Assembly: GCA_019058245.1 (NCBI GenBank) | Contig: JAHPZJ010000013.1 | Location: 201,166 to 265,165 of the forward strand | Reading direction: 5' to 3' | DNA length: 64,000 nt | Origin: Promethearchaeota archaeon | GTDB taxonomy: Archaea; Asgardarchaeota; Lokiarchaeia; Sigyniarchaeales; SOKP01 | Part shown: positions 1-64,000 of the stretch, one piece after another | Layout: each line of letters opens with the position of its first letter | How positions within the stretch are numbered: the stretch's first letter is position 1 | Made by a program: the position numbers and the translations under genes | Notes under the pieces: model-generated | Databases searched by the model: none | Seen by the model: only the letters and a program-made list of their open reading frames with translations | Told to the model about the DNA's origin: nothing

Positions 1-963
1 TCAATGACAAAAATTAATCAACATTTAGAAAAAAATTCAACATATCATGGATCCCCTGCTGTAAAAATGGAGAACATACAGTTATTTGGAAAGAAAGATC
101 AATATGAACAAACTATTTTTGATAAGAAAAGAAATGAGAATTATAATATGGAGAATTTAAAAGCTCATGTGAAAGAGTTTTCTGTTCCGTTTCACTTCTA
201 TATAATTGCAGGTTGGGTCATAATTGGTTTTTCTTTTATTTTGCCAGGATTTTTCTTTTTTCTCTTTCTTTTTGGGTTCTTAATACCAAATTTATTCTCA
301 ACAACATTATACTTAAGATTGCTCTTGAACCCAATAATTATTGCTATTCTATTTCTTTCTCCTATAATTATTATTGGTCTTTATTTAATTCATCTATTTT
401 TTATAGCTTTATTTACTAAGTGGTTCTATACAATTGCAGATAAAAGAGGGCCTTCTCAAGGTGTTTTTGATCGAAACCTTGATGAGTCCTCTAAGGTATT
501 AAATTATTATCATTTTAGATCATTTTTATTTAAATATCCTATCTTTGCATTTGTTCGTTCACCTTTTCCTTGGCTTATTAATTGGGAATTACGATTCTTA
601 GGATCTAATAAAATTGGAAAAGGGACAGTATTTGAAGAAACTTTTTTCCATAGCCATATTGATATTGGTAAAAATTGTTATATTGGTACATTTTCACATA
701 TTTCTAATCATTTAGTTGATGGTGTCTATGGGGAAGAAAATCTGACTTTTTTTGGAGTTGATTTAGGAGATAATTGTATTTTCAGTTTATCAAATGGAGG
801 TATGCCTGGATTAAAAATGGAAAATAATTCCACTGTATTGCCTATGTGTGCTACTATAAAGTATGATAAGTTAGTAAATAATTCAATTTTTAGTCGATTT
901 CCAGCAAGAAAATTGAAACAAGATGATATATCTAAACTTACCGGTGGAATGTATTATGAATAA
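1..963 (+). CDS. Membrane protein with left-handed beta-helix (hexapeptide) acyltransferase-like modules; probably 5'-truncated by the window edge
   Basis: Frame is open from position 1 and starts with the tail of an LbH domain (NSTYHGSPA). Two hydrophobic helices follow, then LRFLGSNKIGKG..IDIGKNCYIG..LGDNC hexapeptide repeats. Confidence 0.7.
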   Translation, partial: SMTKINQHLEKNSTYHGSPAVKMENIQLFGKKDQYEQTIFDKKRNENYNMENLKAHVKEFSVPFHFYIIAGWVIIGFSFILPGFFFFLFLFGFLIPNLFSTTLYLRLLLNPIIIAILFLSPIIIIGLYLIHLFFIALFTKWFYTIADKRGPSQGVFDRNLDESSKVLNYYHFRSFLFKYPIFAFVRSPFPWLINWELRFLGSNKIGKGTVFEETFFHSHIDIGKNCYIGTFSHISNHLVDGVYGEENLTFFGVDLGDNCIFSLSNGGMPGLKMENNSTVLPMCATIKYDKLVNNSIFSRFPARKLKQDDISKLTGGMYYE

Positions 964-1840
964 TAATCAATCAAAAGTTTCTGCTGAAAAAAGTAAAATA
1001 ATCAATTTAGCAAAAATTCCTATTACTACAAATGGATTTAATTGGTCTTTTACTTCAAATATACTATATTTATGCTTACATATTCTTTCTCTCACTTTAC
1101 CTACAGTAATGGTAATAACTTTCTTCAATGACGCTATGGATTCTAATTTTTTTCATTGGAGAATTTTATTGATTTTTATTGATGTTTTGGCATGGTGGGG
1201 CTCCTATTTACTTATTAGTCTTCTTCTTGGCAAATTAATTCTAATTCTACTAAAATTAATTCATAAACCAAGGGAAGGCATCTTTAAAATTGATCCAAAA
1301 AATAGAGACTATTCTTTTTATTGTTTAAGAATTACTGTTAAAAAATATATCTTTTGGATTTGGAATAATTTCTGTTTTCCCTGGGTAAGTAATTATGCCT
1401 TTAAAATGTGTGATGTTAAAGCAGATTTTAAGAGTACTATGTTTGATGGTTGGAGTGATGTAGAATTTATTGAATATGGGAAAAATATTATGGTAGGACA
1501 AGGAGCTAAAGTTCTTTCTAGTATTATAATTAGAATAGATAATGAGGATTATCTTTTAATTAAAAAAGTTATCATTGGTGACCATGTTGTATTAGGTGCA
1601 AATTCAATTGTTTCACCTGGTACTTTAATAGGACAAGGAGCAACGTTAGGTGTATGGACAGTTACACAAATTAATCAAATATTAGATCCTAAATGGATAT
1701 ATATAGGATATCCTGCCCATAAATATCAACCAGCTCAAAAAGCTATTGAAGAAAGTAAGAAGGAACCAATGAGAAGAATTGTTGGAATGGGTAAAAGAAT
1801 TCCATTTGATATAGATCAATTTTCAAATCATAAGAAATAA
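956..1840 (+). CDS. Membrane protein with hexapeptide-repeat (LbH) acyltransferase-like domain
   Basis: Two TM helices, then IEYGKNIMVGQGAKV..IIGDHVVLGANSIVSPGTLIGQGATLG..YIGYPA. ATG at 956 overlaps the upstream stop and is more likely than 923. Confidence 0.75.
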   Translation: MNNNQSKVSAEKSKIINLAKIPITTNGFNWSFTSNILYLCLHILSLTLPTVMVITFFNDAMDSNFFHWRILLIFIDVLAWWGSYLLISLLLGKLILILLKLIHKPREGIFKIDPKNRDYSFYCLRITVKKYIFWIWNNFCFPWVSNYAFKMCDVKADFKSTMFDGWSDVEFIEYGKNIMVGQGAKVLSSIIIRIDNEDYLLIKKVIIGDHVVLGANSIVSPGTLIGQGATLGVWTVTQINQILDPKWIYIGYPAHKYQPAQKAIEESKKEPMRRIVGMGKRIPFDIDQFSNHKK

Positions 1841-2065
1841 AGTAATATAATGAAATTTTTTACTAATAAAAAAGATAAAGTTTTTCTAAAGCAGTTATAG
1901 CGTCTATCTCCTAATAATTCACATAAAAAATATACTTATCGTTGAACAAAAGTTATATTTAAAATGAAAATTCTTACATTTAAAAAATTAATAGAAAAGA
2001 GATAAATATTTTGTTTTAAAATAATATAATAACAACAGAATTAAAATTTAAGAAAATGATTTAAA

Positions 2066-2812
2066 ATGTATAAAATAGTGCTTTTAAGACATGGTGAAAG
2101 TACTTGGAATAAGGAGAATAGATTCACAGGTTGGACAGACGTAGATCTCTCAGAAAAAGGAATCCAAGAAGCGAAAGAAGCAGCTAAATTATTAAAAGAA
2201 GGAGGATATACCTTTGATATTGCCTATACCTCAGTATTAAGAAGAGGAATTAAAACTCTTTGGATTGTTTTAGAGGAGATGGATTTAATGTGGATTCCCG
2301 TTTATCGTTCTTGGCGTTTAAATGAAAGACATTATGGTGCTCTACAAGGATATTTCAAATCAGAGATGGCAAAAGAAGTTGGAGAAGAACAAGTACTTAT
2401 TTGGAGAAGAAGTTATGACATACCACCTCCTGCACTTAAAACAAGTGATCCGAGATATCCTGGAAATGAAAGGAAATATGCAGAACTAACCTCTGATGAA
2501 CTTCCTTTAACTGAATGTTTGAAAGATACAGTAGCTAGAGTTTTGCCCTATTGGCATAATACCATTACCCCGACTATAAAGTCAGGTAAAAAAGTCCTGA
2601 TTTCAGCTCATGGAAATAGTTTGAGAGCACTTGTAAAATATCTTGATAATATGCCTGATGAAGAAGTTGTTAAGTTAAATATTCCTACTGGAGTACCTCT
2701 AATATATGAATTAGATGAAGATATTAAGCCAATTACTCATTATTATCTTGGTGATGCTGAACAAATAGCGCAAGCAATTGAAGCAGTTGCAGCACAAGGA
2801 AAAGCTAAATAA
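2066..2812 (+). CDS. gpmA: 2,3-bisphosphoglycerate-dependent phosphoglycerate mutase
   Basis: [48 protein letters not shown] motifs. Confidence 0.97.
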
Positions 2813-2837
2813 CCAGACTTAGAATTATTTAATTTCA

Positions 2838-3398
2838 TTGATCATGAATTCTATTAGAAAAAGTATTTCCAAGATTTATATTGTAATAATATTAATTGTC
2901 ATTATATTAAGTTTTCAAAACTCTATAAAAACAGTAAAAGCACAGGCAGTAACAAATATCTCTGTTTATGAAGCATTTGATATGATAAATAATAGCGTTT
3001 TATATCCAAATTTAATAATTTTAGATGTAAGAGAACAATCAGAATATGATATTAATCATATTTGTAATGCAACATTGATTCCAGTTTCAGAACTTGAATC
3101 AAGAATAGACGAATTAGAATTATACAACAATACAGAGATAATAGTATATTGTGGTACTGGTGTCAGAAGTACAACAGCAAGTCAAATACTCATTGATAAT
3201 GGTTTTACAAAAATATATAATATGGAGGGAGGTATTACTGAATGGATTTCTTCCGGATATGAAGTATGTGCGATGGAAAACGGTCAAACAGATTTCCCTT
3301 CTATAAATGGTTTTTCACTTAGTTTCATAATTATTGGACTATTAGGGTTTAGTGTAATCTTTATAATATTTCGAAAAAAAGAGCTTTATAAAAAGTAA
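2838..3398 (+). CDS. Secreted rhodanese-domain protein with C-terminal membrane anchor (Loki-CTERM/PGF-CTERM-like)
   Basis: N-terminal signal peptide; ILDVRE, YCGTGVRS active-site loop, MEGGITEW; C-terminal SINGF + hydrophobic helix + RKK. Confidence 0.85.
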   Translation: MIMNSIRKSISKIYIVIILIVIILSFQNSIKTVKAQAVTNISVYEAFDMINNSVLYPNLIILDVREQSEYDINHICNATLIPVSELESRIDELELYNNTEIIVYCGTGVRSTTASQILIDNGFTKIYNMEGGITEWISSGYEVCAMENGQTDFPSINGFSLSFIIIGLLGFSVIFIIFRKKELYKK

Positions 3399-3422
3399 AA
3401 TCTACTATTCTTATTAAAAAAA

Positions 3423-4226
3423 TTGAGGTTTTCTAAAATGGTAAAAAAATTATTTATTGATAATCCCATAGTTTCTAATCAAGTCTTTTTCCCTCGTAAA
3501 ATTCCGGAACCAACTGATATTGATTCAAATATTAGGATATTGAAGTTTGAAATTAGTAAAAAAATTGTTATTGGTGGGTTTTTTTATCTAAATAAACCAG
3601 ACCTTCCAAATATGTTATTATTCCATGGAAATGGAGAAATTGCTGCGGATTATCAATATTTTTTAGATTTTTTTTTTGAATGTGGTGTAAATTTAGGAGT
3701 TGTTGATTTCCGAGGATATGGTTTCAGTACCGGAGAACCAATTTATAGTAGTTTAGTTTCGGATGCATTTCCGATTTATAATAAATTTTACGAATGGATT
3801 ATATCAAATAATCTAAGTAACTCACTATTTCTCTTAGGACGTTCTCTTGGTAGCGCTTGTGTAGCAGAAATAGGTTCCCATAATCCAAACAACTTGCGAG
3901 GAATTATCTTTGAAAGTGGTTTTGCGAGTATGTATAATATGATGACAAGACTATTCAGAGTAAGTGGACCTGATATTACACCTGATGGACTGAGTGAATA
4001 TTCCAATGATACAAGACTTAGACAATTTCAAAAACCAGTATTGATTATTCATGGCACTCAAGACTGGATTATTCCTTGCGATGAAGCGAAATTAATATAT
4101 GAAAATGTCCCTAACCACGTTGAGAAGAATTTAGTATTAATCGAAGGTGCAGGTCATAATAATATTTTTTCATTTAGAGAGGAATATATCACTCCATTAA
4201 AAAATTTCATAAAAAAAAATAAATAA
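3423..4226 (+). CDS. Alpha/beta hydrolase (ABHD13/BEM46-like)
   Basis: FHGNGE, DFRGYG, GRSLG nucleophile elbow, IHGTQD, GAGHN. Likely start is ATG at 3438. Confidence 0.9.
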   Translation: MRFSKMVKKLFIDNPIVSNQVFFPRKIPEPTDIDSNIRILKFEISKKIVIGGFFYLNKPDLPNMLLFHGNGEIAADYQYFLDFFFECGVNLGVVDFRGYGFSTGEPIYSSLVSDAFPIYNKFYEWIISNNLSNSLFLLGRSLGSACVAEIGSHNPNNLRGIIFESGFASMYNMMTRLFRVSGPDITPDGLSEYSNDTRLRQFQKPVLIIHGTQDWIIPCDEAKLIYENVPNHVEKNLVLIEGAGHNNIFSFREEYITPLKNFIKKNK

Positions 4227-4331
4227 CAGTTTTAATTAGATTTTAGTTAAAAACTGGACTAATGAACCTTTTTTTACTATCCTATTTTCCATTTAATTAT
4301 AAGAAGTAATAAATATAGCAGTGAGAAATAA

Positions 4332-4646
4332 TTGACTAATAAAACAATAAATTTCTGTCCATATTGTGGAAAGAGAATTCGTTTCTATATTAAAGATAAA
4401 TTAAATTATTGTTGTTTTTGTGGTAAAAAGCTAAAAGTAGAAAAACATAAAATAATATCGCAAGTCCAATGTACAATTTGTCATATAAAGATTGATCCAG
4501 ATAAAGATAAAACAATTAAATGTTCATTTTGTGGAAGTACTTACCATTATAGATGTGTATATTCTTGGCTTCAAAATTATAATGCATGTCCTATGTGTCA
4601 AAACGTGTTTTTATTTCCAAATAAATCCATTTCAATCGTTAAATAA
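4332..4646 (+). CDS. Zinc-ribbon + RING-variant finger protein (putative E3 ubiquitin ligase)
   Basis: CPYCG..CCFCG ribbon, then CTIC-x13-CSFC-x4-HYRC-x3-W-x6-CPMC. Confidence 0.8.
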   Translation: MTNKTINFCPYCGKRIRFYIKDKLNYCCFCGKKLKVEKHKIISQVQCTICHIKIDPDKDKTIKCSFCGSTYHYRCVYSWLQNYNACPMCQNVFLFPNKSISIVK

Positions 4647-4709
4647 ACAAGAATTGTTTTCAACTTGAATTTAATATTTTCTAATGGTTTGAAATTAATA
4701 AAAATGAAT

Positions 4710-4928
4710 TTAATTTATTAGAAATTCATTCACTAAAATTTGCTGAAATTCAGTATCTTTTTCTTGAAAAAGTATATTTTCTTTTCCAGTATATATATCT
4801 GGAGAATGACTTTTTTTAAACAATATCGAGAACGGGATAATTATATAGGCGATATTTGATGTTTCTTCTTGAACATTAATTTCATCGAAAAATTCATAAT
4901 AATTTTTATTTTCTACCTCTAATCCCAT
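4710..4928 (-). CDS. Microprotein, copy 1 of a four-member paralog family
   Basis: Gapless motif NIx4IPFSx9DIYxGxExIxFxEx4Fx2ILx2EFL shared with 5492..5743 and 9974..10189. Confidence 0.8.
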   Translation of the reverse strand: MGLEVENKNYYEFFDEINVQEETSNIAYIIIPFSILFKKSHSPDIYTGKENILFQEKDTEFQQILVNEFLIN

Positions 4929-5024
4929 TTCTTATCTCACATTGATTACTATTTAATATTCAATAAAATTTCATCTACTTAAATTAATAGACCCGACAAA
5001 ATTAGTGATTACTTTTTATTTTCA

Positions 5025-5339
5025 TCAATATTTTGAAAGGAATTCTTCTTTCAAAATCTGTTTATATTTTAAATTATCGCTTTTTAGAGAATCATCTTCT
5101 GAGTTTGAAAAAATATCGATTGGATATTTCTCGTTATACATATTTAAAACTAATATTATCAAATTTGAAATGTTTTTGAAGGATACCTTTGAATTATTAT
5201 CTGAGAATAACTTTTCTACCAGCTTAGATAATAAAATAAATTTCTTTCTTTGAAGTAATTTTTTATTAGATAGAGTTTCTGGCTTGAAAACATTCTCTAA
5301 ATATTTTATGACTCTTTTTTCAATTGTAAGTGAATTCAC
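5025..5339 (-). CDS. Small protein, divergent copy 2 of the microprotein family
   Basis: C-terminal NISNLII..DIFSNSE..YKQILKEEFL aligns without gaps to the family motif. Confidence 0.7.
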   Translation of the reverse strand: MNSLTIEKRVIKYLENVFKPETLSNKKLLQRKKFILLSKLVEKLFSDNNSKVSFKNISNLIILVLNMYNEKYPIDIFSNSEDDSLKSDNLKYKQILKEEFLSKY

Positions 5340-5491
5340 AATCCATCAAGATCTAATCTCCTTTATGGATTATTTAATCTTAAATATAAAAACGGAATGT
5401 TTTTTTTTGATATATTAGTTATTATTTCAAGTAAAACCTCTTGTTCTTTAAATGAACCATTGAACGTATAAAAATTGAATATTTCCTTCAA

Positions 5492-5743
5492 TTAGGTTAA
5501 AAATTCTTGGATATAAATTTTCTTATAATCTTGATGCCTCTCTTCAAAACAAATTTTCTCATATCCAACATAAATATCGTGTGGCTTTTTTAAATCCTTA
5601 ATTGCAGAAAAAGGAATTAAGAAGAGTGATATATTGAGAAATGGGTGGTTTTCCGACAAATTGAATAATTCTTGCCATATTTTATTATAATCGTCTACAA
5701 CCATATATGCTATCCAAATTTGAAAGTTTTCCCATTGATTCAT
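5492..5743 (-). CDS. Microprotein, copy 3 of the family
   Basis: NISLFLIPFS..DIYVGYEKICFEERHQDYKKIYIQEFL. Confidence 0.8.
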   Translation of the reverse strand: MNQWENFQIWIAYMVVDDYNKIWQELFNLSENHPFLNISLFLIPFSAIKDLKKPHDIYVGYEKICFEERHQDYKKIYIQEFLT

Positions 5744-5912
5744 ATTTCTTACTTATCATATAAATTTTAAATATCTCTCCAAAAGTAAACGATAGGTTTA
5801 TATAAAAAAAACTTGAAATTCGATTTATTTTATGAAGAAAAGGAAATCATAAAGGAATTAATTTAAATTTATATTAAAAAAAAAAAAGAAATTATAATTA
5901 TTATTTTATCGA

Positions 5913-7325
5913 TTATTCACTCTTTATAAAGGATATAATCAATATTCCGATTCCCATTATAATACCAACAGATATCATTGCCCAACCAAATGCAGCTTTA
6001 CCTATAATATCATATGATAGCATAACAGTTCCCCAAACAAATGGACCCAATGCTGAAGAAAATTTCCCACTTAGTTTAGAAAAGCCAAAAAATTCTCCAA
6101 ATTTTTCTTTGGGAGCAAGTTCTATTACCATTATTCGTTGTGCTACCCAAGTTCCTCCTAGAGCGGGGCCTGCTACAATACCCATAATGAGACTTAGAAT
6201 AAAGGGAAGATTCGCACCAACATCAATTGATTGCGTTGTAAATATTAAAATAATACCAATTGTTAATGAAATCCCCCAAAAAGCGCCAACAAGGTAAAAA
6301 GTCTTTTTTGCACCATATTTATCACCAAACTTTCCAACAAAGTATGTGAAAGCAACTGCAGAAATAGTAGCAATAATAATAAAAAGTATGGCAAATAGTG
6401 TTCCACCAGCAATACGTAATCCATCAGTTACTATTGGTGTCATATAGAGAACAATAACGTTAGCAATATCAGCAACAAAAAAGTATCCAATGATAAATAT
6501 AAACATTGATTTATGTTTTCGAATATCTTTAAAAGTATTACCTAATTGTCTGAAAGTATTTTTTATTAATTTATTTATAGGTGGTCTTCGAAATTTTTTC
6601 TGCTTTTCTCGGACATAAAGGAATGGAATTGTGCATATTAAAAATAGAATCATGGGTATAACAAATGTAAACCAGTATCCAGAAAATCCATATTGTATTG
6701 GTTTATCTTCAGCTAGTACTGGTGGAGTTGATACAGTATCACCTAATAATATTATTAAGGGATACATTATAACGAGAGCAAGAATGGTACCTAAGTAGCC
6801 CCATGCAACCCCAAATCCAGCAACCTTACCAATATCCTCTCTTTTAGCTATAAATGGAAGCATTGCATCATAAAAAGTTAAACTAAATTGATAAGCAACA
6901 TTTGCAATAACATAGAATGCTAGAACCATTGTAAGATCATGGAAGAAGCCAAGTAAACTGGCAAAAAGAAGAATAAAACCGGTTAAACTCACAACAAAAG
7001 GCTTCCTTTTTCCTAAATTATCACTAAAGGCCCCTAATATGGGAACACAAACAGCAACTCCAAGTTGCATTAAAAAACTTACTGTACCAAATAAAAAACT
7101 AGCTGTACCATAGGATATTCCATTTTCTAATTGTCCAATAACTAAAACATAACGATTTATAATTAAACTTACGATTACCATTGAATAAATTGTGTTTGCG
7201 AGATCATACATGGCCCAAAAGAATACATTACGTTTAGAAGTAGTTGTTTCATACTCAACTTCTTCACCATCAAGAATTTCAGAAGGTGAATTTGTATTAT
7301 TTTCTTTTTTTGACATTTTAATCAT
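5913..7325 (-). CDS. MFS transporter (UMF1/Atg22-like)
   Basis: WAMYDLANTIYS, GAFSDNLGKRK, FYDAMLP; about 12 TM helices. Confidence 0.9.
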   Translation of the reverse strand: MIKMSKKENNTNSPSEILDGEEVEYETTTSKRNVFFWAMYDLANTIYSMVIVSLIINRYVLVIGQLENGISYGTASFLFGTVSFLMQLGVAVCVPILGAFSDNLGKRKPFVVSLTGFILLFASLLGFFHDLTMVLAFYVIANVAYQFSLTFYDAMLPFIAKREDIGKVAGFGVAWGYLGTILALVIMYPLIILLGDTVSTPPVLAEDKPIQYGFSGYWFTFVIPMILFLICTIPFLYVREKQKKFRRPPINKLIKNTFRQLGNTFKDIRKHKSMFIFIIGYFFVADIANVIVLYMTPIVTDGLRIAGGTLFAILFIIIATISAVAFTYFVGKFGDKYGAKKTFYLVGAFWGISLTIGIILIFTTQSIDVGANLPFILSLIMGIVAGPALGGTWVAQRIMVIELAPKEKFGEFFGFSKLSGKFSSALGPFVWGTVMLSYDIIGKAAFGWAMISVGIIMGIGILIISFIKSE

Positions 7326-7479
7326 ATAAAATTAGATTTAGGTTATGAATTAATGATATAATACCTTGGATTAAAAATTTTATCTATATTGAGAATGAAC
7401 TTTATACTGTATGCATAAATAATCTTGAGTATAAAGAAATTCTGAATTAATTTTCCTTAATTTAAGAAAAAGATGGATG

Positions 7480-9039
7480 TTACTTTTTTTCTTTAGTTAT
7501 TTTCCTTTTAATGCCTATTTTTTTTGGTTTTTTTTTTACTTCCTTGATGATTGTATCCTCTCTTGTCAATTGACTTTTCAATTCTTCAGCGATACTATCA
7601 AGTTTATTAGCAGTGGTACTTACTTCTTCCATTGCAACAGTTTGTTCTTCTGAGGCAGCACTAATTTCCTCCATTGAATGTGTGGTATTTCTAATTTTAT
7701 CAATAATTTCATTAATAATAGATGTAGTATTTTTAATTGATTGTTTTATCCCCTCTGCAAGTTGTCTCACTTCATCTGCTACTACTGCGAATCCTTTTCC
7801 ATATTCTCCAGCTCTTCCAGATTCTATTCTTGCGTTTAATGATAATAAATATGTTTGTTCTGAAATATCAATGATCATTTCTGAGATTTTTTTGATTTCA
7901 TCTGATGAATCTGAAATTTCCATAATCTCTCTTGTTACTTTTTCAGTTGAAGCTGAAACTTCTTCTGCCGATGCATTAACTTCATTTGCACTCCCCGCCA
8001 ATTCACTAGCCATATTTGCCACATCAATAACAGCTCTAGCTCCTAATTTTAAAATATTTTCCATTGATTTATTTGTTTTAACAATTTCTTTTGTAGTTGG
8101 GATAGCGATTGCTATACTAATTCCAATTGCCAATACGATTGAAATAATGACTATGATATATGAAATAATTATTGTTATTTTTGAGTTTTCAATACTATTA
8201 TTAACTTCAGTTTCAATATCGTAATATATGTGACCAATGAGAATAGTTATTGGAGTATCTAAATTTTTAAGCGATTCCTTTCTTGATATAAGAGAATCAA
8301 CTATATTGAATAATTGATTTAGAACAAATGGTTCATAAGAATTATTATACCAGCTTTTAATCGCATTTGCAAGTGTCTTATTTTGACCAATAGGACTATC
8401 TATTATTATTTGTAGATTATCTTGAAATTCTGTCCCAAGATCGATAAACTCTAATTCAATTTCATCTCTTGTTAGTTTATTTGATTCATTACTATAATCA
8501 TTAATTAAAACTAATTGAGATTTTAGAAAATATTTTAATTCTGTAGCACTGTTTTTTAAAGTTAAATCAGTTTGTTGTGTTGTTAGATCAATTATATCTG
8601 ATTCATAACTCTGTGTAGCACTTTTGATTTGAGATAAATAAATAGAGAATTTATCTATTAAATTAAAAAGCCCATTGGTTTCATTAGTTGCAATTACATT
8701 AATTTGATTAATATAATTGCTAAGGGAGGATAAGTAATAAATCAAGGGGGGGTTTAATTCCTCTAAAATAATTGCAGATTCTAAAATATTTTCATATGAA
8801 TTATTGTAATTTGCTCTCATAATCATATCTCCACTCTCATAAGTATAGATAGTTCGCATAATTTTCTCGGTATGATATTTAATATTATTAGCATAAATAT
8901 TTGACTGTAATTTATTAGTTGTTAAATCGTCAATGGTGGAATTTAAAGTATAAATTTGAATCAAACTCGCAATTCCAAGGATTGTACATAATCCAATTAA
9001 AATAATATAACCATTTCTCATCCTTTTTTTAATATTCAT
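7480..9039 (-). CDS. Methyl-accepting chemotaxis-type receptor
   Basis: Two TM helices flanking an extracellular helical region; signalling tip [35 protein letters not shown]. Confidence 0.9.
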
Positions 9040-9431
9040 AACTTAAGCTCTTGATATTTTTTGGTTAATTCAAAATAACTAAATAATTTTTTTCCTAATT
9101 CCTAATCAACAGAATTCAAATTTAAGAAAAAACTGAATTAATCATATTAGTTTATTAATTTAAACTTTTATCCATAGTTCTATAGTCGTGCTAAGAGTAC
9201 AAAAAAAAAATAGGAGATAGGATTATAAGGTTCAATTATCACTTCTTGAATCTTTTCAAATATTCTTTAATTCTACAAATTCCAAACAATTATAATAAAT
9301 TGTTACTGAGAAATTTTCTGTACTTTAGCAAAATTTGTAAAAAATCATAATTATAAAGAATATAGATAATCCACAAAACTCAAAAGTTTTTTTATATATT
9401 CAAACTAATAACATTATAGGTGTAATTAATC

Positions 9432-9914
9432 TTGCCAACTTCGAGAAGAGAATATTTAAAGCAATCCTGCAAATCAAAATATGAAAAATCCTTTGTAGAA
9501 GCAGTTCCAAATAACTTATTAGAGTTATACGAAGCGAATGTTAATATAGGTCAATATACTGTTGATTTTGCAATTGAGAAATATAAAATTGCTGTTGAAT
9601 GTGATAATATCCAATTAGATTATAAAACACCAGACCAAAAGAAAAGTGATTTAAGAAAAACTAAATTCCTTATCGATAATGGTTGGACAGTTTTTAGGTT
9701 TACCGCTCAAGTACTATTTTCGGCAGCACTTTTATGCCATAAAATGGTTGCTGATGAAATTGTTAAATATGAACCAAAAATAATGGATGTAAGTGAATTT
9801 TTATCTAATGAACAAATAGATTTTATAAACGAGAGGCTTTCTAATGTTGATATCACTACCTCACCTACATTTAAAAATGAAATAAGAACATTTGAAAGAA
9901 GAAGGAGCTCTTAA
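9432..9914 (+). CDS. DUF559/Vsr-like PD-(D/E)xK endonuclease-fold protein
   Basis: YTVDFAI..KIAVECD..DLRKTKFLIDNGWTVFRF. Confidence 0.75.
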   Translation: MPTSRREYLKQSCKSKYEKSFVEAVPNNLLELYEANVNIGQYTVDFAIEKYKIAVECDNIQLDYKTPDQKKSDLRKTKFLIDNGWTVFRFTAQVLFSAALLCHKMVADEIVKYEPKIMDVSEFLSNEQIDFINERLSNVDITTSPTFKNEIRTFERRRSS

Positions 9915-9973
9915 TGATTAGAACCATAAAAAAATAATACATTTTTTTTGAGTTCTAACTTTAGATAAGTTTT

Positions 9974-10189
9974 TTAAAATTCGATAAATTCCTGTTGTAA
10001 AATCATTTTATATTCTGGATCCCTTTCTCTAAATGGAATTCTCTCATTTCCTGAATAGATCTCCATAGATTTATATTTCTTAAATAGCTGTGAGAAAGGT
10101 ATGACGAGTTCAGAAATATTACAACTTTCTGAAACATGAGTAATATTAAGATTTTTATATTGAATTTTTTCTATTTTTCCAGAACTCAT
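9974..10189 (-). CDS. Microprotein, copy 4 of the family
   Basis: NISELVIPFS..EIYSGNERIPFRERDPEYKMILQQEFI; begins 14 nt after the RHH gene stop. Confidence 0.8.
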   Translation of the reverse strand: MSSGKIEKIQYKNLNITHVSESCNISELVIPFSQLFKKYKSMEIYSGNERIPFRERDPEYKMILQQEFIEF

Positions 10190-10203
10190 TTTTTTTCACT
10201 CAC

Positions 10204-10629
10204 TCATTCTTTTACAATCAATTTTCCTCTTATTCGGAGTTTAACTCCTAACTTTTCTAATTTACTCCTATATTCAAAAATAATATCTCTTAGAATTTTT
10301 TTGCTAATTTCTAGTTGTTCAGCTAATATATCAAATTCTATCTCATTGAATAGTTCTGAGTACCTCACTAATTTCTGAATTGAATCTTGAATAACCTGAT
10401 CATAATCTGCAATCTCGATTTCCCTAGTAATATCATTTAAATCAATATCATAATTGCTCGTTAATAAATTTGGATTACTTTCAATCCAATTATGTATTAA
10501 ATTTCGGACTGTTTCTGAACGAGATTGTCTCCTCTTTTCTGCCATCAGATTAATAACTCTCTCATCAAAAGCATCGAGACTAAATGTAATTCTAGATAAA
10601 TCCGATGATTTCTTTGATTCTGATGGCAT
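10204..10629 (-). CDS. Ribbon-helix-helix (CopG-like) regulator with C-terminal winged-helix-like domain
   Basis: RITFSLD..INLMAEKRRQSRSETVRNLIHNWIE is an RHH pattern; C-terminal IEFDILAEQLEISKKILRDII is HTH-like. Confidence 0.75.
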   Translation of the reverse strand: MPSESKKSSDLSRITFSLDAFDERVINLMAEKRRQSRSETVRNLIHNWIESNPNLLTSNYDIDLNDITREIEIADYDQVIQDSIQKLVRYSELFNEIEFDILAEQLEISKKILRDIIFEYRSKLEKLGVKLRIRGKLIVKE

Positions 10630-10680
10630 TTTTTATCTATCCGACAAAATTTTGATATTTAATATAATCATTTTTTTTCG

Positions 10681-10743
10681 AATATTTAAATATTTGCACA
10701 AATGATCATTTAGTGCATCACTGAAGATGCATAGATTTATAAA
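10681..10743. promoter_or_regulatory. Palindromic operator array and TATA-like box in the divergent RHH / cyclin-box intergenic region
   Basis: AATATTTAAATATT (10681-94), TGCAC-AAATGATCATTT-a-GTGCA (10695-717), TGCATC-n6-GATGCA (10714-31), TTTATAAA (10736-43). Confidence 0.55.
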
Positions 10744-10804
10744 TGAAGAGGATCTTATAATATTCATATATTATTTGAATGTCATTTAAATATTATACCC
10801 TAGT

Positions 10805-11455
10805 GTGTGTAAAATGTTAGAACTTTATACTCCCCAATATGAAGAAATAAATACCAGAGAACGTATTACAATTGATATAATAAAGGATGGTCAAGAATTT
10901 TTACAGCAATTTGATATTAATCCTGACTATCTACTAGATACAGTTTCAGTTGTTTATAAATATTTGAGAAATAATGGTAAAATTCCTCATAATTTATATA
11001 AATTCTTTATTGCTGCTTATTATATAATTTCTCGACATCCTTTTGCCTTTCCTGTTCATGAAAGCAAAAAAACTTTCTGTGAAAGATTTAGACTCCCTAT
11101 AAGCGCGTTAGATTATTGCGTCGAAAGAATAGTGGATACATTGGATTATATTAGAATTTTAGACGATATGAATTTCCCTTATTTTATTGATCCTAAACGA
11201 GATATTTGCTTAAAATTTATAAAAAATCTCATTAGATCCAAAGTAGATAAAGCAATGATGCGTTTTTTAATAGGAAATCAGCCAATAAACTCTCAAATTC
11301 TTACTGAAGAATTGGTAAATGAGGTAATCTTTAAGCAAAAAGCTTTTCCTGAGGAGTTGTTAAGACAATTATTTGATATTGCTTTTGAATACGTTGAGGA
11401 AGGGTTTTTGGAATACAAGGAATATGTAAGATTGCAAAAAAAAATGTTTATATAA
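10805..11455 (+). CDS. Hypothetical protein with a cyclin-box/TFIIB-repeat-like region
   Basis: FLQQFDINPDYLLDTVSVVYKYL..FFIAAYYIISR..KKTFCERFRLPISALDYCVERI parallels the helices of a TFB cyclin repeat; no Zn ribbon. Confidence 0.55.
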   Translation: MCKMLELYTPQYEEINTRERITIDIIKDGQEFLQQFDINPDYLLDTVSVVYKYLRNNGKIPHNLYKFFIAAYYIISRHPFAFPVHESKKTFCERFRLPISALDYCVERIVDTLDYIRILDDMNFPYFIDPKRDICLKFIKNLIRSKVDKAMMRFLIGNQPINSQILTEELVNEVIFKQKAFPEELLRQLFDIAFEYVEEGFLEYKEYVRLQKKMFI

Positions 11456-11521
11456 CTCGTTCGTAATTTCTAAGCTAAATAGTCTTAGATTCTTTGGTTT
11501 CTTTTTTTGTTAAAAAATACT

Positions 11522-12379
11522 TTATTTTATGGTCTTTTTATTTTCATATAGATTTAAATTTTCTAAGATTGAATTAACTTTTGAAAATAGACCTAAAATT
11601 AAACTTAATTCCTTGGTTGACATCATACTACGTCCAAAAATATTTTTAAATGCATAAAATACATTTTCTTCTTTATAAGACCGAATTTTCAATGTTTCTA
11701 TAATATTTTTCATTATTTTATATAAAATTTGACGATCTTTTTTATCAGCAAGTAACACAGGATTTTCTCCTCGACCAATAGTCAAGAAATTAATTTTTTT
11801 AAACATCTCGTACAAAACTATTCCACAAGCATGTGATAAATTTAATGCAGAATATTTAGTACTCGTGGGGATTCTTAATATTATATCAGCAAGACTTATC
11901 TGTTCATTTGTCAACCCTCGAGATTCTTTTCCAAAAAGAATAGCAATTTTTAATGATTTTTCTGAGATTGGAAGATTTAAATTCTCTGGAAAAACAGCTA
12001 ATCTTCTAATATTTGAATAGTTCTTCCCTTTAGCAGTTGTAGCAATTATATAGTCAAATCCCTCAAGTAATTTTTTCAGTTCTGATAAATGATTATCCTG
12101 ATTTTTCAATTCTATAATTTTAGCGTTAAAAAGTATATCTTTACCATGCATAGCAAAACCTTGAGTTTCATAGCTTAATATCTTATTACCTCTTTCAATT
12201 GGATTAAAAATGATAAGATTTTTAAAATTGAAATTTTCCATAATACGAGCTACTGCCCCTATATTCCCGGCATTCTCTGGTTGAACTAAAATTATAGTAA
12301 ATAAGAGATTTTTATATTCATTCATTATATGAGTCTCTTGAAAATTTTCAATCTCATTTTTATTTTTTTTTTTATTCAA
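11522..12379 (-). CDS. trmJ: tRNA/rRNA 2'-O-methyltransferase, TrmJ/SpoU family
   Basis: ILVQPENAGNIGAVARIMENF, ILFGKESRGLTN, ALNLSHAC. Confidence 0.9.
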   Translation of the reverse strand: MNKKKNKNEIENFQETHIMNEYKNLLFTIILVQPENAGNIGAVARIMENFNFKNLIIFNPIERGNKILSYETQGFAMHGKDILFNAKIIELKNQDNHLSELKKLLEGFDYIIATTAKGKNYSNIRRLAVFPENLNLPISEKSLKIAILFGKESRGLTNEQISLADIILRIPTSTKYSALNLSHACGIVLYEMFKKINFLTIGRGENPVLLADKKDRQILYKIMKNIIETLKIRSYKEENVFYAFKNIFGRSMMSTKELSLILGLFSKVNSILENLNLYENKKTIK

Positions 12380-12676
12380 ACAAAATCACGCTTAATATTT
12401 CTAATATATTTTCAATATTTCAATTCATAATAAATCTAAATTATCAAATATTAAGTTTATTTTCTATTCTATTCTGTTCATTAAAAATAAAGCTTAATCC
12501 TATATAAGAACGAATAAATTATTCACTACTTTTGTTTTATTAAATAACCTAAATGAAAGATATAAATATGAAAAATCTCATTAATTTGTTAAATTATCAA
12601 TTTTTCATTTGAAAACATTAACTTTAATAAAACAATATTAACAATTTTAAAATCAATATAAGATTAGATTGAGATT

Positions 12677-13270
12677 ATGGCAGTCTATAAAAATATCGCA
12701 GAATTCCTTGAATTTATAAATATTAGCAACGATAACTTTACTCTTTTTGAATGGAAACCAGCAAGATCTATGAGGAGATTTGATTTAGATCTAAATATAG
12801 TAAAAGAAAATCCCATCACTGACATTTTCTTTCATAAAGATAAGGGTAATATGAAAATTGTATATATAAGAAAGCATAATCTTATATATACAGTAGGTGC
12901 TAGCCCTCGAGTCCAATATCAATTACTGGAAGCGTTATTAGAATATATAGACTTATTATTCAACGATTTTTATGATATAGAGGTGATATTATCTTATAGC
13001 GATTTTTCTCCAGGTATTTTTAATGGATTCAAGGAAAGTGTTGAAAATACTATAAGAGATTTTGCTGATTTAGATTTGGTTAAAAGGATTTTAGTAGAAT
13101 GCCGGGTATGTAATACAGTTCTCCCATTATTTATAAAAAAAAGTATGATTGAAAATGCCGAATCTTACCCTGTTCCTATAGTATATGAACACCGGGGTCA
13201 CGCGATATTATGTTTTATCGATAAAAATTTTCATCATCGTGGTGTTGAACTAGTCAATATTTCAGGATAG
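12677..13270 (+). CDS. Longin-like domain + C-terminal Cys/His metal-binding domain protein
   Basis: Beta-beta-alpha-beta-beta-beta-alpha pattern (MKIVYIRKHNLIYTVGA..LLEALLEYIDLLFNDFY), then CRVC..HRGH..FIDKNF..RGVE. Confidence 0.55.
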   Translation: MAVYKNIAEFLEFINISNDNFTLFEWKPARSMRRFDLDLNIVKENPITDIFFHKDKGNMKIVYIRKHNLIYTVGASPRVQYQLLEALLEYIDLLFNDFYDIEVILSYSDFSPGIFNGFKESVENTIRDFADLDLVKRILVECRVCNTVLPLFIKKSMIENAESYPVPIVYEHRGHAILCFIDKNFHHRGVELVNISG

Positions 13271-13353
13271 AAAAATATTAAAGCCTATTTTTGAGTGATT
13301 ATTCTTAAATTCTCAATAATGAATTTTAAAAGGATAATAAAAATAATATACAT

Positions 13354-14394
13354 ATGGAAGAAAATCAGAATTCTGATGATCAACCCTTTTTTGAGGATGT
13401 TGTAAAAAAAACAAAAACAGGCATTACTTTTCCAAAAGAGTTAAGGGACTCATTATTTGAGGAAGATGCTGACATTTTTTTCAAATTAGTGGTTCCAAAA
13501 GAGAAAGATAAAATAATCTTGGAGTTTTTATCTGATGAAGAAGCTAAAGAATTATCTGAGAAATCAAAAACTAAGAAAGCTAAAGTAATTCCTACTTCAA
13601 GTGCTTCTGGAGAAAAAGGAAAAAAAACTACTAAAAAAACTTCAGCTCTAACCCCCGCTTGGGGTGAATATTTTGTTTATGATTTTGAAGCAAAAGATAA
13701 AATCATTCCTATTTTAGAATCTGCTTTTTATAAGTTCGCTGAAACTCCCTTAAACTTAGAAGATGCCATGGGACGAGTAAAATACGCATTGGTGTCTTTT
13801 CTTACCTCTACTAAAACGGAAAATGCTAAACTATATTTTGCTATTGAAAAATTCTTGATAGATATTATTGATAAGTTTGATCAACCAAATTTGCTTGATT
13901 GGATCTTTGAAAAAATTATACCAAATATTGAAAGCAAATTCCTTTATGAATTAGCATTATTAGAATTGGTTGAAGCTAGTTTGAAATTTAAAAGATGGGA
14001 GAAAGCAGAAATCTATATATTCTATGTGTTAAAAAACATCGATAGCTATGCAAAATCAGAAATGTATAACATTATGAACAGCTTTAAACAATTAGTTAAG
14101 AAAGTTAAATATGTTGAGAGAAGCGATAAAATTGATATTTTACTTAAAGAGAAGCTAATGGAATACGGTAAGGGGGTTGATTTAGATTACAAAATTCAAA
14201 TTGTTGAATTTCTTGAAGATTTACAGTATATCGAACTAGCATATAATCTAGCAAAAGAAATTCAAGTAAGTTTACCTCCCGAAAGTATGAAAATTGAGGA
14301 AATAAGAAAAATAGTCAGAAGATTACATACTGCCCCTATCGAAAGTAAACCCGTTTCAAGTACAGATTTTGAAGAAGATGATCCAGAGGATTAG
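13354..14394 (+). CDS. Hypothetical protein: AbrB/SpoVT-like N-terminus + helical repeat region
   Basis: KTKTGITFPKELRDSL..FKLVV..KIILEF resembles AbrB; the rest is all-helical and TPR-like. Confidence 0.5.
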   Translation: MEENQNSDDQPFFEDVVKKTKTGITFPKELRDSLFEEDADIFFKLVVPKEKDKIILEFLSDEEAKELSEKSKTKKAKVIPTSSASGEKGKKTTKKTSALTPAWGEYFVYDFEAKDKIIPILESAFYKFAETPLNLEDAMGRVKYALVSFLTSTKTENAKLYFAIEKFLIDIIDKFDQPNLLDWIFEKIIPNIESKFLYELALLELVEASLKFKRWEKAEIYIFYVLKNIDSYAKSEMYNIMNSFKQLVKKVKYVERSDKIDILLKEKLMEYGKGVDLDYKIQIVEFLEDLQYIELAYNLAKEIQVSLPPESMKIEEIRKIVRRLHTAPIESKPVSSTDFEEDDPED

Positions 14395-15659
14395 GTTTTT
14401 TTATTTTCTTCTTCTTTATGCCCCTCTTTTAATTCATCCTCAACTCTCTTCATTTCTTGGTCCATTATTTTCTGTTCCTTTTGTTCTATAGATTTTTGTT
14501 TTAATTCAATTTCAACTTGAGATAATTCTTTTTCTTTTTCAATTAACTCTTCTTTTATTTTTAATACTTTTTCTCGCTCTAGAATTTCTTTTTCTTCTAA
14601 TTCCTTTTCTTTCTCTTCAATCTCTAATTTTTTTTTTTTGATTTCAATGTCCTTCTTTTTTAGTTCAATCTCTTTATCAATAATTTCCTCTTCTTTTTTC
14701 TTGAGTTTTTTAGGAATTTTTTTTTCAATTTCCTCTCCCATTTCACTTTCTTTTTCTAAGATTTCTTCTTTTAATTTAAGGACTTCTTCTTTTTTTTGCA
14801 TTACTTTTTCTTCTATTTCCTTCTTTTTTTCTTCTAATTCTAATTTTCTTTTCTTAATTTCTAATTCTTTCTTTTTTAGTTCAAATTCTTTATCCAATAT
14901 TTCAGATTCTTCTTTTTCAAGAGAAATTTCTTTTTTTTCATCCGCTTTTAATTTTTCAATTTGATCTTCAGGAATTTCTTTTTTTATATTTTCTTCTTCT
15001 ACAATTTCTTCAATTTTATCAACAGAAACTATGGATTTTAAAATCTGATCGATATATTCTTTTAAGACTTCATTTTCTGGAATATCAGCAATCTGTTTTA
15101 TATAATCTTTTAAGATTTTTGTTAGAAAACCAGGAGACCTATTTCCTATTATTTTTAGTACCTGTAATGCTTTTTCTATTACAAAGTCTTTATCATCGGA
15201 TAACCTTTTTAAGATAACGTTTATAAGCTCGATATTATCGATTGATGCTTCTCCTCCAACCATATAGATTAATAACTGTAAAGCAGCTTCTCGAACATTA
15301 GGATCTTCTGAATTCAATAAATCTTCACTATAAGGAAGAAATAAATTAGCTTCATCTTCACAAATTGTTTTTAAAAGTAGTAAAAACGTATATCTTAGTA
15401 CCGAATCTTTTTTCGATAAATTTTCTAATAAAGATGGTATATCAATAATAAGGTTTTCAATTAAGAAGCGTAAAACGGTTCGTCCTCCATGTAATGTTAA
15501 TAAAGATTCAATTACTTCTTCAAGTCTCGCTAAGTATTCCACTTCATTAGCATCTCCGATAAAGAGTGCAATAATTTGTACGGCATCGTCAAATCTACCA
15601 TCATTTACAAAATCTTTTATTTGACTAATTTCTATCGCATCATTTTTTTCATCATTCAT
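14391..15659 (-). CDS. HEAT-repeat protein with long E/K-rich coiled-coil tail
   Basis: LLNSEDPNVREAALQLL, LSDDKDFVIEKALQVL HEAT motifs; about 190 aa of E/K-rich tail containing an internal duplication. Confidence 0.8.
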   Translation of the reverse strand: MNDEKNDAIEISQIKDFVNDGRFDDAVQIIALFIGDANEVEYLARLEEVIESLLTLHGGRTVLRFLIENLIIDIPSLLENLSKKDSVLRYTFLLLLKTICEDEANLFLPYSEDLLNSEDPNVREAALQLLIYMVGGEASIDNIELINVILKRLSDDKDFVIEKALQVLKIIGNRSPGFLTKILKDYIKQIADIPENEVLKEYIDQILKSIVSVDKIEEIVEEENIKKEIPEDQIEKLKADEKKEISLEKEESEILDKEFELKKKELEIKKRKLELEEKKKEIEEKVMQKKEEVLKLKEEILEKESEMGEEIEKKIPKKLKKKEEEIIDKEIELKKKDIEIKKKKLEIEEKEKELEEKEILEREKVLKIKEELIEKEKELSQVEIELKQKSIEQKEQKIMDQEMKRVEDELKEGHKEEENKKT

Positions 15660-15685
15660 ATTATTTTCCTCTTTTTATCTTTTTT

Positions 15686-16639
15686 CTATACCCAAATTAT
15701 ATAATAATCGGTATAAATTCGAGTTATAAAATTAAAAATTAATCTCAAATCTCTAAATCTTAATCGTGATTTTTGACCCTCTTCATTATAATTATTAGTT
15801 AAAAGATTAATGTACATAATAATTTCTAGGTTTTGATTCTTATCAGTATTTAAATTTATTTGATCACAATATTGAGTCAATGCATTAAGATCTTCCCAAA
15901 AAGTATTCCAGAAATATTGGTCTGCCTTAGATTCCTGAGATTCAGATGGATCTCTTGAAATTCCTGTTAGAACGTCAGAAGGTACTTTAAGTGCAATTTC
16001 TATATGCTTAGAGGTAACATATGTTAAACTCACTTCAGGAAAATATAGGGCTGCATAAAATTTACATATCCCATATAATAATTCAAGACTAGCAATATCT
16101 TCACGATTAGCATTGCATAGAACATAATTTTCTTTTAAAAAAACAATATGCAAACGATCTCCGAATTTGAAAATAATATAATCATCAATTAATAAATAAT
16201 TAAAATTTTCATTCCTATTATGGATTCTATCATCAAAAATCTTAAAAATATCATCCCATTTTTTGATTGAAACGAACTTATTCAATTTACGATAATCACC
16301 ATGAAAGAAAATATCTAGAAAATCAATTAAGTAAAGATAATTATCGTAGGGTCGATAAATCACCGTTTTATTCCTAAAATACCTTTCATTAACTCCTTTA
16401 TGGACACTATAACAAAATTTTGGTAAATCTTCAATAGTTAATCCTGCCTTAATTCTTAATTTAAGTAAAAAACGTCGTGAGCACTTTGGCTGTAAAGTGC
16501 ATGCTATTCTATCTCGCTCACATTCCTCAAAACATAATTTATCTATTCGAGTTTTTAAAATATTTATTAACTCTGATTTAGTTTTTGCATCAGATTCATT
16601 ACGTAAATACTTTAAAATATGTTCTTCATTTAAAGGCAT
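15686..16639 (-). CDS. Hypothetical protein with N-terminal Cys cluster
   Basis: 317-aa ORF; CFEEC-x6-C-x5-C..FCYSVH; no family recognised. Confidence 0.7.
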   Translation of the reverse strand: MPLNEEHILKYLRNESDAKTKSELINILKTRIDKLCFEECERDRIACTLQPKCSRRFLLKLRIKAGLTIEDLPKFCYSVHKGVNERYFRNKTVIYRPYDNYLYLIDFLDIFFHGDYRKLNKFVSIKKWDDIFKIFDDRIHNRNENFNYLLIDDYIIFKFGDRLHIVFLKENYVLCNANREDIASLELLYGICKFYAALYFPEVSLTYVTSKHIEIALKVPSDVLTGISRDPSESQESKADQYFWNTFWEDLNALTQYCDQINLNTDKNQNLEIIMYINLLTNNYNEEGQKSRLRFRDLRLIFNFITRIYTDYYIIWV

Positions 16640-16877
16640 TTAAATTACTATTTAAATAATTTTTTTTTAATTTTTATTAATCTTCAGTAGTTAAGATTTA
16701 TGAAGTTTTCACTTACTCTATAGAATAAATATTATTAAATTCTAAAATTTTTTATTATTTTTCTTAATAATAAGTATAGAAGTTTTAATTCTATTGTCAA
16801 TTAAAATTATTAATAAACATTTCTTCTTTACTAATAAAAATAACATTTCCAATCAAATCAATTAGGTTTAAAAGAAT

Positions 16878-18437
16878 ATGTTGAGGCAAATCCATATTTT
16901 TCTAAAATCAGAGCTAATATTTGTTAAAAATTACGCCATGGCTCTTGGAAGTGAAGAATTAGATAACGTAATGAAGATTATACAAAAATACATCGATATG
17001 CCAATACCAGGTAAAACTTTTCAGAGGAATTTAACAGAATTTCAGATATTTCATAGAGCATCTGATAATTTATATTTTCTCTTTATTACAGATCTAGTTG
17101 ATTCACTCCAATATATTGATGAAATGATTATAAAAATTATTGAGAAATTCAAACAAATATTTCCTAATCCTTCAAACGCAAGTGAAACTGGAACTTCTAA
17201 TGATGAATTTAATGATTTTTTAAATCAATTACAAAAAGATCTACATTCAAAAATAGCAATAATAGGACCTACAGAAGCAGGAAAAACAACTCTCTATAAT
17301 ATGTTGAGAAGTGGGGAAGAAAAAATCCATATGGATTTTGCTAAAACATCAACAATGCAAATTGATAGTATTAGTTTTGATCTTTGGGATTTCCAATTAA
17401 AAGATAATTTCTCTCTTCTTTGGTCAAAATTTATTCGAGGATCTGATTTAGTTATCCTTCTGTTTAATTTAGCAAATTATAACTTAAAAATGATGGATCA
17501 TTTTATGAAACTTCATAAAATAGATGGTAAATATTCAAAATTATTAATTCTTGGAAATAAAAGAGATTTAATAGAAGACACAGATATAAAAAGGATAAAA
17601 AATGAGTTAAGTATTACTGATTTTGAAGAAATATCATTAAACACTTCTGATGCGAAAGAACAAATTAATCAACTTATTATAAAGACTTTAAATTTAAGGA
17701 AAGAATTACCTTCTGATTTTTTTGATTTATTAAAAAAAACAGATAGCTTAGTTTTAGAGGGAAAAAGAGTCGAAGCATTAGCTAATTATAAAGAATTACT
17801 TAATACTAGCAAGAATTATCATAATATAAAATACACAAAAGCTATAGAAAAAAAAATTGAAAACTTACATCTTAAAATTCAAGAAGAAATTGACAAAAGG
17901 AAGGAAATTGTAAAAGATAAAGATTTTGGACCAGCAAAACCATTATTATTTACACGAAAGGTCACAGTAAAGCCTCTCCCAGATGCATTAGATTCAGACA
18001 AAACTTTAGATATAAAACCATTACCTAAAGAAAAACCAGAAATTCCTTCAGAATCCGTTAAAGGATTAGTTTCTTTTCAAAAACTTGATATAGAAAAAGA
18101 AATAAAAACTCCAATAACTGAAAAGCATCAATTAAAAATTATTAAACCAATCTCAACTTCAAAAAAGAGAAAAAAAGAATCAAAACCAGAAACAGAAATG
18201 CCACTTGAATTATTTGGACCTCATAAAGAACTAAAAGAAGATATTAAAAAACCTCTAGTTATTGATTTTACCAAGGAACTACAAAAGATAATATTTCAGA
18301 AAGGAAGCTCTCTTAGTTTAGAATTATGTGAGAATTTAATTATGGAATTAGAAAGATCTTTAGAAAGGCCTATTACAATTGAAGATATTGAATTAGCAGC
18401 AAATTTTTTTGTGAAACAAGAACAAAGTTCTCAGTAA
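16878..18437 (+). CDS. Longin + Ras-superfamily (Arf/Rab-like) GTPase fusion with helical C-terminal extension
   Basis: N-terminal longin pattern (MLRQIHIF..FHRASDNLYFLFITD..IIEKFKQIF); G1 GPTEAGKTT, G3-position WDFQ, G4 NKRD, G5-position ISL. Confidence 0.85.
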   Translation: MLRQIHIFLKSELIFVKNYAMALGSEELDNVMKIIQKYIDMPIPGKTFQRNLTEFQIFHRASDNLYFLFITDLVDSLQYIDEMIIKIIEKFKQIFPNPSNASETGTSNDEFNDFLNQLQKDLHSKIAIIGPTEAGKTTLYNMLRSGEEKIHMDFAKTSTMQIDSISFDLWDFQLKDNFSLLWSKFIRGSDLVILLFNLANYNLKMMDHFMKLHKIDGKYSKLLILGNKRDLIEDTDIKRIKNELSITDFEEISLNTSDAKEQINQLIIKTLNLRKELPSDFFDLLKKTDSLVLEGKRVEALANYKELLNTSKNYHNIKYTKAIEKKIENLHLKIQEEIDKRKEIVKDKDFGPAKPLLFTRKVTVKPLPDALDSDKTLDIKPLPKEKPEIPSESVKGLVSFQKLDIEKEIKTPITEKHQLKIIKPISTSKKRKKESKPETEMPLELFGPHKELKEDIKKPLVIDFTKELQKIIFQKGSSLSLELCENLIMELERSLERPITIEDIELAANFFVKQEQSSQ

Positions 18438-18604
18438 AACATTTCTTTACGTTCAATTTATAAGTTCAGATATAGTTCATAATATACTTCTTTTAAAATA
18501 ATTGAATATATAATATATTACTAGATATATTTTATCGTTTTGATTATTGAATTAAATAAGTTTATATTTAGAATTGCTATAAAGGTGAATTAAAAATTAG
18601 TGCA

Positions 18605-20089
18605 ATGAGAGAACTCAAGGAATATTTTACTGAAAATACGAGATTGAACTATATTCTAGCATTGTTAGAATGGGATCAACAAGTGAATATGATGAATTAC
18701 AAAAATGTTATAGGACGATCAGAACAAATGGCTCTTATAACCAAGCTTATACATAAGAGATTAGTATCAAATGAAGCGGGTGAGATTATAAAACGCGCAG
18801 AAAAACTTGGAGATCTCAATGATATTGATACAGCTATGTTAAGAGAAGCAAAGAGAGCATACGATCAAGAAATCAAATTACCCGAAGAATTGGTTATAGA
18901 AATACAAAAAACTTCCGCAATAGCACAGCAAACATGGCAAAAAGCAAGACAAAAAAATGACTTTAAATCATTTATTCCTTTATTGGAAAAAACTATAGAA
19001 TTACAAAGAGATAAAGCAAGGAAACTTGAAACTCACTCTGATTTATATTCAACCTTAATTGATTTATATGAACCTGGAGCTACTTATGATTGGATCGCCA
19101 ATATATTTAATCCAATAAAACCAAGATTAACTGATTTTGTTAAAAAGCTAGAATCTAGCGCTGAAAAACCTGATGATTCTATATTAAATAAAGAATATGA
19201 TCCCGATAAACAATTTAAATTGAGTTATGAAATTTTAGAAAAATTAAATTATGATTTTAAACAGGGACGGCAAGATCGATCCACACATCCTTTTACTACA
19301 TCGTTAGGTTCATTAGATGTAAGAATTACAACTAGAACCACAGAACCCTTTCCATCTTGTATTACTGGTACTATTCATGAGTGTGGTCATGCTCTTTATG
19401 AAATGGGAATAATGAAAGAATTGCATGATACTATCTTATGTACTGGTACTTCAATGGGGATACATGAATCCCAATCAAGGCTTTGGGAAAACGTAGTTGG
19501 AAGAAGTAAAGAATTTTGGACATACTGGTACCCAACTTTTCAAAAATATTTTCCAGAAAACTTAAATAATTACCCTATGGAAGAATTTCATAGAGCTATC
19601 AATTATGTTCATCCATCATTCATAAGAGTAGAAGCAGATGAAGTAACTTATGGATTGCATATTATTCTTCGATTTGAGATTGAGAAAGGCTTGATTGATG
19701 AGAAAATTCAAGTGAAAGAATTACCAGAATTATGGAATTCTAAATTTGAGGAATTACTTGGAATTGTCCCCCCAAATGATACACTAGGTGTTTTACAGGA
19801 TGTTCATTGGGGAAATGGATATATTGGATACTTTCCCACATATTTTCTAGGAAATCTCTATTGTGCTCAATTCTATAATAGTGCTCTAAAAGAAAATCCA
19901 AAATTACCTGAAGATTATAAGAGTGGAGAATTTTCAAATTTACTAAAATATCTCAGAAATAATATTCATCAATATGGAAGTATTTATCGAGCTAATGATC
20001 TAATAAAGAGAGTTACAGGGGAAGATTTAAATCCTGATTATTTTATGAAATACATTGAAACGAAATTTTATCCTATTTATGGATTATAA
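18605..20089 (+). CDS. Carboxypeptidase, M32 (Taq) family
   Basis: HPF, DVRITTR, HECGH, HESQS, IRVEADE, QDVHW, GYFPTY. Confidence 0.95.
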   Translation: MRELKEYFTENTRLNYILALLEWDQQVNMMNYKNVIGRSEQMALITKLIHKRLVSNEAGEIIKRAEKLGDLNDIDTAMLREAKRAYDQEIKLPEELVIEIQKTSAIAQQTWQKARQKNDFKSFIPLLEKTIELQRDKARKLETHSDLYSTLIDLYEPGATYDWIANIFNPIKPRLTDFVKKLESSAEKPDDSILNKEYDPDKQFKLSYEILEKLNYDFKQGRQDRSTHPFTTSLGSLDVRITTRTTEPFPSCITGTIHECGHALYEMGIMKELHDTILCTGTSMGIHESQSRLWENVVGRSKEFWTYWYPTFQKYFPENLNNYPMEEFHRAINYVHPSFIRVEADEVTYGLHIILRFEIEKGLIDEKIQVKELPELWNSKFEELLGIVPPNDTLGVLQDVHWGNGYIGYFPTYFLGNLYCAQFYNSALKENPKLPEDYKSGEFSNLLKYLRNNIHQYGSIYRANDLIKRVTGEDLNPDYFMKYIETKFYPIYGL

Positions 20090-20233
20090 GTTTCTATTTT
20101 TATCTTATTTCTTAATAGCCTTTTTTTTATGAAAAACAATAATATTATTATTATTAAAATCAAAACTTATATGTAAAATATAACCTAAACTTTACAAAAG
20201 ATATTAGAAAATTTCTCATATTAAGATTTAATT

Positions 20234-21727
20234 TTGAATTTGATGAAAAAACTTTGGGATCATTTCAATGAAATAAAAAGATTAATTTATATTAGAAATC
20301 TTTTAAGTTGGGATCAACAAGTTAATATGCCCAAAGGTTCGGTAAAAGGAAGGGCTGACCAACTAGTAATAATTCAAAATTTGATTCATAAAAGAATTAA
20401 ATCAGATAAAACTGGAGATTTAATAAGAAGTGTTGAAAAATTAAATAATCTCAATGTAACAGATTTAGCTATGATAAGAGAAGCTAAAAGACATTATATG
20501 CAAGCAACTAGAATACCAGAGACTTTACTGAGTGAAATTACTAAGCAATCAACTTTAGGTTATAATATATGGGAGAAAGCTAGAAAAAAAAGTGATTTTT
20601 CAATTTTTCAGCCATATCTTGAAAAAATGATCAGTCTTCAGATAGAATATGCTGAAAAACTAGAGACAGGCCCAACTTTATATTCAACGCTAATTGATTT
20701 GTATGAACCAGGAGTAACTTACGATTGGATTTTAAAAATCTTTATGAACCTTAAACCTAAATTAATAAAATTCATTAAAACATTAGAAAAATCGTCTAAC
20801 AAACCAGATCAATCAGTATTAAAGAGATATTATGATCCTGAAAAACAATGGCAACTAAGTCTAGATATTATTAAAAAATTAAATTTTGATTTTACTATTG
20901 GGAGGCAAGATAAATCCACTCATCCATTTACTGTTTCTTTATCATCGAAAGATGTTAGAATAACCACGAGAATACGGGAAAATTTTCTAATAGATTGCCT
21001 CTTTTCAACTATTCATGAATGTGGTCATGCTTTATATTATATGGGATTTAATGAAGAGATTCAAGGTACACTTTTAGCAGATTCATGTTCATATGGAATT
21101 GGTGAGTCTCAATCAAGATTATGGGAAAATATTATAGGAAGAAGTAAAGAATTTTGGATATATTGGTATACAATTTTCCAAAAATATTTTCCTGAGAATT
21201 TAAAAGATTATCCTTTAGAAGAATTTTATAGAGCAATAAATATTGTTCAACCTTCATTTATTAGAGTAGATGCGGATGAGGTTACTTATGGGTTACATAT
21301 TATCTTACGATTTGAACTAGAAAAAATGATGATTGAGGATGGTCTCCAAGTAAGTGAGTTAGCCTCCTTATGGAATGAAAAAATGGAAGAATTACTAGGG
21401 ATCATACCACCAAATGATGCAATGGGATTATTACAAGATGCTCATTGGTCTAGCGGTGGATTTGGCTATTTTCCAAGTTATGCACTTGGTAATCTCTATG
21501 GTGCCCAAATCTATCAAAAAGCCTTAAAAGACAATCCTAATCTAACTAAAAACTATGAGAAAGGAGAATTTTCTAATTTGTTAAATTATTTAAACGAAAA
21601 TTTATATCAATATGGAAAAATATATAGAGCCAACGATTTAATAAAAAGAGTTACAGGAGAAAACTTAAATCCTGATTATTTTATGAAATATATTGAAGCA
21701 AAATTTAAGCCAATATATAGACTCTAA
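20234..21727 (+). CDS. Carboxypeptidase, M32 family (tandem paralog)
   Basis: HPF, HECGH, GESQS, IRVDADE, QDAHW, GYFPSY. Confidence 0.93.
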   Translation: MNLMKKLWDHFNEIKRLIYIRNLLSWDQQVNMPKGSVKGRADQLVIIQNLIHKRIKSDKTGDLIRSVEKLNNLNVTDLAMIREAKRHYMQATRIPETLLSEITKQSTLGYNIWEKARKKSDFSIFQPYLEKMISLQIEYAEKLETGPTLYSTLIDLYEPGVTYDWILKIFMNLKPKLIKFIKTLEKSSNKPDQSVLKRYYDPEKQWQLSLDIIKKLNFDFTIGRQDKSTHPFTVSLSSKDVRITTRIRENFLIDCLFSTIHECGHALYYMGFNEEIQGTLLADSCSYGIGESQSRLWENIIGRSKEFWIYWYTIFQKYFPENLKDYPLEEFYRAINIVQPSFIRVDADEVTYGLHIILRFELEKMMIEDGLQVSELASLWNEKMEELLGIIPPNDAMGLLQDAHWSSGGFGYFPSYALGNLYGAQIYQKALKDNPNLTKNYEKGEFSNLLNYLNENLYQYGKIYRANDLIKRVTGENLNPDYFMKYIEAKFKPIYRL

Positions 21728-21737
21728 AACTCCCTAA

Positions 21738-21751
21738 TTTTTTTTATTTTT
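21738..21751 (+). terminator. Oligo-T archaeal terminator candidate
   Basis: T8-A-T5 run 10 nt after the M32 stop. Confidence 0.4.
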
Positions 21752-21807
21752 AAAATTTTTAGATAGAAGATATTTTTATTTCATATAATTTTAATAAAAG
21801 TATTAAA

Positions 21808-22404
21808 ATGTTATTACAAATCAAAAAATTCTCAGAAAAAGTATTACTCCCATTAGCTAGAAAATTAAAAAACATCCCAGCTAATTATTTTACGTTATTT
21901 GGTCTAGTCTCAGCAATAATTACTTTTTTTGGATTTGTATTTCAATTAATGATAATAGTAATTATTTTTCTTTTCATTACAGAATTTTTTGATCAGTTAG
22001 ATGGAGTGGTAGCACGACTTCAAGGTCCTACAAAATTAGGTGGATTTTTAGATTCTACATTAGATAGAATTGGAGACTTCTTTTTGTTTATAGGAATTAT
22101 TATAGGTGGATATACGACAATAGAGATTGGTTTAATTGTACTTTTTGGAGCTTTTTTAACGTCTTATACCCGCGCTAAGATTGAAGCGTTAGGTGTTGAG
22201 AAAATATATGGAATTGGAATATTAGAACGAACAGATCGGGTACCGATTTTATTTATTGGAGCAATTTTACAAATTTGGTTTTTATCTGCTCTGTGGTGGA
22301 CGATGATAATCTTAGCAATTGGTACAAATATTACTGTAATTCAGAGAATTATTTTTGCTTTTCAAAAGTTTTCAAATAATAATAAAGAAAAAGTAGAGTC
22401 TTGA
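21808..22404 (+). CDS. CDP-alcohol phosphatidyltransferase (archaetidylinositol-phosphate synthase-like)
   Basis: DQLDGVVAR..GGFLDSTLDRIGD; SYTRAKIEALG..GILERTDR. Confidence 0.92.
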   Translation: MLLQIKKFSEKVLLPLARKLKNIPANYFTLFGLVSAIITFFGFVFQLMIIVIIFLFITEFFDQLDGVVARLQGPTKLGGFLDSTLDRIGDFFLFIGIIIGGYTTIEIGLIVLFGAFLTSYTRAKIEALGVEKIYGIGILERTDRVPILFIGAILQIWFLSALWWTMIILAIGTNITVIQRIIFAFQKFSNNNKEKVES

Positions 22405-22424
22405 ATTTTGTTATATCTTATTCT

Positions 22425-23087
22425 TTAAAATTGCTGTTTAGAAAATATTAAAATATTTATGCTCATCATTATAATAGTAATCGTTATTCCGAGAGATAAA
22501 GCTAATATTATAGGATTTAATATCTTAAAAAAGATAGTTGGTAAAATAATAATTGTAGATAATTGACTTCCTAAATATACAGATAAAATAGCAGCAACAG
22601 GTACAGATGAAACTAAAACACCAAAGAAAATCCCGATAGAACATGTTATTGACATCGAAGAAATTCCAATTATTAATGATTCAAAAGTGATGTTTAAGTA
22701 ATTTTCCATCAAATCGCCTCTGAATGCATCAACTATAAGACCAAAAATGAGGGATATTGAAACAGCGATAACTAAACATAAGTATACTGCCAAATATTTC
22801 GCTAAAATTAAACTACTTCGTCTCACAGGTCTAATTAAAAATAATTCATATACATGTCGATTTTTTTCACTTACGATTGATGTGCTTAACATTATCGCTG
22901 AAAGTGTTCCACCTATACTTGAAACAACAATAGAAACTAAAAATGAAATTGGCATTCCTTCCAAATCATTAGGACTAATAAATTGAATAAGGAAAGAAAG
23001 CAGTGGTAATCCAAACCAGAGAACGATCATAACTTTTGATTTTGCATATCCTTTTAATTCATCAAGAAAGATTAACAATAAACTCAA
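22425..23087 (-). CDS. ABC-2 type exporter permease
   Basis: Six TM helices; SIVSEKNRHVYELFLIRPVRRSSLILAKYL. Confidence 0.85.
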   Translation of the reverse strand: MSLLLIFLDELKGYAKSKVMIVLWFGLPLLSFLIQFISPNDLEGMPISFLVSIVVSSIGGTLSAIMLSTSIVSEKNRHVYELFLIRPVRRSSLILAKYLAVYLCLVIAVSISLIFGLIVDAFRGDLMENYLNITFESLIIGISSMSITCSIGIFFGVLVSSVPVAAILSVYLGSQLSTIIILPTIFFKILNPIILALSLGITITIIMMSINILIFSKQQF

Positions 23088-24034
23088 TCGGTTTCACCTC
23101 CAACTAATTTTAGATATACTTCCTCTAGACTTGGTTCTACTAGATTAAAACTGCGTAATTTACAATCCTGTTCGAATAAGCTTTTTAAAATAGAAGATAT
23201 ACTTATATCTACATCCGCATCTGCTTTTAAATGAACTAATTGCTTGTTAGATTTAATATTTTCAACATAATCAATATATCTTAAACTATCCAAGTCTTTA
23301 CAAAGAGAAGTATTTTCAGCATAAATAATTTCTATGATATTTCCTATTCGGAAACTACTTTGAAGTTTTTCTGGACTTCCAATTGTTAGAATCTTACCTT
23401 TATTTATTATACCTATTTTATCAGCTACATCTTGAACATCACTTAATATGTGAGATGAAAAGAAAATAGTAATATCACTTTTTCCTAGTTTTTTTATGAT
23501 TTTTTTAAATTGGAATCTCATATTAGGATCTAGACCAGTTAAAGGCTCATCCAACACTAAAATCTGTGGTTCATGAAGTAAAGCTTGACCTAATCTTAAT
23601 TTTTGAAGCATTCCTCCAGATAAGTGAACAACTTTTTTATATCTTACGTCAGATAAATAGGTTAATTTTAAGATTTCCTGAGTTCGTTTGTTAATTTGTT
23701 CGGAAGTGAGACCTGATAAACGTCCAAATGTCTTAAATACCTGATCCACGGTTCGCCATACTTGAAAACCAGCTTCTTGTGGATGATATCCAATTAGATT
23801 ATTTAAGTCCTTCCAATTATTAGAAATTTTTCTCCCATTAACTAGAACATCTCCAAAAAAATTTCTTATTAAACCCACTAATATTTTGATAGTCGTTGTT
23901 TTACCTGCACCATTAGGACCAATGTATCCAAATATTTCTCCTTTAGGGATTTTAAATGATATATCATCTAATGCAAGAAGTTCTTTATAGTTCTTAGAAA
24001 CATTTTTGAATTCTATGCAAGTACTTTTATTCAT
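23084..24034 (-). CDS. ABC transporter ATP-binding protein
   Basis: GPNGAGKTT, LSGGM, LVLDEP, SSHIL. Confidence 0.95.
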   Translation of the reverse strand: MNKSTCIEFKNVSKNYKELLALDDISFKIPKGEIFGYIGPNGAGKTTTIKILVGLIRNFFGDVLVNGRKISNNWKDLNNLIGYHPQEAGFQVWRTVDQVFKTFGRLSGLTSEQINKRTQEILKLTYLSDVRYKKVVHLSGGMLQKLRLGQALLHEPQILVLDEPLTGLDPNMRFQFKKIIKKLGKSDITIFFSSHILSDVQDVADKIGIINKGKILTIGSPEKLQSSFRIGNIIEIIYAENTSLCKDLDSLRYIDYVENIKSNKQLVHLKADADVDISISSILKSLFEQDCKLRSFNLVEPSLEEVYLKLVGGETD

Positions 24035-24424
24035 AATTGATATTGAATTAATTGTAATAGTTTAGCTAAGCAATCGTTGCTTTAATAATTATGCTATTTA
24101 ACTTCCATAATTTAGAGGGAAGACTTTAGGAAAATTTACTACTTACTTTTAGTTATTCCATAGTTTGAGATGATCTTCTTCTTAAAGCTATTATAAAAAT
24201 TTATTTGTTCTTTATCAATTAATAATTTCAATAATTCTATAATAGTATTATTAATAGGAAATAGAAATATTCCTGCGTTTACTATCATTCTTTCCGCATT
24301 TCTATATTTTTCATCTCACATTTCTCAAATTTATTAAATTATTTTTAAATAGAATCAAATCTAAGAATATTTATTAAGATTTTATTATGAAAAAAATTTA
24401 TCTTAATGATTTTTTCCATAATTT

Positions 24425-26197
24425 TTGTCGAATGAATTTACAAAATTTAAAGAAAAATGGAGAAAGATAATGGAGTATAGAACCTATCCAGAATTTAGTA
24501 CTCACTATCCCTTAATTCTCACGACCTTTATGAAAAGACCAGTAAAAGTTTATCCAAATGAGATAGGCGTGGTTTATCGAAACCATGTCTCAGGTGAATA
24601 TTTCCGTTTTACATGGATTGAGTGGTATAAGCGCACTTGTCGCTTAGCTAATGCTTTAAATTCTCTTGGTGTAAAACCAGGAAAACCAAGTGAACCGGGT
24701 GAAAGAGTTGCAACCATGGCACTAAATACACACAGACACCTAGAACTTTATTATGCTGTACCCTGTAGTGGAGCAGTACTCCATCCAATCAATGTGAGAC
24801 TTGCCTTGGAACACATAATCTATACTATAAATCATGCTAAAGATACAATCATATTTTTTGATGATCTAATGCTACCCATGGTTGAGGGTATCTATGATCA
24901 AATAAAAAATACTGTAAAGAAATTCGTATATATGTCAGATAAACCAGGATTGCCTGATACAAAGATAGATAATCTTTATGAGTATGAGTTATTGCTTCAA
25001 CAGGAATCTGAAAAATTTGAATGGCCTTATTTAAATGAGGATAACTATGCTACTCTCTGTTATACTACAGGCACTACAGGGCTTCCAAAGGGTGTTATGT
25101 TCACTCACAGAGCGCTTTACCTTCAGAGTTTGCATTTAATAGCCCAAACAAGTATGGTTAATGATCCAACATATGTACATCTTGGTGAGAATATTATTAC
25201 TATGATAATGACTCCCCTATTTCACATCCATGCATGGGGTGCGCCTTTTCATTATGTTTTTATGGGAGTAAAAATAGTGTTACCAGGCACATTTACGGTT
25301 GATGGGTTCTGCGAACTAGTTCAAACTGAAAAAGTAACAACTGTGTCAGTAGTGCCGACAATTCTGGCACTACTTCTTGAGTATAAAGATTTGGACAATT
25401 ATAGTTTGAGTAGTCTTAAAGCAGTTGGCGTGGGTGGAGGTGCTTTACCATTGGGATTAAAGACTAAGGTTGAGAATAAAATTCCTGGATTTACTGCAAC
25501 ATCAGGATATGGTATGACTGAAACAGCCCCAGTTACCATAAGGGCTTTTGTCAAGAAATATATGGCAAACTGGTCAAAAGAGAAACTTGATACCGTAAGA
25601 GTTAAGACAGGAATTTCAATTCCTGGACTTGAAGTAGAAGTTTTTGATGACAATGAAAAAAAAATCCCTCATGATAATAAAACTATTGGACAGATCGTTA
25701 TCCGTGGTCCCTGGGTAATGGAAAAATACTATAAGAATCCTGAAAAGTCTGCTGATGTATGGTATGATGGATGGTTCCATACTGGGGATTTGGCAAAAGT
25801 TGATGAAGAAGATTTTATAATCATTGCAGATAGGATGTCGGATATCATTAGAAGCGGTGCAGAAATGGTTCCTACGGTACTCCTTGAAAATCTAGCTGCA
25901 TTGGCTGATTTTGTACTCGAAGCTACGGTTGTAGGAGTTCCAGATGAAATATGGGGTGAAAAAGCGATGGCTATAGTAAAACTTGTTCCTGGATCCGATA
26001 AAAATGAACAGGATCTTATAGATTTTCTTACGGTTGAAGGTGTAGATAAGGGAAAAATTACTCAATGGATGCTTCCAAAACTCATAGCTATTGTCGATGA
26101 AATACCCAGAACAAGTGTAGGGAAATTTAATAAAATAGAAATTAGAAAAAATTTGGATAAGTTCTTAGAAAAGGCTAAAGATATGAAAAAAGCTTAA
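24425..26197 (+). CDS. Long/medium-chain fatty-acid-CoA ligase (AMP-binding)
   Basis: YTTGTTGLPKG, GYGMTET, GWFHTGD, PRTSVGKF; the start may be the ATG near 24470. Confidence 0.93.
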   Translation: MSNEFTKFKEKWRKIMEYRTYPEFSTHYPLILTTFMKRPVKVYPNEIGVVYRNHVSGEYFRFTWIEWYKRTCRLANALNSLGVKPGKPSEPGERVATMALNTHRHLELYYAVPCSGAVLHPINVRLALEHIIYTINHAKDTIIFFDDLMLPMVEGIYDQIKNTVKKFVYMSDKPGLPDTKIDNLYEYELLLQQESEKFEWPYLNEDNYATLCYTTGTTGLPKGVMFTHRALYLQSLHLIAQTSMVNDPTYVHLGENIITMIMTPLFHIHAWGAPFHYVFMGVKIVLPGTFTVDGFCELVQTEKVTTVSVVPTILALLLEYKDLDNYSLSSLKAVGVGGGALPLGLKTKVENKIPGFTATSGYGMTETAPVTIRAFVKKYMANWSKEKLDTVRVKTGISIPGLEVEVFDDNEKKIPHDNKTIGQIVIRGPWVMEKYYKNPEKSADVWYDGWFHTGDLAKVDEEDFIIIADRMSDIIRSGAEMVPTVLLENLAALADFVLEATVVGVPDEIWGEKAMAIVKLVPGSDKNEQDLIDFLTVEGVDKGKITQWMLPKLIAIVDEIPRTSVGKFNKIEIRKNLDKFLEKAKDMKKA

Positions 26198-26402
26198 GCA
26201 ACTAAAATTATCATTCTTACATTTTAATAATTTTTGAAATTAAGATTCATTCTCAGTTTTTATTGTATGATTAAAATTTAAAATTCAATTAAATTTTTGA
26301 TCTGTTTTGTTATTGATTATTGGTTAATAATTAAGATTAAAATTAGTTGTTTCCCTAATTAGTTAATATTAAAAATTAAAAAATAAAATATATACATTCT
26401 CA

Positions 26403-27737
26403 TTGTGTTCGGTTATGGTTATTAATTGCATAATTATTGGTCATGGTGCCAGAGAACATGTTATTGGTGAAGCTCTGGTTAAAGGTGGAGCAAATTTATA
26501 TTCTTTTATGAGTTTTAAAAATGCTGGATTAGAAGATTTAAGTAAAAAAATTAAAATTCATTCTGAGACAGATTTCAAAGAAATTATTGATTTTTGTAAT
26601 GAGAATAAAATTGATTTTGCAGTAATAGGCCCTGAGGCACCATTAGTAGTTGGAATTGTTAATGCCTTGGAAAAGGGGGGTATTCCCTGTGTGGGACCTA
26701 AAATCGAAGCCGCTCAGTTAGAGGGGTCTAAAATCTTTACAAGAGGATTACTTAAAAAGTATAAGATAAAGTCAAATATTTGGAGCAAAGAATTTAATTC
26801 TATGGATGGGGTTACTGATTTTATTGATGAAAAAGGTGCAGATAATTTAGTTGTGAAGCCTGATGGACTAACTGGTGGTAAAGGTGTTAAAGTTTATGGA
26901 GATCATCTTTTTTCTAAACGAGACATAATTGATTATTGTCAAGAATTAATCGACCAGAAAAATCTTTTTATTTTAGAAGAAAAATGTGAAGGTGAAGAAT
27001 TCACACTTCAGACGTTTGTTGATGGTAATAATGTTATAGGAACACCTTTAGTCCAAGATCATAAAAGAGCTTATGAGGGTGATTCAGGGCCAAATACGGG
27101 AGGAATGGGTTCTTACTCAATAGAGAATCATCTTATGCCTTTTATCACTCAAGAAGATGTAGATGATGTTCTAAAAGATATGAAAAATGTTGTAGCTGCG
27201 GTAAAAACTGAAACTGGTGTTGAATATAAAGGATTTCTTTATGGACAATTTATGAAAACTGCTAAGGGTAATAAGCTAATTGAATTTAATGCCAGGATGG
27301 GTGATCCTGAAGCAATGAATGTTTTACCCCTCCTAAAAACCAATTTTCTTGATGTGTGCCAAGCGATAATTAATGGTACTCTTGATAAGCTTACAATTGA
27401 ATTTGATAAGAAAGCGACGGTTTGTAAATATCTGGCTCCTGAGGGTTATCCTGTATCTCCTAAGAGAGATGAATTAGTAAAAATAAATATGGACAAAATT
27501 AATAAAATAGGAGCGAGTCTATATTATGCTTCAATATATAGAGAAAATAGAAATATTTATACTACTACGTCAAGGGCGATAGGAGTATTAGGGATAGCAG
27601 ATAATTTAGAAACTGCTGAGAAAATAGCAGAGAAAGGTGTTGGTTGTGTCGAGGGTAAATTATTTCACAGAAAAGATGTTGGTACACGAGAACTATTACA
27701 AAAACGTATTGATCATATGGATTCTCTTTTAAAATAG
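26403..27737 (+). CDS. purD: Phosphoribosylamine-glycine ligase
   Basis: GHGAREH, IGPEAPL, GLTGGKGV, QDHKRAYEGDSGPNTGGMG, EFNARMGDPE. Confidence 0.97.
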   Translation: MCSVMVINCIIIGHGAREHVIGEALVKGGANLYSFMSFKNAGLEDLSKKIKIHSETDFKEIIDFCNENKIDFAVIGPEAPLVVGIVNALEKGGIPCVGPKIEAAQLEGSKIFTRGLLKKYKIKSNIWSKEFNSMDGVTDFIDEKGADNLVVKPDGLTGGKGVKVYGDHLFSKRDIIDYCQELIDQKNLFILEEKCEGEEFTLQTFVDGNNVIGTPLVQDHKRAYEGDSGPNTGGMGSYSIENHLMPFITQEDVDDVLKDMKNVVAAVKTETGVEYKGFLYGQFMKTAKGNKLIEFNARMGDPEAMNVLPLLKTNFLDVCQAIINGTLDKLTIEFDKKATVCKYLAPEGYPVSPKRDELVKINMDKINKIGASLYYASIYRENRNIYTTTSRAIGVLGIADNLETAEKIAEKGVGCVEGKLFHRKDVGTRELLQKRIDHMDSLLK

Positions 27738-27838
27738 AAAAAAAATGAAAATTATTTAATAATTTTTCTATATGTTAGATTTTTATATTCTATAATAATT
27801 AAATTCTAATATTTTTTAGAGTGATTTAAACTAGAATT

Positions 27839-28321
27839 ATGAATTGGCGTGAAAAGAATGCAGAATTTAATGCTCTAATAAAACAATTATTTCATGATAA
27901 AGATTGGCAAAAAAGATCGGAAGCAGCAAGAAAATTAGGAATGTTAAAGGATGGAAGAGCCACTAATATGATGTGTAGAGCACTAAGAACAGAAAAAGAT
28001 CACACAGTTATTAATAAAATTATTGAAGCATTAGGTAGAATTAGAGATGCTAGAGCTACAATTAGGATAATTGAAAAATTTAAAGAAGAATTAGAAAAAG
28101 ATGAAATAGATAAATTTAGAATAATCTATATAATTGAAAGTTTAACAAAAATCAAGGATCGAAGAGCATTATCATATCTAGGTCCTTTATTAGACTCTTC
28201 TGATGATGATATCAAAAATCTTACAATAAATGCTTTTGAGATAATAGAACCAAAATGGAAAGAAATTATAGAAAGAGAAAGAAACAAATCCATTCAAGAA
28301 ATCTTTAAAATAAAAGACTAA
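27839..28321 (+). CDS. HEAT/PBS-lyase repeat protein
   Basis: WQKRSEAARKLGML, IIEALGRIRD, IIESLTKIKD. Confidence 0.85.
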   Translation: MNWREKNAEFNALIKQLFHDKDWQKRSEAARKLGMLKDGRATNMMCRALRTEKDHTVINKIIEALGRIRDARATIRIIEKFKEELEKDEIDKFRIIYIIESLTKIKDRRALSYLGPLLDSSDDDIKNLTINAFEIIEPKWKEIIERERNKSIQEIFKIKD

Positions 28322-28453
28322 TCAGCTATTTTTACTATAATTTGCCTCTTTATTAGATTTTTGAATAATAAAGACTTAATAAGTAGTTATTTAAAATTTT
28401 AAAAATGCTCATATTATAAATTAATAATTATTACTCTATAGAAGGAAAGTTAT

Positions 28454-29566
28454 TTGAAAAAGAAAAAATTCTGCTGTTGTTGGGATCTGGAAGGCCCGAT
28501 ATCTATTACTGATTTTGCTGCGGAACTTGCAAGTAAATTAAGTGAAAAAACTAAATTTAAGTTATTAAAATTTAAAATGAGCCAATTTTTTACCATGATT
28601 TCCAACTATGATGATTATTTAATTGATATTCCAGGTGTGAAAGAATCTTTAAATATTCCAGAGTATCAACCAGGAGATACTCTTAGATTGATAGCTCCTT
28701 TATATATTTCATTTTTTAATGAAAGTGAGATGGTTGATTTTGCTAAAAAAAAAATTGGCTTACTCCCTGGTTGTAAGGAATTAATGAAAATTCTAGCTAT
28801 TGACTGGAATATTTTTATAATTTCTACCAGTTATTCTCAATTTGCTTATACGGTTGCTGAAGAATTAAATATTCCAAAAGATCATATCTACTGTACAAAA
28901 TTAAACATTAATCAATTAAAAGAAGGATTGAAAGATATTAATAATAATATTGACATATTGGTACAAGATATATTCAGGAAGTATCTCTCCAAAAATTCAA
29001 ATCTCAAGTTTGTTATTGAGGATTTAAATAGATTCTTCTGGAAAAATCAACAATCGGATTATATAGCGGTTATGAATGAAATAAAAGTTGTTGGAGGAAA
29101 AAGAAAGGAAGCAGCCATTGAAGATATCTCTAAACGAACTAAAATTCCAATTTCTGAGATAATTGCTTTAGGAGATTCAATTACTGATATAAATATGCTC
29201 GAAAGAGTAAAAAAAGAAGGGGGAATTTCTATTTCCTTCAATGGAAATAAATTTACAATACCTAGAGCTAATGTTGCTGTTACAACTTCAAATAGTTTAG
29301 GATTATTACCTATTTTTCAGCAAAAACAAAATATTGAACAATTTTTAACTAAATGGGAAGCTTGTTTTAAAGATTTTCAAAGTGATAAAAAAAAAATTAA
29401 CGATAGCTTAATATCAAAAGAAACTAAAAAAATATTTTTGAAATATAATTTCCTTCCTGAATTTTATAATTTGACTAATAGATCGGAAGATCAACTAAAT
29501 AAAATAATTCTAAGTCAAGAAAAGATGCGAAAATCGGTTAGAGGATGGGCAGGAAATTTAGGGTAG
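28454..29566 (+). CDS. HAD-superfamily hydrolase, EhaR-like
   Basis: WDLEGPISITD motif I, YQPGDTLRLIAP, ISTSY, GDSITD motif IV, SFNGN. Confidence 0.75.
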   Translation: MKKKKFCCCWDLEGPISITDFAAELASKLSEKTKFKLLKFKMSQFFTMISNYDDYLIDIPGVKESLNIPEYQPGDTLRLIAPLYISFFNESEMVDFAKKKIGLLPGCKELMKILAIDWNIFIISTSYSQFAYTVAEELNIPKDHIYCTKLNINQLKEGLKDINNNIDILVQDIFRKYLSKNSNLKFVIEDLNRFFWKNQQSDYIAVMNEIKVVGGKRKEAAIEDISKRTKIPISEIIALGDSITDINMLERVKKEGGISISFNGNKFTIPRANVAVTTSNSLGLLPIFQQKQNIEQFLTKWEACFKDFQSDKKKINDSLISKETKKIFLKYNFLPEFYNLTNRSEDQLNKIILSQEKMRKSVRGWAGNLG

Positions 29567-29734
29567 ATTATATTTTTAAAATTACTATTTACTACTATAT
29601 CTATAGGATATTGTCTCGTACAAAGCCTTTATTAGTAAAAATTATATTTAAAACCTAACAATTTTAATATGAGAAATAATAGATTTCTCTAATACTTATA
29701 TATTATGTAAATCTAAAAAGATAAAAGTGGTAAT

Positions 29735-32700
29735 TTGCTAATGACAAATCATCTCATGAATTACAGTAAGATAGGTCAAATACTATCGGAAAATATAGAA
29801 GATCTTATATTCATTCTTAATGAGAAATACAACTGTGAATATAATAACTTTCAGCAATATCCATTTAGTAAAAAAATTAATGATTATGTGCATCCACAAG
29901 ATTTCGAACGAGTATCTAGACTTTTAAAAGACATATTTAAAACAGGTTATGGTTCTGAAGAAATTCAATTAAAGGAGGATGGGAAACCCTTCAAATTCTT
30001 TGAAATTAAAGGAAAGAGCTTTATAGATAGTGAAGATAGCAAAAAAAAAGCATTATTGATTTGCAGAGATATTTCTAAATATAAGAAACTTGAACTTGAT
30101 TTAAAAAGGAGTCAAGCAAGTTTTTATGAAATAACAGATTCTTTACCAGAAATTCAATTTTGGAGATTGCTTCAGTCAAGAAAAGGAATAAATGTGGTGC
30201 AGCAGACATCAGAAATGATTCAATTAGTTTTTGATAATATACCTCAACTAATATGTTGGAAAGATACAAATTCGGTCTACATGGGTTGTAATAAGAATTT
30301 TGCTTTCTTAAATAAATTAACAGAACCAATGAGTATTATTGGTCGAAAAGATGAAGATCTTATTTGGCATAAGGGAAAATTTCATAACTTCATAGATAAA
30401 GAACAAGAGGTTATAAGAAATGATAGACCTCAATATCATGCAATTGAATCAATTAATATTTCTGAAAACCAACAGGCTTGGTTCGAAATTAATAGAATTC
30501 CACTACATGATTCAAAAAATAATGTAGTAGGAATTTTAATTACCTATGAAGATATAACTAATCGAAAATTAACTGAACAAAAATTAAGAGAGTCTGAAAA
30601 AAAATACCGTCATCTATTTGAAAGTTCTTCATATTCTATCATTTTAATTGATAAAAAAGGAAAAATTATTGATTATAATCAAACTACTGAGAACATATTT
30701 GGTAGAAAAATAGCAGATCTTAAAAATAAAAACTTTTTAGAGGTAGGTATAAAACCCGAAAAAATAATTCCTATATTTAAACAGCGATATCAATCTATTT
30801 TAAAAGGAATTATCCCTAACCCCATAGAGATTCAAATTTCGCGATCTGTAGATGGGGCTTTAATGTGGATTAGTATAGATGATTCAATAGTTGAGATTGA
30901 TGGAGAGAATATTTTTCAAGTAATAATACAAGATATCACTGAAAAAAAGATAGCTGAAGAAGAATTAACTGCCCTAAATAGAGAACTAGAACAAAAAGTA
31001 TTAGAGAGGACCAAGGACTTAATAGAATCAGAACAACAATATCGTACCACAATTAATTCACTAAATGATCCATTACATGTTGTTAATAAGGATTTGGAGA
31101 TTATTCTATCAAATAATGCATTAAATTCTTGGCTTGCTGAACTAGGTATTGAGAAGCAGATTGTTAATAAAAAAGTATTTGAAGCATTTCCTTTTTTACC
31201 TGATAAAATTTATAAAGAATATGAAGAGGTATTTAATAGTGGGAAGTCAATACTCACAGTGGGAAGCATAATTTTAAATGAGAAAGAAATATTCACAGAA
31301 ACTAGAAAAATTCCAATTTTTAGCGAAGGATCTGTTAACCAAATTATTACAATTATAAGAGATATTTCTGAAAAAATAAAGGCTGAGCAAGAATTAAAAG
31401 AATCAGAAGAAAAATTTAGAAATATCGCAGAACAATCTTTAATGGGAATAACTGTCATACAAGATGGTGTATATAAATATTTTAATGATAAAGTTACTGA
31501 GACCATTGGATATTCAGTAGAAGATATTAAAAGTTGGGGACCTAATGAATTTCTAAAAATTTTCCATCCTGAAGATCGAGAATTTGTAATGGACCAAGTA
31601 CAGAAAAAACAAGCTGGAGATCCAAATGTTATAAATCAATATCAATATAAAATAATAACAAAAGATGGAGTAAGTAAATGGCTTGACATATTTGCTAAAA
31701 CAATAAATTATGAAGGTCATCCTGCAGATTTAGTAATGACATTTAATATTACCGATAAGATAAAAGCTGAGCAAGAATTAAAAGAATCAGAAGAAAAATT
31801 TAGAATTATCACAGAACAATCGTTAGTAGGAATATCTATTATACAAGATGGTAGATATAAATATTTTAATAAAAGATTCTGTGAGATGAATGGATATTCA
31901 CCAGAAGAGATTAATAGTTGGGTTCCTGATGAATTTGCAAAAATTGTCCATCCTGATGATCGAGAATTTGTAATGGAACAAGCCCGTAAAAAACAAGTTG
32001 GTAATCAGGATATCGTCATTCATTATCAATTTAGAGCGTTAAGAAAAGGTGGGGAGATACAATGGCGTGAAATTTATTCTAGAACAATTACTTATGAGAA
32101 TTCTCCTGCAGATTTAATATTAAGTATTGATATTTCTGATAAGGTTAAAGCTGAGCAGGAATTAAAAAAGTCTGAAAAAAACTTTCGAGACATGATAATG
32201 AATTTAGAGGTTGCATATTATAAAGTCAAATGGAAAGGAAACTTATTATATCATAATCCTGCTTTAAATAAGATAGCAGGTTATGATATTAATGAAGATT
32301 TAACAGAACAACCACCTCCTTTCTTTTGGGAGAATTCTGTTGATAGAGAAGAATATTTAAAAAAATTATTGAAAGATGGATATATTAGAAATTATATTCT
32401 GCCTCTTATAAGGAAAGATAAAGAAAAAATTGTTGTACAAGTTAATGCTCATTTAATAAAGGATGAAAGTAATAATCCAATTGCTATTGAAGGTACCTTT
32501 TCTAATGTAACTGAGAAATTTAGATTAGAGCAAGAATTATTAGAATCTGAAAAGAAATTACGTCAACAGAATATTGAATTAAAAAAATTAGATAAAGTTA
32601 AGAATGACTTTATTACTATGGCTGCTCATGAATTAAAAACACCATTAATATCAATTTCAGGATATACAGATTATATTTTAATAAAACATCGAGAACATCT

Positions 32701-33289
32701 TAAAACAGAAGTTACAAGAGATTTATTAATCGTTCAAAGAAATGTTAAACGATTAGAAATGTTAATGGATCAATTATTAGATGTCATGAAAATTGATGAA
32801 AATGTGCTTGAACTAAAGAAAGAGCTAGTAAATGTAAGTAAAATTATCAGTGATTGTCTTGATGAGCTTAGTTATCTTATCAATGAAAAAAATCTCGAAA
32901 TCATATTGAAGATGGAACATGAAATTTTATTAAATGTTGATCCTATGCGTATCTCCACAGCTTTTACTAATTTATTATCAAATGCTATTAAATATACATC
33001 AGATTATGGTTGGATTGAGATTTCTGCTAATAAAAAGGATTACGAATATATTTTTAAAGTGAAAGATAATGGAGTTGGATTAACTCAAGATGAAATTGGA
33101 AGGCTATTCAAAAAATTTGAAAGAATAAAGCCCACATTATCAAATAAGAATATAAATATTAAAGACTCTGGAACGGGTCTAGGACTATACATTACTAAGG
33201 GAATTATTACGACCCATGGAGGTAGCATCTGGGCAGAATCAAAAGGACCTAATAAAGGAACCTCATTTATTTTTTCAATCCCTATATAA
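29735..33289 (+). CDS. Cytoplasmic multi-PAS sensor histidine kinase
   Basis: About seven PAS/PAC modules; AAHELKTPL H-box, NLLSNAIKY, DNGVG, GTGLGL; no TM helix. Confidence 0.95.
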   Translation: MLMTNHLMNYSKIGQILSENIEDLIFILNEKYNCEYNNFQQYPFSKKINDYVHPQDFERVSRLLKDIFKTGYGSEEIQLKEDGKPFKFFEIKGKSFIDSEDSKKKALLICRDISKYKKLELDLKRSQASFYEITDSLPEIQFWRLLQSRKGINVVQQTSEMIQLVFDNIPQLICWKDTNSVYMGCNKNFAFLNKLTEPMSIIGRKDEDLIWHKGKFHNFIDKEQEVIRNDRPQYHAIESINISENQQAWFEINRIPLHDSKNNVVGILITYEDITNRKLTEQKLRESEKKYRHLFESSSYSIILIDKKGKIIDYNQTTENIFGRKIADLKNKNFLEVGIKPEKIIPIFKQRYQSILKGIIPNPIEIQISRSVDGALMWISIDDSIVEIDGENIFQVIIQDITEKKIAEEELTALNRELEQKVLERTKDLIESEQQYRTTINSLNDPLHVVNKDLEIILSNNALNSWLAELGIEKQIVNKKVFEAFPFLPDKIYKEYEEVFNSGKSILTVGSIILNEKEIFTETRKIPIFSEGSVNQIITIIRDISEKIKAEQELKESEEKFRNIAEQSLMGITVIQDGVYKYFNDKVTETIGYSVEDIKSWGPNEFLKIFHPEDREFVMDQVQKKQAGDPNVINQYQYKIITKDGVSKWLDIFAKTINYEGHPADLVMTFNITDKIKAEQELKESEEKFRIITEQSLVGISIIQDGRYKYFNKRFCEMNGYSPEEINSWVPDEFAKIVHPDDREFVMEQARKKQVGNQDIVIHYQFRALRKGGEIQWREIYSRTITYENSPADLILSIDISDKVKAEQELKKSEKNFRDMIMNLEVAYYKVKWKGNLLYHNPALNKIAGYDINEDLTEQPPPFFWENSVDREEYLKKLLKDGYIRNYILPLIRKDKEKIVVQVNAHLIKDESNNPIAIEGTFSNVTEKFRLEQELLESEKKLRQQNIELKKLDKVKNDFITMAAHELKTPLISISGYTDYILIKHREHLKTEVTRDLLIVQRNVKRLEMLMDQLLDVMKIDENVLELKKELVNVSKIISDCLDELSYLINEKNLEIILKMEHEILLNVDPMRISTAFTNLLSNAIKYTSDYGWIEISANKKDYEYIFKVKDNGVGLTQDEIGRLFKKFERIKPTLSNKNINIKDSGTGLGLYITKGIITTHGGSIWAESKGPNKGTSFIFSIPI
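31382..31805 (+). repeat. Internal direct repeat from PAS-module duplication (40-nt identical cores 384 nt apart)
   Basis: GCTGAGCAAGAATTAAAAGAATCAGAAGAAAAATTTAGAA at 31382-31421 and 31766-31805. Confidence 0.85.
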
Positions 33290-33476
33290 ATCCTAGGAGT
33301 ACTCAAATTTTATTCTCTAGATTTTATCTTTAAATGATTATATTATAATGATTTAAATTCTGTTGTTATCAATTTTTTCTTTAATATTAAACAGAAATTT
33401 ATTTATCCATAATGATAAATTAATTATCTCTAAGAAATTAAATTAAAATATTATTTGTTATGTATGAAACTGTATA

Positions 33477-35606
33477 ATGTCTACATTAATAATAACTGAA
33501 AAGGCTAAGGCCGCAGAAGCTATTGCAAATGCAATAGGCGCAGTAAAAAAAGTTAAAAAAACAAAATTTTTAACAATATATTCAATTCCCTCTAAAAATT
33601 TCTATATAATTCCCTTAAGGGGACATATTCTTGAATACAGAAATACTTTTGCCTTTAAAAGCTGGACAAAAACAAATCCACGAGACATTATAACTAATCC
33701 TGAAACAATTGAAAAAGTTCCAATAGACTATGCTGGACCATATATAAAAATATTAAAGGAATATTCAAAAAATTCAAAACATTGTATTATTGGTACTGAT
33801 GCAGATATTGAAGGGTGTAATATTGGTTTATTTGATGCGCTTCCTTTTGTGAAGGAAATTAATCCAAATATAAAAATATCTCAATTGTGGCTTAGTTCCC
33901 TTCAGAAAAATGAAATCCTTAATAAACTAAATAGTCTTATCCCACCAAAATATAGTTGGGGGCAGACTGGGGAAGTAAGAGCTATAATTGATGCATTTAT
34001 AGGATTTTCTGCTACTAGAGAAGTTACAAATACATTAAGACCTTTATTAAATAAATTTAATATAAAATTTGTTTCTATCGGTCGAGTTCAGACAAGTCTT
34101 CTATATTTAATATTTCTTCGGGAAAAGGAGATTATTGAATTCATTCCTAAACCCTATTTCCTAATCGATGCAATTTTAGTTCATACCAACGGTATTTTTC
34201 GAGCTCATCATGATCTTAATCCGTTTTCAAAAGATCAAGAAAGACAGATGAGAAAAATCTATGAAAATATTAAATATGAAAAAGTTGGAAAAATTATCGA
34301 TAATTCTAAGACTAAAAATAGAAGAGAACCTCCAAGTCCATTAAATACATCACAAGCATTAGTTCTATTAACAAAATGTCTGAAGATTTCCGCAAATATA
34401 GCTATGAGAACTATGAATGCATTATATCTTAACAAAATTATCTCTTATCCTAGAACGGATAGTGATGTTTATAAATCAGATTTTAATCATATTGAGATCT
34501 TACAAAAATTTATTCATCATTCACAGTTTAATAGCTATACAACTGATTTACTTAAGAATAATAGGATTAAACCAACTATAGGAAAAAAGGATATGGGAGA
34601 TCATCCTCCTATTACCCCTCTTGAGGCCTTAGAACCGGGTAATTCCAGATTCGAAAATACTATCCAAAAAAAAGTATATGACATTCTTACTCGTCATTAT
34701 TTAGCTCTTTTTGGAGAAGCAGCTATAGAGTCAAGACAAAAATTAAAAGTAAACATTAAAGATGAACCTTTTACCGCTAGAACAGTTTCATTAATTAAGC
34801 AAGGTTTTCTGGAAATAGCTCCATTTCTCAAGCCTAGTTACGAGAAAGAAATTCAAATAATCTCTAACGAAATACCAATAAAAGAAATTTTGCTTGAAGA
34901 AAAAGAATCAAAGCCACCATCAAGATATAATGATACATCTCTTCTAAAATTAATGGAAAAAAATCATCTTGGAACGAAATCAACCAGACCAATTATTATA
35001 AAATTATTGCAATCCCGCAAATTAATTAAAAGAATTAAATATCATTATTTTGTAACTGAGTTCGGTAATTTTTTGATGAAGTATTTAATTAAAATATGGT
35101 TACCCTTTTTAAAACCGGAATTTACTAAAACAGTGGAAGAAAAACTTGAAGAGATTAAAAATAGTAAAAGATCAATGAATTCTATAATAAACGAGGTAAG
35201 AAATGAATTTTTAATCTTATTTGATAAATTCTTAGAAAATAAACATAAATTGAATACTAAAATTAGTAATTATAAAATTGAATATAAAACTCCATTAACA
35301 TCATCAAATTGTCCCTTTTGCAAAAAATATCCTATGAAATTCATTAATGCAAAAAAAAGTAGGTTTTTAGTCTGTTCTGATGAAAAATGTAAACAATTTT
35401 TATCTTTACCTAAGAATGGTAAACTAGAATTATTAGATTCTATTTGTTCATTGTGCAATTTTAATATTTTTAAGGTAATACTTAATAAAAATAATAAATC
35501 CATTACTTATTATTTATGTCCTAACTGTTGGAATATGGATCATTCGAAATTTTGTTCTAATTGTAGTGAATATACAATTTCTAAAGGAAAGTGCATAAAA
35601 AAATAA
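33477..35606 (+). CDS. topA: Type IA DNA topoisomerase with C-terminal zinc fingers
   Basis: IITEK, TDADIEG (TOPRIM), SIGRVQT, ISYPRTD catalytic Tyr, DHPPITP, LGTKSTR, multiple CxxC. Confidence 0.93.
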   Translation: MSTLIITEKAKAAEAIANAIGAVKKVKKTKFLTIYSIPSKNFYIIPLRGHILEYRNTFAFKSWTKTNPRDIITNPETIEKVPIDYAGPYIKILKEYSKNSKHCIIGTDADIEGCNIGLFDALPFVKEINPNIKISQLWLSSLQKNEILNKLNSLIPPKYSWGQTGEVRAIIDAFIGFSATREVTNTLRPLLNKFNIKFVSIGRVQTSLLYLIFLREKEIIEFIPKPYFLIDAILVHTNGIFRAHHDLNPFSKDQERQMRKIYENIKYEKVGKIIDNSKTKNRREPPSPLNTSQALVLLTKCLKISANIAMRTMNALYLNKIISYPRTDSDVYKSDFNHIEILQKFIHHSQFNSYTTDLLKNNRIKPTIGKKDMGDHPPITPLEALEPGNSRFENTIQKKVYDILTRHYLALFGEAAIESRQKLKVNIKDEPFTARTVSLIKQGFLEIAPFLKPSYEKEIQIISNEIPIKEILLEEKESKPPSRYNDTSLLKLMEKNHLGTKSTRPIIIKLLQSRKLIKRIKYHYFVTEFGNFLMKYLIKIWLPFLKPEFTKTVEEKLEEIKNSKRSMNSIINEVRNEFLILFDKFLENKHKLNTKISNYKIEYKTPLTSSNCPFCKKYPMKFINAKKSRFLVCSDEKCKQFLSLPKNGKLELLDSICSLCNFNIFKVILNKNNKSITYYLCPNCWNMDHSKFCSNCSEYTISKGKCIKK

Positions 35607-35755
35607 AATTATACTTATTATAATAAACAAAGAAGCTTAGTATAGAATTCTAAAATTATAAATAAATTTAGCTTTATCTTTTTAACACTATGATTAATAT
35701 AGCTTTTTCTTTAATATATTCCAATAAATTTATATTTTAGAAAATTTGATTTTTT

Positions 35756-36094
35756 CTATATAAAATCATTTGAATCGAAACGATAAGCTGCACGAGTTAA
35801 TCCAACATAATTGTCACTAATCTTATAATACATTTTCCCATTAACAATTTTTTTCTGTAAATAACTATTTTTAATAGTATGGTTTATACCATGAATCATT
35901 GTACCCAAAGTAACTGCACCTATAAACCCATGTTGTTTTTTTGTGACTCTTATTAATTCTAGTTCAGAATGCCATTGACCATCTAAAAGAGCAATAAGTA
36001 TTTCATTTTTTATTGGAGTTTTGATGTCTTTAATTTTATTGAATAAATTAGAATAGCTTGGTTTATAAAAACTTTTATCATCTAAATTTGTCAT
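35756..36094 (-). CDS. Small winged-helix-like hypothetical protein
   Basis: KNEILIALLDGQWHSELELIR..YLQKKIVNGKMYYKIS wing pattern. Confidence 0.6.
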   Translation of the reverse strand: MTNLDDKSFYKPSYSNLFNKIKDIKTPIKNEILIALLDGQWHSELELIRVTKKQHGFIGAVTLGTMIHGINHTIKNSYLQKKIVNGKMYYKISDNYVGLTRAAYRFDSNDFI

Positions 36095-36212
36095 ATGTTA
36101 TACTCCTTTAAAACAAGTGTTTATAATATGAATAAATATTGAGATATATTATTTAATGAAATATAATATCTAGATGTTATTAAGATATATTTGGTATATA
36201 TAAGATAAAGAA

Positions 36213-37334
36213 TTATAGAAGATTTGGGGGAATTCCTTCATTAAAATATTTAGCTCGAGTAATCCAATTTTGGGAAAATTCTGGAATCATCGCTAATATA
36301 GATCCCCCAATCCATACTGAAAATGTACGTTCCATAGGAGCAATAATTCTTATAACTTGATTTTTTTTCTTTCTTCTTGCTAACTCTAATTCTAATTCTT
36401 GATAGATACGTGACTTTAGATTAGGAAACATGGATGATCCTCCCGAAAGAAAAATATTATTTAATAACTCTGGACGAACATCTAAATCACAAGCTTCAAT
36501 AACATCCATGATGGCAATATGTAAAGCATCTTCCTCTAATTCCGAAGTTGGTTTAAATAATATTTCTGGTACAATAAATCTTTCTTTATTGAGAGAAATA
36601 GTTGAACCATCTGGTAAAGAATATTCTTTTTCATATTGTTCACTCCGTTTTAGATCTTCTTTATAATCTAATGAAACAAAGCAAGCTTTTTCCTTTAAAA
36701 CTCTGACTAATTCTCTACGTATTGAAGAATCAACAGACCATCCAATTGATTCTAAAATTTGTTCCATATAATGTGTTAAAGCTCTGCCACCAATATCCAG
36801 AATGCGTACAGCATGCTCCAATTTGTATCCCTCATATATAGGAACAATTCTAGTATTACTGTCGCCTATCTCCACGATTAATCCTGTTTGAAATCCTCCT
36901 GAATAGAGAGTTAGCATTGAATCTAAAACAGGATAAAACGACATACATTGATAGCGTTCTAAGAATAATTCAAATATTTTCTCCAAATCTTTATATGGAA
37001 ATAACGGATGTACAGAAAATAATACATTTACTAATGTAGGATCTACTCGTAAATTATAAAAAATATATTCAATTATATTCTTGAAATGATTCCAATCAAC
37101 GACAATTCCTTTTTCGATAGGATGAAAGATTTTATATAAGCCTATTGATTGAATTTCATCTCCTACGTATAATTCATCTTCTCGAGACTTTTTAGATTCA
37201 TAATCAACATTAACATTTTGATACTTAGGTTTCCCAACCATGGTTAAAAAAACTTGACTAGGAGAATCCTCCCCTGCAAAACCTATTTTTGAAGAAAATT
37301 GACCAATGTCTAAAACAACTGTTAAATTTCCCAT
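36213..37334 (-). CDS. Actin-family protein (divergent Asgard actin/ARP)
   Basis: VVLDIGQFSSKIGFAGEDSP, YVGDE, HPIEKGIVVDW, VPIYEGY, LKEKACFVSLDY, YSLPDG, ERFIVPEILFKP, LSGGSSMFP, SVWIGGSILA. Confidence 0.95.
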   Translation of the reverse strand: MGNLTVVLDIGQFSSKIGFAGEDSPSQVFLTMVGKPKYQNVNVDYESKKSREDELYVGDEIQSIGLYKIFHPIEKGIVVDWNHFKNIIEYIFYNLRVDPTLVNVLFSVHPLFPYKDLEKIFELFLERYQCMSFYPVLDSMLTLYSGGFQTGLIVEIGDSNTRIVPIYEGYKLEHAVRILDIGGRALTHYMEQILESIGWSVDSSIRRELVRVLKEKACFVSLDYKEDLKRSEQYEKEYSLPDGSTISLNKERFIVPEILFKPTSELEEDALHIAIMDVIEACDLDVRPELLNNIFLSGGSSMFPNLKSRIYQELELELARRKKKNQVIRIIAPMERTFSVWIGGSILAMIPEFSQNWITRAKYFNEGIPPNLL

Positions 37335-37606
37335 TGGTTATTACAATTTAAATTATTTTGTAGACAATTAGCCTAAATAATACTATCTTATATATTATTT
37401 TAATTATTAAAAAAATATGTTTAAATTTTGAACAATAAAATCTTTAATTAACACTAAAAAAGTAGGGTTCTATTTTCAAAATATAATAAAGCTTCCCAAT
37501 TGATGGATAAAGAACTTTATTGAAAGAATAAAGAAAAAATTTAAAAAACAGATAAATATAGAGCAGATTCGAACTCAATAATCTTTTTTTATTAAAAATT
37601 AAGCTT

Positions 37607-38329
37607 TCATTCTCCCCTCATAATTTTCTTTAGACGATTTAGTTCATCTAACATTTCATCACGAAGAGATCCTAAACCTCCGCCTGTTTTTGGGGCTATT
37701 GCTGATGCTCCAGGGACAGGTGCTCCTGGAGGTTTTGGAAGGGTACCACCTGGAGGTCCAGGTCTTTTAGCAAATGAGGTTGGTGCCGCAGGGGGGCCAC
37801 TACTAGAAGGTGCACCAGGAGCTTTAGGAGGTCCACCTCCCGCTGGAGGTAATTTTGGAGCTGGAGGCAAACTTGGTTTTTTAGGGGGTCCACCACTTGA
37901 AGGCGCGGCAGGGGGACCTACTTTTTTAGGGGGTCCACCACTTGAAGGCGCGGCAGGGGGACCTACTTTTTTAGGGGGTCCACCACCTGGAGGTGCAGGA
38001 GCGCTAGGAACAGTTAATGCAGGAGCTGCTGGAGCGGTAGGTGTAGAAGCGGTACCTCCACCACTACTTAATAAGCTAAATAATGTACTGGCTGCTGCTG
38101 TTTTTGCCCCCTCACTTGTGGGAGCTACTATTTTTTTAGAGGAGGTACTAACAGTTTGAACTTCTTCAACAACAGAAACTTCCTTCAGATCCTTCTGAGC
38201 TTTAGCCAAAGATTTGATAAAATCATTTATTCCTTTAACTGTCTCTTCTAGATCATCAGCTAAAGAAGTTAATCCTTTTTTCATAAAATTAATAACTCTT
38301 TCAACTTTTTTCTGTTCTTTTGAAACCAC
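37607..38329 (-). CDS. Coiled-coil / proline-rich / WH2-like-tail protein (candidate actin regulator)
   Basis: N-terminal heptad helix (aa ~5-50); about 120-aa P/G/A-rich tract; C-terminal GGGLGSLRDEMLDELNRLKKIMRGE. Confidence 0.75.
   Translation of the reverse strand: MVSKEQKKVERVINFMKKGLTSLADDLEETVKGINDFIKSLAKAQKDLKEVSVVEEVQTVSTSSKKIVAPTSEGAKTAAASTLFSLLSSGGGTASTPTAPAAPALTVPSAPAPPGGGPPKKVGPPAAPSSGGPPKKVGPPAAPSSGGPPKKPSLPPAPKLPPAGGGPPKAPGAPSSSGPPAAPTSFAKRPGPPGGTLPKPPGAPVPGASAIAPKTGGGLGSLRDEMLDELNRLKKIMRGE
37877..37986. repeat. Perfect 45-nt tandem repeat (about 2.4 copies) encoding GGPPKKVGPPAAPSS
   Basis: TTTTTTAGGGGGTCCACCACTTGAAGGCGCGGCAGGGGGACCTAC at 37877 and 37922, plus a 20-nt partial copy at 37967. 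Confidence 0.95.
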
Positions 38330-38628
38330 GTTCTACTCAATTCCTCTAATATTATTGAAAAATCGATAAATATTAAAAATACTAATTATAATGATTATAT
38401 TTTAATTATATTAATAAGTATATATAATTTTATTTCATTCTTATCTTATTCTATACTTAAGTACTAAAAATATCCAAAAAAACATTAATTAATTAAATAG
38501 CTAAACTAATAATATTATATAACATATTTCATTAGTAAGTTTAAAAATTAATTACATTATAAATTATAAAATATAATAAAAAACAAGACACGAATAATAA
38601 ATTTTAAAGTGCATTGGTGAAAAAAAAT

Positions 38629-38925
38629 ATGCCTAAACGTGAACTCTTCATAATAGGCTTAACATCTCGTTAGGTTTGTGAAAAAAGGGTATATGAAATT
38701 GTAAATGAGCTTAAAATACCTCTGATAGACGAAAGAGTCTATGATAAAGTAAATTTTAGTGCGGGATCAGCCATCGCTTCTGTAATCTTCAGATTTGAGG
38801 AAGATGAATCAGTTATCCGTGGCTTTCTCGGTTTGGCGGAATACTTTCATACAGTTGTAATTAAAAAGAAGGATGAATTTTATATTCCCCATGCCAGTAT
38901 TTTATTCAAATTGGAAAGTGCTTAA
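38629..38925 (+). CDS. Unannotated 98-codon ORF with an in-frame TAG at codon 15 (recoded gene, non-canonical start, or pseudogene)
   Basis: GGTGA SD-like motif before ATG 38629; MPKRELFIIGLTSR*VCEKRVYEIVNELKIPLIDERVYDKVNFSAGSAIASVIFRFEEDESVIRGFLGLAEYFHTVVIKKKDEFYIPHASILFKLESA; T8 run after the stop. Confidence 0.6.
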
Positions 38926-38985
38926 ATTAAATTTTTTTTACTTTTCTTTTATTATCGTATTTTTTCCTTTTTCAAAACTCCTTTA

Positions 38986-39708
38986 TCAGGTGCTATTTTT
39001 TGAATTAGAAATATAATATTTTGAATTATTAATAATCTTCAACACTTCAGATTCGGGTACATCATACCATTTTTTATATGCATCAGCAACAGCGAACCAC
39101 ATAACATCTCTTATATTTGGACAAAATATGTTATTAACTTCAGGTTTAATTCTTTTAAATGTTCCTAAGGGTGCTGTTGGTATTGCAATATAAATTTTTA
39201 ATGGTTGATACTTTTTCACCATATTTATTGCTGCTAGCATTGTATATCCTGAAGCTAATCCATCATCAAGAATAACTATATTTCTTTTATGAATTTTTTC
39301 CTTGTATGATTCTTTTAATCCTTCATTTTTATTATACAATTTTAGTCTACCCGAAATTTCTTTCTTTGTCAAATTGATTGAATATTGGATTTCCCTATCT
39401 GGTAAATTAAGTCTATTCAATAAAGACTCATTAATCAGCACAGTTCCATCTGTGGTTACTGCTCCAAAACCTGCTTCTGTATTATATGGTATTTTAATTT
39501 TTCGTACTATTAATATATCATAATTTATCTTAAATTTAGAACAAAATCCTTCTGTAATTGGTACGCCCCCATTAGGTATTGCATAACATAGAAATTGATT
39601 CACACTTTCTAAAATTAGATTTTTAACAGTAGGTTCTTGTTTTTCAATATATTCTGCTAGAATCTCTCCTGCTTTAAATCTAGATTCATAAGGAATATAG
39701 CTCTTCAT
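38986..39708 (-). CDS. Type I phosphoribosyltransferase-family protein
   Basis: SRFKAGEILA, IPNGGVP, IVILDDGLASGYTM PRPP-binding loop. Confidence 0.9.
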   Translation of the reverse strand: MKSYIPYESRFKAGEILAEYIEKQEPTVKNLILESVNQFLCYAIPNGGVPITEGFCSKFKINYDILIVRKIKIPYNTEAGFGAVTTDGTVLINESLLNRLNLPDREIQYSINLTKKEISGRLKLYNKNEGLKESYKEKIHKRNIVILDDGLASGYTMLAAINMVKKYQPLKIYIAIPTAPLGTFKRIKPEVNNIFCPNIRDVMWFAVADAYKKWYDVPESEVLKIINNSKYYISNSKNST

Positions 39709-40126
39709 TATTTCTAATTAGGATAATAGTAATTATAAAAATTATAGTTCTATGAAACCCTAAGTATCATCTTAATATATGAATATCTAATAATATAACT
39801 TAGATTTTAAAAATTAAAATAATAATAATTTTTTTTTTCTATCATTTGATTTGAGCCATTCTCTATTAATTTATTATAAAGATTTTGCTAAAATATATAT
39901 TATTCTAAATAAAATAATTTTATTTTTCTATTAGTTCATATAGAGGTAGAAATTTGAATCAAATCTAAATATATTAGGTGTATCTAAATACTTAAATGTA
40001 ATACTTTTCAATTAAGATATAAGAATGAGTTTATGAAAAAAATTTTAATAATTTTCGCAATACAATATTATAAAAAATGTTCGAAAAAGATTTATTAAAA
40101 TCAACGGATTCTGATGAGGAAGGAAT

Positions 40127-40681
40127 ATGGAACTTCAAGATTCTAAGACTAAAATTGTTAGAGAAACCTTTCCATCAGAGACTATTTCTATTATTGGAGA
40201 CTTATTAGCAGGTATTATTTTATCGTTATTAATCTTACCTCTTGAAAGTTTTGTTGTTTTAATTTTAATGATTCCTGCTCTATTGTCTTTAAGGGGTAAT
40301 TTGAGTGGACCATTCATTGCTAGAACTTCCCGAGATTTGGTTATCGGAAATTTTTCAATAAGATCTTGGATTGAAAATATTCTGGCAACATATACACTCT
40401 CCATTATTACTGCTTTTTTTATCGGGTTTTTTTCACTTATTTTAAATTTATTTTTCTTTAAATTAACCATACTTTCTTATCAATATTTTTTTACAATTCC
40501 AATTATTTCAATAATATTAGCATTGTCAATTTCAATTCCTACCTCTACAGGACTGAATTATATCGTTTTTAAAAAAGGACTCAATCCTAATAACATCATA
40601 AATCCTGTGATGACTGCTATTGATGATTTTTCTACAGTATTATGTTTTTTTTTATCAATTATTATGCTGGGGGTGCCTTAA
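40127..40681 (+). CDS. MgtE/SLC41-type divalent cation transporter, membrane half 1
   Basis: IPALLSLRGN, GLNPNNIINPVMTAIDD. Confidence 0.85.
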   Translation: MELQDSKTKIVRETFPSETISIIGDLLAGIILSLLILPLESFVVLILMIPALLSLRGNLSGPFIARTSRDLVIGNFSIRSWIENILATYTLSIITAFFIGFFSLILNLFFFKLTILSYQYFFTIPIISIILALSISIPTSTGLNYIVFKKGLNPNNIINPVMTAIDDFSTVLCFFLSIIMLGVP

Positions 40682-41233
40682 ATCGAATATTATAAAAAAA
40701 TCATTAAAGAATCTATCATTATTGTTATTATATCTTCATTAATGGGATTGATAGCTGGAACTCTATTATCATCAAATAAAGAAATATTATATACCATTCC
40801 GATAATGCTATTAATAATTCCAGCACTAAATTCACTAATTGGCGATATTTCAACAGTTCTCGTATCAAGATTAACTACACATCTTTATATTGGCAGTTTA
40901 TCTCCAAAAATTCAGAAATCCGAAAGATTAAAAGAGGATTTTTATGGATTACTTATAACTCTTCTTTTAAGTTTAGGGGTTCTTGTATTTCTAGGATATT
41001 TTATAGGAATTATATCTGGTATTGAAATAGTAAACCCTTTTTTAGTGATAATTATTATAATCATTACAATTCTGTTACTTTTTTTAATAATGTTTATAAC
41101 TCTATTTATTGGAGCTATATTTCTGTTCAAACGAGGAATGGATCCAAATAATTTTCTTATTCCATTTCTTACATCTCTATCTGATTTTCTAACGCCCTTC
41201 TTTTTAATCTTATTTATAATAATATTTATATAA
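40682..41233 (+). CDS. MgtE/SLC41-type transporter, membrane half 2 (frame open from 40682; first ATG at 40742)
   Basis: IPALNSLIGD, GMDPNNFLIPFLTSLSD; the upstream in-frame IEYYKKIIKESIIIVIISSL supplies TM1. Confidence 0.8.
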   Translation: MEYYKKIIKESIIIVIISSLMGLIAGTLLSSNKEILYTIPIMLLIIPALNSLIGDISTVLVSRLTTHLYIGSLSPKIQKSERLKEDFYGLLITLLLSLGVLVFLGYFIGIISGIEIVNPFLVIIIIIITILLLFLIMFITLFIGAIFLFKRGMDPNNFLIPFLTSLSDFLTPFFLILFIIIFI

Positions 41234-41252
41234 AATCCAAATTATATCAAAC

Positions 41253-42518
41253 GTGAGTGAGAAAAACTATATGACAAAGCAGAGTAAAAAGTTTAAATAT
41301 AAGCCACTTTCCCTAAAGGATATTATTAGAGAAATGAAACAAAATATAGATTTAATGATTGATTTGGCTTATAGTGCGATTAAATTCGGAAGTAAAGAGC
41401 TTGCTGATGAAGCTTATAAGATGGAACAAAGAATTCATGAATTAACATTTTTACTCAATTTCCAAATCATCCAAGCACATCCAAGGGGATTAGATGGTGC
41501 AAAAAAATTAGAGCCAATAGTGGTAATGGGCTATGCTATTGACAAGATTTCAGATGCTTTATCAGATATTGCTAGAGTAGTTTATATAAATAAAGATATT
41601 TCTTATTTCATTCAAATATTTAGTGATATTAGTTATGTTCCTGAACCCATTGTTAAGATACTTGTAAATAAGGAGTGTGAATTTATTGGTCAACTAAGAA
41701 CAGATATACATTTTAGATCTAAACATGGAGTCGATTTAATCGCCATTAGAAGAGATGGGCAATGGTTATTTGAAAAGAATCAAAGAGTTATGAAAAATGA
41801 TATATTGATTGTTAAAGGTGAAATCCAACCTATTATTGATTTAAAAAAAGTCTGTCATGATTTAGGCCCATTTTCATTTAATATTGGAAAAGAGAAAAAA
41901 GAAGATCTCCTTGACCTTAAAAATCCGGATATTTGTGAAAAGATAGAAGAAATCCAGAAAAATTATGTTTTATTAGTAGATATTTCAGAAACTATGATTG
42001 AGTTAGCTTTAGCTTCTTTATTCTTTAAAAATGCAGAAGTTGCAGAAGATGTCTTAGAAATGGAAGAATTAATGGATGGTTTAAATATTGCTCTCGAAAA
42101 AGATATTTTAGATTTAGCACAAATAGTGGAGTCCCCTCGAGATCTTACAGGGATAATGAGAATTATTTTTAGTTGTGAGTTAATTGCTGATGCAGCTGCG
42201 CATATTGCAGAGAATATTATTAAAGGATTTGAACCACACACGATTTTTCAGCAAGCTATTAGTGAAACTTCTGAAACTGTAGTAAGAGAAACATTATCAG
42301 AGGATTCCTACTTCAAGGATAAAACTTATAATGAATTGCAGGATAAACGATATAAACGAGGATTTCATATAATTGCTTTAAAAAGAGATAATAAATGGAT
42401 CTATAGCTTTAAACCAGATTTTGTATTCGAAAAAGGAGATCTCCTTATTGGACTTGGACCATTAGAAACTGTTATGCAATGGCGAAGATGTGTCAATCCT
42501 GAAAAATATAAAGAATAA
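41253..42518 (+). CDS. Tandem (PhoU-like + TrkA-C/RCK_C) x2 regulatory protein
   Basis: LMIDLAYSAI / TMIELALASL PhoU-like helices; GVDLIAIRRDGQW..DILIVKG and GFHIIALKRDNKW..GDLLIGLG. Confidence 0.85.
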   Translation: MSEKNYMTKQSKKFKYKPLSLKDIIREMKQNIDLMIDLAYSAIKFGSKELADEAYKMEQRIHELTFLLNFQIIQAHPRGLDGAKKLEPIVVMGYAIDKISDALSDIARVVYINKDISYFIQIFSDISYVPEPIVKILVNKECEFIGQLRTDIHFRSKHGVDLIAIRRDGQWLFEKNQRVMKNDILIVKGEIQPIIDLKKVCHDLGPFSFNIGKEKKEDLLDLKNPDICEKIEEIQKNYVLLVDISETMIELALASLFFKNAEVAEDVLEMEELMDGLNIALEKDILDLAQIVESPRDLTGIMRIIFSCELIADAAAHIAENIIKGFEPHTIFQQAISETSETVVRETLSEDSYFKDKTYNELQDKRYKRGFHIIALKRDNKWIYSFKPDFVFEKGDLLIGLGPLETVMQWRRCVNPEKYKE

Positions 42519-42527
42519 GCGATATTT

Positions 42528-42923
42528 ATGCATGAATTTATTGAAGTAAAATTCATTTCTACTAAAAAGGGGAGGGGTGCATTTGCCAAGAAGGCAATTA
42601 AGAAAGACACTATTATTGATGTTGCATATGTAGTTCCTATTCCAAATAAAGAATATAAGAAAATATATAAAACAATTTTATATGATTATTGTTATATTTG
42701 GGAAGACCCAGACCATATGCCAGCATTTAGAAATGCTATAACTCTTAGTATAAGTCAATTTATTAATCATTCATTTATACCCAATCTCAAATATTTATAT
42801 GATTATGAGAATAAAGCAATAGAATTTTCTGCGATTAGGGATATTTCTGAAGGAGAAGAATTAACGGTAAACTATAATGGACTTGTTGATGATAAAAGTG
42901 CTATGTGGTTTGAAGTGGAATAA
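42528..42923 (+). CDS. SET-domain protein-lysine methyltransferase
   Basis: KGRGAFA, SQFINHSFIPN, RDISEGEELTVNY. Confidence 0.92.
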   Translation: MHEFIEVKFISTKKGRGAFAKKAIKKDTIIDVAYVVPIPNKEYKKIYKTILYDYCYIWEDPDHMPAFRNAITLSISQFINHSFIPNLKYLYDYENKAIEFSAIRDISEGEELTVNYNGLVDDKSAMWFEVE

Positions 42924-43036
42924 TTAATTCTATGTTTCTTAAAGACTTGTCAAACCTCAGGTCAATCTTTTAATAAGAATCAGAAAAACCTATCAATTTA
43001 TATATTAAATGATACAATCAATAATTATTGAATTAG

Positions 43037-43441
43037 GTGAATTCTACGAATAACCTATTAGAAGTCAAATTTATTTCAACAAAAAAAGGAAGAGGTGTAT
43101 TTGCAAAAGAGAATATATCAAAAGGAGTGACCATAGATATTGCTTACATCCTCCTTATTCCTAATAATGATTGGAATTTAATCGAAGATACAATTTTATC
43201 TAATTACTCTTTTGAATGGGATGACCCTAAGTGCATAGGAGAATATGAATCGGCAATCTCTTTAAGTATTAGTCAACTTATAAATCATTCATATTATCCA
43301 AATATTAAATATATTTATGATTACAAAAATAAATGCATTGAATATATTACGCTTCGAGATATTACTAAAGGCGAGGAAATTACTGTAAACTATAATGGAG
43401 AACCTTTTGATGATTCACCTGTGGGATTTGAAGTAGAATGA
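43037..43441 (+). CDS. SET-domain protein-lysine methyltransferase (tandem paralog)
   Basis: KGRGVFA, SQLINHSYYPN, RDITKGEEITVNY. Confidence 0.92.
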   Translation: MNSTNNLLEVKFISTKKGRGVFAKENISKGVTIDIAYILLIPNNDWNLIEDTILSNYSFEWDDPKCIGEYESAISLSISQLINHSYYPNIKYIYDYKNKCIEYITLRDITKGEEITVNYNGEPFDDSPVGFEVE

Positions 43442-43448
43442 ATTGTTT

Positions 43449-44327
43449 TTATTTTCTTAACGATTTTAAGGTTTTTAAATTCATAATATCTTCTTTCATA
43501 TCTTTTCCTTTTGGGGTTTCCAATATTCCCGGCATATCCCTAAATCTTTCATCATTAATAAAAAAGCCAAAAGGTTCCTTACCTATTTTTCCTTGACCAA
43601 TATGAGTGTGTCTGTCAACTCTAGAACCACATTCTTTATCAGTATCATTCAAATGAAAAGCAAATAAATATTTTAAACCAATTATATCATCAAATTCGTT
43701 CCACATCTCTTCATATCCCTTTTTTGTCGTGAAATCATAACCTGCTGCAAATGAGTGAGCAGTATCAAGACAAATTCCAATCCTATTTTTATTTTGTATT
43801 TTGTTTATTATGGTTTTAAAATGATGGAATTTATTCCCTAAACCTTTTCCTTGCCCAGCAGTGGTTTCAAGTAATATTATGACTTTTGATGATTTAGTTG
43901 CTTCAATCAATTTATTTAACTGATCAGCAATTTGAGTTAATGCTTCTAATTTTGTAATTTCTTTCTTATCACTTATAGGAATCACTCCAGGGTGCATATT
44001 CTCATATTCAATAGTCAATTGGTTAACCTTGGTAAGCTCATCTAGCATAGCATTATATGATTTCTCCAATTTCTCTTTATTCAAACTTGCTAAATTTACC
44101 AAATAGCTATTATGAGAAATAACAGGCCAGATTTCATTCTTCATTTCTTCTTTTTTCTTCATAAAATCATCAATTTCTTCCTGCTTTAGAGGCCCAGATG
44201 TCCAACCGCGCACATTTCTGACAAAAACTTGAATTGCTTCACATCTCAATTCTTTACCGCTCTCAAAAGCCATATATTTCCCACCAGAAACACTCATGTG
44301 TGCGCCAATTCTCAATAAAATCTCCAA
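43449..44327 (-). CDS. nfo: Endonuclease IV
   Basis: IGAHMS, HNSYLVNLAS, HPG, LETTAGQG, CLDTAH, HLND, DRHTHIG, ILETP. Confidence 0.95.
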   Translation of the reverse strand: MEILLRIGAHMSVSGGKYMAFESGKELRCEAIQVFVRNVRGWTSGPLKQEEIDDFMKKKEEMKNEIWPVISHNSYLVNLASLNKEKLEKSYNAMLDELTKVNQLTIEYENMHPGVIPISDKKEITKLEALTQIADQLNKLIEATKSSKVIILLETTAGQGKGLGNKFHHFKTIINKIQNKNRIGICLDTAHSFAAGYDFTTKKGYEEMWNEFDDIIGLKYLFAFHLNDTDKECGSRVDRHTHIGQGKIGKEPFGFFINDERFRDMPGILETPKGKDMKEDIMNLKTLKSLRK

Positions 44328-44443
44328 ATAAAAATTATATTTTTAACTAGAATATATATACTATATTTTCTTTTTTAATGATTAATATTATCTAATTAAT
44401 CCAATCTTAATATAATTAGAAAATTTATATTTTTAAATTTAAT

Positions 44444-45082
44444 ATGAATGAATTATTTCATCTCAAACGATTATATGAAGATCAGATTGAAGCTGCGAGT
44501 AAAGTACTTGCTCATGCTTTTCAAGATGATCTTTTATTTGTATATTGTTTTCCAGATCTTAAAGAAAGAGAGAAAAAAGCCAATATTCACTGCGAATGGT
44601 TGATTTTAACTGGAATTTTATCTGGTGAGCTATATACATCAAGTGATATTAAAGCTGTTAGTGTTTGGAATCCATATAAAATAAAAAGTTATCCTGTAGA
44701 AAAACAAACTAAGAATATTATTAGAAGACTGCGAAAAGTTAGAAGAGAGTTATTTTCAGATGAAATATATAAAGAAAGATTGAGTATCTTTGAGGAAATT
44801 GCTAATTTATTTCAAATTGAACATGTGCATTTTCCTCATTGGTATTTAGCTATTATTGGTGTAGAACCTACTCATCAAGGTAAAAGTTATGGCAGCAAAT
44901 TAATAAGGTTGAAACTTGCTGAAATTGATGAACTAAACTTACCATGCTACTTACATACTGAAAATGAAAAAAATGCTAAATTTTATGAGCAATTTGGATT
45001 CGAACCCATTGGTAAAAACAAGATTCCCAATTTTAATGTTTACCATCATCCAATGCTTCGAAATAAGAAACAGAAAGCTTAA
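44444..45082 (+). CDS. GNAT acetyltransferase
   Basis: HWYLAIIGVEPTHQGKSYGSKL, NAKFYEQFGF. Confidence 0.9.
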   Translation: MNELFHLKRLYEDQIEAASKVLAHAFQDDLLFVYCFPDLKEREKKANIHCEWLILTGILSGELYTSSDIKAVSVWNPYKIKSYPVEKQTKNIIRRLRKVRRELFSDEIYKERLSIFEEIANLFQIEHVHFPHWYLAIIGVEPTHQGKSYGSKLIRLKLAEIDELNLPCYLHTENEKNAKFYEQFGFEPIGKNKIPNFNVYHHPMLRNKKQKA

Positions 45083-45085
45083 AAA

Positions 45086-46816
45086 TTAAAATTCATGGTG
45101 ATCTAATCTATTCCAAAAATTTTTCAATTCATCTTTATCGAAAGTATTTTTTAAACCTGTTGGCTCGCAAGGTTCTTCTCTAAAAAATTCTGGTAAATCA
45201 TTCAAATCGAAAGTAATTCCTGCTTTTTCGTTAAAGTCAAGTTCAGTTCTTATGATATCAATACCAATATCAATTACATCTTCTCTTGTTAGAGTTAAAT
45301 CATACATGGCATTAATAGCTTTTGTTATAATCTCCATATTTTCATAACTAGGACCAATAAAATAACAACAACCCATTGAATCTGTAATTGCGGTATAAAT
45401 CTGTAATTCAAAAGATAAATCGAGTTTATGCTCATCTTTAGTCAATTCACCATAATCTTTATGCAAGCTTGCAACACGATTGGCGATTGCTGCTCCTGCT
45501 GTATGGTCAGCACCCATTGGTGAAGTAGCATAAGTAACTCCCATTGCTTTAAACACTCTACAATCATATGCAGATATTCCTTGTCCTTTTACTTCAGGAA
45601 TTCTCTTAGCATTAAACTTTTCTCCAATTAACTTCACACCATTCCCATATAATTTCCCTTCTTCAGTATTATTTCTTATTTCATTATCTAAAATTTCGAA
45701 TACTTTAGATTCATTTCCCCATTCTACTTTTCCACATTCCATTGCTACTCCTACAGTTACACCAAATTCCATTGTATCTATTCCCAGATCATCACATAGA
45801 TGATCGATTTTCGCTAAACTGTCTAAATTATCAATCAATAAGTTAGTACCATTTAAAGCCATAGTTTCATATTCTAAACTACTTGTCACATGGTTTCCTT
45901 TTTCATCAACAATTAGATTTGAACATCTAATTACGCATGTTGGAGAGCATGCCAATCTCTTTTGACCTCCTCGAGCTAAAACTAACTCATGAAGCGATTC
46001 TCCTGAAATATTTTCTATTTTGTCATAAGATCCTAATAGGAAATTTTTTGTTGGTATACCTCCTAATCCACTCATAGCTTTCATCATTATAGGTGTACCA
46101 AAAATTGAAAATGCTTTCCTTGTTTGAGCGAGGTTTATAGCAAAGGGCTTTGAAATTTCTCTAAACTTTTTCAAATTATGAATCTTAACTTTTGATATTT
46201 TTGCCGGTTTAATTACTATTGCCTTAATTTTTTTTGATCCCATTAGAGCACCTAAACCTCCCCGAGCAGCATGCCTACTTGGGTACCCTTCTAAATCATT
46301 TGCACCTATAGTAGCCGATTTCATCAAATATTGACCAGCAGGTCCAATCGAATAAATACCAATCTTTTGTCCATGTTTTTTCATTAATTTATTATGTAAT
46401 TCATAATTACCCAGACCATTATATTCTTCAGCTGAAATCAATTTAATTCCATTATCATCTATTAAGATCAGCTTTAAGGATGATGAGATATTTTCTAAAA
46501 TTAAGGCTCTAATGCCATGTCTAGCAAGCATCATTGCTGGTCTACCTCCTACGTTAGCTTCTTTTATTCCATTTGTTAAAGGACTTTTTGCTCCTATTGA
46601 TGTACGAGCAGAACAAGGAAAAGCACTACCAGCTAATAACCCATTAGATATAATTAATTTATTTTCCTTGCCTAAAGGATCACATAAAGGAGGAACTTCA
46701 TCATGAATAATCTGAGAACTTAATCCTCTTGCACCAAGTAAATAATATTTTGAATTTGGATTGATTTCTTCAAATTGTATATTTTCATTCTCAACATTAA
46801 TTCTTACGATTTTCAT
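45086..46816 (-). CDS. Aldehyde:ferredoxin oxidoreductase family (W/Mo-pterin)
   Basis: AKSPLTNGIKEANVGG, RGGLGALMGSKKIKAI, CSPTCVIRC, EYET, CDDLGIDT, GADHT, DSMGCC. Confidence 0.93.
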   Translation of the reverse strand: MKIVRINVENENIQFEEINPNSKYYLLGARGLSSQIIHDEVPPLCDPLGKENKLIISNGLLAGSAFPCSARTSIGAKSPLTNGIKEANVGGRPAMMLARHGIRALILENISSSLKLILIDDNGIKLISAEEYNGLGNYELHNKLMKKHGQKIGIYSIGPAGQYLMKSATIGANDLEGYPSRHAARGGLGALMGSKKIKAIVIKPAKISKVKIHNLKKFREISKPFAINLAQTRKAFSIFGTPIMMKAMSGLGGIPTKNFLLGSYDKIENISGESLHELVLARGGQKRLACSPTCVIRCSNLIVDEKGNHVTSSLEYETMALNGTNLLIDNLDSLAKIDHLCDDLGIDTMEFGVTVGVAMECGKVEWGNESKVFEILDNEIRNNTEEGKLYGNGVKLIGEKFNAKRIPEVKGQGISAYDCRVFKAMGVTYATSPMGADHTAGAAIANRVASLHKDYGELTKDEHKLDLSFELQIYTAITDSMGCCYFIGPSYENMEIITKAINAMYDLTLTREDVIDIGIDIIRTELDFNEKAGITFDLNDLPEFFREEPCEPTGLKNTFDKDELKNFWNRLDHHEF

Positions 46817-46978
46817 ATTTTTACAATAGTAGCTTAAATTATATTATTTTTTCCTTATTTTTTTTAAATTATAGATAGAATATCTCTATTAAGAATTATA
46901 AAATAGTCAATAATGAATTATCTATAAAATATTATGATCTTTCCTTAATAATTAGTGCAAACTTTCTTATCTCATATT

Positions 46979-47821
46979 TTATTTATTAGGAATACCATTC
47001 GAGCAAGCAACTCCAACTTGACATAAACCACAACCGTAAATATCAATTCCATAATTCTTTTTAATAAAGGGAACTGAACTACCTACATGTTGGGCACAAA
47101 TAATCTTATCATGCCGTTTTCCGAAAGATATTGCCTTTGCAGGGCACCTAGAGATACATTCTCCACAATTAGTACAAAATTCATAAGGATCTGATGGTCG
47201 GTTTAAGCTGTCAGTTGGAAGTTTTAAATCAATTATAAAGCTGCCACATCTCATTGCTTTTCCTCTCGGATTTATAAATCCATCTGATAATCCAAATGAG
47301 CCTAAACCTGCAGCAAAACAATTATGTCTATGAGACCAGTTAGATGCCCAAATACTTCTATTAACATTAAACAATTTCTCATCAAGTGCAGGAGCAAAGG
47401 CATATATTCCAAATTTTTTTAATTCTTCGATTAAAAACTTTTGAATATCTCTATTAACTTGCTCACCAAAAAGTCTTGTATGAGCCCATCGTTCAGAAGG
47501 CATTTTTTCAGAATAATTAGAATTCTCAATCTTAGTATCTTGATTAATAGGGAGAATGTAAGCAATAACACTTAAATTTTTATTGTTGAATTCGATATTA
47601 TTCTTCTTACAATGCCACTCGTAAGCCTCACTAGGAGTTAAATGAAAATCACCGATAATCTCTTTATAATTTGTATATATAATATCATTTCCATCGGCGA
47701 TACCTACAAGTACATTAGGTTCAAAAATGTATGAACCATCAAGTTTGCTCAATTTATTCCTTGCATCATTTTTAAGAAATAAGTTAATCTTATTGATAAA
47801 CCAATCTTTATTTATATCCAT
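46979..47821 (-). CDS. QueG/reductive-dehalogenase-like cobalamin Fe-S protein
   Basis: WSHRHNCFAAGLGSFG, CTNCGECISRCPAKAI, CGLCQVGVAC. Confidence 0.8.
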   Translation of the reverse strand: MDINKDWFINKINLFLKNDARNKLSKLDGSYIFEPNVLVGIADGNDIIYTNYKEIIGDFHLTPSEAYEWHCKKNNIEFNNKNLSVIAYILPINQDTKIENSNYSEKMPSERWAHTRLFGEQVNRDIQKFLIEELKKFGIYAFAPALDEKLFNVNRSIWASNWSHRHNCFAAGLGSFGLSDGFINPRGKAMRCGSFIIDLKLPTDSLNRPSDPYEFCTNCGECISRCPAKAISFGKRHDKIICAQHVGSSVPFIKKNYGIDIYGCGLCQVGVACSNGIPNK

Positions 47822-48229
47822 ACTACTAGCTTCTTGACCGTCTTTTCAAATCTAATTTAATTTTCAAATATTTAATTGCTAATTAATCTTACTTTCAGAA
47901 TTCATAAATATATTTTATTTACAATTACTAAGAAATCTAATATTGGAGTAATTCGAAAAATTATATTCCTTTTTTGATAATGAAATTATTTTATAATCAT
48001 ACTATGTTAATATGGATTTTTTGAAAAAACAGACTCTACTAAATAAAATTGATGAAAATTTTGTTAAATTTATTATCAAAAAAGTTAAAAAAATTTAATA
48101 ATCGAGACAAAGATTTATAAATCCAACTTTCGTATATAAACATATCACTAATATTAAATTATTATCAAATGTTTAATACCTGTGATTGCTTTTACGCTTT
48201 TTAAATTATTTTTGGCATTGTGACTAATT

Positions 48230-49156
48230 ATGAATGAGCAGTATCGAGACCGATTCTTAAATAATAAATTCGATGAAAATAAATTACCTCAATCTATTTG
48301 TTGTGAAAATCCTTTTATTGAATCTCGAGATGGGAATAAAGTCTGTCTGAATTGTGGGATTATTTTTGAACGCACTTTTGTAGGAAATGAAAGACGAGCA
48401 TATACTATAGAAGAGATACAAAACAGGCGTAGAACAGAACCACGTTGGAGAGATTTTGGACCAAGGACTATGCTCCCGAACACGAAAACAGATAGTAAAG
48501 GTAAATCCATAGGTGCTAAAGAGCAAGCTCTCTTTTCACGACTCTCAAAAATTCAAAATTCATTAATTTCAAGCATAGAGAGAAACTTCTGGGAAGCAAA
48601 ACCGAAATTAAAAATGTTAACATCAAAACTTAATATTCCGGAATATATTGCTGAAACTGCTTGGAAAATATATAGTATCGTAGCTAAAAAGAAATTAACT
48701 ATGGGTAGATCAATTAATGGATTTATTTCTGGATCGTTATATGCTGCAATTCGTGTTCATGATTTTCCAAGATTATTAGATGAAATATGTGAAGCTTCAT
48801 TGACGCCAAGACGAACTGTCCATAGAAGCCTAGCAATGATTATTCGAGAAGTGCTTCCTGAAATAAATTTGAGATATCAACCGATAACAGCTGAATCACT
48901 AGTATTTCGTTTTGGAAATGAGCTAGATTTGCCGATTAAAATACAGAAAAACGCTATTAATATGTTAAGAGATGCTTCTAAAAATGGATTGAAGCGAACT
49001 GGAAAGGATCCTAAAGGTTTAGCAGCAGCGTGTATATACATTGCGGCAAAAAATGGTTGTATTCGGAAAACACAATCGAAAGTTGCTGATGTGGCTAAAA
49101 TTACAGAGGTTACTTTAAGATCTCGAGCAAAACAAATAAAAAGTAAACTTTCATAA
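48230..49156 (+). CDS. tfb: Transcription initiation factor IIB (TFB)
   Basis: Zn ribbon CC..VCLNCG, ERRAY, ERN, GRSING, LYAAIR, GKDPKGLAAACIYIA, TQSKVADVAKITEVTLRSR. Confidence 0.93.
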   Translation: MNEQYRDRFLNNKFDENKLPQSICCENPFIESRDGNKVCLNCGIIFERTFVGNERRAYTIEEIQNRRRTEPRWRDFGPRTMLPNTKTDSKGKSIGAKEQALFSRLSKIQNSLISSIERNFWEAKPKLKMLTSKLNIPEYIAETAWKIYSIVAKKKLTMGRSINGFISGSLYAAIRVHDFPRLLDEICEASLTPRRTVHRSLAMIIREVLPEINLRYQPITAESLVFRFGNELDLPIKIQKNAINMLRDASKNGLKRTGKDPKGLAAACIYIAAKNGCIRKTQSKVADVAKITEVTLRSRAKQIKSKLS

Positions 49157-49434
49157 GGATTTTCATAATTAATTTTAATTAATTTTGATAAAAATTATTT
49201 TTTTATCTATTTTATTGACGAATTTTTTTATTTCTTATATCTAATATAGTGTAAAAAGAAATAGAATGAAAAATTTCTAATTAAATGCTTATTCAATCTC
49301 TTTTTCTTATTTCCATTAAATTTTAAGAATTATTTATTGAATAATTATTCCAAAAAGCTTTTATACAAAATAGTAGAATATAAAATAAGGAATTTTAAAC
49401 ATTGAGATTCAACTGATTTTAAAAATAAAAAGAT

Positions 49435-51078
49435 GTGAGAATTATAAGTTTAAATGAATTGACCCCAAAGCAAGGTTATTGCTTATCGATATTATCTGCG
49501 ATATTATTATTATTAAGTTTTCCACCTTTTGAATTTGGAATGTTCTTGGGATGGATTGTTTATGTACCTATTTTATTGGCAGTGTATTTTGAGACGGAAG
49601 TGAAGCGAGTAAAGAGGATGGTTATGATTGCTAGTTTAGGTGCACTACCAGTATCCTTGGGTTTCAGTTGGTGGGTTTTAGATATGCTAAGAATTGTTTT
49701 TCCCCAGGCTCCAATATGGTTAAAAATCCCGGTATTTATTTTAGGTATCATAGTATGCATTGTTCTAACCAGAATCTTTGTGGAAATTATTACTAGATTA
49801 TGGCAACCAAAATCGCGTCCATCAGCAATAAAGATCACAAGATTCTTGCCATCAAATTTAGCAATCATAATAATACCAATTGCATTTACTTCTATAGAAT
49901 TTATAGCATTAAACATTCCTGGATTAATGAGAATTACAGGAATTTATGGGTTCTTTTCTATGGCGAAGACTCAATGGAAAAATATCCCAATATTGCAAAT
50001 AGCGTCATTTACGGGAATATATGGGATAACCTTTCTTGTGATAATAGTAAATTGTTCAATTACTTTATTTATTATTCATTATAAAAAAGTTAAGAAAATT
50101 TATAAACCCTCGATAATAATATTTTGCTTATTTCCATTCTTTCATTTGTACGGTTTCATTATAACTCCAAGTCGAAGTGATGGAAGTGTAACTATTGCTG
50201 TTTTACAAATGCCTCCTCAAGGAGAGAATACTTATAATAATTATTTTGATTTAAGTAATGAATCATTAAAATATAATCCGGATATAATAATTCTACCAGG
50301 ACTCATGCTTGATGGATTAATAATTGATGAGGGATTTATTAATTTCAGTAGTTCCAATAATGTTTATATAACTGGATTTGTTGAAAATTTAGGCTATTAT
50401 GGAATTGTCAGCCCAGATGGGGATCTAAAGGTTGATAACTTTGGATATCATCTCGCTACAATTCCTAATGATCTAATTTCCTTAAATATTTTAAGATTAT
50501 TTTTTCCTAAAGTAAATAGTTTAGAATTTGATATTGGTTCTTTTGCTGTTACTGATTGCTTTGAGTCAGGACTTCCTTTAGCAGCTAGGGACAGAGTAAG
50601 AAAAGGCGCAGAAATTTTATTAGTCCCAACAGGAAGTCCAAATGTTCAAGCCTTTTCATGGCTATTAAAAATAAATGCTATTTTTCGAGCTGTTGAAAAT
50701 CATATTTACACAGTTGAGGTAGTAGGAGATTATGACTCATCTATTATAATAGACCCTTATGGTAGAGTCATAAATGATATAGCTCCCGAAAAAAACATCA
50801 TCGTTGGAACAATATCATTTATTAATCAAAGAACCTTTTATTCGACATTTGGGGATATTTTTGGATGGATTATAGTCATTTGTTTCATAATCCTAGTAAT
50901 CTATAATTTTAAAATTAAAAAAAAAAGCACCTTTAAGTACTGTATAGAGTGTGAAAGTAAAATCGAAAAAACTGCTGAAACTTGTAATATTTGTGGTTCA
51001 AATCAAGAAAGACCTCCTCTTTGGAAGCGAATTATACTTCATGAATATTATGAGCATAAAAGGAAAAAATCAAAATAA
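49435..51078 (+). CDS. Apolipoprotein N-acyltransferase (Lnt)-like membrane CN-hydrolase with C-terminal zinc ribbon
   Basis: LLSFPPF, LQIASFTGIYGITFL, DCFES, FRAVEN, SIIIDPYGRV, TFYSTFGDIFGW; CIEC..CNICG tail. Confidence 0.8.
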   Translation: MRIISLNELTPKQGYCLSILSAILLLLSFPPFEFGMFLGWIVYVPILLAVYFETEVKRVKRMVMIASLGALPVSLGFSWWVLDMLRIVFPQAPIWLKIPVFILGIIVCIVLTRIFVEIITRLWQPKSRPSAIKITRFLPSNLAIIIIPIAFTSIEFIALNIPGLMRITGIYGFFSMAKTQWKNIPILQIASFTGIYGITFLVIIVNCSITLFIIHYKKVKKIYKPSIIIFCLFPFFHLYGFIITPSRSDGSVTIAVLQMPPQGENTYNNYFDLSNESLKYNPDIIILPGLMLDGLIIDEGFINFSSSNNVYITGFVENLGYYGIVSPDGDLKVDNFGYHLATIPNDLISLNILRLFFPKVNSLEFDIGSFAVTDCFESGLPLAARDRVRKGAEILLVPTGSPNVQAFSWLLKINAIFRAVENHIYTVEVVGDYDSSIIIDPYGRVINDIAPEKNIIVGTISFINQRTFYSTFGDIFGWIIVICFIILVIYNFKIKKKSTFKYCIECESKIEKTAETCNICGSNQERPPLWKRIILHEYYEHKRKKSK

Positions 51079-51168
51079 TCTTTTTTTCTTGATATGCAAC
51101 AATTGAAATCAGGATTAACAAACCTTAAAAATGAAATGCAGATTATGAAAATTTCGTTTTTCTATTTT

Positions 51169-51732
51169 TTATTTTTTTATTTCTGACTCTTCTTCCTGTA
51201 AAAGAGTCCATTTTATAGCAATTCCGGTAACACATAATCCTGCCATAAGAATATAACAATTAAAAGAAATGAAAACAATCCATAAAATACCAGATAAAAG
51301 TGGGGTAATACTCGTATTATATAATGCGGTCTGAAAACGAATTGAATCAGATATAGTTGTGATTTTAGTTTTTCCCAAAAGTACCAAAAAATTCATTTTT
51401 ACAAATCCACCTAATAAAATAGTCATTCCAATGATTATCATATATTTCGCTAATGCCCTACTTTCAAAAGTTTTTGTTTGAATTATCTTAAACATAAAAA
51501 TTCCAAGAATTAGATAGCATATCGTTGTAATTATTAAGAATATCCATAATATGGTTCCAGAAATTGGGAACATTTCAGCAGAAAACATAATTTCTGATAA
51601 AAGAAGTGAATCACTAGTTAGAGTGAATATTGTGAAATGTAATATAATGAAAAAAACAATCTCGACCAATGAAACGATTATAAATATCAAACCAACGATT
51701 TGAATAAATTTAAGAATTTTATCATGTTTCAT
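51169..51732 (-). CDS. Four-TM hypothetical membrane protein
   Basis: Four hydrophobic segments in a 187-aa ORF. Confidence 0.7.
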   Translation of the reverse strand: MKHDKILKFIQIVGLIFIIVSLVEIVFFIILHFTIFTLTSDSLLLSEIMFSAEMFPISGTILWIFLIITTICYLILGIFMFKIIQTKTFESRALAKYMIIIGMTILLGGFVKMNFLVLLGKTKITTISDSIRFQTALYNTSITPLLSGILWIVFISFNCYILMAGLCVTGIAIKWTLLQEEESEIKK

Positions 51733-51891
51733 TTTTAAATCACTTCTATATTATTTAAAAGCAAGAAAAATTTTTATTGTATTTATTATCTTTATACTTA
51801 TTATTGTTTTTGAAATTAATACAAATTTTTAATATTATTGGTTTTTATATAATTCAATTTTTTTAAATAATAAGATTGGATTGATTTTTAA

Positions 51892-52863
51892 TTGAAGAAA
51901 AAGTTAAGCTCGGATTCAGAAATTTTAAAATGTTCTCATCAAAATGTCAAAAAAGATAGTGGATTTTACGTTTGCCAAGATTGTGGTTTAATTATGGAAA
52001 ATAAATTGGCATTTGAGGATTCCGCACCATCTAGTGGATTCTTTACGGACTCACAAAGAGAATATGAACGAAGTATCCGAGTTGGTGATTCCAAAGCACT
52101 CCAAGATCCAATAATAAAAGAAAAATATAGTCGAATTAAAACACTCGAAAAATGGTTTAGAGATTACGAATCTGATTTTACTGAGCAGAAGAAATCGATC
52201 GAGTTACTAAAAAGCCATAGTATTGGATTAAATATCGATCATACAAGATATAAAGGAATTAAAGATAGATATTTAAAATACAACAAATATCATCGCCATA
52301 ATTATCAAAATATGGTAATAATTTTCCTTGCGATTGTTTGGATGGATATAAAAGATACTACAACTATTAGAATCGAAGAATTTATTAAAGTATCAAGAGA
52401 ATTAGGACACAAGATAAATAAAAAAATGCTAAATAATGCAATGTTAAAAGTGAAAAGAACTGAAAATATGCTTAAAAGTAAAAAATCTAATCTAGATTTA
52501 GAGAAAGAAATCAAAAATAGAATAAAAATTGTATTTCAGAAAGATTTAAACAATATTCCATACCAAAAAATACAGGAACATATTACAGATAAACATGAGT
52601 TTGAAAAAATCAAAATGGAAATGTTATTATTAGTTGATAAAATACTTAATAAAATTAACTATAAACAGATTCAAAATCTTAATTATAAAGCATTTACAGC
52701 TGGTTTGATTTATTATATCGGACAAACACTTGATAATAAAAAAATATTTACTCAAAGTATAATTGAGAAAACAACGAAATTTTCAAGTACGACTATTAGA
52801 AAGAAATATCATGTGTTAAAAGATCTAATGGGAGATCCTCAAACGCTTAAAGCCCGAATTTAA
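51892..52863 (+). CDS. Divergent TFB/TFIIB-like protein
   Basis: CSH..FYVCQDCG Zn ribbon; FTAGLIYYIG..FTQSIIEKTTKFSSTTIRKKY C-terminal cyclin/HTH pattern. Confidence 0.75.
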   Translation: MKKKLSSDSEILKCSHQNVKKDSGFYVCQDCGLIMENKLAFEDSAPSSGFFTDSQREYERSIRVGDSKALQDPIIKEKYSRIKTLEKWFRDYESDFTEQKKSIELLKSHSIGLNIDHTRYKGIKDRYLKYNKYHRHNYQNMVIIFLAIVWMDIKDTTTIRIEEFIKVSRELGHKINKKMLNNAMLKVKRTENMLKSKKSNLDLEKEIKNRIKIVFQKDLNNIPYQKIQEHITDKHEFEKIKMEMLLLVDKILNKINYKQIQNLNYKAFTAGLIYYIGQTLDNKKIFTQSIIEKTTKFSSTTIRKKYHVLKDLMGDPQTLKARI

Positions 52864-52950
52864 GATTTTTTTCTTGATTCTAATTCATTAATAAGCATTG
52901 AAATAATATTATATAATATTTAAATCAAAATCTTAGTTAAAATAATTAAG

Positions 52951-55830
52951 ATGTCATCCTTAGAAAAAAAATATGTTCCATATTATTATAATCAAACTAT
53001 TGAAGAGTTAATTAAAACTTTCAATACGGATATTAATAATGGAGTAAATTCTTCTGAATTAAGTGAGAGACATCTAAAATATGGATATAATGAAATATCG
53101 AGAATTAAAAAATCCATATGGAAAATTTATTTAGCACCGATTTTTAATTTTTTAATTGTAATTTTATTGGTTACGGGTATCATAATAGTTATTTTAGGCG
53201 CCATTGGAGACACTGTAATAACTTTTAGTGTTGTTGTAATCAATTCCGCTACTGCTATAATTCAGCAATTTAGAGCTCAAAAAGCTTTAGAATCTTTAAG
53301 AGAAATTTCGGGCTTAAAAGCAACAGTTTTACGGGATGCTAATCAATATGAAATTGATACAAGAGATTTAATTCCGGGGGATATAGTTATATTAGAACAA
53401 GGAGATAAAATACCTGCTGATGGGAGAATAATAAAAGAAATGAATTTAACTGTCGATGAAGCTCCATTAACAGGCGAAAGTGAACCTGTAGAAAAAAATA
53501 GTAAATCTATAGAGGAAATGGAACTTACAATTCAAAAACAATCAAATATGGTATTTATGGGTACCTATGTTCAAACTGGTCGAGCAAAAGAATTAGTAAC
53601 TGGAATTGGGATGAACACCGAAATTGGAAAAATTTCTCAAACCTTAAATGAAATGGGTAGTATTGAAGATATTCCTTTAACAAGAAAATTAAACAGATTA
53701 GGGTATATTTTAGGGACGATTGTTATTATTAATTTAATTGTTTTAATAATTTATAAACTTTCATGGCTACAGATTGAAGGAAACTTCATTCAAAGTCGAA
53801 TTATTGATGCTTTAGTAGATTCTATATTACGAGCGATGAATATTGTGCCTATTAATTTACCATTATTATCTACTTTAGTCCTAATCACTGGAGTTCTTAC
53901 AATGGCGCAACAAGGAGTTATAATCAAAAATCTATCAGCTATAGAGTCTCTTGGACGTGTATCTGTTATATGTTCAGATAAAACTGGAACAATAACAAAA
54001 AATGAGATGACTGTTGAAAAATTTTGGATAAACGAAAAAGAATATGAAGTTACTGGTTCTGGATATGATGCAGAAGGAGAAATTTTAAAAAATGGTAATC
54101 AAATTGAATTAGAAAAGAACGCTACATTTCAAATGTTTATTGATTCTATGGTTGTGAATAATAATGCAAGTCTAGTATTCGAAGATGTAAAAGTAAGATT
54201 AAGAGATTTAAAAGAAAAGGCAATAAGAAAAGCATTAGGATCACCTACAGAAGCCGCGTTATTAGTATTAGCTGAAAAAGTTGGTTATTTTACATATGAT
54301 CTCAAAAATAATTATGAAGTAACCGCTGAATTTTCTTTTAGTTCTGAATCCAAAAAGATGACGTCAATTTGTAAACTGATTTCAGAAGATTCAAATCTTT
54401 ATGCTTTTTCAAAAGGAGCACCTGAAAGAATTTTACAAATTTGCTCTCAAATTGAAATAAACGGTATTCTTAAATCTTTTGAAGACAATTATAAAATCCA
54501 AATTTCTAATAATATAGATGATCAAGCTAAAAAAGGATTTAGAACATTAGCAATAGCATATAAAAAATTAAATTCAAATATTAATGAAAAAAGAGAAGAA
54601 ATTGAGAAAGATTTAATCTTTTTAGGATTTGTCTCAATTATGGATCCCCCTCGAGAAGGAGTTAGAGATTCTATTGAAATTTGCAGAAAAGGTGGCATAA
54701 AAGTAATAATGATTACTGGTGATCATCCTGCTACAGCTCAAACAATAGCCTCCCAAATGGGCATCTTTTCTGAAAAGAATTTAGTAGCAACCGGAGAACA
54801 AATCAAAAATATGGATCTATTAGAGTTCAATAAAACCACGGTTTTCGCACGTGTAGAACCAACTGATAAAGAGGTTATAGTTGAAAATTACCAAAATCAA
54901 AATTATATTTGCGCTATGACTGGAGATGGTATAAATGACGCACCTGCATTGAAGCTTGCTAATGCGGGAATCTCTATGGGAATAACAGGAACGGATCTTG
55001 CTAAAGAAGCTTCGGATATGGTAATCACGGATGATAATTTCGTATCAATTAAACAAGGAGTTAAAATTGGAAGAGGAATTTTTGCAAAAATAAGAACCAT
55101 TATTTTCTTCTTTATTTGTACAAATATAATGGAAGGTATCATCTTTTTTGCTTTTGAAATGCTCCAACCATTTACTGGATTTGAATTATTTTCCTCAAAT
55201 TGGCAACATATCTATATTTTTGGAATTTTACATTCCCTTCCCTCCTTAGCATTAGTTTTAGATATTCATCCAAAAGATATTATGAATGAACCTCCTAGAA
55301 ATGAAGAAGAATTATTAAATAAGAATTTATGGGTATTTTTACTAATTCAAGCTTTCCTTGGAGGTTTAGGATTAGTTTTAGCATTACTATTACCATTAAG
55401 TGGTTTAATTCCCTTGAATTCTTGGAATCTAAATGACTCCTTAAGTTATATTCCCACTGGAGCATCTGAAATATATATGCTACATATGAAAGCAAGAACT
55501 ATGTTTATAACAACAATTTATATCTTTGAATCATTCTTTATTTGGACGTTTAGACGTCCAAATAAATCATTATATAAGAGTATAAAGGAAGAATTAAGTT
55601 ATACGTTATTACTTATATGTCTTTTTACATTAGGCTTACACATTCTTTTTATATGCTTTTCTTATTTAGCTAATCATTACGTGAATAATGTATTTGGGTT
55701 AGGCTTGCAGATTAACTTCATTTTCCTCAGTGGAACAGATTGGATAATATGTTTTTTACTTACATTACCTGGTATATTAGGAATTGAACTATTTAAATAC
55801 TTAGCTAGAGAGAAGCAAATTTATTTTTAA
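52951..55830 (+). CDS. P-type ATPase, type II-like scaffold with atypical M4 motif (PINL)
   Basis: TGES, DKTGT, KGAPE, DPPR, TGD, GDGIND; M4 IVPINLP. Confidence 0.93.
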   Translation: MSSLEKKYVPYYYNQTIEELIKTFNTDINNGVNSSELSERHLKYGYNEISRIKKSIWKIYLAPIFNFLIVILLVTGIIIVILGAIGDTVITFSVVVINSATAIIQQFRAQKALESLREISGLKATVLRDANQYEIDTRDLIPGDIVILEQGDKIPADGRIIKEMNLTVDEAPLTGESEPVEKNSKSIEEMELTIQKQSNMVFMGTYVQTGRAKELVTGIGMNTEIGKISQTLNEMGSIEDIPLTRKLNRLGYILGTIVIINLIVLIIYKLSWLQIEGNFIQSRIIDALVDSILRAMNIVPINLPLLSTLVLITGVLTMAQQGVIIKNLSAIESLGRVSVICSDKTGTITKNEMTVEKFWINEKEYEVTGSGYDAEGEILKNGNQIELEKNATFQMFIDSMVVNNNASLVFEDVKVRLRDLKEKAIRKALGSPTEAALLVLAEKVGYFTYDLKNNYEVTAEFSFSSESKKMTSICKLISEDSNLYAFSKGAPERILQICSQIEINGILKSFEDNYKIQISNNIDDQAKKGFRTLAIAYKKLNSNINEKREEIEKDLIFLGFVSIMDPPREGVRDSIEICRKGGIKVIMITGDHPATAQTIASQMGIFSEKNLVATGEQIKNMDLLEFNKTTVFARVEPTDKEVIVENYQNQNYICAMTGDGINDAPALKLANAGISMGITGTDLAKEASDMVITDDNFVSIKQGVKIGRGIFAKIRTIIFFFICTNIMEGIIFFAFEMLQPFTGFELFSSNWQHIYIFGILHSLPSLALVLDIHPKDIMNEPPRNEEELLNKNLWVFLLIQAFLGGLGLVLALLLPLSGLIPLNSWNLNDSLSYIPTGASEIYMLHMKARTMFITTIYIFESFFIWTFRRPNKSLYKSIKEELSYTLLLICLFTLGLHILFICFSYLANHYVNNVFGLGLQINFIFLSGTDWIICFLLTLPGILGIELFKYLAREKQIYF

Positions 55831-55970
55831 TGAGAAATTATCTTATTTTACCTTTTAATAATCTTATGATATCTTTAAATTAAATGGTTATTATAGGTTA
55901 TTTATTAAATTAAATAGATAGAAGATTTCAATAATCATTAATTATTCTCAATAATTCTGGAAGATTTATT

Positions 55971-58853
55971 ATGGAAATTACAGATGAAAATTACTACAAT
56001 ATTGAATTAGATCAAATTTATCAAAAATTTCAAACCAATTCTGAAACAGGATTAACTCAACAAGAAGCTAATAAACGATTAGAAAAGTATGGATATAATG
56101 AGATTCCTAAAGTCTCTAAAGGATTTATTAAAATCTATTTAGCACCTTTATTTAACTGGCTTATAGTCATTTATTTAATTGGCGCACTGATCTTATTTTT
56201 AGCATGGGTGTTTGGAGGAGGAGGAAATGTTGCTTTTATTATAATTACTTTAGGAATTGTATTATTGAATTGCATAGTTGCTATAATTCAACAATATAGA
56301 GCCACAAAAAAACTTAAAGCTCTACGCGAATTAACAGCACCCACCTCAACAATTATTAGAGACGGACAAAAAAGAGAAGTTCCTACCAAAGAAATTGTAG
56401 TTGGTGATTTATTAGTTTTAGAGCAAGGTGATAAAATACCTGCTGACGCTAGAATTATTCAATCTTATAACATGGTTGTTAATGAGGCTTCATTAACTGG
56501 AGAATCTGAGCCTGTAAGAAAAGTTGAAGTAGGAAAAGCACTCCAGAAAAAAGATATTTCTATAGGAGAACGTAACAATATGGTTTTTTATGGAACTTAT
56601 ATTTCAACTGGGAATGGTAAATCAATTGTGGTTAAAACTGGTGGAGATACAGAAATCGGAAAAATATCTCATGGATTAGAAGAAGCTGGAACAAGTGAGA
56701 TACCAATTAGAGAGAAGATGAACAATTTTGGAAAATGGTTAGGATTAATTATATTTATTTTTTGGTTTATCACTTTAATAATACTCTGGTTAGCAACTGG
56801 AGAAGCAAATATTGTAAAGAGTATGAATTCTGCGCTCGATCTTATGCCATTAAACATACCACTGCTTACAACTATCGTTTTAATAACAGGAGTCTTAGCT
56901 ATGGCACATTATGGAGTAATTATTAGAAATCTTGCATCTGTAGATAGTTTAGGACGTGTAAGCGTAGTCTGTTCAGATAAAACAGGAACTTTAACTAAAA
57001 ATCAAATGTCAATTCAACATGTCTGGACAAATGGTTCAATTTTTAGAATTACTGGTAGTGGTTATACTCCTGATGGAGAAATCATTTTAATGAATGACCC
57101 AAAAAATCCAATTTATGTAAAACACATTGATGAATTTCCTTATTTAAAGTTATTGTTAACAGCAGGATTTTTAAATAACAATTCTGCATTAATTAAAAAT
57201 GAATTAGAGATTTCTGGGAAAACTATCCCTAATTGGAATGTGGTTGGTTCTCCTACAGAAGGAGCATTAATGGTATTATATCAAAAAGGAATGGGAGATT
57301 ATCTTCTTGATGATTATGAATCTATAACTGAATATCCTTTTGATTCTTCATTAAAAAGAATGACAAAGCTTTATAAACGAGATCACGCTTATTATTCTTT
57401 TACAAAAGGTGCGAGTGAAATACTAATTCCTCAATGTACAAAAATCTTATACAATGATGCTGAAATTGGTTTCAGTGAAGAAATTAAAAGTAAAGTATTG
57501 GAAATTGTAAATCTTTATGCAAATCAAGGTTTTCGTATATTGAGTTTGTGTTATAAAGTGATGGATATAATTCCACCTGAAGGAGAGAAAGGAAGAGAAA
57601 TAAGCGAATCTGATATGATATATATTGGTTTTGTTACTATCCAAGATCCACCGCGAGAAGGTGTTAAGGAATCTGTAATAGAATGTCATGAAGCTGGAGT
57701 TGATGTTATTATGATCACAGGGGATTCTCCTGCTACAGCAAGAGCGATTGCCACACAAATTGGGATTGTATCTAGTGAAAATGATACTGTTATTGAAGGG
57801 ATAAAAATAAAAGAAATCGAGTCATATAAACAATTCAATCCAATTAAAGTGTTTGCGAGAGTCTCTCCAGAACATAAAGAAGATATTGTAGAAAAATATC
57901 AGGAACAAAATAAAGTAGTAGCAATGACAGGTGATGGTGTTAATGATGCTTTAGCTTTAAATATGGCAGATGTAGGAATCGCAATGGGCATCACGGGTAC
58001 AGATGTAGCTAAAGAAGCTTCTGATATGGTTATTTCAGATGATTCGTTTAACTCAATCGTAACTGGTATCCATCATGGCAGAGGGATTTTTGCCAGAATT
58101 CGAGCTTTGGTTTTCTTTTACATAGTTATTAATATTTTTGAAGGGATAGTTCAATTTATTTTAGCGGTAATTTTTTCCCTACCCTTTTGGGTTGATCCAG
58201 CATCACCATTTTATTATCAATGGATTTTTCTCACGATAACTCTTCATACATTTCCAGGTTTGATTCTTACCTTTGATACAACTTCAGATGATGTTATGAA
58301 AGAAAAACCACGTGATTCAGAAGAAATACTTTCAAAAAATATTTTTATTCTGTTATTTATATTTGGAATGTTGATGGCTATAAGCATGGTAATAGTATAT
58401 TACATTACATTCAGCGGAATTTATGAGGTTGTTAATGCTAACATAGATTTTGGTTCATTTAATGATGCATATCTTTATGGAGGATCGGATCTTGTAGCAG
58501 ATCTTCCGCTATTGAGACAAGCAAAAACCTTAACAATGCTTATGTTAACCTTATTTTTCTGTGAATCCTTTTTAGTATTCCAAATTAGGCGTCCTAATAA
58601 ATCATTAATAAAAAGCTTAATTGAAGATCGAAATAAATTTATGTTTATTCTAATTGGCTTTTTATTTTTTGTATTTATCGCCTTATTATACATCCCTGGT
58701 GTTCAAGTTTTTTTAGCTGATTCCGGAATTAATTTTATGTTTATGTATCTAACGGGATTAGACTGGTTGGTATGTTTCCTAATCTCGCTAATTTGCATAG
58801 CCTCATTTGAAATTGTGAAATTTATCGCTCGTAGAAAGAATATCACTTTTTAA
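55971..58853 (+). CDS. P-type ATPase, tandem paralog with atypical M4 motif (PLNI)
   Basis: TGES, DKTGT, KGASE, DPPR, TGD, GDGVND; M4 LMPLNIP. Confidence 0.93.
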   Translation: MEITDENYYNIELDQIYQKFQTNSETGLTQQEANKRLEKYGYNEIPKVSKGFIKIYLAPLFNWLIVIYLIGALILFLAWVFGGGGNVAFIIITLGIVLLNCIVAIIQQYRATKKLKALRELTAPTSTIIRDGQKREVPTKEIVVGDLLVLEQGDKIPADARIIQSYNMVVNEASLTGESEPVRKVEVGKALQKKDISIGERNNMVFYGTYISTGNGKSIVVKTGGDTEIGKISHGLEEAGTSEIPIREKMNNFGKWLGLIIFIFWFITLIILWLATGEANIVKSMNSALDLMPLNIPLLTTIVLITGVLAMAHYGVIIRNLASVDSLGRVSVVCSDKTGTLTKNQMSIQHVWTNGSIFRITGSGYTPDGEIILMNDPKNPIYVKHIDEFPYLKLLLTAGFLNNNSALIKNELEISGKTIPNWNVVGSPTEGALMVLYQKGMGDYLLDDYESITEYPFDSSLKRMTKLYKRDHAYYSFTKGASEILIPQCTKILYNDAEIGFSEEIKSKVLEIVNLYANQGFRILSLCYKVMDIIPPEGEKGREISESDMIYIGFVTIQDPPREGVKESVIECHEAGVDVIMITGDSPATARAIATQIGIVSSENDTVIEGIKIKEIESYKQFNPIKVFARVSPEHKEDIVEKYQEQNKVVAMTGDGVNDALALNMADVGIAMGITGTDVAKEASDMVISDDSFNSIVTGIHHGRGIFARIRALVFFYIVINIFEGIVQFILAVIFSLPFWVDPASPFYYQWIFLTITLHTFPGLILTFDTTSDDVMKEKPRDSEEILSKNIFILLFIFGMLMAISMVIVYYITFSGIYEVVNANIDFGSFNDAYLYGGSDLVADLPLLRQAKTLTMLMLTLFFCESFLVFQIRRPNKSLIKSLIEDRNKFMFILIGFLFFVFIALLYIPGVQVFLADSGINFMFMYLTGLDWLVCFLISLICIASFEIVKFIARRKNITF

Positions 58854-58933
58854 GATTTTTATTCTTTCCCTTCTTATTTTTTGATTTACTTATTTTAGAT
58901 AATTTTTTATTACAAACTTGATTTTTTTTCTCT

Positions 58934-59482
58934 ATGCTAAGAGGTCCCAGAATTAAATTAGTCCCTATTAAAAGGGAATATATTGAGTCATTTCTCAAAT
59001 GGGTTAACGACCCAGAAATTACTCAATATCTAATAATGTATCGTCCAATAACTAGAATGGCTGAGGAAGATTGGATTGAAAGCCTTAGAGAAGATAATGA
59101 AAGTATACATTTTTCTATAGTAATATTCCATGAAAATAAACTTGAAAAATTGATTGGAAATTGTGGATTAAACAATATTAATTGGAAAGACAGAATTGCT
59201 GAAGCGGGAATTGTTATTGGAGAAAAAGAGTATCATAATAAAGGATATGGAACAGAAGCATTGAATATTTTGTTAGAATATGGGTTTAACACGGTAAATT
59301 TAAACCGTATTGAATTGCTTGTTTATGAGTATAATACTAGAGCTATAAAATCTTATAAAAAAGTTGGATTTGTTGAAGAAGGACGAAAAAGGCAATTTAT
59401 CTGGAATGATGGAAAATATTATGATGCTCTTATAATGAGTATATTAGCTAAAGAATGGGAAGAAAAGAATAAAAAAGATTAA
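58934..59482 (+). CDS. RimJ/RimL-type GNAT acetyltransferase
   Basis: GIVIGEKEYHNKGYGTEA, NTRAIKSYKKVGFVEEG. Confidence 0.92.
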   Translation: MLRGPRIKLVPIKREYIESFLKWVNDPEITQYLIMYRPITRMAEEDWIESLREDNESIHFSIVIFHENKLEKLIGNCGLNNINWKDRIAEAGIVIGEKEYHNKGYGTEALNILLEYGFNTVNLNRIELLVYEYNTRAIKSYKKVGFVEEGRKRQFIWNDGKYYDALIMSILAKEWEEKNKKD

Positions 59483-60522
59483 TCTAATTCATTAAAGTAA
59501 GGTATTATCTTATCTCGAACTATTTCATAAACTTTATTAGGATCAGGTCCTCTATTCATAAAACTCATATTTGTAGCACCAGCTTGCTGATATTTTTCAA
59601 TACTAGAAATAACATCATCAGTAGTACCTATACAGTTTGTATCTTGTAATATTGTTTCGGGTAACTTATCTATATTATTCGCATAATCTAATAAATTTCC
59701 ACCAGTCATATCAACATCATGAACATTAGTAATTTCTGGTAGATTTAAGTTAGGATATGCTTCATTTGTAATATATGCATTTAATACATAAGAAGACTTA
59801 AAGAATTCACATCTTTTTAATGCATTATTAGGGTCATCATCGTCAATTGCTATAAAACAATCATAAACAAAATCGATATCAGATGGATTTCTATTACTCG
59901 CTTTCGCAATATCAGAGATTTCTTTTACATATTTTTTATAGAGCCATGGCGGCTGATAAAGTGGATACCAACCATCTGCTAATTCTCCAGTTATTTTGCG
60001 CGTTTTTGGACCATTACCCGCAACATAAATAGGGATTCTGTCTTGAATAGGTTTAATTTGAATATAAGCATTTTTAATTTCTCCCCAGAATTCACTATTT
60101 CTATTAACCCTTTTTTTTGTCCAGAAATCTCTCATTAAATTAATATATTCTCGTAATTTTGTAACTGATCTCTTTCTTTCTATACCATACATATCAATAT
60201 TCATTGCTTCCCCAGCTCCAAGTGCTATCATACCTCTTCCATTAGATATTTGATCTAACGTAGCTACTTTATGCGCCATTAATGCGGGATGAAAACGGTG
60301 ACAATCAGAAACTCCCGTACATAACATTATTTTTTTTGTTATCATCGCTAAAGATGATAAAAAACAATAAGCATCAAAACAAGTTCCTGGACCTGGAGGC
60401 AACATTGTTGTATGATCTGCATAAAAAACTCCAAAAAAGCCACATTCTTCTGCTTTTTTTGTACCATTGAACATATATTCAAGACGAGGTGTTGGTACAG
60501 GTATGTGAAAACTAAATCTCAT
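59479..60522 (-). CDS. LLM-class (luciferase-like, probably F420-dependent) oxidoreductase
   Basis: FYADH, HPALMAHKVATLDQISNGR..LGAG, ELADGW. Confidence 0.9.
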   Translation of the reverse strand: MRFSFHIPVPTPRLEYMFNGTKKAEECGFFGVFYADHTTMLPPGPGTCFDAYCFLSSLAMITKKIMLCTGVSDCHRFHPALMAHKVATLDQISNGRGMIALGAGEAMNIDMYGIERKRSVTKLREYINLMRDFWTKKRVNRNSEFWGEIKNAYIQIKPIQDRIPIYVAGNGPKTRKITGELADGWYPLYQPPWLYKKYVKEISDIAKASNRNPSDIDFVYDCFIAIDDDDPNNALKRCEFFKSSYVLNAYITNEAYPNLNLPEITNVHDVDMTGGNLLDYANNIDKLPETILQDTNCIGTTDDVISSIEKYQQAGATNMSFMNRGPDPNKVYEIVRDKIIPYFNELD

Positions 60523-60685
60523 TTTTTATTCTCACTCTTTATTATTCTCAAATTTTCGATAATAAAAATTCAAAATCTATAATTTAAATCATTTATTTTA
60601 ATAACTATAAAAATTTTAGACTTTAATAAAAGTTTTAGAATTTGTTATAATAATAAAAAAAATATAAGAAAGTGATAATAAAGAT

Positions 60686-61801
60686 ATGGACATTAAAATT
60701 GGGACGGAGGGAACATTTATTCCTCCCTTTGATCGAGGTATTGAAAGTGTAAAGAGAATCGAAGAAATTGGATATGATTCAATTTGGTTTGCGGATCATT
60801 TAATGGGATGGATCCCAGAATCGATTTGGACTCCAGACCTTATAGAATGGTCAAAACATCAAAAAAGTCCCCATGATTTTTTTGATGTTTATCCTGCAAT
60901 GTCAGTGGCAGCATGGAGCACTAAAAAAGTTCAATTAGGTACAAGTGTTACAGAAACTTTTAGGAGACATCCAGCTGTACTAGCTCAGACGTTTCTAACC
61001 TTAGATCATATCTCAAAAGGAAGAGCAATTCTCGGTATTGGTACTGGTGAAGGAGAAAATATTATTCCTTATGGTATTAAATGGGAAAAACCTGTTAGTA
61101 GATTAGAAGAGGCAATAAAAATAATAAAGCTTCTTTGGGAAAATGATGAAAAAGTTAATTATGATGGAGATTTTTGGAAATTAAAAAATGCCGTCCTTTC
61201 GGTAAAACCTTATGAAGAAGGAAAATATCCACCTATATGGATAGCTGCTCATGGTCCTAAAATGTGTGAATTAACAGGAAGACTTGGAGATGGTTGGTTA
61301 CCATCCAACTTTGATGTTAAAACCTTTAAAAATAGACTCAATCTTATTCATTCTTCAGCAAAAAAAGCTGGACGTAATCCAGAAGAAATTACACCAGGGT
61401 TATGGACCACTTTAATTATTGATGAAGATCATGGTGTCTGTGATGATTTATTAGAATCCCCATATGTAAAAAATTATACTTTAATTCAATCGAATGCTAC
61501 ATTTGAAGAATTTGGTATGTCGCACCCATTCGGTAAAGATTTCTATGGTCTTCTCGATTACATCCCAACTAATTATGATCGAGAAACTATGCTTGAAGCT
61601 ATGAGTAAGATTCCAAAAGAACTATTAAATAAACACTTTTTACATGGCACTCCAGATGAGATTATATCAAAAATTGAAAAATATGCTAAAGCTGGATTAA
61701 AACATATAGTTCTTTATAATATAACTTACAACTGCGATCTTTCTAAAGTAAAAAGCTCTTTTGGATGCTTAAAAAAAGTTATAAATTATTTTAAAAAATA
61801 A
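60686..61801 (+). CDS. LLM-class (probably F420-dependent) oxidoreductase
   Basis: WFADH, RRHPAVLAQTFLTLDHISKGRAILGIGTGE, AAHGPKM..GDGWLP. Confidence 0.92.
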   Translation: MDIKIGTEGTFIPPFDRGIESVKRIEEIGYDSIWFADHLMGWIPESIWTPDLIEWSKHQKSPHDFFDVYPAMSVAAWSTKKVQLGTSVTETFRRHPAVLAQTFLTLDHISKGRAILGIGTGEGENIIPYGIKWEKPVSRLEEAIKIIKLLWENDEKVNYDGDFWKLKNAVLSVKPYEEGKYPPIWIAAHGPKMCELTGRLGDGWLPSNFDVKTFKNRLNLIHSSAKKAGRNPEEITPGLWTTLIIDEDHGVCDDLLESPYVKNYTLIQSNATFEEFGMSHPFGKDFYGLLDYIPTNYDRETMLEAMSKIPKELLNKHFLHGTPDEIISKIEKYAKAGLKHIVLYNITYNCDLSKVKSSFGCLKKVINYFKK

Positions 61802-62352
61802 TTAGTAAGAGTTTTTATATAATTTCTTTTTTTTATACTTCTTTATATCCTTAACAAAAGGAATATAAATTTTTTATTAATAAACTTTTAATATTTTCTA
61901 TCTCGGTTTATTATACTTATAATCATATTAAAAAAAGAAAATTTGTATGGGGACTTACGATAAATTAATTGCTTTCATAATATAGAGATCTAGTTTTTAT
62001 AAATTGATCTAAATGACACATTGACGCTATTATTTTCCTGTTTCTTTTTCTTATAATATCGAATCAAGCCAAAAATCTCTTGAGGCTCACCAACAGGTGG
62101 TAAAAGTATATGAATATAGACAACATAGCTATAGTTACTATCTTTCATAATAATTCCATAGTTCAAACTAGTCTGGGTGGTCTGAATATCAGTTGATTGT
62201 AGAATATATCATAAGGCTCTTTTTCCCGTAAACGCATTATTTTCAAAAGTGTTTCTGTTGTAAATTATTTCAGGTATTTCAAAACTATGAATACAGATTT
62301 AAATGTTTATATAACTTAATATAAATCACCAATTATAACATAAAAGAAATGG

Positions 62353-62829
62353 ATGAAAATTATGGGAAAAAAAGTTCAAAAAGATGCAATGCAATTAGGA
62401 TTAACTAATCTCCCAAAATATACTTTTTATGCACAACCTAAAAAAGTTAAAGCGAAAGCTTCAAAGGTAAAACCAGATATTGCATATTCAATAGAAAATT
62501 GGATGACTAATATTGATCCTTCTGTCAAAATGAGTGAAAATGGTGGCAGAACTAGTGGATATTATTATCTAGCACCTGGATCAAATATTTATATCGAAGT
62601 GATGAGTAAAATGTTTGCTAAATCACGATTTACTATGTACAACGCAGATAAACAAGTCACCAAATTCGATATCTATACTAATAATGAAGATTACGTAAGA
62701 ACAATTGCTAAAGATATTAATTCTATATGGGATGATGGAATGATACCTCATCTTAACTATGAAAAACTTCAAAAGAAGTTTAAAGTTGGAAAAGAAGATA
62801 TCAAGTCCTCTTGGAATACTTTTCTTTAA
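62353..62829 (+). CDS. Hypothetical protein
   Basis: 158-aa ORF with normal composition followed by a T9 run at 62838-62846; no family recognised. Confidence 0.75.
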   Translation: MKIMGKKVQKDAMQLGLTNLPKYTFYAQPKKVKAKASKVKPDIAYSIENWMTNIDPSVKMSENGGRTSGYYYLAPGSNIYIEVMSKMFAKSRFTMYNADKQVTKFDIYTNNEDYVRTIAKDINSIWDDGMIPHLNYEKLQKKFKVGKEDIKSSWNTFL

Positions 62830-62891
62830 ATTAATTCTTTTTTTTTATATTTTCTCTCTTGTTTTATTGTATTGATATTAAGATCTGAAGA

Positions 62892-64000
62892 CTATTCGAT
62901 TTCAGTCTGAAGAATTTCTGATTCAATTTTATCTTTTACCTCAAATTCTGGCTTTTTAAATGCTTTCCTCCAAAAAAGAAATATTAATATAAATATTAAA
63001 CTAGATGTAAATGGTAAAATATTAGATGGGAGATAAGTAAGAATCAAACCTCCAAGAATTGGACAAAATATTTGTCCTATGCTAGTTAGAGAATTATTCA
63101 CTCCCAAGAGGCTTCCTGTTTCTTCCCTATTAACTGCTTTAGTTAGTTTACTAGATAAAATAGGTCGACCCACCCCTGTTCCATAAGATAAGAAGAATAA
63201 TGGGATAAAAAAGATAATAAAATTTGATGTAAACGCTAAAAAGACCATTGAAAAAATCAAACTAATAATCCCAGAAAATAAAAGAGCGTTTTCGCTAATT
63301 TTCTTTAATAAAGGGTCTATTAAAAGACTTTGAAATAATACTCTGGTAATTCCAATCCATGTTAAATAGATTCCTACCTCTTGTATAGAGATAGCTATTT
63401 GTTCCTGAGCAAATAAAGGAAAAACTGACATAAAGATAAAAAATCCGAAATTATAGATGAAAAATATTAATAAAAGACTTCGAATCTTTGAGGATTTGAA
63501 GAACCGTCTTGCTTCCTTTATTGGAATAACATCTTCAAATCTTAAACTAAATCTATCTTTTTTCTCAGTTAAAGATTCCGGTAAAAAGATAATAACCAAA
63601 ATAATTGAAAGTAAACTGATACCAGCGGCTAAGAACATGGGCGTAGAATAACTTATAATTGCGAGTGTTCCACCAATAAAAGGACCAAATGTTAAAGCTA
63701 ATCCAAAAATAGCACTTGAATATCCAAAAACTCTAGTCCTATTTTGAGGTGTAGTAATATCACTCAAATAAGCTTGACTCACTGTCATATTACTTCCTAA
63801 TAATCCATCAACTAGCCGAGCAGCTATGAGTATCCAAACATTTGTAGACATACCAAGAAGTATAAAACCTATAAAGGTACTAATTTGACTAAATATCAAG
63901 ATAGGTTTTCTACCAAACTGATCACTCAATTTTCCTGTAATAGGGCTGGCAATAAGTTGACATAAACTAAAAATACTGAGAATTAATCCTATCTGGAATG
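62892..64000 (-). CDS. MFS transporter (TetA/DHA1-like), 5'-truncated by the window edge
   Basis: Frame open to the edge (FQIGLILSIFSLCQLIASPITGKLSDQFGRKP); ARLVDGLLG, GPFIGG motifs. Confidence 0.9.
   Translation of the reverse strand, partial: FQIGLILSIFSLCQLIASPITGKLSDQFGRKPILIFSQISTFIGFILLGMSTNVWILIAARLVDGLLGSNMTVSQAYLSDITTPQNRTRVFGYSSAIFGLALTFGPFIGGTLAIISYSTPMFLAAGISLLSIILVIIFLPESLTEKKDRFSLRFEDVIPIKEARRFFKSSKIRSLLLIFFIYNFGFFIFMSVFPLFAQEQIAISIQEVGIYLTWIGITRVLFQSLLIDPLLKKISENALLFSGIISLIFSMVFLAFTSNFIIFFIPLFFLSYGTGVGRPILSSKLTKAVNREETGSLLGVNNSLTSIGQIFCPILGGLILTYLPSNILPFTSSLIFILIFLFWRKAFKKPEFEVKDKIESEILQTEIE

Follow-up and report, generated by a model that had tools for sequence, protein, structure and literature searches.

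A multicopy family of small proteins with a conserved C-terminal core in Lokiarchaeia and a helical-hairpin family as its candidate partner

The window, a 64,000-nt stretch of a contig from a Promethearchaeota archaeon of the class Lokiarchaeia, carried four small open reading frames (ORFs) described in an earlier note on this DNA. All four were located on the minus strand, three of them in tandem with gaps of 96 and 152 nt and the fourth behind the gene of a ribbon-helix-helix (RHH) regulator. The genes and control elements of this part of the window were as follows:

4710..4928, minus strand: short member of subfamily A, 72 aa; dN/dS 0.20 in the core and 0.73 in the N-terminus; conserved GTGAG ribosome-binding-like site
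4992..5008, minus strand: near-invariant element preceding subfamily A, with consensus CACTAAATTTGTCGGG; a TTTAAAT-like box follows after ~10 nt
5025..5339, minus strand: subfamily B member, 104 aa, with four predicted helices; bridges the short and long forms; dN/dS 0.23 over the whole length
5384..5392, minus strand: conserved TATA-like box upstream of B
5492..5704, minus strand: short member of subfamily C, 70 aa, annotated from 5743; core dN/dS 0.32
9974..10189, minus strand: short member of subfamily D, 71 aa, separated by 14 nt from the RHH gene upstream of it; core dN/dS 0.19
10204..10629, minus strand: CopG-type RHH regulator (Pfam RHH_1, E 6e-5) with a C-terminal half that is helix-turn-helix-like by eye
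10641..10651, minus strand: TTTTGTCGG element in the RHH leader, sharing its core with the element of subfamily A
10683..10744, no strand assigned: divergent control region, conserved in ~40 genomes, in which an ATGCATC-N6-GATGCA inverted repeat is flanked by two back-to-back TATA-like boxes
10805..11455, plus strand: c5, a stand-alone cyclin-box-like protein without a zinc ribbon, divergent from RHH-D; dN/dS 0.09

The gapless alignment over 46 aa was reproduced, with 24 of 46 identities between the ORFs at 4710 and 9974, followed by 22 and 18, and with 13–15 identities in the pairs that included ORF 5025; among 20,000 shuffles per pair, none reached any observed pair score. The placement of ORF 5025 in the same register also held, since a profile of short members built without 5025-type sequences matched it with an E of 1e-5 (database size 40,000). 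Several features turned out to be true of the window members but not of the whole family: the core was gapless in the four ORFs, although subfamily F had a two-residue deletion and other genera longer ones, and the EF[LI] motif, followed by tails of 2, 3, 1 and 2 residues in the window members, was not always terminal elsewhere, where tails reached up to ~20 aa. The N-termini, which had been called unrelated, were fast-evolving but subfamily-specific, often starting with MSS or MGL, and are thus not entirely without relation. The true start of ORF 5492–5743 is probably the ATG at 5704, as in its orthologues. A six-frame search of the source genome (76% complete) with the short profile returned only the four window ORFs; nevertheless, the description as a four-member family was too narrow, because the genome carried two long-form members (C13:309488 and C15:103528) and one weak short match (C8:70915), and its relatives held up to eight short copies.

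Judged by their conservation, the four ORFs are real genes. The core dN/dS ranged from 0.17 to 0.32 across the subfamilies (similar to the neighboring genes, RHH 0.31 and RING 0.36), with synonymous sites saturated and the constraint residing at the amino-acid level, while the first ~25 residues of the short forms were near neutral (0.58–1.17). Purifying selection was clear, contrary to the outcome, considered in the earlier note, that the ORFs would show none. In 82 short members about 15 of the 46 core positions, mostly hydrophobic or aromatic, were near-invariant, forming the motifs IPFS, IY.G.E.I.F.ER and IL..EF. Within the genus, six orthologous subfamilies followed the locus and not the genome (five label changes on the tree, which is the minimum), indicative of stable vertical orthology and synteny, and the position of subfamily D was the most widely conserved among the short forms. 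The short and long forms were acidic (median pI 5.5, net charge -2), the short forms mildly so, and subfamily B was basic (median pI 9.3). No membrane segment was predicted in the family proteins, which are probably cytoplasmic interaction modules and not enzymes.

Of 134 genomes in the host Lokiarchaeia family, 106 contained short forms, in 1–8 copies each, against none of the 26 genomes from other families of the class; subfamily B was found in 70 of the 134 genomes, belonging to 11 genera. Related genomes in these counts are not independent of each other. The family was matched by 237 clusters at 50% identity, the best 150 of which were all below 200 aa, and the homologues were all labeled as hypothetical proteins of Promethearchaeota, Lokiarchaeota and related Asgard MAG names. 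The impression that no known family is involved was borne out by Pfam, NCBIfam and PHROG, which gave no match for the window members, 82 short and 81 long sequences; no Rfam match was obtained. The family is undescribed in the libraries and literature searched. In two other genera the core, single or in tandem, was joined to the N-terminal end of an unrelated 180-aa domain, as a portable module would be.

Structure-based searches were likewise uninformative as to a known fold. The AlphaFold2 model of D had no globular fold (pTM 0.33), with residues 51–70 confident (pLDDT ~90), and that of B comprised four helices at low confidence (pTM 0.32). VIA on these two low-confidence models returned no Z score and a best Z of 7.3 (generic helical bundle), respectively; fold searches of the Atlas and the PDB turned up generic helical structures, and the ESM Atlas feature search nothing usable for D and only leads below 0.9 for the long form. 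The alignment was too shallow for covariation to yield a fold. PDB sequence searches found nothing significant for the short forms, the long form, the hairpin family c11 described below or the 180-aa fused domain. Partial motif likeness by eye to a single HEAT/ARM repeat, an S100 pseudo-EF-hand, AbrB/SpoVT, Nop10 and the TFB B-reader stayed far below curated cut-offs in every case, and neither the calcium ligands, the swapped-hairpin strands nor the register were conserved. Specifically, only one helix pair was available for HEAT/ARM, and Cnd1 HEAT matched 6 of 81 long forms at E ~0.01, below the cut-off; the S100/EF-hand matches had E 0.25–0.4, with the would-be bidentate Glu present as E in only 35 of 82 sequences; the D model had no strands for an AbrB/SpoVT swapped hairpin, and Pfam gave no match to it; TFB B-reader mimicry, judged by eye (HHalign to TFB 0.1%), and the by-eye likeness to Nop10, a PIP box and HbYX were not supported.

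A longer relative, a helical protein of ~100 aa designated the long form, adjoined short-core fusions in two genera and aligned with subfamily B (HHalign 93–94%, E 9e-8 to ~1e-7). It was present in 106/106, 9/9 and 1/1 genomes of three families of the order and in the single genome of a fourth, but in none of the 152 other Asgard genomes searched. The cultured strains have it as DSAG12_01656 in P. syntrophicum and as NEF87_004111, NEF87_001461 and NEF87_002055 in L. ossiferum, and Harpocratesius also carries such a gene. In P. syntrophicum MK-D1 the gene is modestly transcribed, with an RPKM of 134 against 208–293 for its neighbors (PMC7015854, Supplementary Table 3), and has neither a COG nor an arCOG label (PMC7015854). 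The cultured-strain locus tags were not named in the main texts of the literature searched, nor were any found in the PMC9834061 supplements searched. Homology between short and long forms was transitive through B (E 1e-5 between the short forms and B, 94% between B and the long form), while the direct comparison of the short and long profiles was not significant; intermediates between the long and the short helix 3 existed. The short forms thus show, transitively through B, a feature that characterizes microProteins, namely homology to a segment of a longer paralogue that the same genome encodes. The wider distribution of the long form suggests that the short forms may be derived: they may have arisen within the host family from the order-wide helical protein through loss of its helices 1 and 2 and interruption of helix 3 by a proline. 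Two chimeric-looking sequences, P0200 and P0144, were left out of the analysis.

Each subfamily had its own conserved upstream sequence. The element of subfamily A, a probable operator, lay ~70 nt before the gene and stayed with relocated copies; the window copy was the best match of its position weight matrix in the source genome and the sole intergenic one among the matches listed. The element was found in 69 of 135 genomes, mostly as a single copy. Its core occurred upstream of 18 short-form genes, 17 of which were A-type including relocated copies (background 17/712), and the same TTTGTCGG core was present in the leader of the RHH gene preceding D for 24 of 44 RHH genes (background 17/712). 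The RHH gene is probably co-transcribed with D.

A second undescribed multicopy family, c11, consists of proteins of ~90 aa whose C-terminal end is a helical hairpin containing RYFMKL, and none of its 17 sequences reached the Pfam, NCBIfam or PHROG cut-offs. It was present in 125 of 134 genomes of the host family (1–6 copies) and in 0 of 26 outside; genera g12 and g13 yielded neither c11 nor the short forms. At eight fetched loci from three genera c11 was fused in frame behind a B-type domain as a conserved gene of 150–168 aa with pN below pS in both halves, and the family C-terminal motif was its most eroded part (pN 0.50 vs 0.20–0.31). The fusion concerns the B type and not the short forms, and loss of a stop codon alone can fuse neighbors. 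In addition, 19 stand-alone c11 genes were located 11–1395 nt from a family gene, 18 of them on the same strand, at the Hel308-Hef locus and in the space between B and A, a count that is biased by the fetching of loci around family matches; many other c11 paralogues stood alone, including the copy of the source genome (C24:4591). The idea that c11 is a homologue of the N-terminal half of the long form, supplying the missing helices, was rejected, as there was no similarity and 41 of 60 column shuffles scored as high. Taken as a partner of the family core, c11 is a plausible if tentative candidate, and a better one than the RING, RHH or cyclin-box neighbors put forward in the earlier note, which did not mention c11, the long form or the promoters of the single subfamilies.

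The earlier note had proposed interchangeable modules docking on a common partner. Such docking would agree with the invariance of the core, the near neutrality of the N-termini, the lack of a globular fold in the model and the portability of the core in fusions. With moderate confidence, the core is read here as a fold-on-binding surface common to all paralogues, with the paralogue chosen at the promoter. The short forms would be largely unfolded alone and fold upon binding; every paralogue would present the same surface and, for that reason, the cell would select among them by transcription. With c11 as the partner, each cell might hold a combinatorial set of ~3–8 core proteins and 1–6 hairpins that tunes a common target further downstream. 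The association with an RHH regulator and with a cyclin-box gene suggests that transcription is what is controlled. A further, rather improbable extension is an RHH-controlled, Lokiarchaeia-specific network in which pairs of core and hairpin paralogues gate TFB paralogues or the cyclin-box protein that stands alone. Such a network would be the Asgard counterpart of combinatorial control of the cyclin-inhibitor or bZIP/bHLH type, based on an undescribed helical domain found in every searched genome of the order. Among possible partners c11 ranks first, followed by cyclin folds, the long forms, a universal machine and, last, the RHH protein.

Docking of the core on a cyclin fold (c5 or the TFB paralogues), as a cyclin/TFB inhibitor in an RHH-controlled switch, is the strongest of the alternatives, yet unlikely. 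It draws on the position of D, which follows the RHH gene and faces c5 in five genera and in one genome immediately precedes c5 in the same orientation, on the cis-element common to RHH and subfamily A, on the nine TFB paralogues of the source genome and on the profile matches of c5 to cyclin B1 (E 0.02) and TFB repeat 1 (29%, E 6e-4), which assign c5 weakly to the cyclin fold. The two motifs with a variable linker are also reminiscent of the Cip/Kip cyclin inhibitors (p21/p27), which are short, have two motifs and a variable linker and fold on binding. The short two-motif layout and the genetic link of cyclin-box and RHH genes recall Cip/Kip, the cyclin-fold TFB2 of Sulfolobus (bioRxiv 10.64898/2026.09.06.749720; PMC7617429) and archaeal cell-cycle circuits, but the family had no RxL motif among its conserved columns, no Pfam CDI match, no homology to Cip/Kip and no known CDK partner, and c5 differs from TFB in its missing zinc ribbon and weak assignment. 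Moreover, the linkage was lost in several genera: the divergent RHH-c5 pair is older than D and persisted in the absence of D in genera g13, g15, g17, g20 and g21, c5 was carried by g12, g13 and other orders that yielded no short form, c5 itself was not found in the two families retaining the long form, and most family paralogues were not near c5. The small ORF after RHH in genus g12 was not detectable as a family member, and a co-complex prediction of D, c5, RHH and B together gave no answer (score 0.01). Much less probable is that RHH and D form a type II toxin-antitoxin-like or regulator-coregulator pair with the other copies as orphans. The two-gene arrangement, with the CopG-type RHH first and a 14-nt gap to a small co-oriented gene, and the joint duplication of the pair in at least two genomes agree with it, and RHH-led operons with a small gene and promoter repeats are known (type II TA; CdrS/CdrL, PMC7439475; aCcr1-3, PMC9976878; PMC13199686); however, D matched no toxin family or division protein, the family was vertical and syntenic instead of patchy or mobile, most paralogues were without RHH and RHH also occurred without D. 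The sole RHH-D fusion (P0364) was a gene-calling artefact with TAG read as Gln.

The short forms might also be truncated paralogues, or microProteins, hetero-oligomerising with the long forms B, H and I and poisoning or tuning them, as truncated H-NS is dominant-negative on its paralogues (PMC5192488). We consider this improbable, despite the match of the short forms to the C-terminal half of the long form and the side-by-side genes of long and short forms (B-A in two genera, H with a short-form fusion in two others): the short-form invariants (IPFS, G.E.IPF.ER) differ from the residues conserved in long forms, pointing to a new binding surface. Disordered regulatory microproteins and truncated-paralogue microProteins (PMC13276856; PMC5192488) are alike in being below 110 aa and non-globular alone, with a conserved interaction core, an apparent origin from a longer paralogue and separate regulation; there is, however, no sequence or fold relation to them, the parent domain is undescribed and at least six short subfamilies coexist. 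It is less probable still that the core binds a universal machine encoded elsewhere (RNA polymerase, ribosome, proteasome, PCNA or the Hel308/Hef repair helicases) and inhibits it under particular conditions or serves as a hibernation factor. The monocistronic scattered long forms and subfamily-specific promoters would suit global regulators, and subfamilies E and F were located between the Hel308-like and Hef helicase genes, but no PIP box, HbYX tail or B-reader match was seen by eye, and a ligand of such a machine would not be expected to be confined to one family. Least credible is that these are proteins of the nucleoid or RNA-binding proteins, or else spurious ORFs or repeats with no function: the proteins are small and multicopy and B is basic, but the acidity of the short and long forms, the amino-acid-level constraint, the empty Rfam search and the modest transcript level of the MK-D1 long form, where high abundance would be expected of a basic nucleoid protein, all speak against this.

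As a kind of system, the fold-on-binding family favored here is a variant of small-protein regulation. The short forms appear as a small-protein family growing via truncation and promoter diversification, with a candidate partner proposed from fusion, neighborhood and distribution, and since all the proteins are of 70–105 aa, the hypothesis could be tested with few purifications. If the cyclin-box link is true, it would bear on cyclin-fold regulation in archaea without CDKs; if false, the family would be a lineage-specific regulatory one of moderate interest. The long form, present in every searched genome of the order that includes the cultured Asgards and lacking both a label and a family model, marks a core blind spot, and one with named, clonable genes in DSAG12_01656 and NEF87_004111, _001461 and _002055.

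Several further genes were recognized in the window besides the small proteins:

4332-4646, + strand, double zinc ribbon and RING finger protein
10805-11455, + strand, stand-alone cyclin-box-like protein
12677-14394, gene whose product has an AbrB-like N-terminus, as judged by eye
14391-15659, - strand, HEAT-repeat protein whose long coiled-coil tail is rich in Lys and Glu
16878-18437, + strand, 519-aa protein containing a small GTPase domain of the Arf/Roc type
18605-21727, + strand, two M32 carboxypeptidase genes in tandem
48230-49156, TFB copy with a divergent B-reader

The cyclin-box-like protein was strongly conserved (dN/dS 0.09), with human cyclin B1 as its top PDB match (E 0.02), and was also present in four families of the class Lokiarchaeia besides that of the host, while it was not found in the family to which the cultured strains belong. 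The whole genome encodes nine TFB paralogues. In most of the genus's genomes the RING finger gene converges on the gene of the short subfamily A, and the HEAT-repeat gene forms a conserved cluster with the gene preceding it in the list. In the 519-aa protein, the GTPase domain lies after a longin-like region at the N-terminus and is followed by a long C-terminal region.

The position of the short member D after the RHH gene was taken in genus g12 by a different, unrelated-looking 80-aa ORF (L178:5693-5938, L179:3859-4104). The RHH-D fusion in a public gene call (L198, P0364) was rejected as an annotation artefact, with TAG read as Gln. Several MAGs carry family copies that are frameshifted or truncated (loci L032, L033, L039, L044), through either gene turnover or assembly error.

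A TGT-N13-ACA operator-like element, conserved in four genera, was located upstream of the long form H (C13:309872-309897, L111), and similar sites preceded a PAS kinase gene (C8:19933) and an oxidoreductase gene (C19:110310) in the same genome. Subfamily G, a further short subfamily absent from this assembly, was preceded by a conserved inverted repeat, GAACTT-N6-AAGTT (L061, L064, L054).

The family core preceded a 180-aa domain in all five complete copies examined; this domain (L071-L074, L214-L219), found only in seven genomes of two genera, is undescribed. The c11 'RYFMKL' hairpin family, represented in the host genome at C24:4591-4866 (L113; alignment A8) and found in 125 of the 134 genomes of the host family with 1-6 copies each, is likewise undescribed.

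Follow-up and report, generated by a model that had tools for sequence, protein, structure and literature searches.

Does the gene directly upstream of a divergent actin in this Asgard archaeal genome encode a nucleation factor that serves this particular actin, as a preliminary description of the 64,000-nucleotide stretch analysed here (the window) had proposed, or does it encode a protein with a wider role? Asgard archaea possess both an actin cytoskeleton and ESCRT machinery, and to our knowledge neither an actin nucleator nor an elongator or a membrane linker is known from them. Among Asgard actin regulators, those known to date are for the most part gelsolins and profilins (bioRxiv 10.1101/2025.11.30.690169). 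Our analysis shows that the gene is genuine and that its product belongs to a previously undescribed protein family of Asgard archaea (family A). Very probably this protein is a tether with a portable docking helix and does not serve the adjacent actin in particular.

The tether is a protein of 240 aa with a GTG start (37607..38329, minus strand). Open reading frames, Pfam and AF2 confirm a gene upstream of the actin and on the same strand, with a coil, a Pro-rich part and an end helix. The AF2 model places helices at residues 4-50, 74-88 and 219-237, with everything else disordered. The N-terminal amphipathic or coiled-coil helix (aa 4-50; 38180..38320, minus strand; pLDDT ~95) displays two hydrophobic heptad columns and a hydrophobic periodicity of 102 degrees. 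Two features had been overlooked previously: the second short conserved helix (aa 74-88; 38066..38110, minus strand; AF2), in which L83 and L87 are at least 90% conserved, and an LPPxPK[LM]PP-like motif at aa 154-162 of the linker, present in 16 of 30 orthologues. The linker itself (aa 95-215; 37685..38047, minus strand), disordered according to AF2 and variable in length, is built of Pro, Ala, Gly, Ser and Lys (34% P, 17% A, 16% G) and contains three GGPPKK units; its prolines indeed come in runs of only two at this locus, as had been remarked before, and of four at most among 30 orthologues. The chain closes with the putative portable docking helix (aa 219-239; 37613..37675, minus strand), delimited by AF2 and by a profile of the tail.

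Neither the whole protein nor its N-terminus has a Pfam match above the cut-off, PDB profile searches returned generic or designed coiled coils only, and a search of the ESM atlas with the tether found its own cluster only. Every informative source name among the 120 homologues listed reads "hypothetical protein", and a literature search, mostly of openly readable papers, found no description of family A or of the families B and C treated below. The N-terminus of the tether is matched in 152 of 400 Asgard genomes, and family A also occurs in Asgard genomes of 1.4 Mb. Two cultured species possess the tail helix, L. ossiferum and P. syntrophicum; the family A orthologue of L. ossiferum is the gene between UYP44327.1 and UYP44329.1.

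The layout of coil, Pro-rich linker and helix is analogous to that of VASP and WASP, and this part of the earlier reading is supported. The assignment of the tail to WH2 is a different matter. A Pro-rich region followed by a helix and, in Lokiarchaeia, an LKKI string resembles WH2 (PF02205), but the PF02205 profile finds nothing in the whole genome at E<=10, whereas 8 of 14 control genomes do match; none of 18 tails matches WH2 or any other family above the Pfam cut-off, and a PDB profile search with the tail found no WH2 structure. LKKI had been described as following the helix, but AF2 models it inside one continuous helix (219-237), two residues after the last helix hydrophobe, while the LKK[TV] of WH2 is extended and comes after a linker. 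Conservation of a helix-LKK motif among orthologues had been named as a check on the earlier reading; the helix is strongly conserved, the LKK part is not: 30 tails show 17 variants of the LKKI column (e.g. IKEIF, LREIF, LKAFM), always with another hydrophobe after it. The string is moreover common in the genome, where 125 of 2805 ORFs contain one. The protein ends four residues past LKKI and has neither the central nor the acidic segment of WASP/WAVE, nor the profilin-type polyproline (runs of at least five).

The EVH2 part of Ena/VASP consists of a Pro-rich region, GAB, FAB and a tetramerising coil, with a short helix preceded by a Gly run. The tether likewise combines a coil, a Pro-rich linker and a short helix after a Gly run, but its coil comes first, so that the order is reversed, and it lacks EVH1, GPPPPP and a basic ARRR-type end, the last of which is found in family B. 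Pfam reports neither an EVH1 domain nor VASP_tetra (PF08776) at this locus, and the suggested resemblance to the VASP tetramerisation helix is thereby left without a profile match. That Asgard actin regulators can contain WH2-like motifs is shown by the structurally proven LRRV/LKHV/LVDV motifs after the gelsolin domain of 2DGel gelsolins (PMC9433394); nothing comparable is present in the tether. The features tested place the tether outside WH2, WASP/WAVE, Ena/VASP and ESCRT-III, although its tail may nevertheless function in the way of a FAB/WH2 helix or of MIM1.

The tail is nearly invariant among 37 orthologues of the same clade and so is no chance sequence: L222, M226 and E229 are invariant, and R223, L230, R232, L233 and K234 nearly so. 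A profile of these ~22 aa finds matches in 234 of 269 Asgard genomes (~87%), and 121 representatives among 1.84 billion proteins. Among the carriers are 36 proteins that combine TM helices with a Pro-rich part, at least six Ras-like GTPases fused to the helix, TIR and LRV proteins, and others with a zinc-binding-like domain; the helix is located terminally or within the chain, and some carriers hold two or three internal copies. The tail helix is thus a portable motif common to many unrelated Asgard proteins, and its diverse carriers together with its terminal, internal or repeated placement suggest a docking or assembly motif.

Among the carriers, family C is membrane-anchored by one or many TM helices and has a helical hairpin, a Pro-rich linker and the same end helix. 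It occurs mostly in lineages without family A (loci L190-L206, L210, L211, L213, L220, L221), usually beside a gene that reads like ribose-5-phosphate isomerase. By eye the hairpin had been considered as a steadiness box or CdvA hairpin; Pfam gives this no support, and no such hairpin is described in the section of PMC10936438 consulted. Two further groups were observed. Proteins of ~150-270 aa carry one or two internal helix copies and then a putative CxxC...CCxC zinc domain (L137, contig C24:69520-69975; L225, L227, L228), and another soluble protein family with the helix, from the archaeal family f16 (L215, L226, L231), lies 24-45 kb from Lokiactin in four genomes.

The steadiest neighbour of the tether is a divergent gene for an 88-aa protein (38629..38925, plus strand), found at 19 of 28 loci outside this family of archaea and at 11 of 13 inside it, and the two genes match in their family-level presence and absence. 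The 88-aa protein has a confident predicted fold (pLDDT 92), for which no clear solved counterpart was found (Foldseek best E 0.28, VIA best Z 4.4); against the atlas it reaches TM 0.66 to parts of DUF5305/UPF0182, and Pfam yields nothing above the cut-off. At the present locus an insert of 30 nt, in frame and containing a TAG (38653..38683, plus strand), splits the gene. The insert forms a hairpin (z -3.9) and allows a pairing in which a helix of 4 bp separates two bulges of 3 nt each, a bulge-helix-bulge-like geometry. At least five further genomes of the genus share the insert, with changes that preserve the stem, and most relatives are without it. Judged from its sequence, it is a candidate mRNA intron of the bulge-helix-bulge type in Asgard archaea; our literature search on Asgard introns returned tRNA introns only.

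Which receptor might the helix dock on? The tails of Asgard Vps2/24/46 have been described as MIM1-like (PMC7240154), and MIM1 tails of ESCRT-III, which are read by the MIT domain of Vps4, resemble the tether in that a terminal amphipathic helix follows a flexible, Pro-containing linker. When the tail profile is built with ESCRT rows left out, the top rank among the 2,270 other C-termini of the genome goes to the ESCRT-III tail encoded next to Vps4, and 13 of 24 Asgard ESCRT-III tails fall in the top 1.4% of the ranking; the profile of the family B tail gives no such ESCRT-III ranking. The tether and the ESCRT-III tails of this genome share a core of hydrophobe-xx-E-L-x-R-L-K, and the corresponding pattern [LMI]xxE[LI]x[RK][LI][KR], defined post hoc, occurs in 5 of 2271 C-termini, among them both ESCRT-III genes and the tether. 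The MIM1 pattern (hydrophobes at i, i+4 and i+7, then K/R) fits the tail with M226, L230, L233 and K234, each at least 90% conserved.

Other comparisons with ESCRT-III are less favourable. Scores of the tail against ESCRT-III tails are low (11.9 bits, hhalign probability 27%), and in the reciprocal search the ESCRT-III profile puts the family tails at a median rank of 55 out of 2271. The helix of the tether is longer than MIM1 helices, and the conserved L222-R223 and I236-M237 fall outside the MIM1 core. Internal and tandem copies, as seen in other carriers of the helix, are unusual for MIM1. The only two Snf7 (PF03357) matches of the genome are located on contigs C9 and C30, and the tether has no Snf7 core; none of 20 carriers scanned contains a Snf7 or MIT domain, and the tail-bearing genes have no conserved ESCRT neighbours in the loci examined. 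The phyletic pattern does not discriminate between actin and ESCRT, because in the lineages without the tail actin has diverged and ESCRT-III has diverged or is missing.

We propose that the tether acts as a flexible adaptor of coil, long disordered linker and end helix. The N-terminal coil would self-associate and/or bind the 88-aa protein, a partnership suggested by the co-inheritance of the two genes; the linker, predicted to be disordered, would supply reach; and the end helix would dock in a groove of one Asgard-wide receptor, as the portability of the helix suggests. Soluble family A and membrane-anchored family C would supply the same tag in largely complementary lineages. As receptor we would favour an MIT-type helical bundle (Vps4 or a relative), slightly ahead of Lokiactin, since the second half of the helix shares its core with the MIM1-type tails of Asgard ESCRT-III. 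The explanation as a whole, with a flexible adaptor, an Asgard-wide receptor and the MIT type ranked first, is tentative and falls somewhat short of an even prospect; the MIT/ESCRT receptor taken by itself, proposed from likeness between tails, is plausible but doubtful.

Alternatively, the helix might bind the barbed-end cleft of the universal Lokiactin, and not that of the neighbouring paralogue, in the manner of FAB or WH2, and soluble and membrane-anchored carriers would act as a minimal Ena/VASP that tethers filaments or elongates them. In its spread the motif equals Lokiactin (PMC9834061), the cleft of Lokiactin is canonical by sequence comparison, and membrane-anchored carriers and tandem copies would suit actin-membrane linkers and tandem binders. 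This reading also draws on family B, the 155-aa member of which in the present genome consists of a coil, a Pro-rich part and a basic tail (contig C25:70770-71237; L134:1271-1738). Family B is matched in 289 of 400 Asgard genomes, where weak matches may reflect the Pro tract, and many of its homologues have Pro runs of up to 5-7. The tails of families A and B are similar (hhalign probability 88%), more so than the tail of family A and those of ESCRT-III, and the basic tail of family B, which follows PPPPP runs, is presumably comparable to the FAB helix of VASP. Family B is the better VASP-like candidate of the two. A common N-terminal coil of both families was considered and, at an hhalign probability of 37%, treated as generic. 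An Arf-like GTPase on contig C26 (37602-38840) carries a tail of the family B type at its C-terminus.

Against binding to Lokiactin stand the lack of any WH2 or PDB match, the invariant acidic E229 of the tail and the missing extended LKKV-type segment. Loki profilins reportedly fail to bind polyproline (PMC8410842), and the linker has Pro runs of only two. A published Lokiactin co-IP (10.1101/2025.11.30.690169) was consulted for the rows with ratios between the highest and -1.06, with L. ossiferum tags assigned by accession offset and a mass check for the neighbour of family B. Within these rows the candidate tags of family A are absent, as they are from the top ~1,900 proteome rows of the same source, and the family B orthologue (inferred to be UYP45916.1) is abundant yet absent from the co-IP rows. 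Over the range covered, these absences count weakly against a stable association with filaments; the evidence is weak because the tags were mapped by offset and the family A protein is missing from the proteome rows as well. On balance we regard a Lokiactin-binding helix as rather unlikely.

Another explanation dispenses with a separate receptor: the helix could be an oligomerisation zipper similar to the VASP tetramerisation helix, by which the carriers self-assemble. A continuous amphipathic helix with hydrophobic residues at 219, 222, 226/227, 230, 233 and 236/237, invariant E and R that could pair as salt bridges, and a placement at the terminus or in the middle of proteins are consistent with a zipper, but PF08776 is not matched, the helix spans only about five turns and the protein already has a coil of 47 aa, so that we consider this distinctly unlikely. 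It is also conceivable that the helix docks on a different Asgard-wide hub, for instance a roadblock/longin or a dimerisation-docking domain, within a GTPase signalling network. That the helix is found joined, repeatedly, to domains of the Ras-like GTPase, TIR, LRV and zinc-binding-like kinds points in this direction, but this carrier list is the sole positive point and no candidate hub was identified, which makes a hub of this kind quite improbable.

There remains the actin next door, a protein of 373 aa (36213..37334, minus strand) with a full-length match to Pfam Actin (PF00022, E 6.7e-91). It is 40% identical to the Lokiactin of the same genome and falls in a separate clade from Lokiactin (SH-aLRT 100, by a quick tree method only), the members of which come from this family and one sister family only, with a partial match that suggests a third. 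Its L. ossiferum orthologue is UYP44126.1, which belongs to the three ARP-like homologues of that species; all three are transcribed below Lokiactin (PMC9834061). Its nucleotide site is altered, with D at the Q137 position and E at D154, and so is its barbed-end cleft, with IPEF versus LKTF in Lokiactin. To call it ARP-like, as was done before, is fair for a conserved paralogue with an altered nucleotide site. The genome contains four more actin-family genes (C6:157849, C10:46165, C20:26551, C29:10502): Lokiactin, its faster-evolving duplicate on C10, an ARP of 507 aa that has an insertion, and one that is very divergent. Genomes of the archaeal family f19 (L168-L173) possess a tandem pair of very divergent actin paralogues of ~340 aa.

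Tether and actin are separated by 272 nt of AT-rich spacer (37335..37606; 18% GC) with five T runs of 5-7, and the gap with its T-rich runs is confirmed; many relatives have a PIG-L-like deacetylase (by sequence reading) or other genes at this position. At 43 close loci the tether-actin pair lies mostly within a block with a phosphoribosyltransferase, a small gene, a wHTH-like gene and a topoisomerase IA; the actin is linked no more closely than the topoisomerase or the wHTH-like gene. To the same family-level block belongs the gene for a 112-aa protein (35756..36094, minus strand), winged-helix-like by eye and without a Pfam match. Elsewhere in the window, two tandem genes for ~130-aa proteins (42528-43441, plus strand) look SET-domain-like by eye.

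A conserved linkage between tether and actin, as the earlier reading would require, holds inside this family, where an actin is nearby in 13 of 13 loci, and breaks down outside it, with 0 of 28 loci from nine other families. These counts come from loci fetched mostly with ~6 kb on each side, some shortened by contig ends, and are tallies and no statistical test, since related genomes are not independent. The orthologous actin lies 44-273 kb from the tether in four genomes of the sister family, the closed genomes showing distances of ~273 kb (L. ossiferum) and ~100 kb (P. syntrophicum), and it was not found in nine tether-bearing genomes of five other families (completeness 81-94%). In some genomes genes of the opposite strand intervene between the two (L030, L036). 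The adjacent actin is a family-level neighbour only. A primitive nucleation-promoting factor dedicated to this specialised actin would accord with the co-oriented neighbours in all 13 sampled family loci and in most of the 43 close ones and with the conserved ARP-like character of the paralogue with its altered nucleotide site, but with no actin of any kind at the 28 outside loci, an orthologue far off or not found, other genes equally linked or intervening and a diverged cleft, it is very improbable indeed. As a general module, the pairing of nucleator and ARP is largely refuted: its linkage is limited to one family, and the actin clade is absent from lineages that keep the tether.

Whichever protein reads it, a helix that occurs in about 87% of the tested Asgard genomes and has been swapped onto membrane proteins and GTPases represents a core interaction of these archaea. 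It is unlikely, in our estimation, that the helix, as borne by soluble tethers, membrane proteins and small GTPases, constitutes a pan-Asgard docking code for the barbed-end cleft of Lokiactin. If this should prove true, the actin-membrane linkers and elongators so far missing from archaea would be found in families A, B and C, and these would be a possible source of the FAB and WH2 helices of eukaryotes.

Follow-up and report, generated by a model that had tools for sequence, protein, structure and literature searches.

What sets the classes of P-type ATPases apart is the chemistry of the membrane site, and every family so far has had a cargo to itself. In the type II pumps, the glutamate of M4 (E309 in SERCA, within the motif PEGL) binds the ion, and characterised single-site P2A pumps such as LMCA1 and SPCA use site II. 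The P3A H+-ATPases, such as AHA2 and Pma1, have PIAMP or PVGLP in M4, with a hydrophobic residue at the E309 position; they carry a single site and no metal-type site II. Eukaryotic P4 lipid flippases, such as ATP8A1 and Drs2, have PISL in M4, with Ile at the E309 position, and DGET in the A domain; they lack an acidic M5/M8 pair, usually work with CDC50, and are, to our knowledge, known from eukaryotes only. In P5 pumps, M4 reads PP(E/D/A)LP. P3A pumps use an M6 aspartate, D684 in AHA2 (PMC10654040), and have an M5 arginine as well. The P6 pump CtpE of M. tuberculosis keeps PEGL, has Ile in place of the M6 aspartate, and has been proposed to be an importer (PMC10654040).

A stretch of 64,000 nucleotides from a Promethearchaeota archaeon of the class Lokiarchaeia (contig JAHPZJ010000013.1; hereafter the window) encodes two adjacent P-type ATPases, A and B. 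Their membrane site combines Ile/Leu-Asn in M4 with a histidine in M6 and two glutamates, a combination that we know from no characterised P-type family.

Two complete pump genes side by side

Both ORFs translate without stops, and the two proteins are 41% identical over their full length. Each has the complete Pfam architecture (Cation_ATPase_N / E1-E2_ATPase / Cation_ATPase / Hydrolase / Cation_ATPase_C), and against a cut-off of 62 for the P-type superfamily model TIGR01494, A and B score 287 and 300 bits, respectively. The A domain of both reads LTGESEP, and TGES stands in 111 of the 120 orthologue clusters of A-type and in 118 of the 120 of B-type; KGAxE and DPPR are also present beside the phosphatase motif TGES, the phosphorylation motif DKTGT, and the hinge GDGxND, as in P2A pumps, and the P domain is HAD-like. 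By their motifs, their architecture, and a predicted ten-helix P2 fold, A and B are shown to be catalytically intact. The degenerate DNA pattern "PxN ... DKTGT" has exactly two matches in the window, where none is expected. The initial annotation had described tandem P-type ATPases with intact TGES, DKTGT, and GDGxND, and the ORFs, translations, Pfam domains, and motif coordinates all agree with it (Table 1); VPINLP and MPLNIP are likewise seen in place of VPEGLP in M4, at 53845 and 56844.

Table 1. Positions in the window of the two pump genes and of their catalytic and membrane motifs.
Feature	Position	Strand	Description
Pump A (P0001)	52951..55830	+	959 aa; complete P-type ATPase ORF; PxN/His clade, sub-branch A
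A APIFN, M1	53134..53148	+	Clade-specific Pro for PEGL-pump Gln (SERCA Q56); Asn at the D59 position
A TGES	53470-53481	+	Catalytic motif
A VPINLP, M4	53845..53862	+	SERCA E309 to Ile301, G310 to Asn302; PINLP in 118/120 orthologue clusters
A DKTGT	53977-53991	+	Catalytic motif
A GDGIND	54922-54939	+	Catalytic motif
A TNIMEG, M5	55120..55137	+	Asn725 and Glu728 kept (N768, E771 equivalents); invariant in the six sub-branches and in PEGL pumps
A ILHSLP, M6	55225..55242	+	His761 at the D800 position; N796 to Phe, T799 to Leu
A IFESF, M8	55522..55536	+	Glu860 (E908 equivalent); Glu invariant in the clade
Pump B (P0002)	55971..58853	+	960 aa; complete P-type ATPase ORF; paralogue of A; sub-branch B
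B TGES	56496-56507	+	Catalytic motif
B MPLNIP, M4	56844..56861	+	E309 to Leu, G310 to Asn
B DKTGT	56976-56990	+	Catalytic motif
B GDGVND	57930-57947	+	Catalytic motif
B INIFEG, M5	58128..58145	+	Asn and Glu kept
B TLHTFP, M6	58239..58256	+	His at the D800 position
B FCESF, M8	58557..58571	+	Glu kept, preceded by a conserved Cys; FFCESF in 98/120 clusters

To which family do these pumps belong? The best NCBIfam models for both are those of type IIA, at about 470 bits, which is nevertheless far below their cut-offs: TIGR01116 (cut-off 703.4) gives 475.9 bits for A and 436.5 for B, and TIGR01522 (cut-off 798.3) gives 467.2 and 470.8, whereas every PEGL control pump passes at least one of the two, with 700–823 bits. 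No type II equivalog cut-off is reached, the shortfall being 100 to 330 bits or more. With the P4 model TIGR01652 (cut-off 431.25), A scores 139.3 and B 103.7 bits, and members of their clade range from 86 to 139, compared with 91–103 for ordinary PEGL P2A pumps. The P5 model TIGR01657 (cut-off 618) gives 240 and 238 bits, against 243–278 for the PEGL controls, and the P3A model TIGR01647 (cut-off 615.5) gives 346 and 347. An AlphaFold2 model of A (pLDDT 87.6, pTM 0.83) has ten transmembrane helices, and its best fold matches, all P2, are SPCA1 in the E2P state (TM 0.78/0.83) and SERCA2b in E2-BeF3 (0.80); no P4 flippase is among the best 50 matches listed. Among proteins of solved structure, LMCA1, SPCA1, and SERCA are the nearest in sequence (428, 403, and 362 bits). 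Taken with the tree described below, scores and predicted fold place the clade of A and B in P2, and the SERCA/PMR1-like scaffold proposed in the initial annotation fits both the leading type IIA scores and the TM values of 0.78–0.83 to SPCA1 and SERCA.

An archaeal clade with an altered membrane site

In an alignment of 192 sequences, including 103 canonical PEGL pumps (M6 consensus NLVTDGLP), the M6 histidine of A and B lines up with D800, the aspartate of TDGLP, as it also does in an alignment with LMCA1. N796 is replaced by Phe in A and by Ser or Ile in B, and in the clade as a whole both N796 and T799 give way to hydrophobic residues. The E309 position is occupied by Ile, Leu, Phe, or Trp, and the residue that follows is an invariant Asn; among the 120 B-type clusters, M4 reads PINIP in 76, PLNIP in 33, and PINLP in 11, so that all conform to P[IL]N[IL]P. 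The M6 histidine and the glutamates of M5 and M8 are invariant in all six sub-branches of the clade. By comparison, 93% of the PEGL representatives have Asp at the D800 position, and at the M8 position, where the clade always has Glu, 52% of them carry Gln and 41% Glu. Sub-branches A–E have Pro in M1, where 93% of the PEGL representatives have Gln, and the conserved M2 glutamate of the cytoplasmic entry funnel is Gln in the clade. The catalytic motifs and the five-residue polar cluster of the membrane are invariant down to about 36% identity.

With E309, N796, and T799 all replaced, the alignment shows Ca site II to be abolished. Site I persists in a remodelled form, Asn(M5)-Glu(M5)-His(M6)-Glu(M8), which an invariant M4 Asn, new to the clade, adjoins; convergence of these five polar side chains in one site is predicted. 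Such substitutions are not due to chance, since the site residues are invariant in hundreds of orthologues across six sub-branches. Here, too, the initial annotation stands: it had noted the loss of N796, the histidine at the D800 position, and the retained M5 N..E and M8 Glu, and had proposed the loss of Ca site II, all of which now prove to be conserved across the clade.

How does this site compare with those of the known pumps? LMCA1 (PDB 6zhf, 9euq), SPCA1/PMR1, and SERCA share the domain order, the ten-helix fold, and the M5 Asn and Glu. The clade differs from them, and from P2A pumps at large, in having P(I/L)N(L/I) for PEGL, in the losses and the His in M6, in the fixed M8 Glu, and in the M1 Gln-to-Pro and M2 Glu-to-Gln changes; it also forms a separate clade with scores far below the SERCA and PMR1 equivalog cut-offs. 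P3A pumps are likewise hydrophobic at the E309 position, but the clade has His in M6 and no buried Arg. Pump A shares its Ile with P4 flippases, yet the clade has TGES, P(I/L)N, and both glutamates. Unlike P5 pumps, A and B have a single Pro followed by I/L-N, and unlike CtpE, which is also P2-like with its M6 Asp replaced, the clade has lost PEGL and has His instead of Ile.

A survey of the PINL/PLNI group recovered the PxN/His pumps as a monophyletic clade with six sub-branches, in which the substitutions are fixed throughout. Support on the branch parting it from the 103 PEGL representatives was 100 in FastTree, and in IQ-TREE (LG+C20 mixture, MgtA outgroup) the clade had an SH-aLRT value of 100 and a branch length of 0.5. 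The MgtA-rooted tree, which took in the clade and PEGL pumps, places it beside or within the prokaryotic PEGL (P2A-like) pumps. Orthologues of A (66–89% identity) fall into 120 clusters, every one Asgard-labelled, and those of B (71–93%) also into 120. Members occur in the majority of the Asgard genomes sampled, and a few bins labelled TACK have them too; the taxonomic counts of the genome contig scan represent a sample (120 rows). Of 201 genomes sampled from the phylum, 187 have a strong relative, as do 83 of the 85 high-quality ones, at a threshold (E <= 1e-100) that may take in PEGL-type pumps. The A-then-B tandem itself occurs only in the GTDB family from which the window comes. An ESM Atlas search returned generic P-type clusters only, and literature searches on the motif and on Asgard P-type ATPases gave no description of such a clade; as far as these searches went, it is not a characterised one. 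The PxN/His pumps appear to form a large undescribed archaeal branch of P2A-like ATPases, deep and well conserved, with members in most of the genomes sampled from the archaeal phylum nearest to eukaryotes.

What do the pumps carry?

A and B are probably neither Ca2+ pumps nor relatives of eukaryotic lipid flippases. The reading that we favor, with moderate confidence, is that the cargo of both is one small cation, not Ca2+ but H+ or a transition metal, bound at a single His-containing site. If the cargo were a proton, His and Glu could serve as proton carrier and built-in counter-charge. Alternatively, the site may bind the ion of a transition metal or another divalent cation (Mn2+, Fe2+, or Zn2+, for example); transporters of transition metals typically combine His with carboxylates in their sites, an arrangement that does not suit Ca2+. 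With the acidic cytoplasmic entry neutralized and a hydrophobic gate at the E309 position, an importer-like cycle is possible, in which the substrate would bind E2P from outside and trigger dephosphorylation. The roles of A and B are probably not redundant, since these old paralogues have been kept adjacent in one family. A proton or transition-metal cargo would alter models of Asgard ion homeostasis and energy conservation and define a new P-type subfamily, while a lipid or amine would be relevant to how the P4 and P5 pumps, which only eukaryotes have and whose origin is unexplained, arose. Whichever the cargo, the label "Ca2+-transporting ATPase" is probably wrong for hundreds of database entries.

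That label, which the source annotations give to the orthologues, implies that the pumps are still exporters of Ca2+ (or Ca2+/Mn2+) with a chemically altered single site. Their closest characterised relatives are indeed Ca2+/Mn2+ pumps, the equivalents of N768, E771, and E908 remain, neither a PEGL pump nor a CaCA exchanger was found in the window's genome (76% complete), and Asgard homologues have been called putative Ca2+-ATPases (PMC7997004). However, this reading is unlikely: none of E309, N796, T799, and D800 remains, His coordinates Ca2+ poorly, and the type II equivalog cut-offs are missed by the wide margins given above. Moreover, four relatives with 100% complete genomes carry PxN pumps and canonical pumps together (the PxN pair in three; in relative G065, only B of the pair was found, again with a canonical pump), and these canonical pumps have every Ca ligand intact (M4 PEGLV, M5 N..E, M6 NIATDGIP, M8 Glu), which argues that the PxN pair is not the cell's ordinary Ca pump. 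In 16 related loci, a GNAT acetyltransferase gene lies 3' of B and is read in the same direction, which could point instead to a P5B-like pump for polyamines or organic amines, whose buried glutamates would bind the amine and whose cargo the acetyltransferase would modify. Among named families, the acetyltransferase comes closest to those acting on aminosugars and on spermidine (N-acetyltransferases), but both matches are under their cut-offs (PseH, 81.8 bits against 93; SpeG, 60.6 against 218), the PP(A/E)LP motif is absent, P5 scores are no higher than in PEGL controls, and the linkage looks like lineage synteny, the C sub-branch having quite different neighbors; we consider an amine pump very unlikely. 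Loss of the canonical gate residue and of one ion site might even mean that the pumps are degenerate and hydrolyze ATP, or signal, without transport, but this is highly improbable, since catalytic motifs and a polar cluster that are invariant to about 36% identity are the pattern of a working transport site.

The Ile or Leu at the E309 position, as in PISL, had also suggested a flippase-like pump or a P2-to-P4 intermediate. In this scheme, a lipid or another bulky or amphipathic substrate would pass through the M1-M2-M4-M6 groove, the pumps being either an ancestor-like form of the eukaryotic P4 pumps or a convergent one, and E-H-E would be a structural, self-neutralized plug. The hydrophobic and aromatic residues filling site II, the missing acidic cytoplasmic funnel, and the concentration of the clade in the archaeal sister group of eukaryotes, the Asgard lineage, are consistent with it, and the origin of P4 is open, as a review knows of no prokaryotic relatives of P4 and P5 pumps (PMC10654040). 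On the other hand, the A domain keeps TGES, not DGET, Asn stands where PISL has Ser, P4 scores are at the level of the P2A controls and far from the cut-off of 431, those for P5 do not rise above the controls, site I retains its Asn and two buried glutamates, the tree puts the clade beside or within the PEGL pumps, the best fold matches are all P2, and the conserved protein encoded upstream of A is no membrane subunit (see below). CDC50 (PF03381) had no match in the window's genome, but this counts for little, since that genome is 76% complete and control genomes gave none either. The proposal is accordingly not borne out, and a flippase or bulky-substrate pump seems improbable. That the cargo is non-ionic or bulky in a wider sense (an archaeal lipid, a polyamine, or something peptide-like), and reaches E2P from the outer side, Ile, Leu, Phe, or Trp serving as the M4 gate, is a doubtful proposition as well; if true, these would be the first prokaryotic counterpart, by ancestry or convergence, of the P4/P5 "giant substrate" pumps, in the lineage closest to eukaryotes. 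It may be added that P4 pumps, too, combine a hydrophobic E309 position with a buried polar cluster, so that retained glutamates do not strictly exclude a bulky substrate.

Neighboring genes and other transporters

In the 8-kb loci of the genome scan, from which synteny was taken, a block consisting of TFB, a membrane ORF, a TFB-like gene, A, B, GNAT, and two LLM genes recurs at 14–23 loci. The gene directly 5' of A encodes a conserved 323-aa protein with a TFB-like Zn ribbon and no transmembrane helices; it was considered as a CDC50-like or beta-like subunit and rejected, being soluble and similar to transcription factor B. Sub-branch C has unrelated neighbors (ketopantoate hydroxymethyltransferase, subtilase, SCP2, and MFS), and because of this difference the conserved A/B neighborhood looks like lineage synteny that gives no clue to cargo.

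A spot check of transporters found ZIP, CDF, FeoB, CorA, and MgtE, with only NRAMP (in five of five genomes) and CaCA (in two of five) absent, and revealed no clear transporter gap for the PxN pumps to fill. Loki has been said to lack known Mg2+ transporters (PMC7997004), but a role as Mg2+ importer argued from such a gap was rejected, as, among the family's 31 genomes, 20 have CorA and 30 have MgtE.

The two pumps and their membrane sites

The neighbouring pumps A (P0001) and B (P0002) lie on the same strand of a window of ~28% G+C, with 140 bp between their ORFs, and are 41% identical over their full length. Each has the full architecture of Cation_ATPase_N, E1-E2_ATPase, Cation_ATPase, Hydrolase and Cation_ATPase_C domains, and the TGES, DKTGT, KGA(P/S)E, DPPR and GDGxND motifs are all intact. 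The catalytic, M4, M5, M6 and M8 motifs described in the initial annotation were each located where it had placed them. Its sequence observation was borne out in full, with agreement between an alignment of 89 members of the PxN/His clade (the archaeal P2A-like branch holding A and B, with sub-branches A to F) and 103 canonical pumps, and an alignment of A with Listeria LMCA1, which gave identical M4 and M6 correspondences.

Features of the window, and the tandem canonical-type pumps of relative G040
Feature	Position	Strand	Remarks
MgtE-domain ORFs, two adjacent, ~185 aa	40271-41212		G000:C13:241436-242377 in the window's own genome
TFB, canonical	48230-49156		Upstream of A; kept in related loci
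547-aa protein	49435-51078		Apolipoprotein N-acyltransferase N-terminal and CN-hydrolase domains
Membrane ORF, 187 aa, multi-pass	51169-51732	minus	Same position in 17 related loci
P0407, divergent TFB-like Zn-ribbon protein, 323 aa	51892-52863		Directly upstream of A
A (P0001), 959 aa	52951-55830	plus	ORF and translation; M5 TNIMEG, M6 ILHSLP, M8 IFESF
M4 of A, VPINLP	53845-53862	plus	
B (P0002), 960 aa	55971-58853	plus	ORF and translation; M5 INIFEG, M6 TLHTFP, M8 FCESF
M4 of B, MPLNIP	56844-56861	plus	
GNAT	58934-59482		After B
Luciferase-like (probably F420-dependent) monooxygenase/oxidoreductase	59479-60522	minus	
Luciferase-like (probably F420-dependent) monooxygenase/oxidoreductase	60686-61801		
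PEGLV pumps, tandem, 945 aa each	L128:922-3759, L128:4103-6940		G040:C25

The consensus of the 103 canonical pumps is PEGLP in M4, N..GE in M5 and NLVTDGLP in M6. Among the 89 clade members, E309 (SERCA numbering) is replaced by Ile, Leu, Phe or Trp and G310 by a near-invariant Asn; N768 and E771 are retained, N796 has become Phe, Ser, Ile or Tyr, T799 is mostly hydrophobic (sub-branch F retains Thr), and D800 is invariably His. The E908 position is invariably Glu in the clade, compared with Gln (52%) or Glu (41%) in canonical prokaryotic pumps. In M1, Pro stands in place of the Gln (SERCA Q56) found in 93% of canonical pumps, and in M2 of sub-branches A–D the conserved Glu of QEY is Gln. The alignments show an intact catalytic machine that has lost site II and part of the acidic cytoplasmic funnel, with a predicted polar cluster of five conserved residues (M4 Asn, M5 Asn and Glu, M6 His, M8 Glu) at the site I position.

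An archaeal P2-like clade

PINLP is present in 118 of 120 clusters of A orthologues (66–89% identity), and P[IL]N[IL]P in all 120 clusters of B orthologues (71–93%). The feature is real and strongly conserved, a family trait and no accident. An exhaustive HMMER search covered 1.84 billion representatives; among the best 150, clustered at 50% identity, ~35 clusters have in M4 either P-x-N or something close to it (PIMIP, PVSIP, PWSFP), and these rank above or among ordinary PEGL pumps by score. With FastTree (136 full-length representatives), a branch with a support of 100 separates every PxN-like pump from all 103 PEGL pumps and one PSGLP pump. With IQ-TREE (LG+C20 mixture model, 59 rows, E. 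coli MgtA as outgroup), the PxN pumps form a single clade (SH-aLRT 100, branch length 0.5). It springs from PEGL pumps arranged in an unresolved comb and branches successively into F (PWNFP), E (PFNFP), A, D (PINxV) and B+C. The Gly-to-Asn change is shared by bacterial pumps whose M4 reads PENLP or PENMP (loci L008, L010, L025 and L032 and at least 17 others, from Actinomycetota, Clostridia and one Mollicutes); these keep the Glu, sit within the PEGL comb and are distinct from the PxN clade.

Named A and B members carry Asgard labels (Promethearchaeota, Loki-, Thor-, Hermod-, Hod-, Odin-, Heimdall- and Helarchaeota), apart from a partial sequence with no label beyond 'bacterium' and a contig of 'Aerophobetes bacterium Ae_b3b' (NJBP01000013.1, locus L038). 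On this contig the neighbour genes are as in the window; its B-type pump shares 65% identity with P0002, and its luciferase-like monooxygenase shares 71% with the window's copy. The contig is probably of Asgard origin and mis-binned into a bacterial MAG. Scanning the DNA of one genome per GTDB species for the degenerate pattern 'P-x-N ... L..G ... LG ... DKTGT' gave at least 29 pumps of type A, 33 of type B and 49 of type C or other types. Among the last are pumps from bins labelled Nitrososphaeria (at least two), Bathyarchaeota (at least two) and Methanomethylicus (at least one); there is also a clade member labelled Korarchaeota. In a C-branch tree that included those Nitrososphaeria and Bathyarchaeota sequences of sufficient length, these were nested within Asgard diversity, adjoining Atabeyarchaeia, and gene transfer or mislabelling is therefore possible.

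In an even sample of 201 genomes across the window's GTDB phylum, 187 (and 83 of the 85 high-quality ones) had a match to A at E <= 1e-100, a threshold that may admit PEGL pumps. All 40 sampled genomes of the window's own family had such a match, and B lies directly downstream of A wherever the contig lets this be seen. Among the matches listed, true A orthologues (>=52% identity) occur only in this family; other families have one to four paralogues of 39–45% identity. Among these matches the A–B tandem is restricted to one GTDB family, a finding new here.

No description of the clade was found in literature searched for the motif strings or for Asgard taxa with 'P-type ATPase'. An Asgard transportome paper gives the homologues simply as putative Ca2+-ATPases (PMC7997004). 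The P6 pump CtpE retains PEGL with Ile at the M6 Asp, whereas the clade lacks PEGL and has His in M6; nothing resembling the clade appears in the review that describes CtpE (PMC10654040). The PxN/His clade is an undescribed P2-like sub-family that is probably mis-annotated on a wide scale. Also new are the rooted tree with its six sub-branches, the members labelled other than Asgard, the canonical pumps found alongside the clade and the negative result of the context analysis.

Candidate cargo

What do these pumps carry? The initial annotation proposed a flippase-like pump or a novel substrate site. The best model scores of A are SERCA (476 bits, cut-off 703) and PMR1 (467, cut-off 798), followed by PMCA (411), ENA (405), Na,K (358), H+ (346), Mg (324), P5 (240) and P4 (139). 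Five members of sub-branches C–F score 86–126 bits on P4 and 226–240 on P5, and four PEGL controls, each above the SERCA and/or PMR1 cut-off, score 91–103 and 243–278. Since these are comparable, the clade has no particular affinity for either P4 or P5. The AlphaFold2 model of A (pLDDT 87.6, pTM 0.83, ten membrane helices) best matches SPCA1 in the E2P state (TM 0.78/0.83) and SERCA2b E2-BeF3 (0.80), with no P4 flippase among the best 50 fold matches. No CDC50 domain was found in the window's genome (76% complete), and control genomes in the same search likewise had no match. The flippase-like reading is not supported, and a lipid or other bulky cargo is improbable; the novel substrate site stands. 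Organic amines are a slighter prospect still, and pumps without any transport the least probable of all.

Ca2+ is no more promising than lipid. Established P-type chemistry makes it an unlikely cargo, since site II is the one that single-site P2A pumps use and His binds Ca2+ poorly. Four same-family relatives, all 100% complete, have PxN pumps (the pair in three; in G065 only B was found). Each additionally encodes one or two pumps whose M4 reads PEGLV: tandem pairs in G040 and G147 (contig C10), single copies in G071 and G065. The G040 copy read (L128:922-3759) has M5 N..E, M6 NIATDGIP and the M8 Glu, and so retains the full set of Ca ligands of both SERCA sites. On type IIA models the G040 pair reaches 575–608 bits, under the equivalog cut-offs, so the PEGLV pumps are likewise a divergent archaeal P2A group. 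Besides A and B, the window's genome has four P-type ATPases (six in all), of which the one read is a CPC copper pump; absence of PEGLV pumps there is best explained by incompleteness. That both kinds occur together speaks for another cargo in the PxN pumps; A and B are not the ordinary calcium pump of the cell.

A small cation is the favoured cargo, with somewhat better than even chances. A proton could suit the polar cluster, as could a divalent ion, whether a transition metal or another. In the proton case, carrier and built-in counter-charge would be provided by the His/Glu pair, much as Lys or Arg serves in H,K-ATPase, LMCA1 and AHA2. Sites that combine His with a carboxylate and an amide are typical of Zn, Fe and Mn transporters. 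The hydrophobic residue at the E309 gate may imply an importer-like cycle, with substrate binding to E2P from outside. Of 31 genomes of the window's family, 20 have CorA and 30 have MgtE; in five genomes spot-checked, ZIP, CDF and FeoB occur in all, CaCA in three and NRAMP in none, with no obvious gap seen.

Gene neighbourhood

The block TFB, membrane ORF, TFB-like Zn-ribbon protein, A, B, GNAT and two luciferase-like monooxygenases recurs in 14–23 related loci. The adjoining TFB and P0407 are kept upstream of A in 14 and 23 related loci, and the divergently arranged luciferase-like pair is kept downstream of the pumps in related loci. No family match was found for the 187-aa membrane protein, and P0407 had no family above cut-off; as a soluble, TFB-like protein, it is ruled out as a membrane subunit. 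Aminosugar and spermidine acetyltransferases are matched by the GNAT, but in each case under the cut-off. C-type pumps have neighbours unrelated to the A/B block; the context therefore reflects shared descent and says little about cargo.

In several relatives, too, a distance of 8–14 kb separates the MgtE pair from the A/B pumps. The 547-aa protein scores 64 bits on TIGR00546, whose cut-off is 132.9; for an archaeon, an Lnt-like enzyme is unusual.
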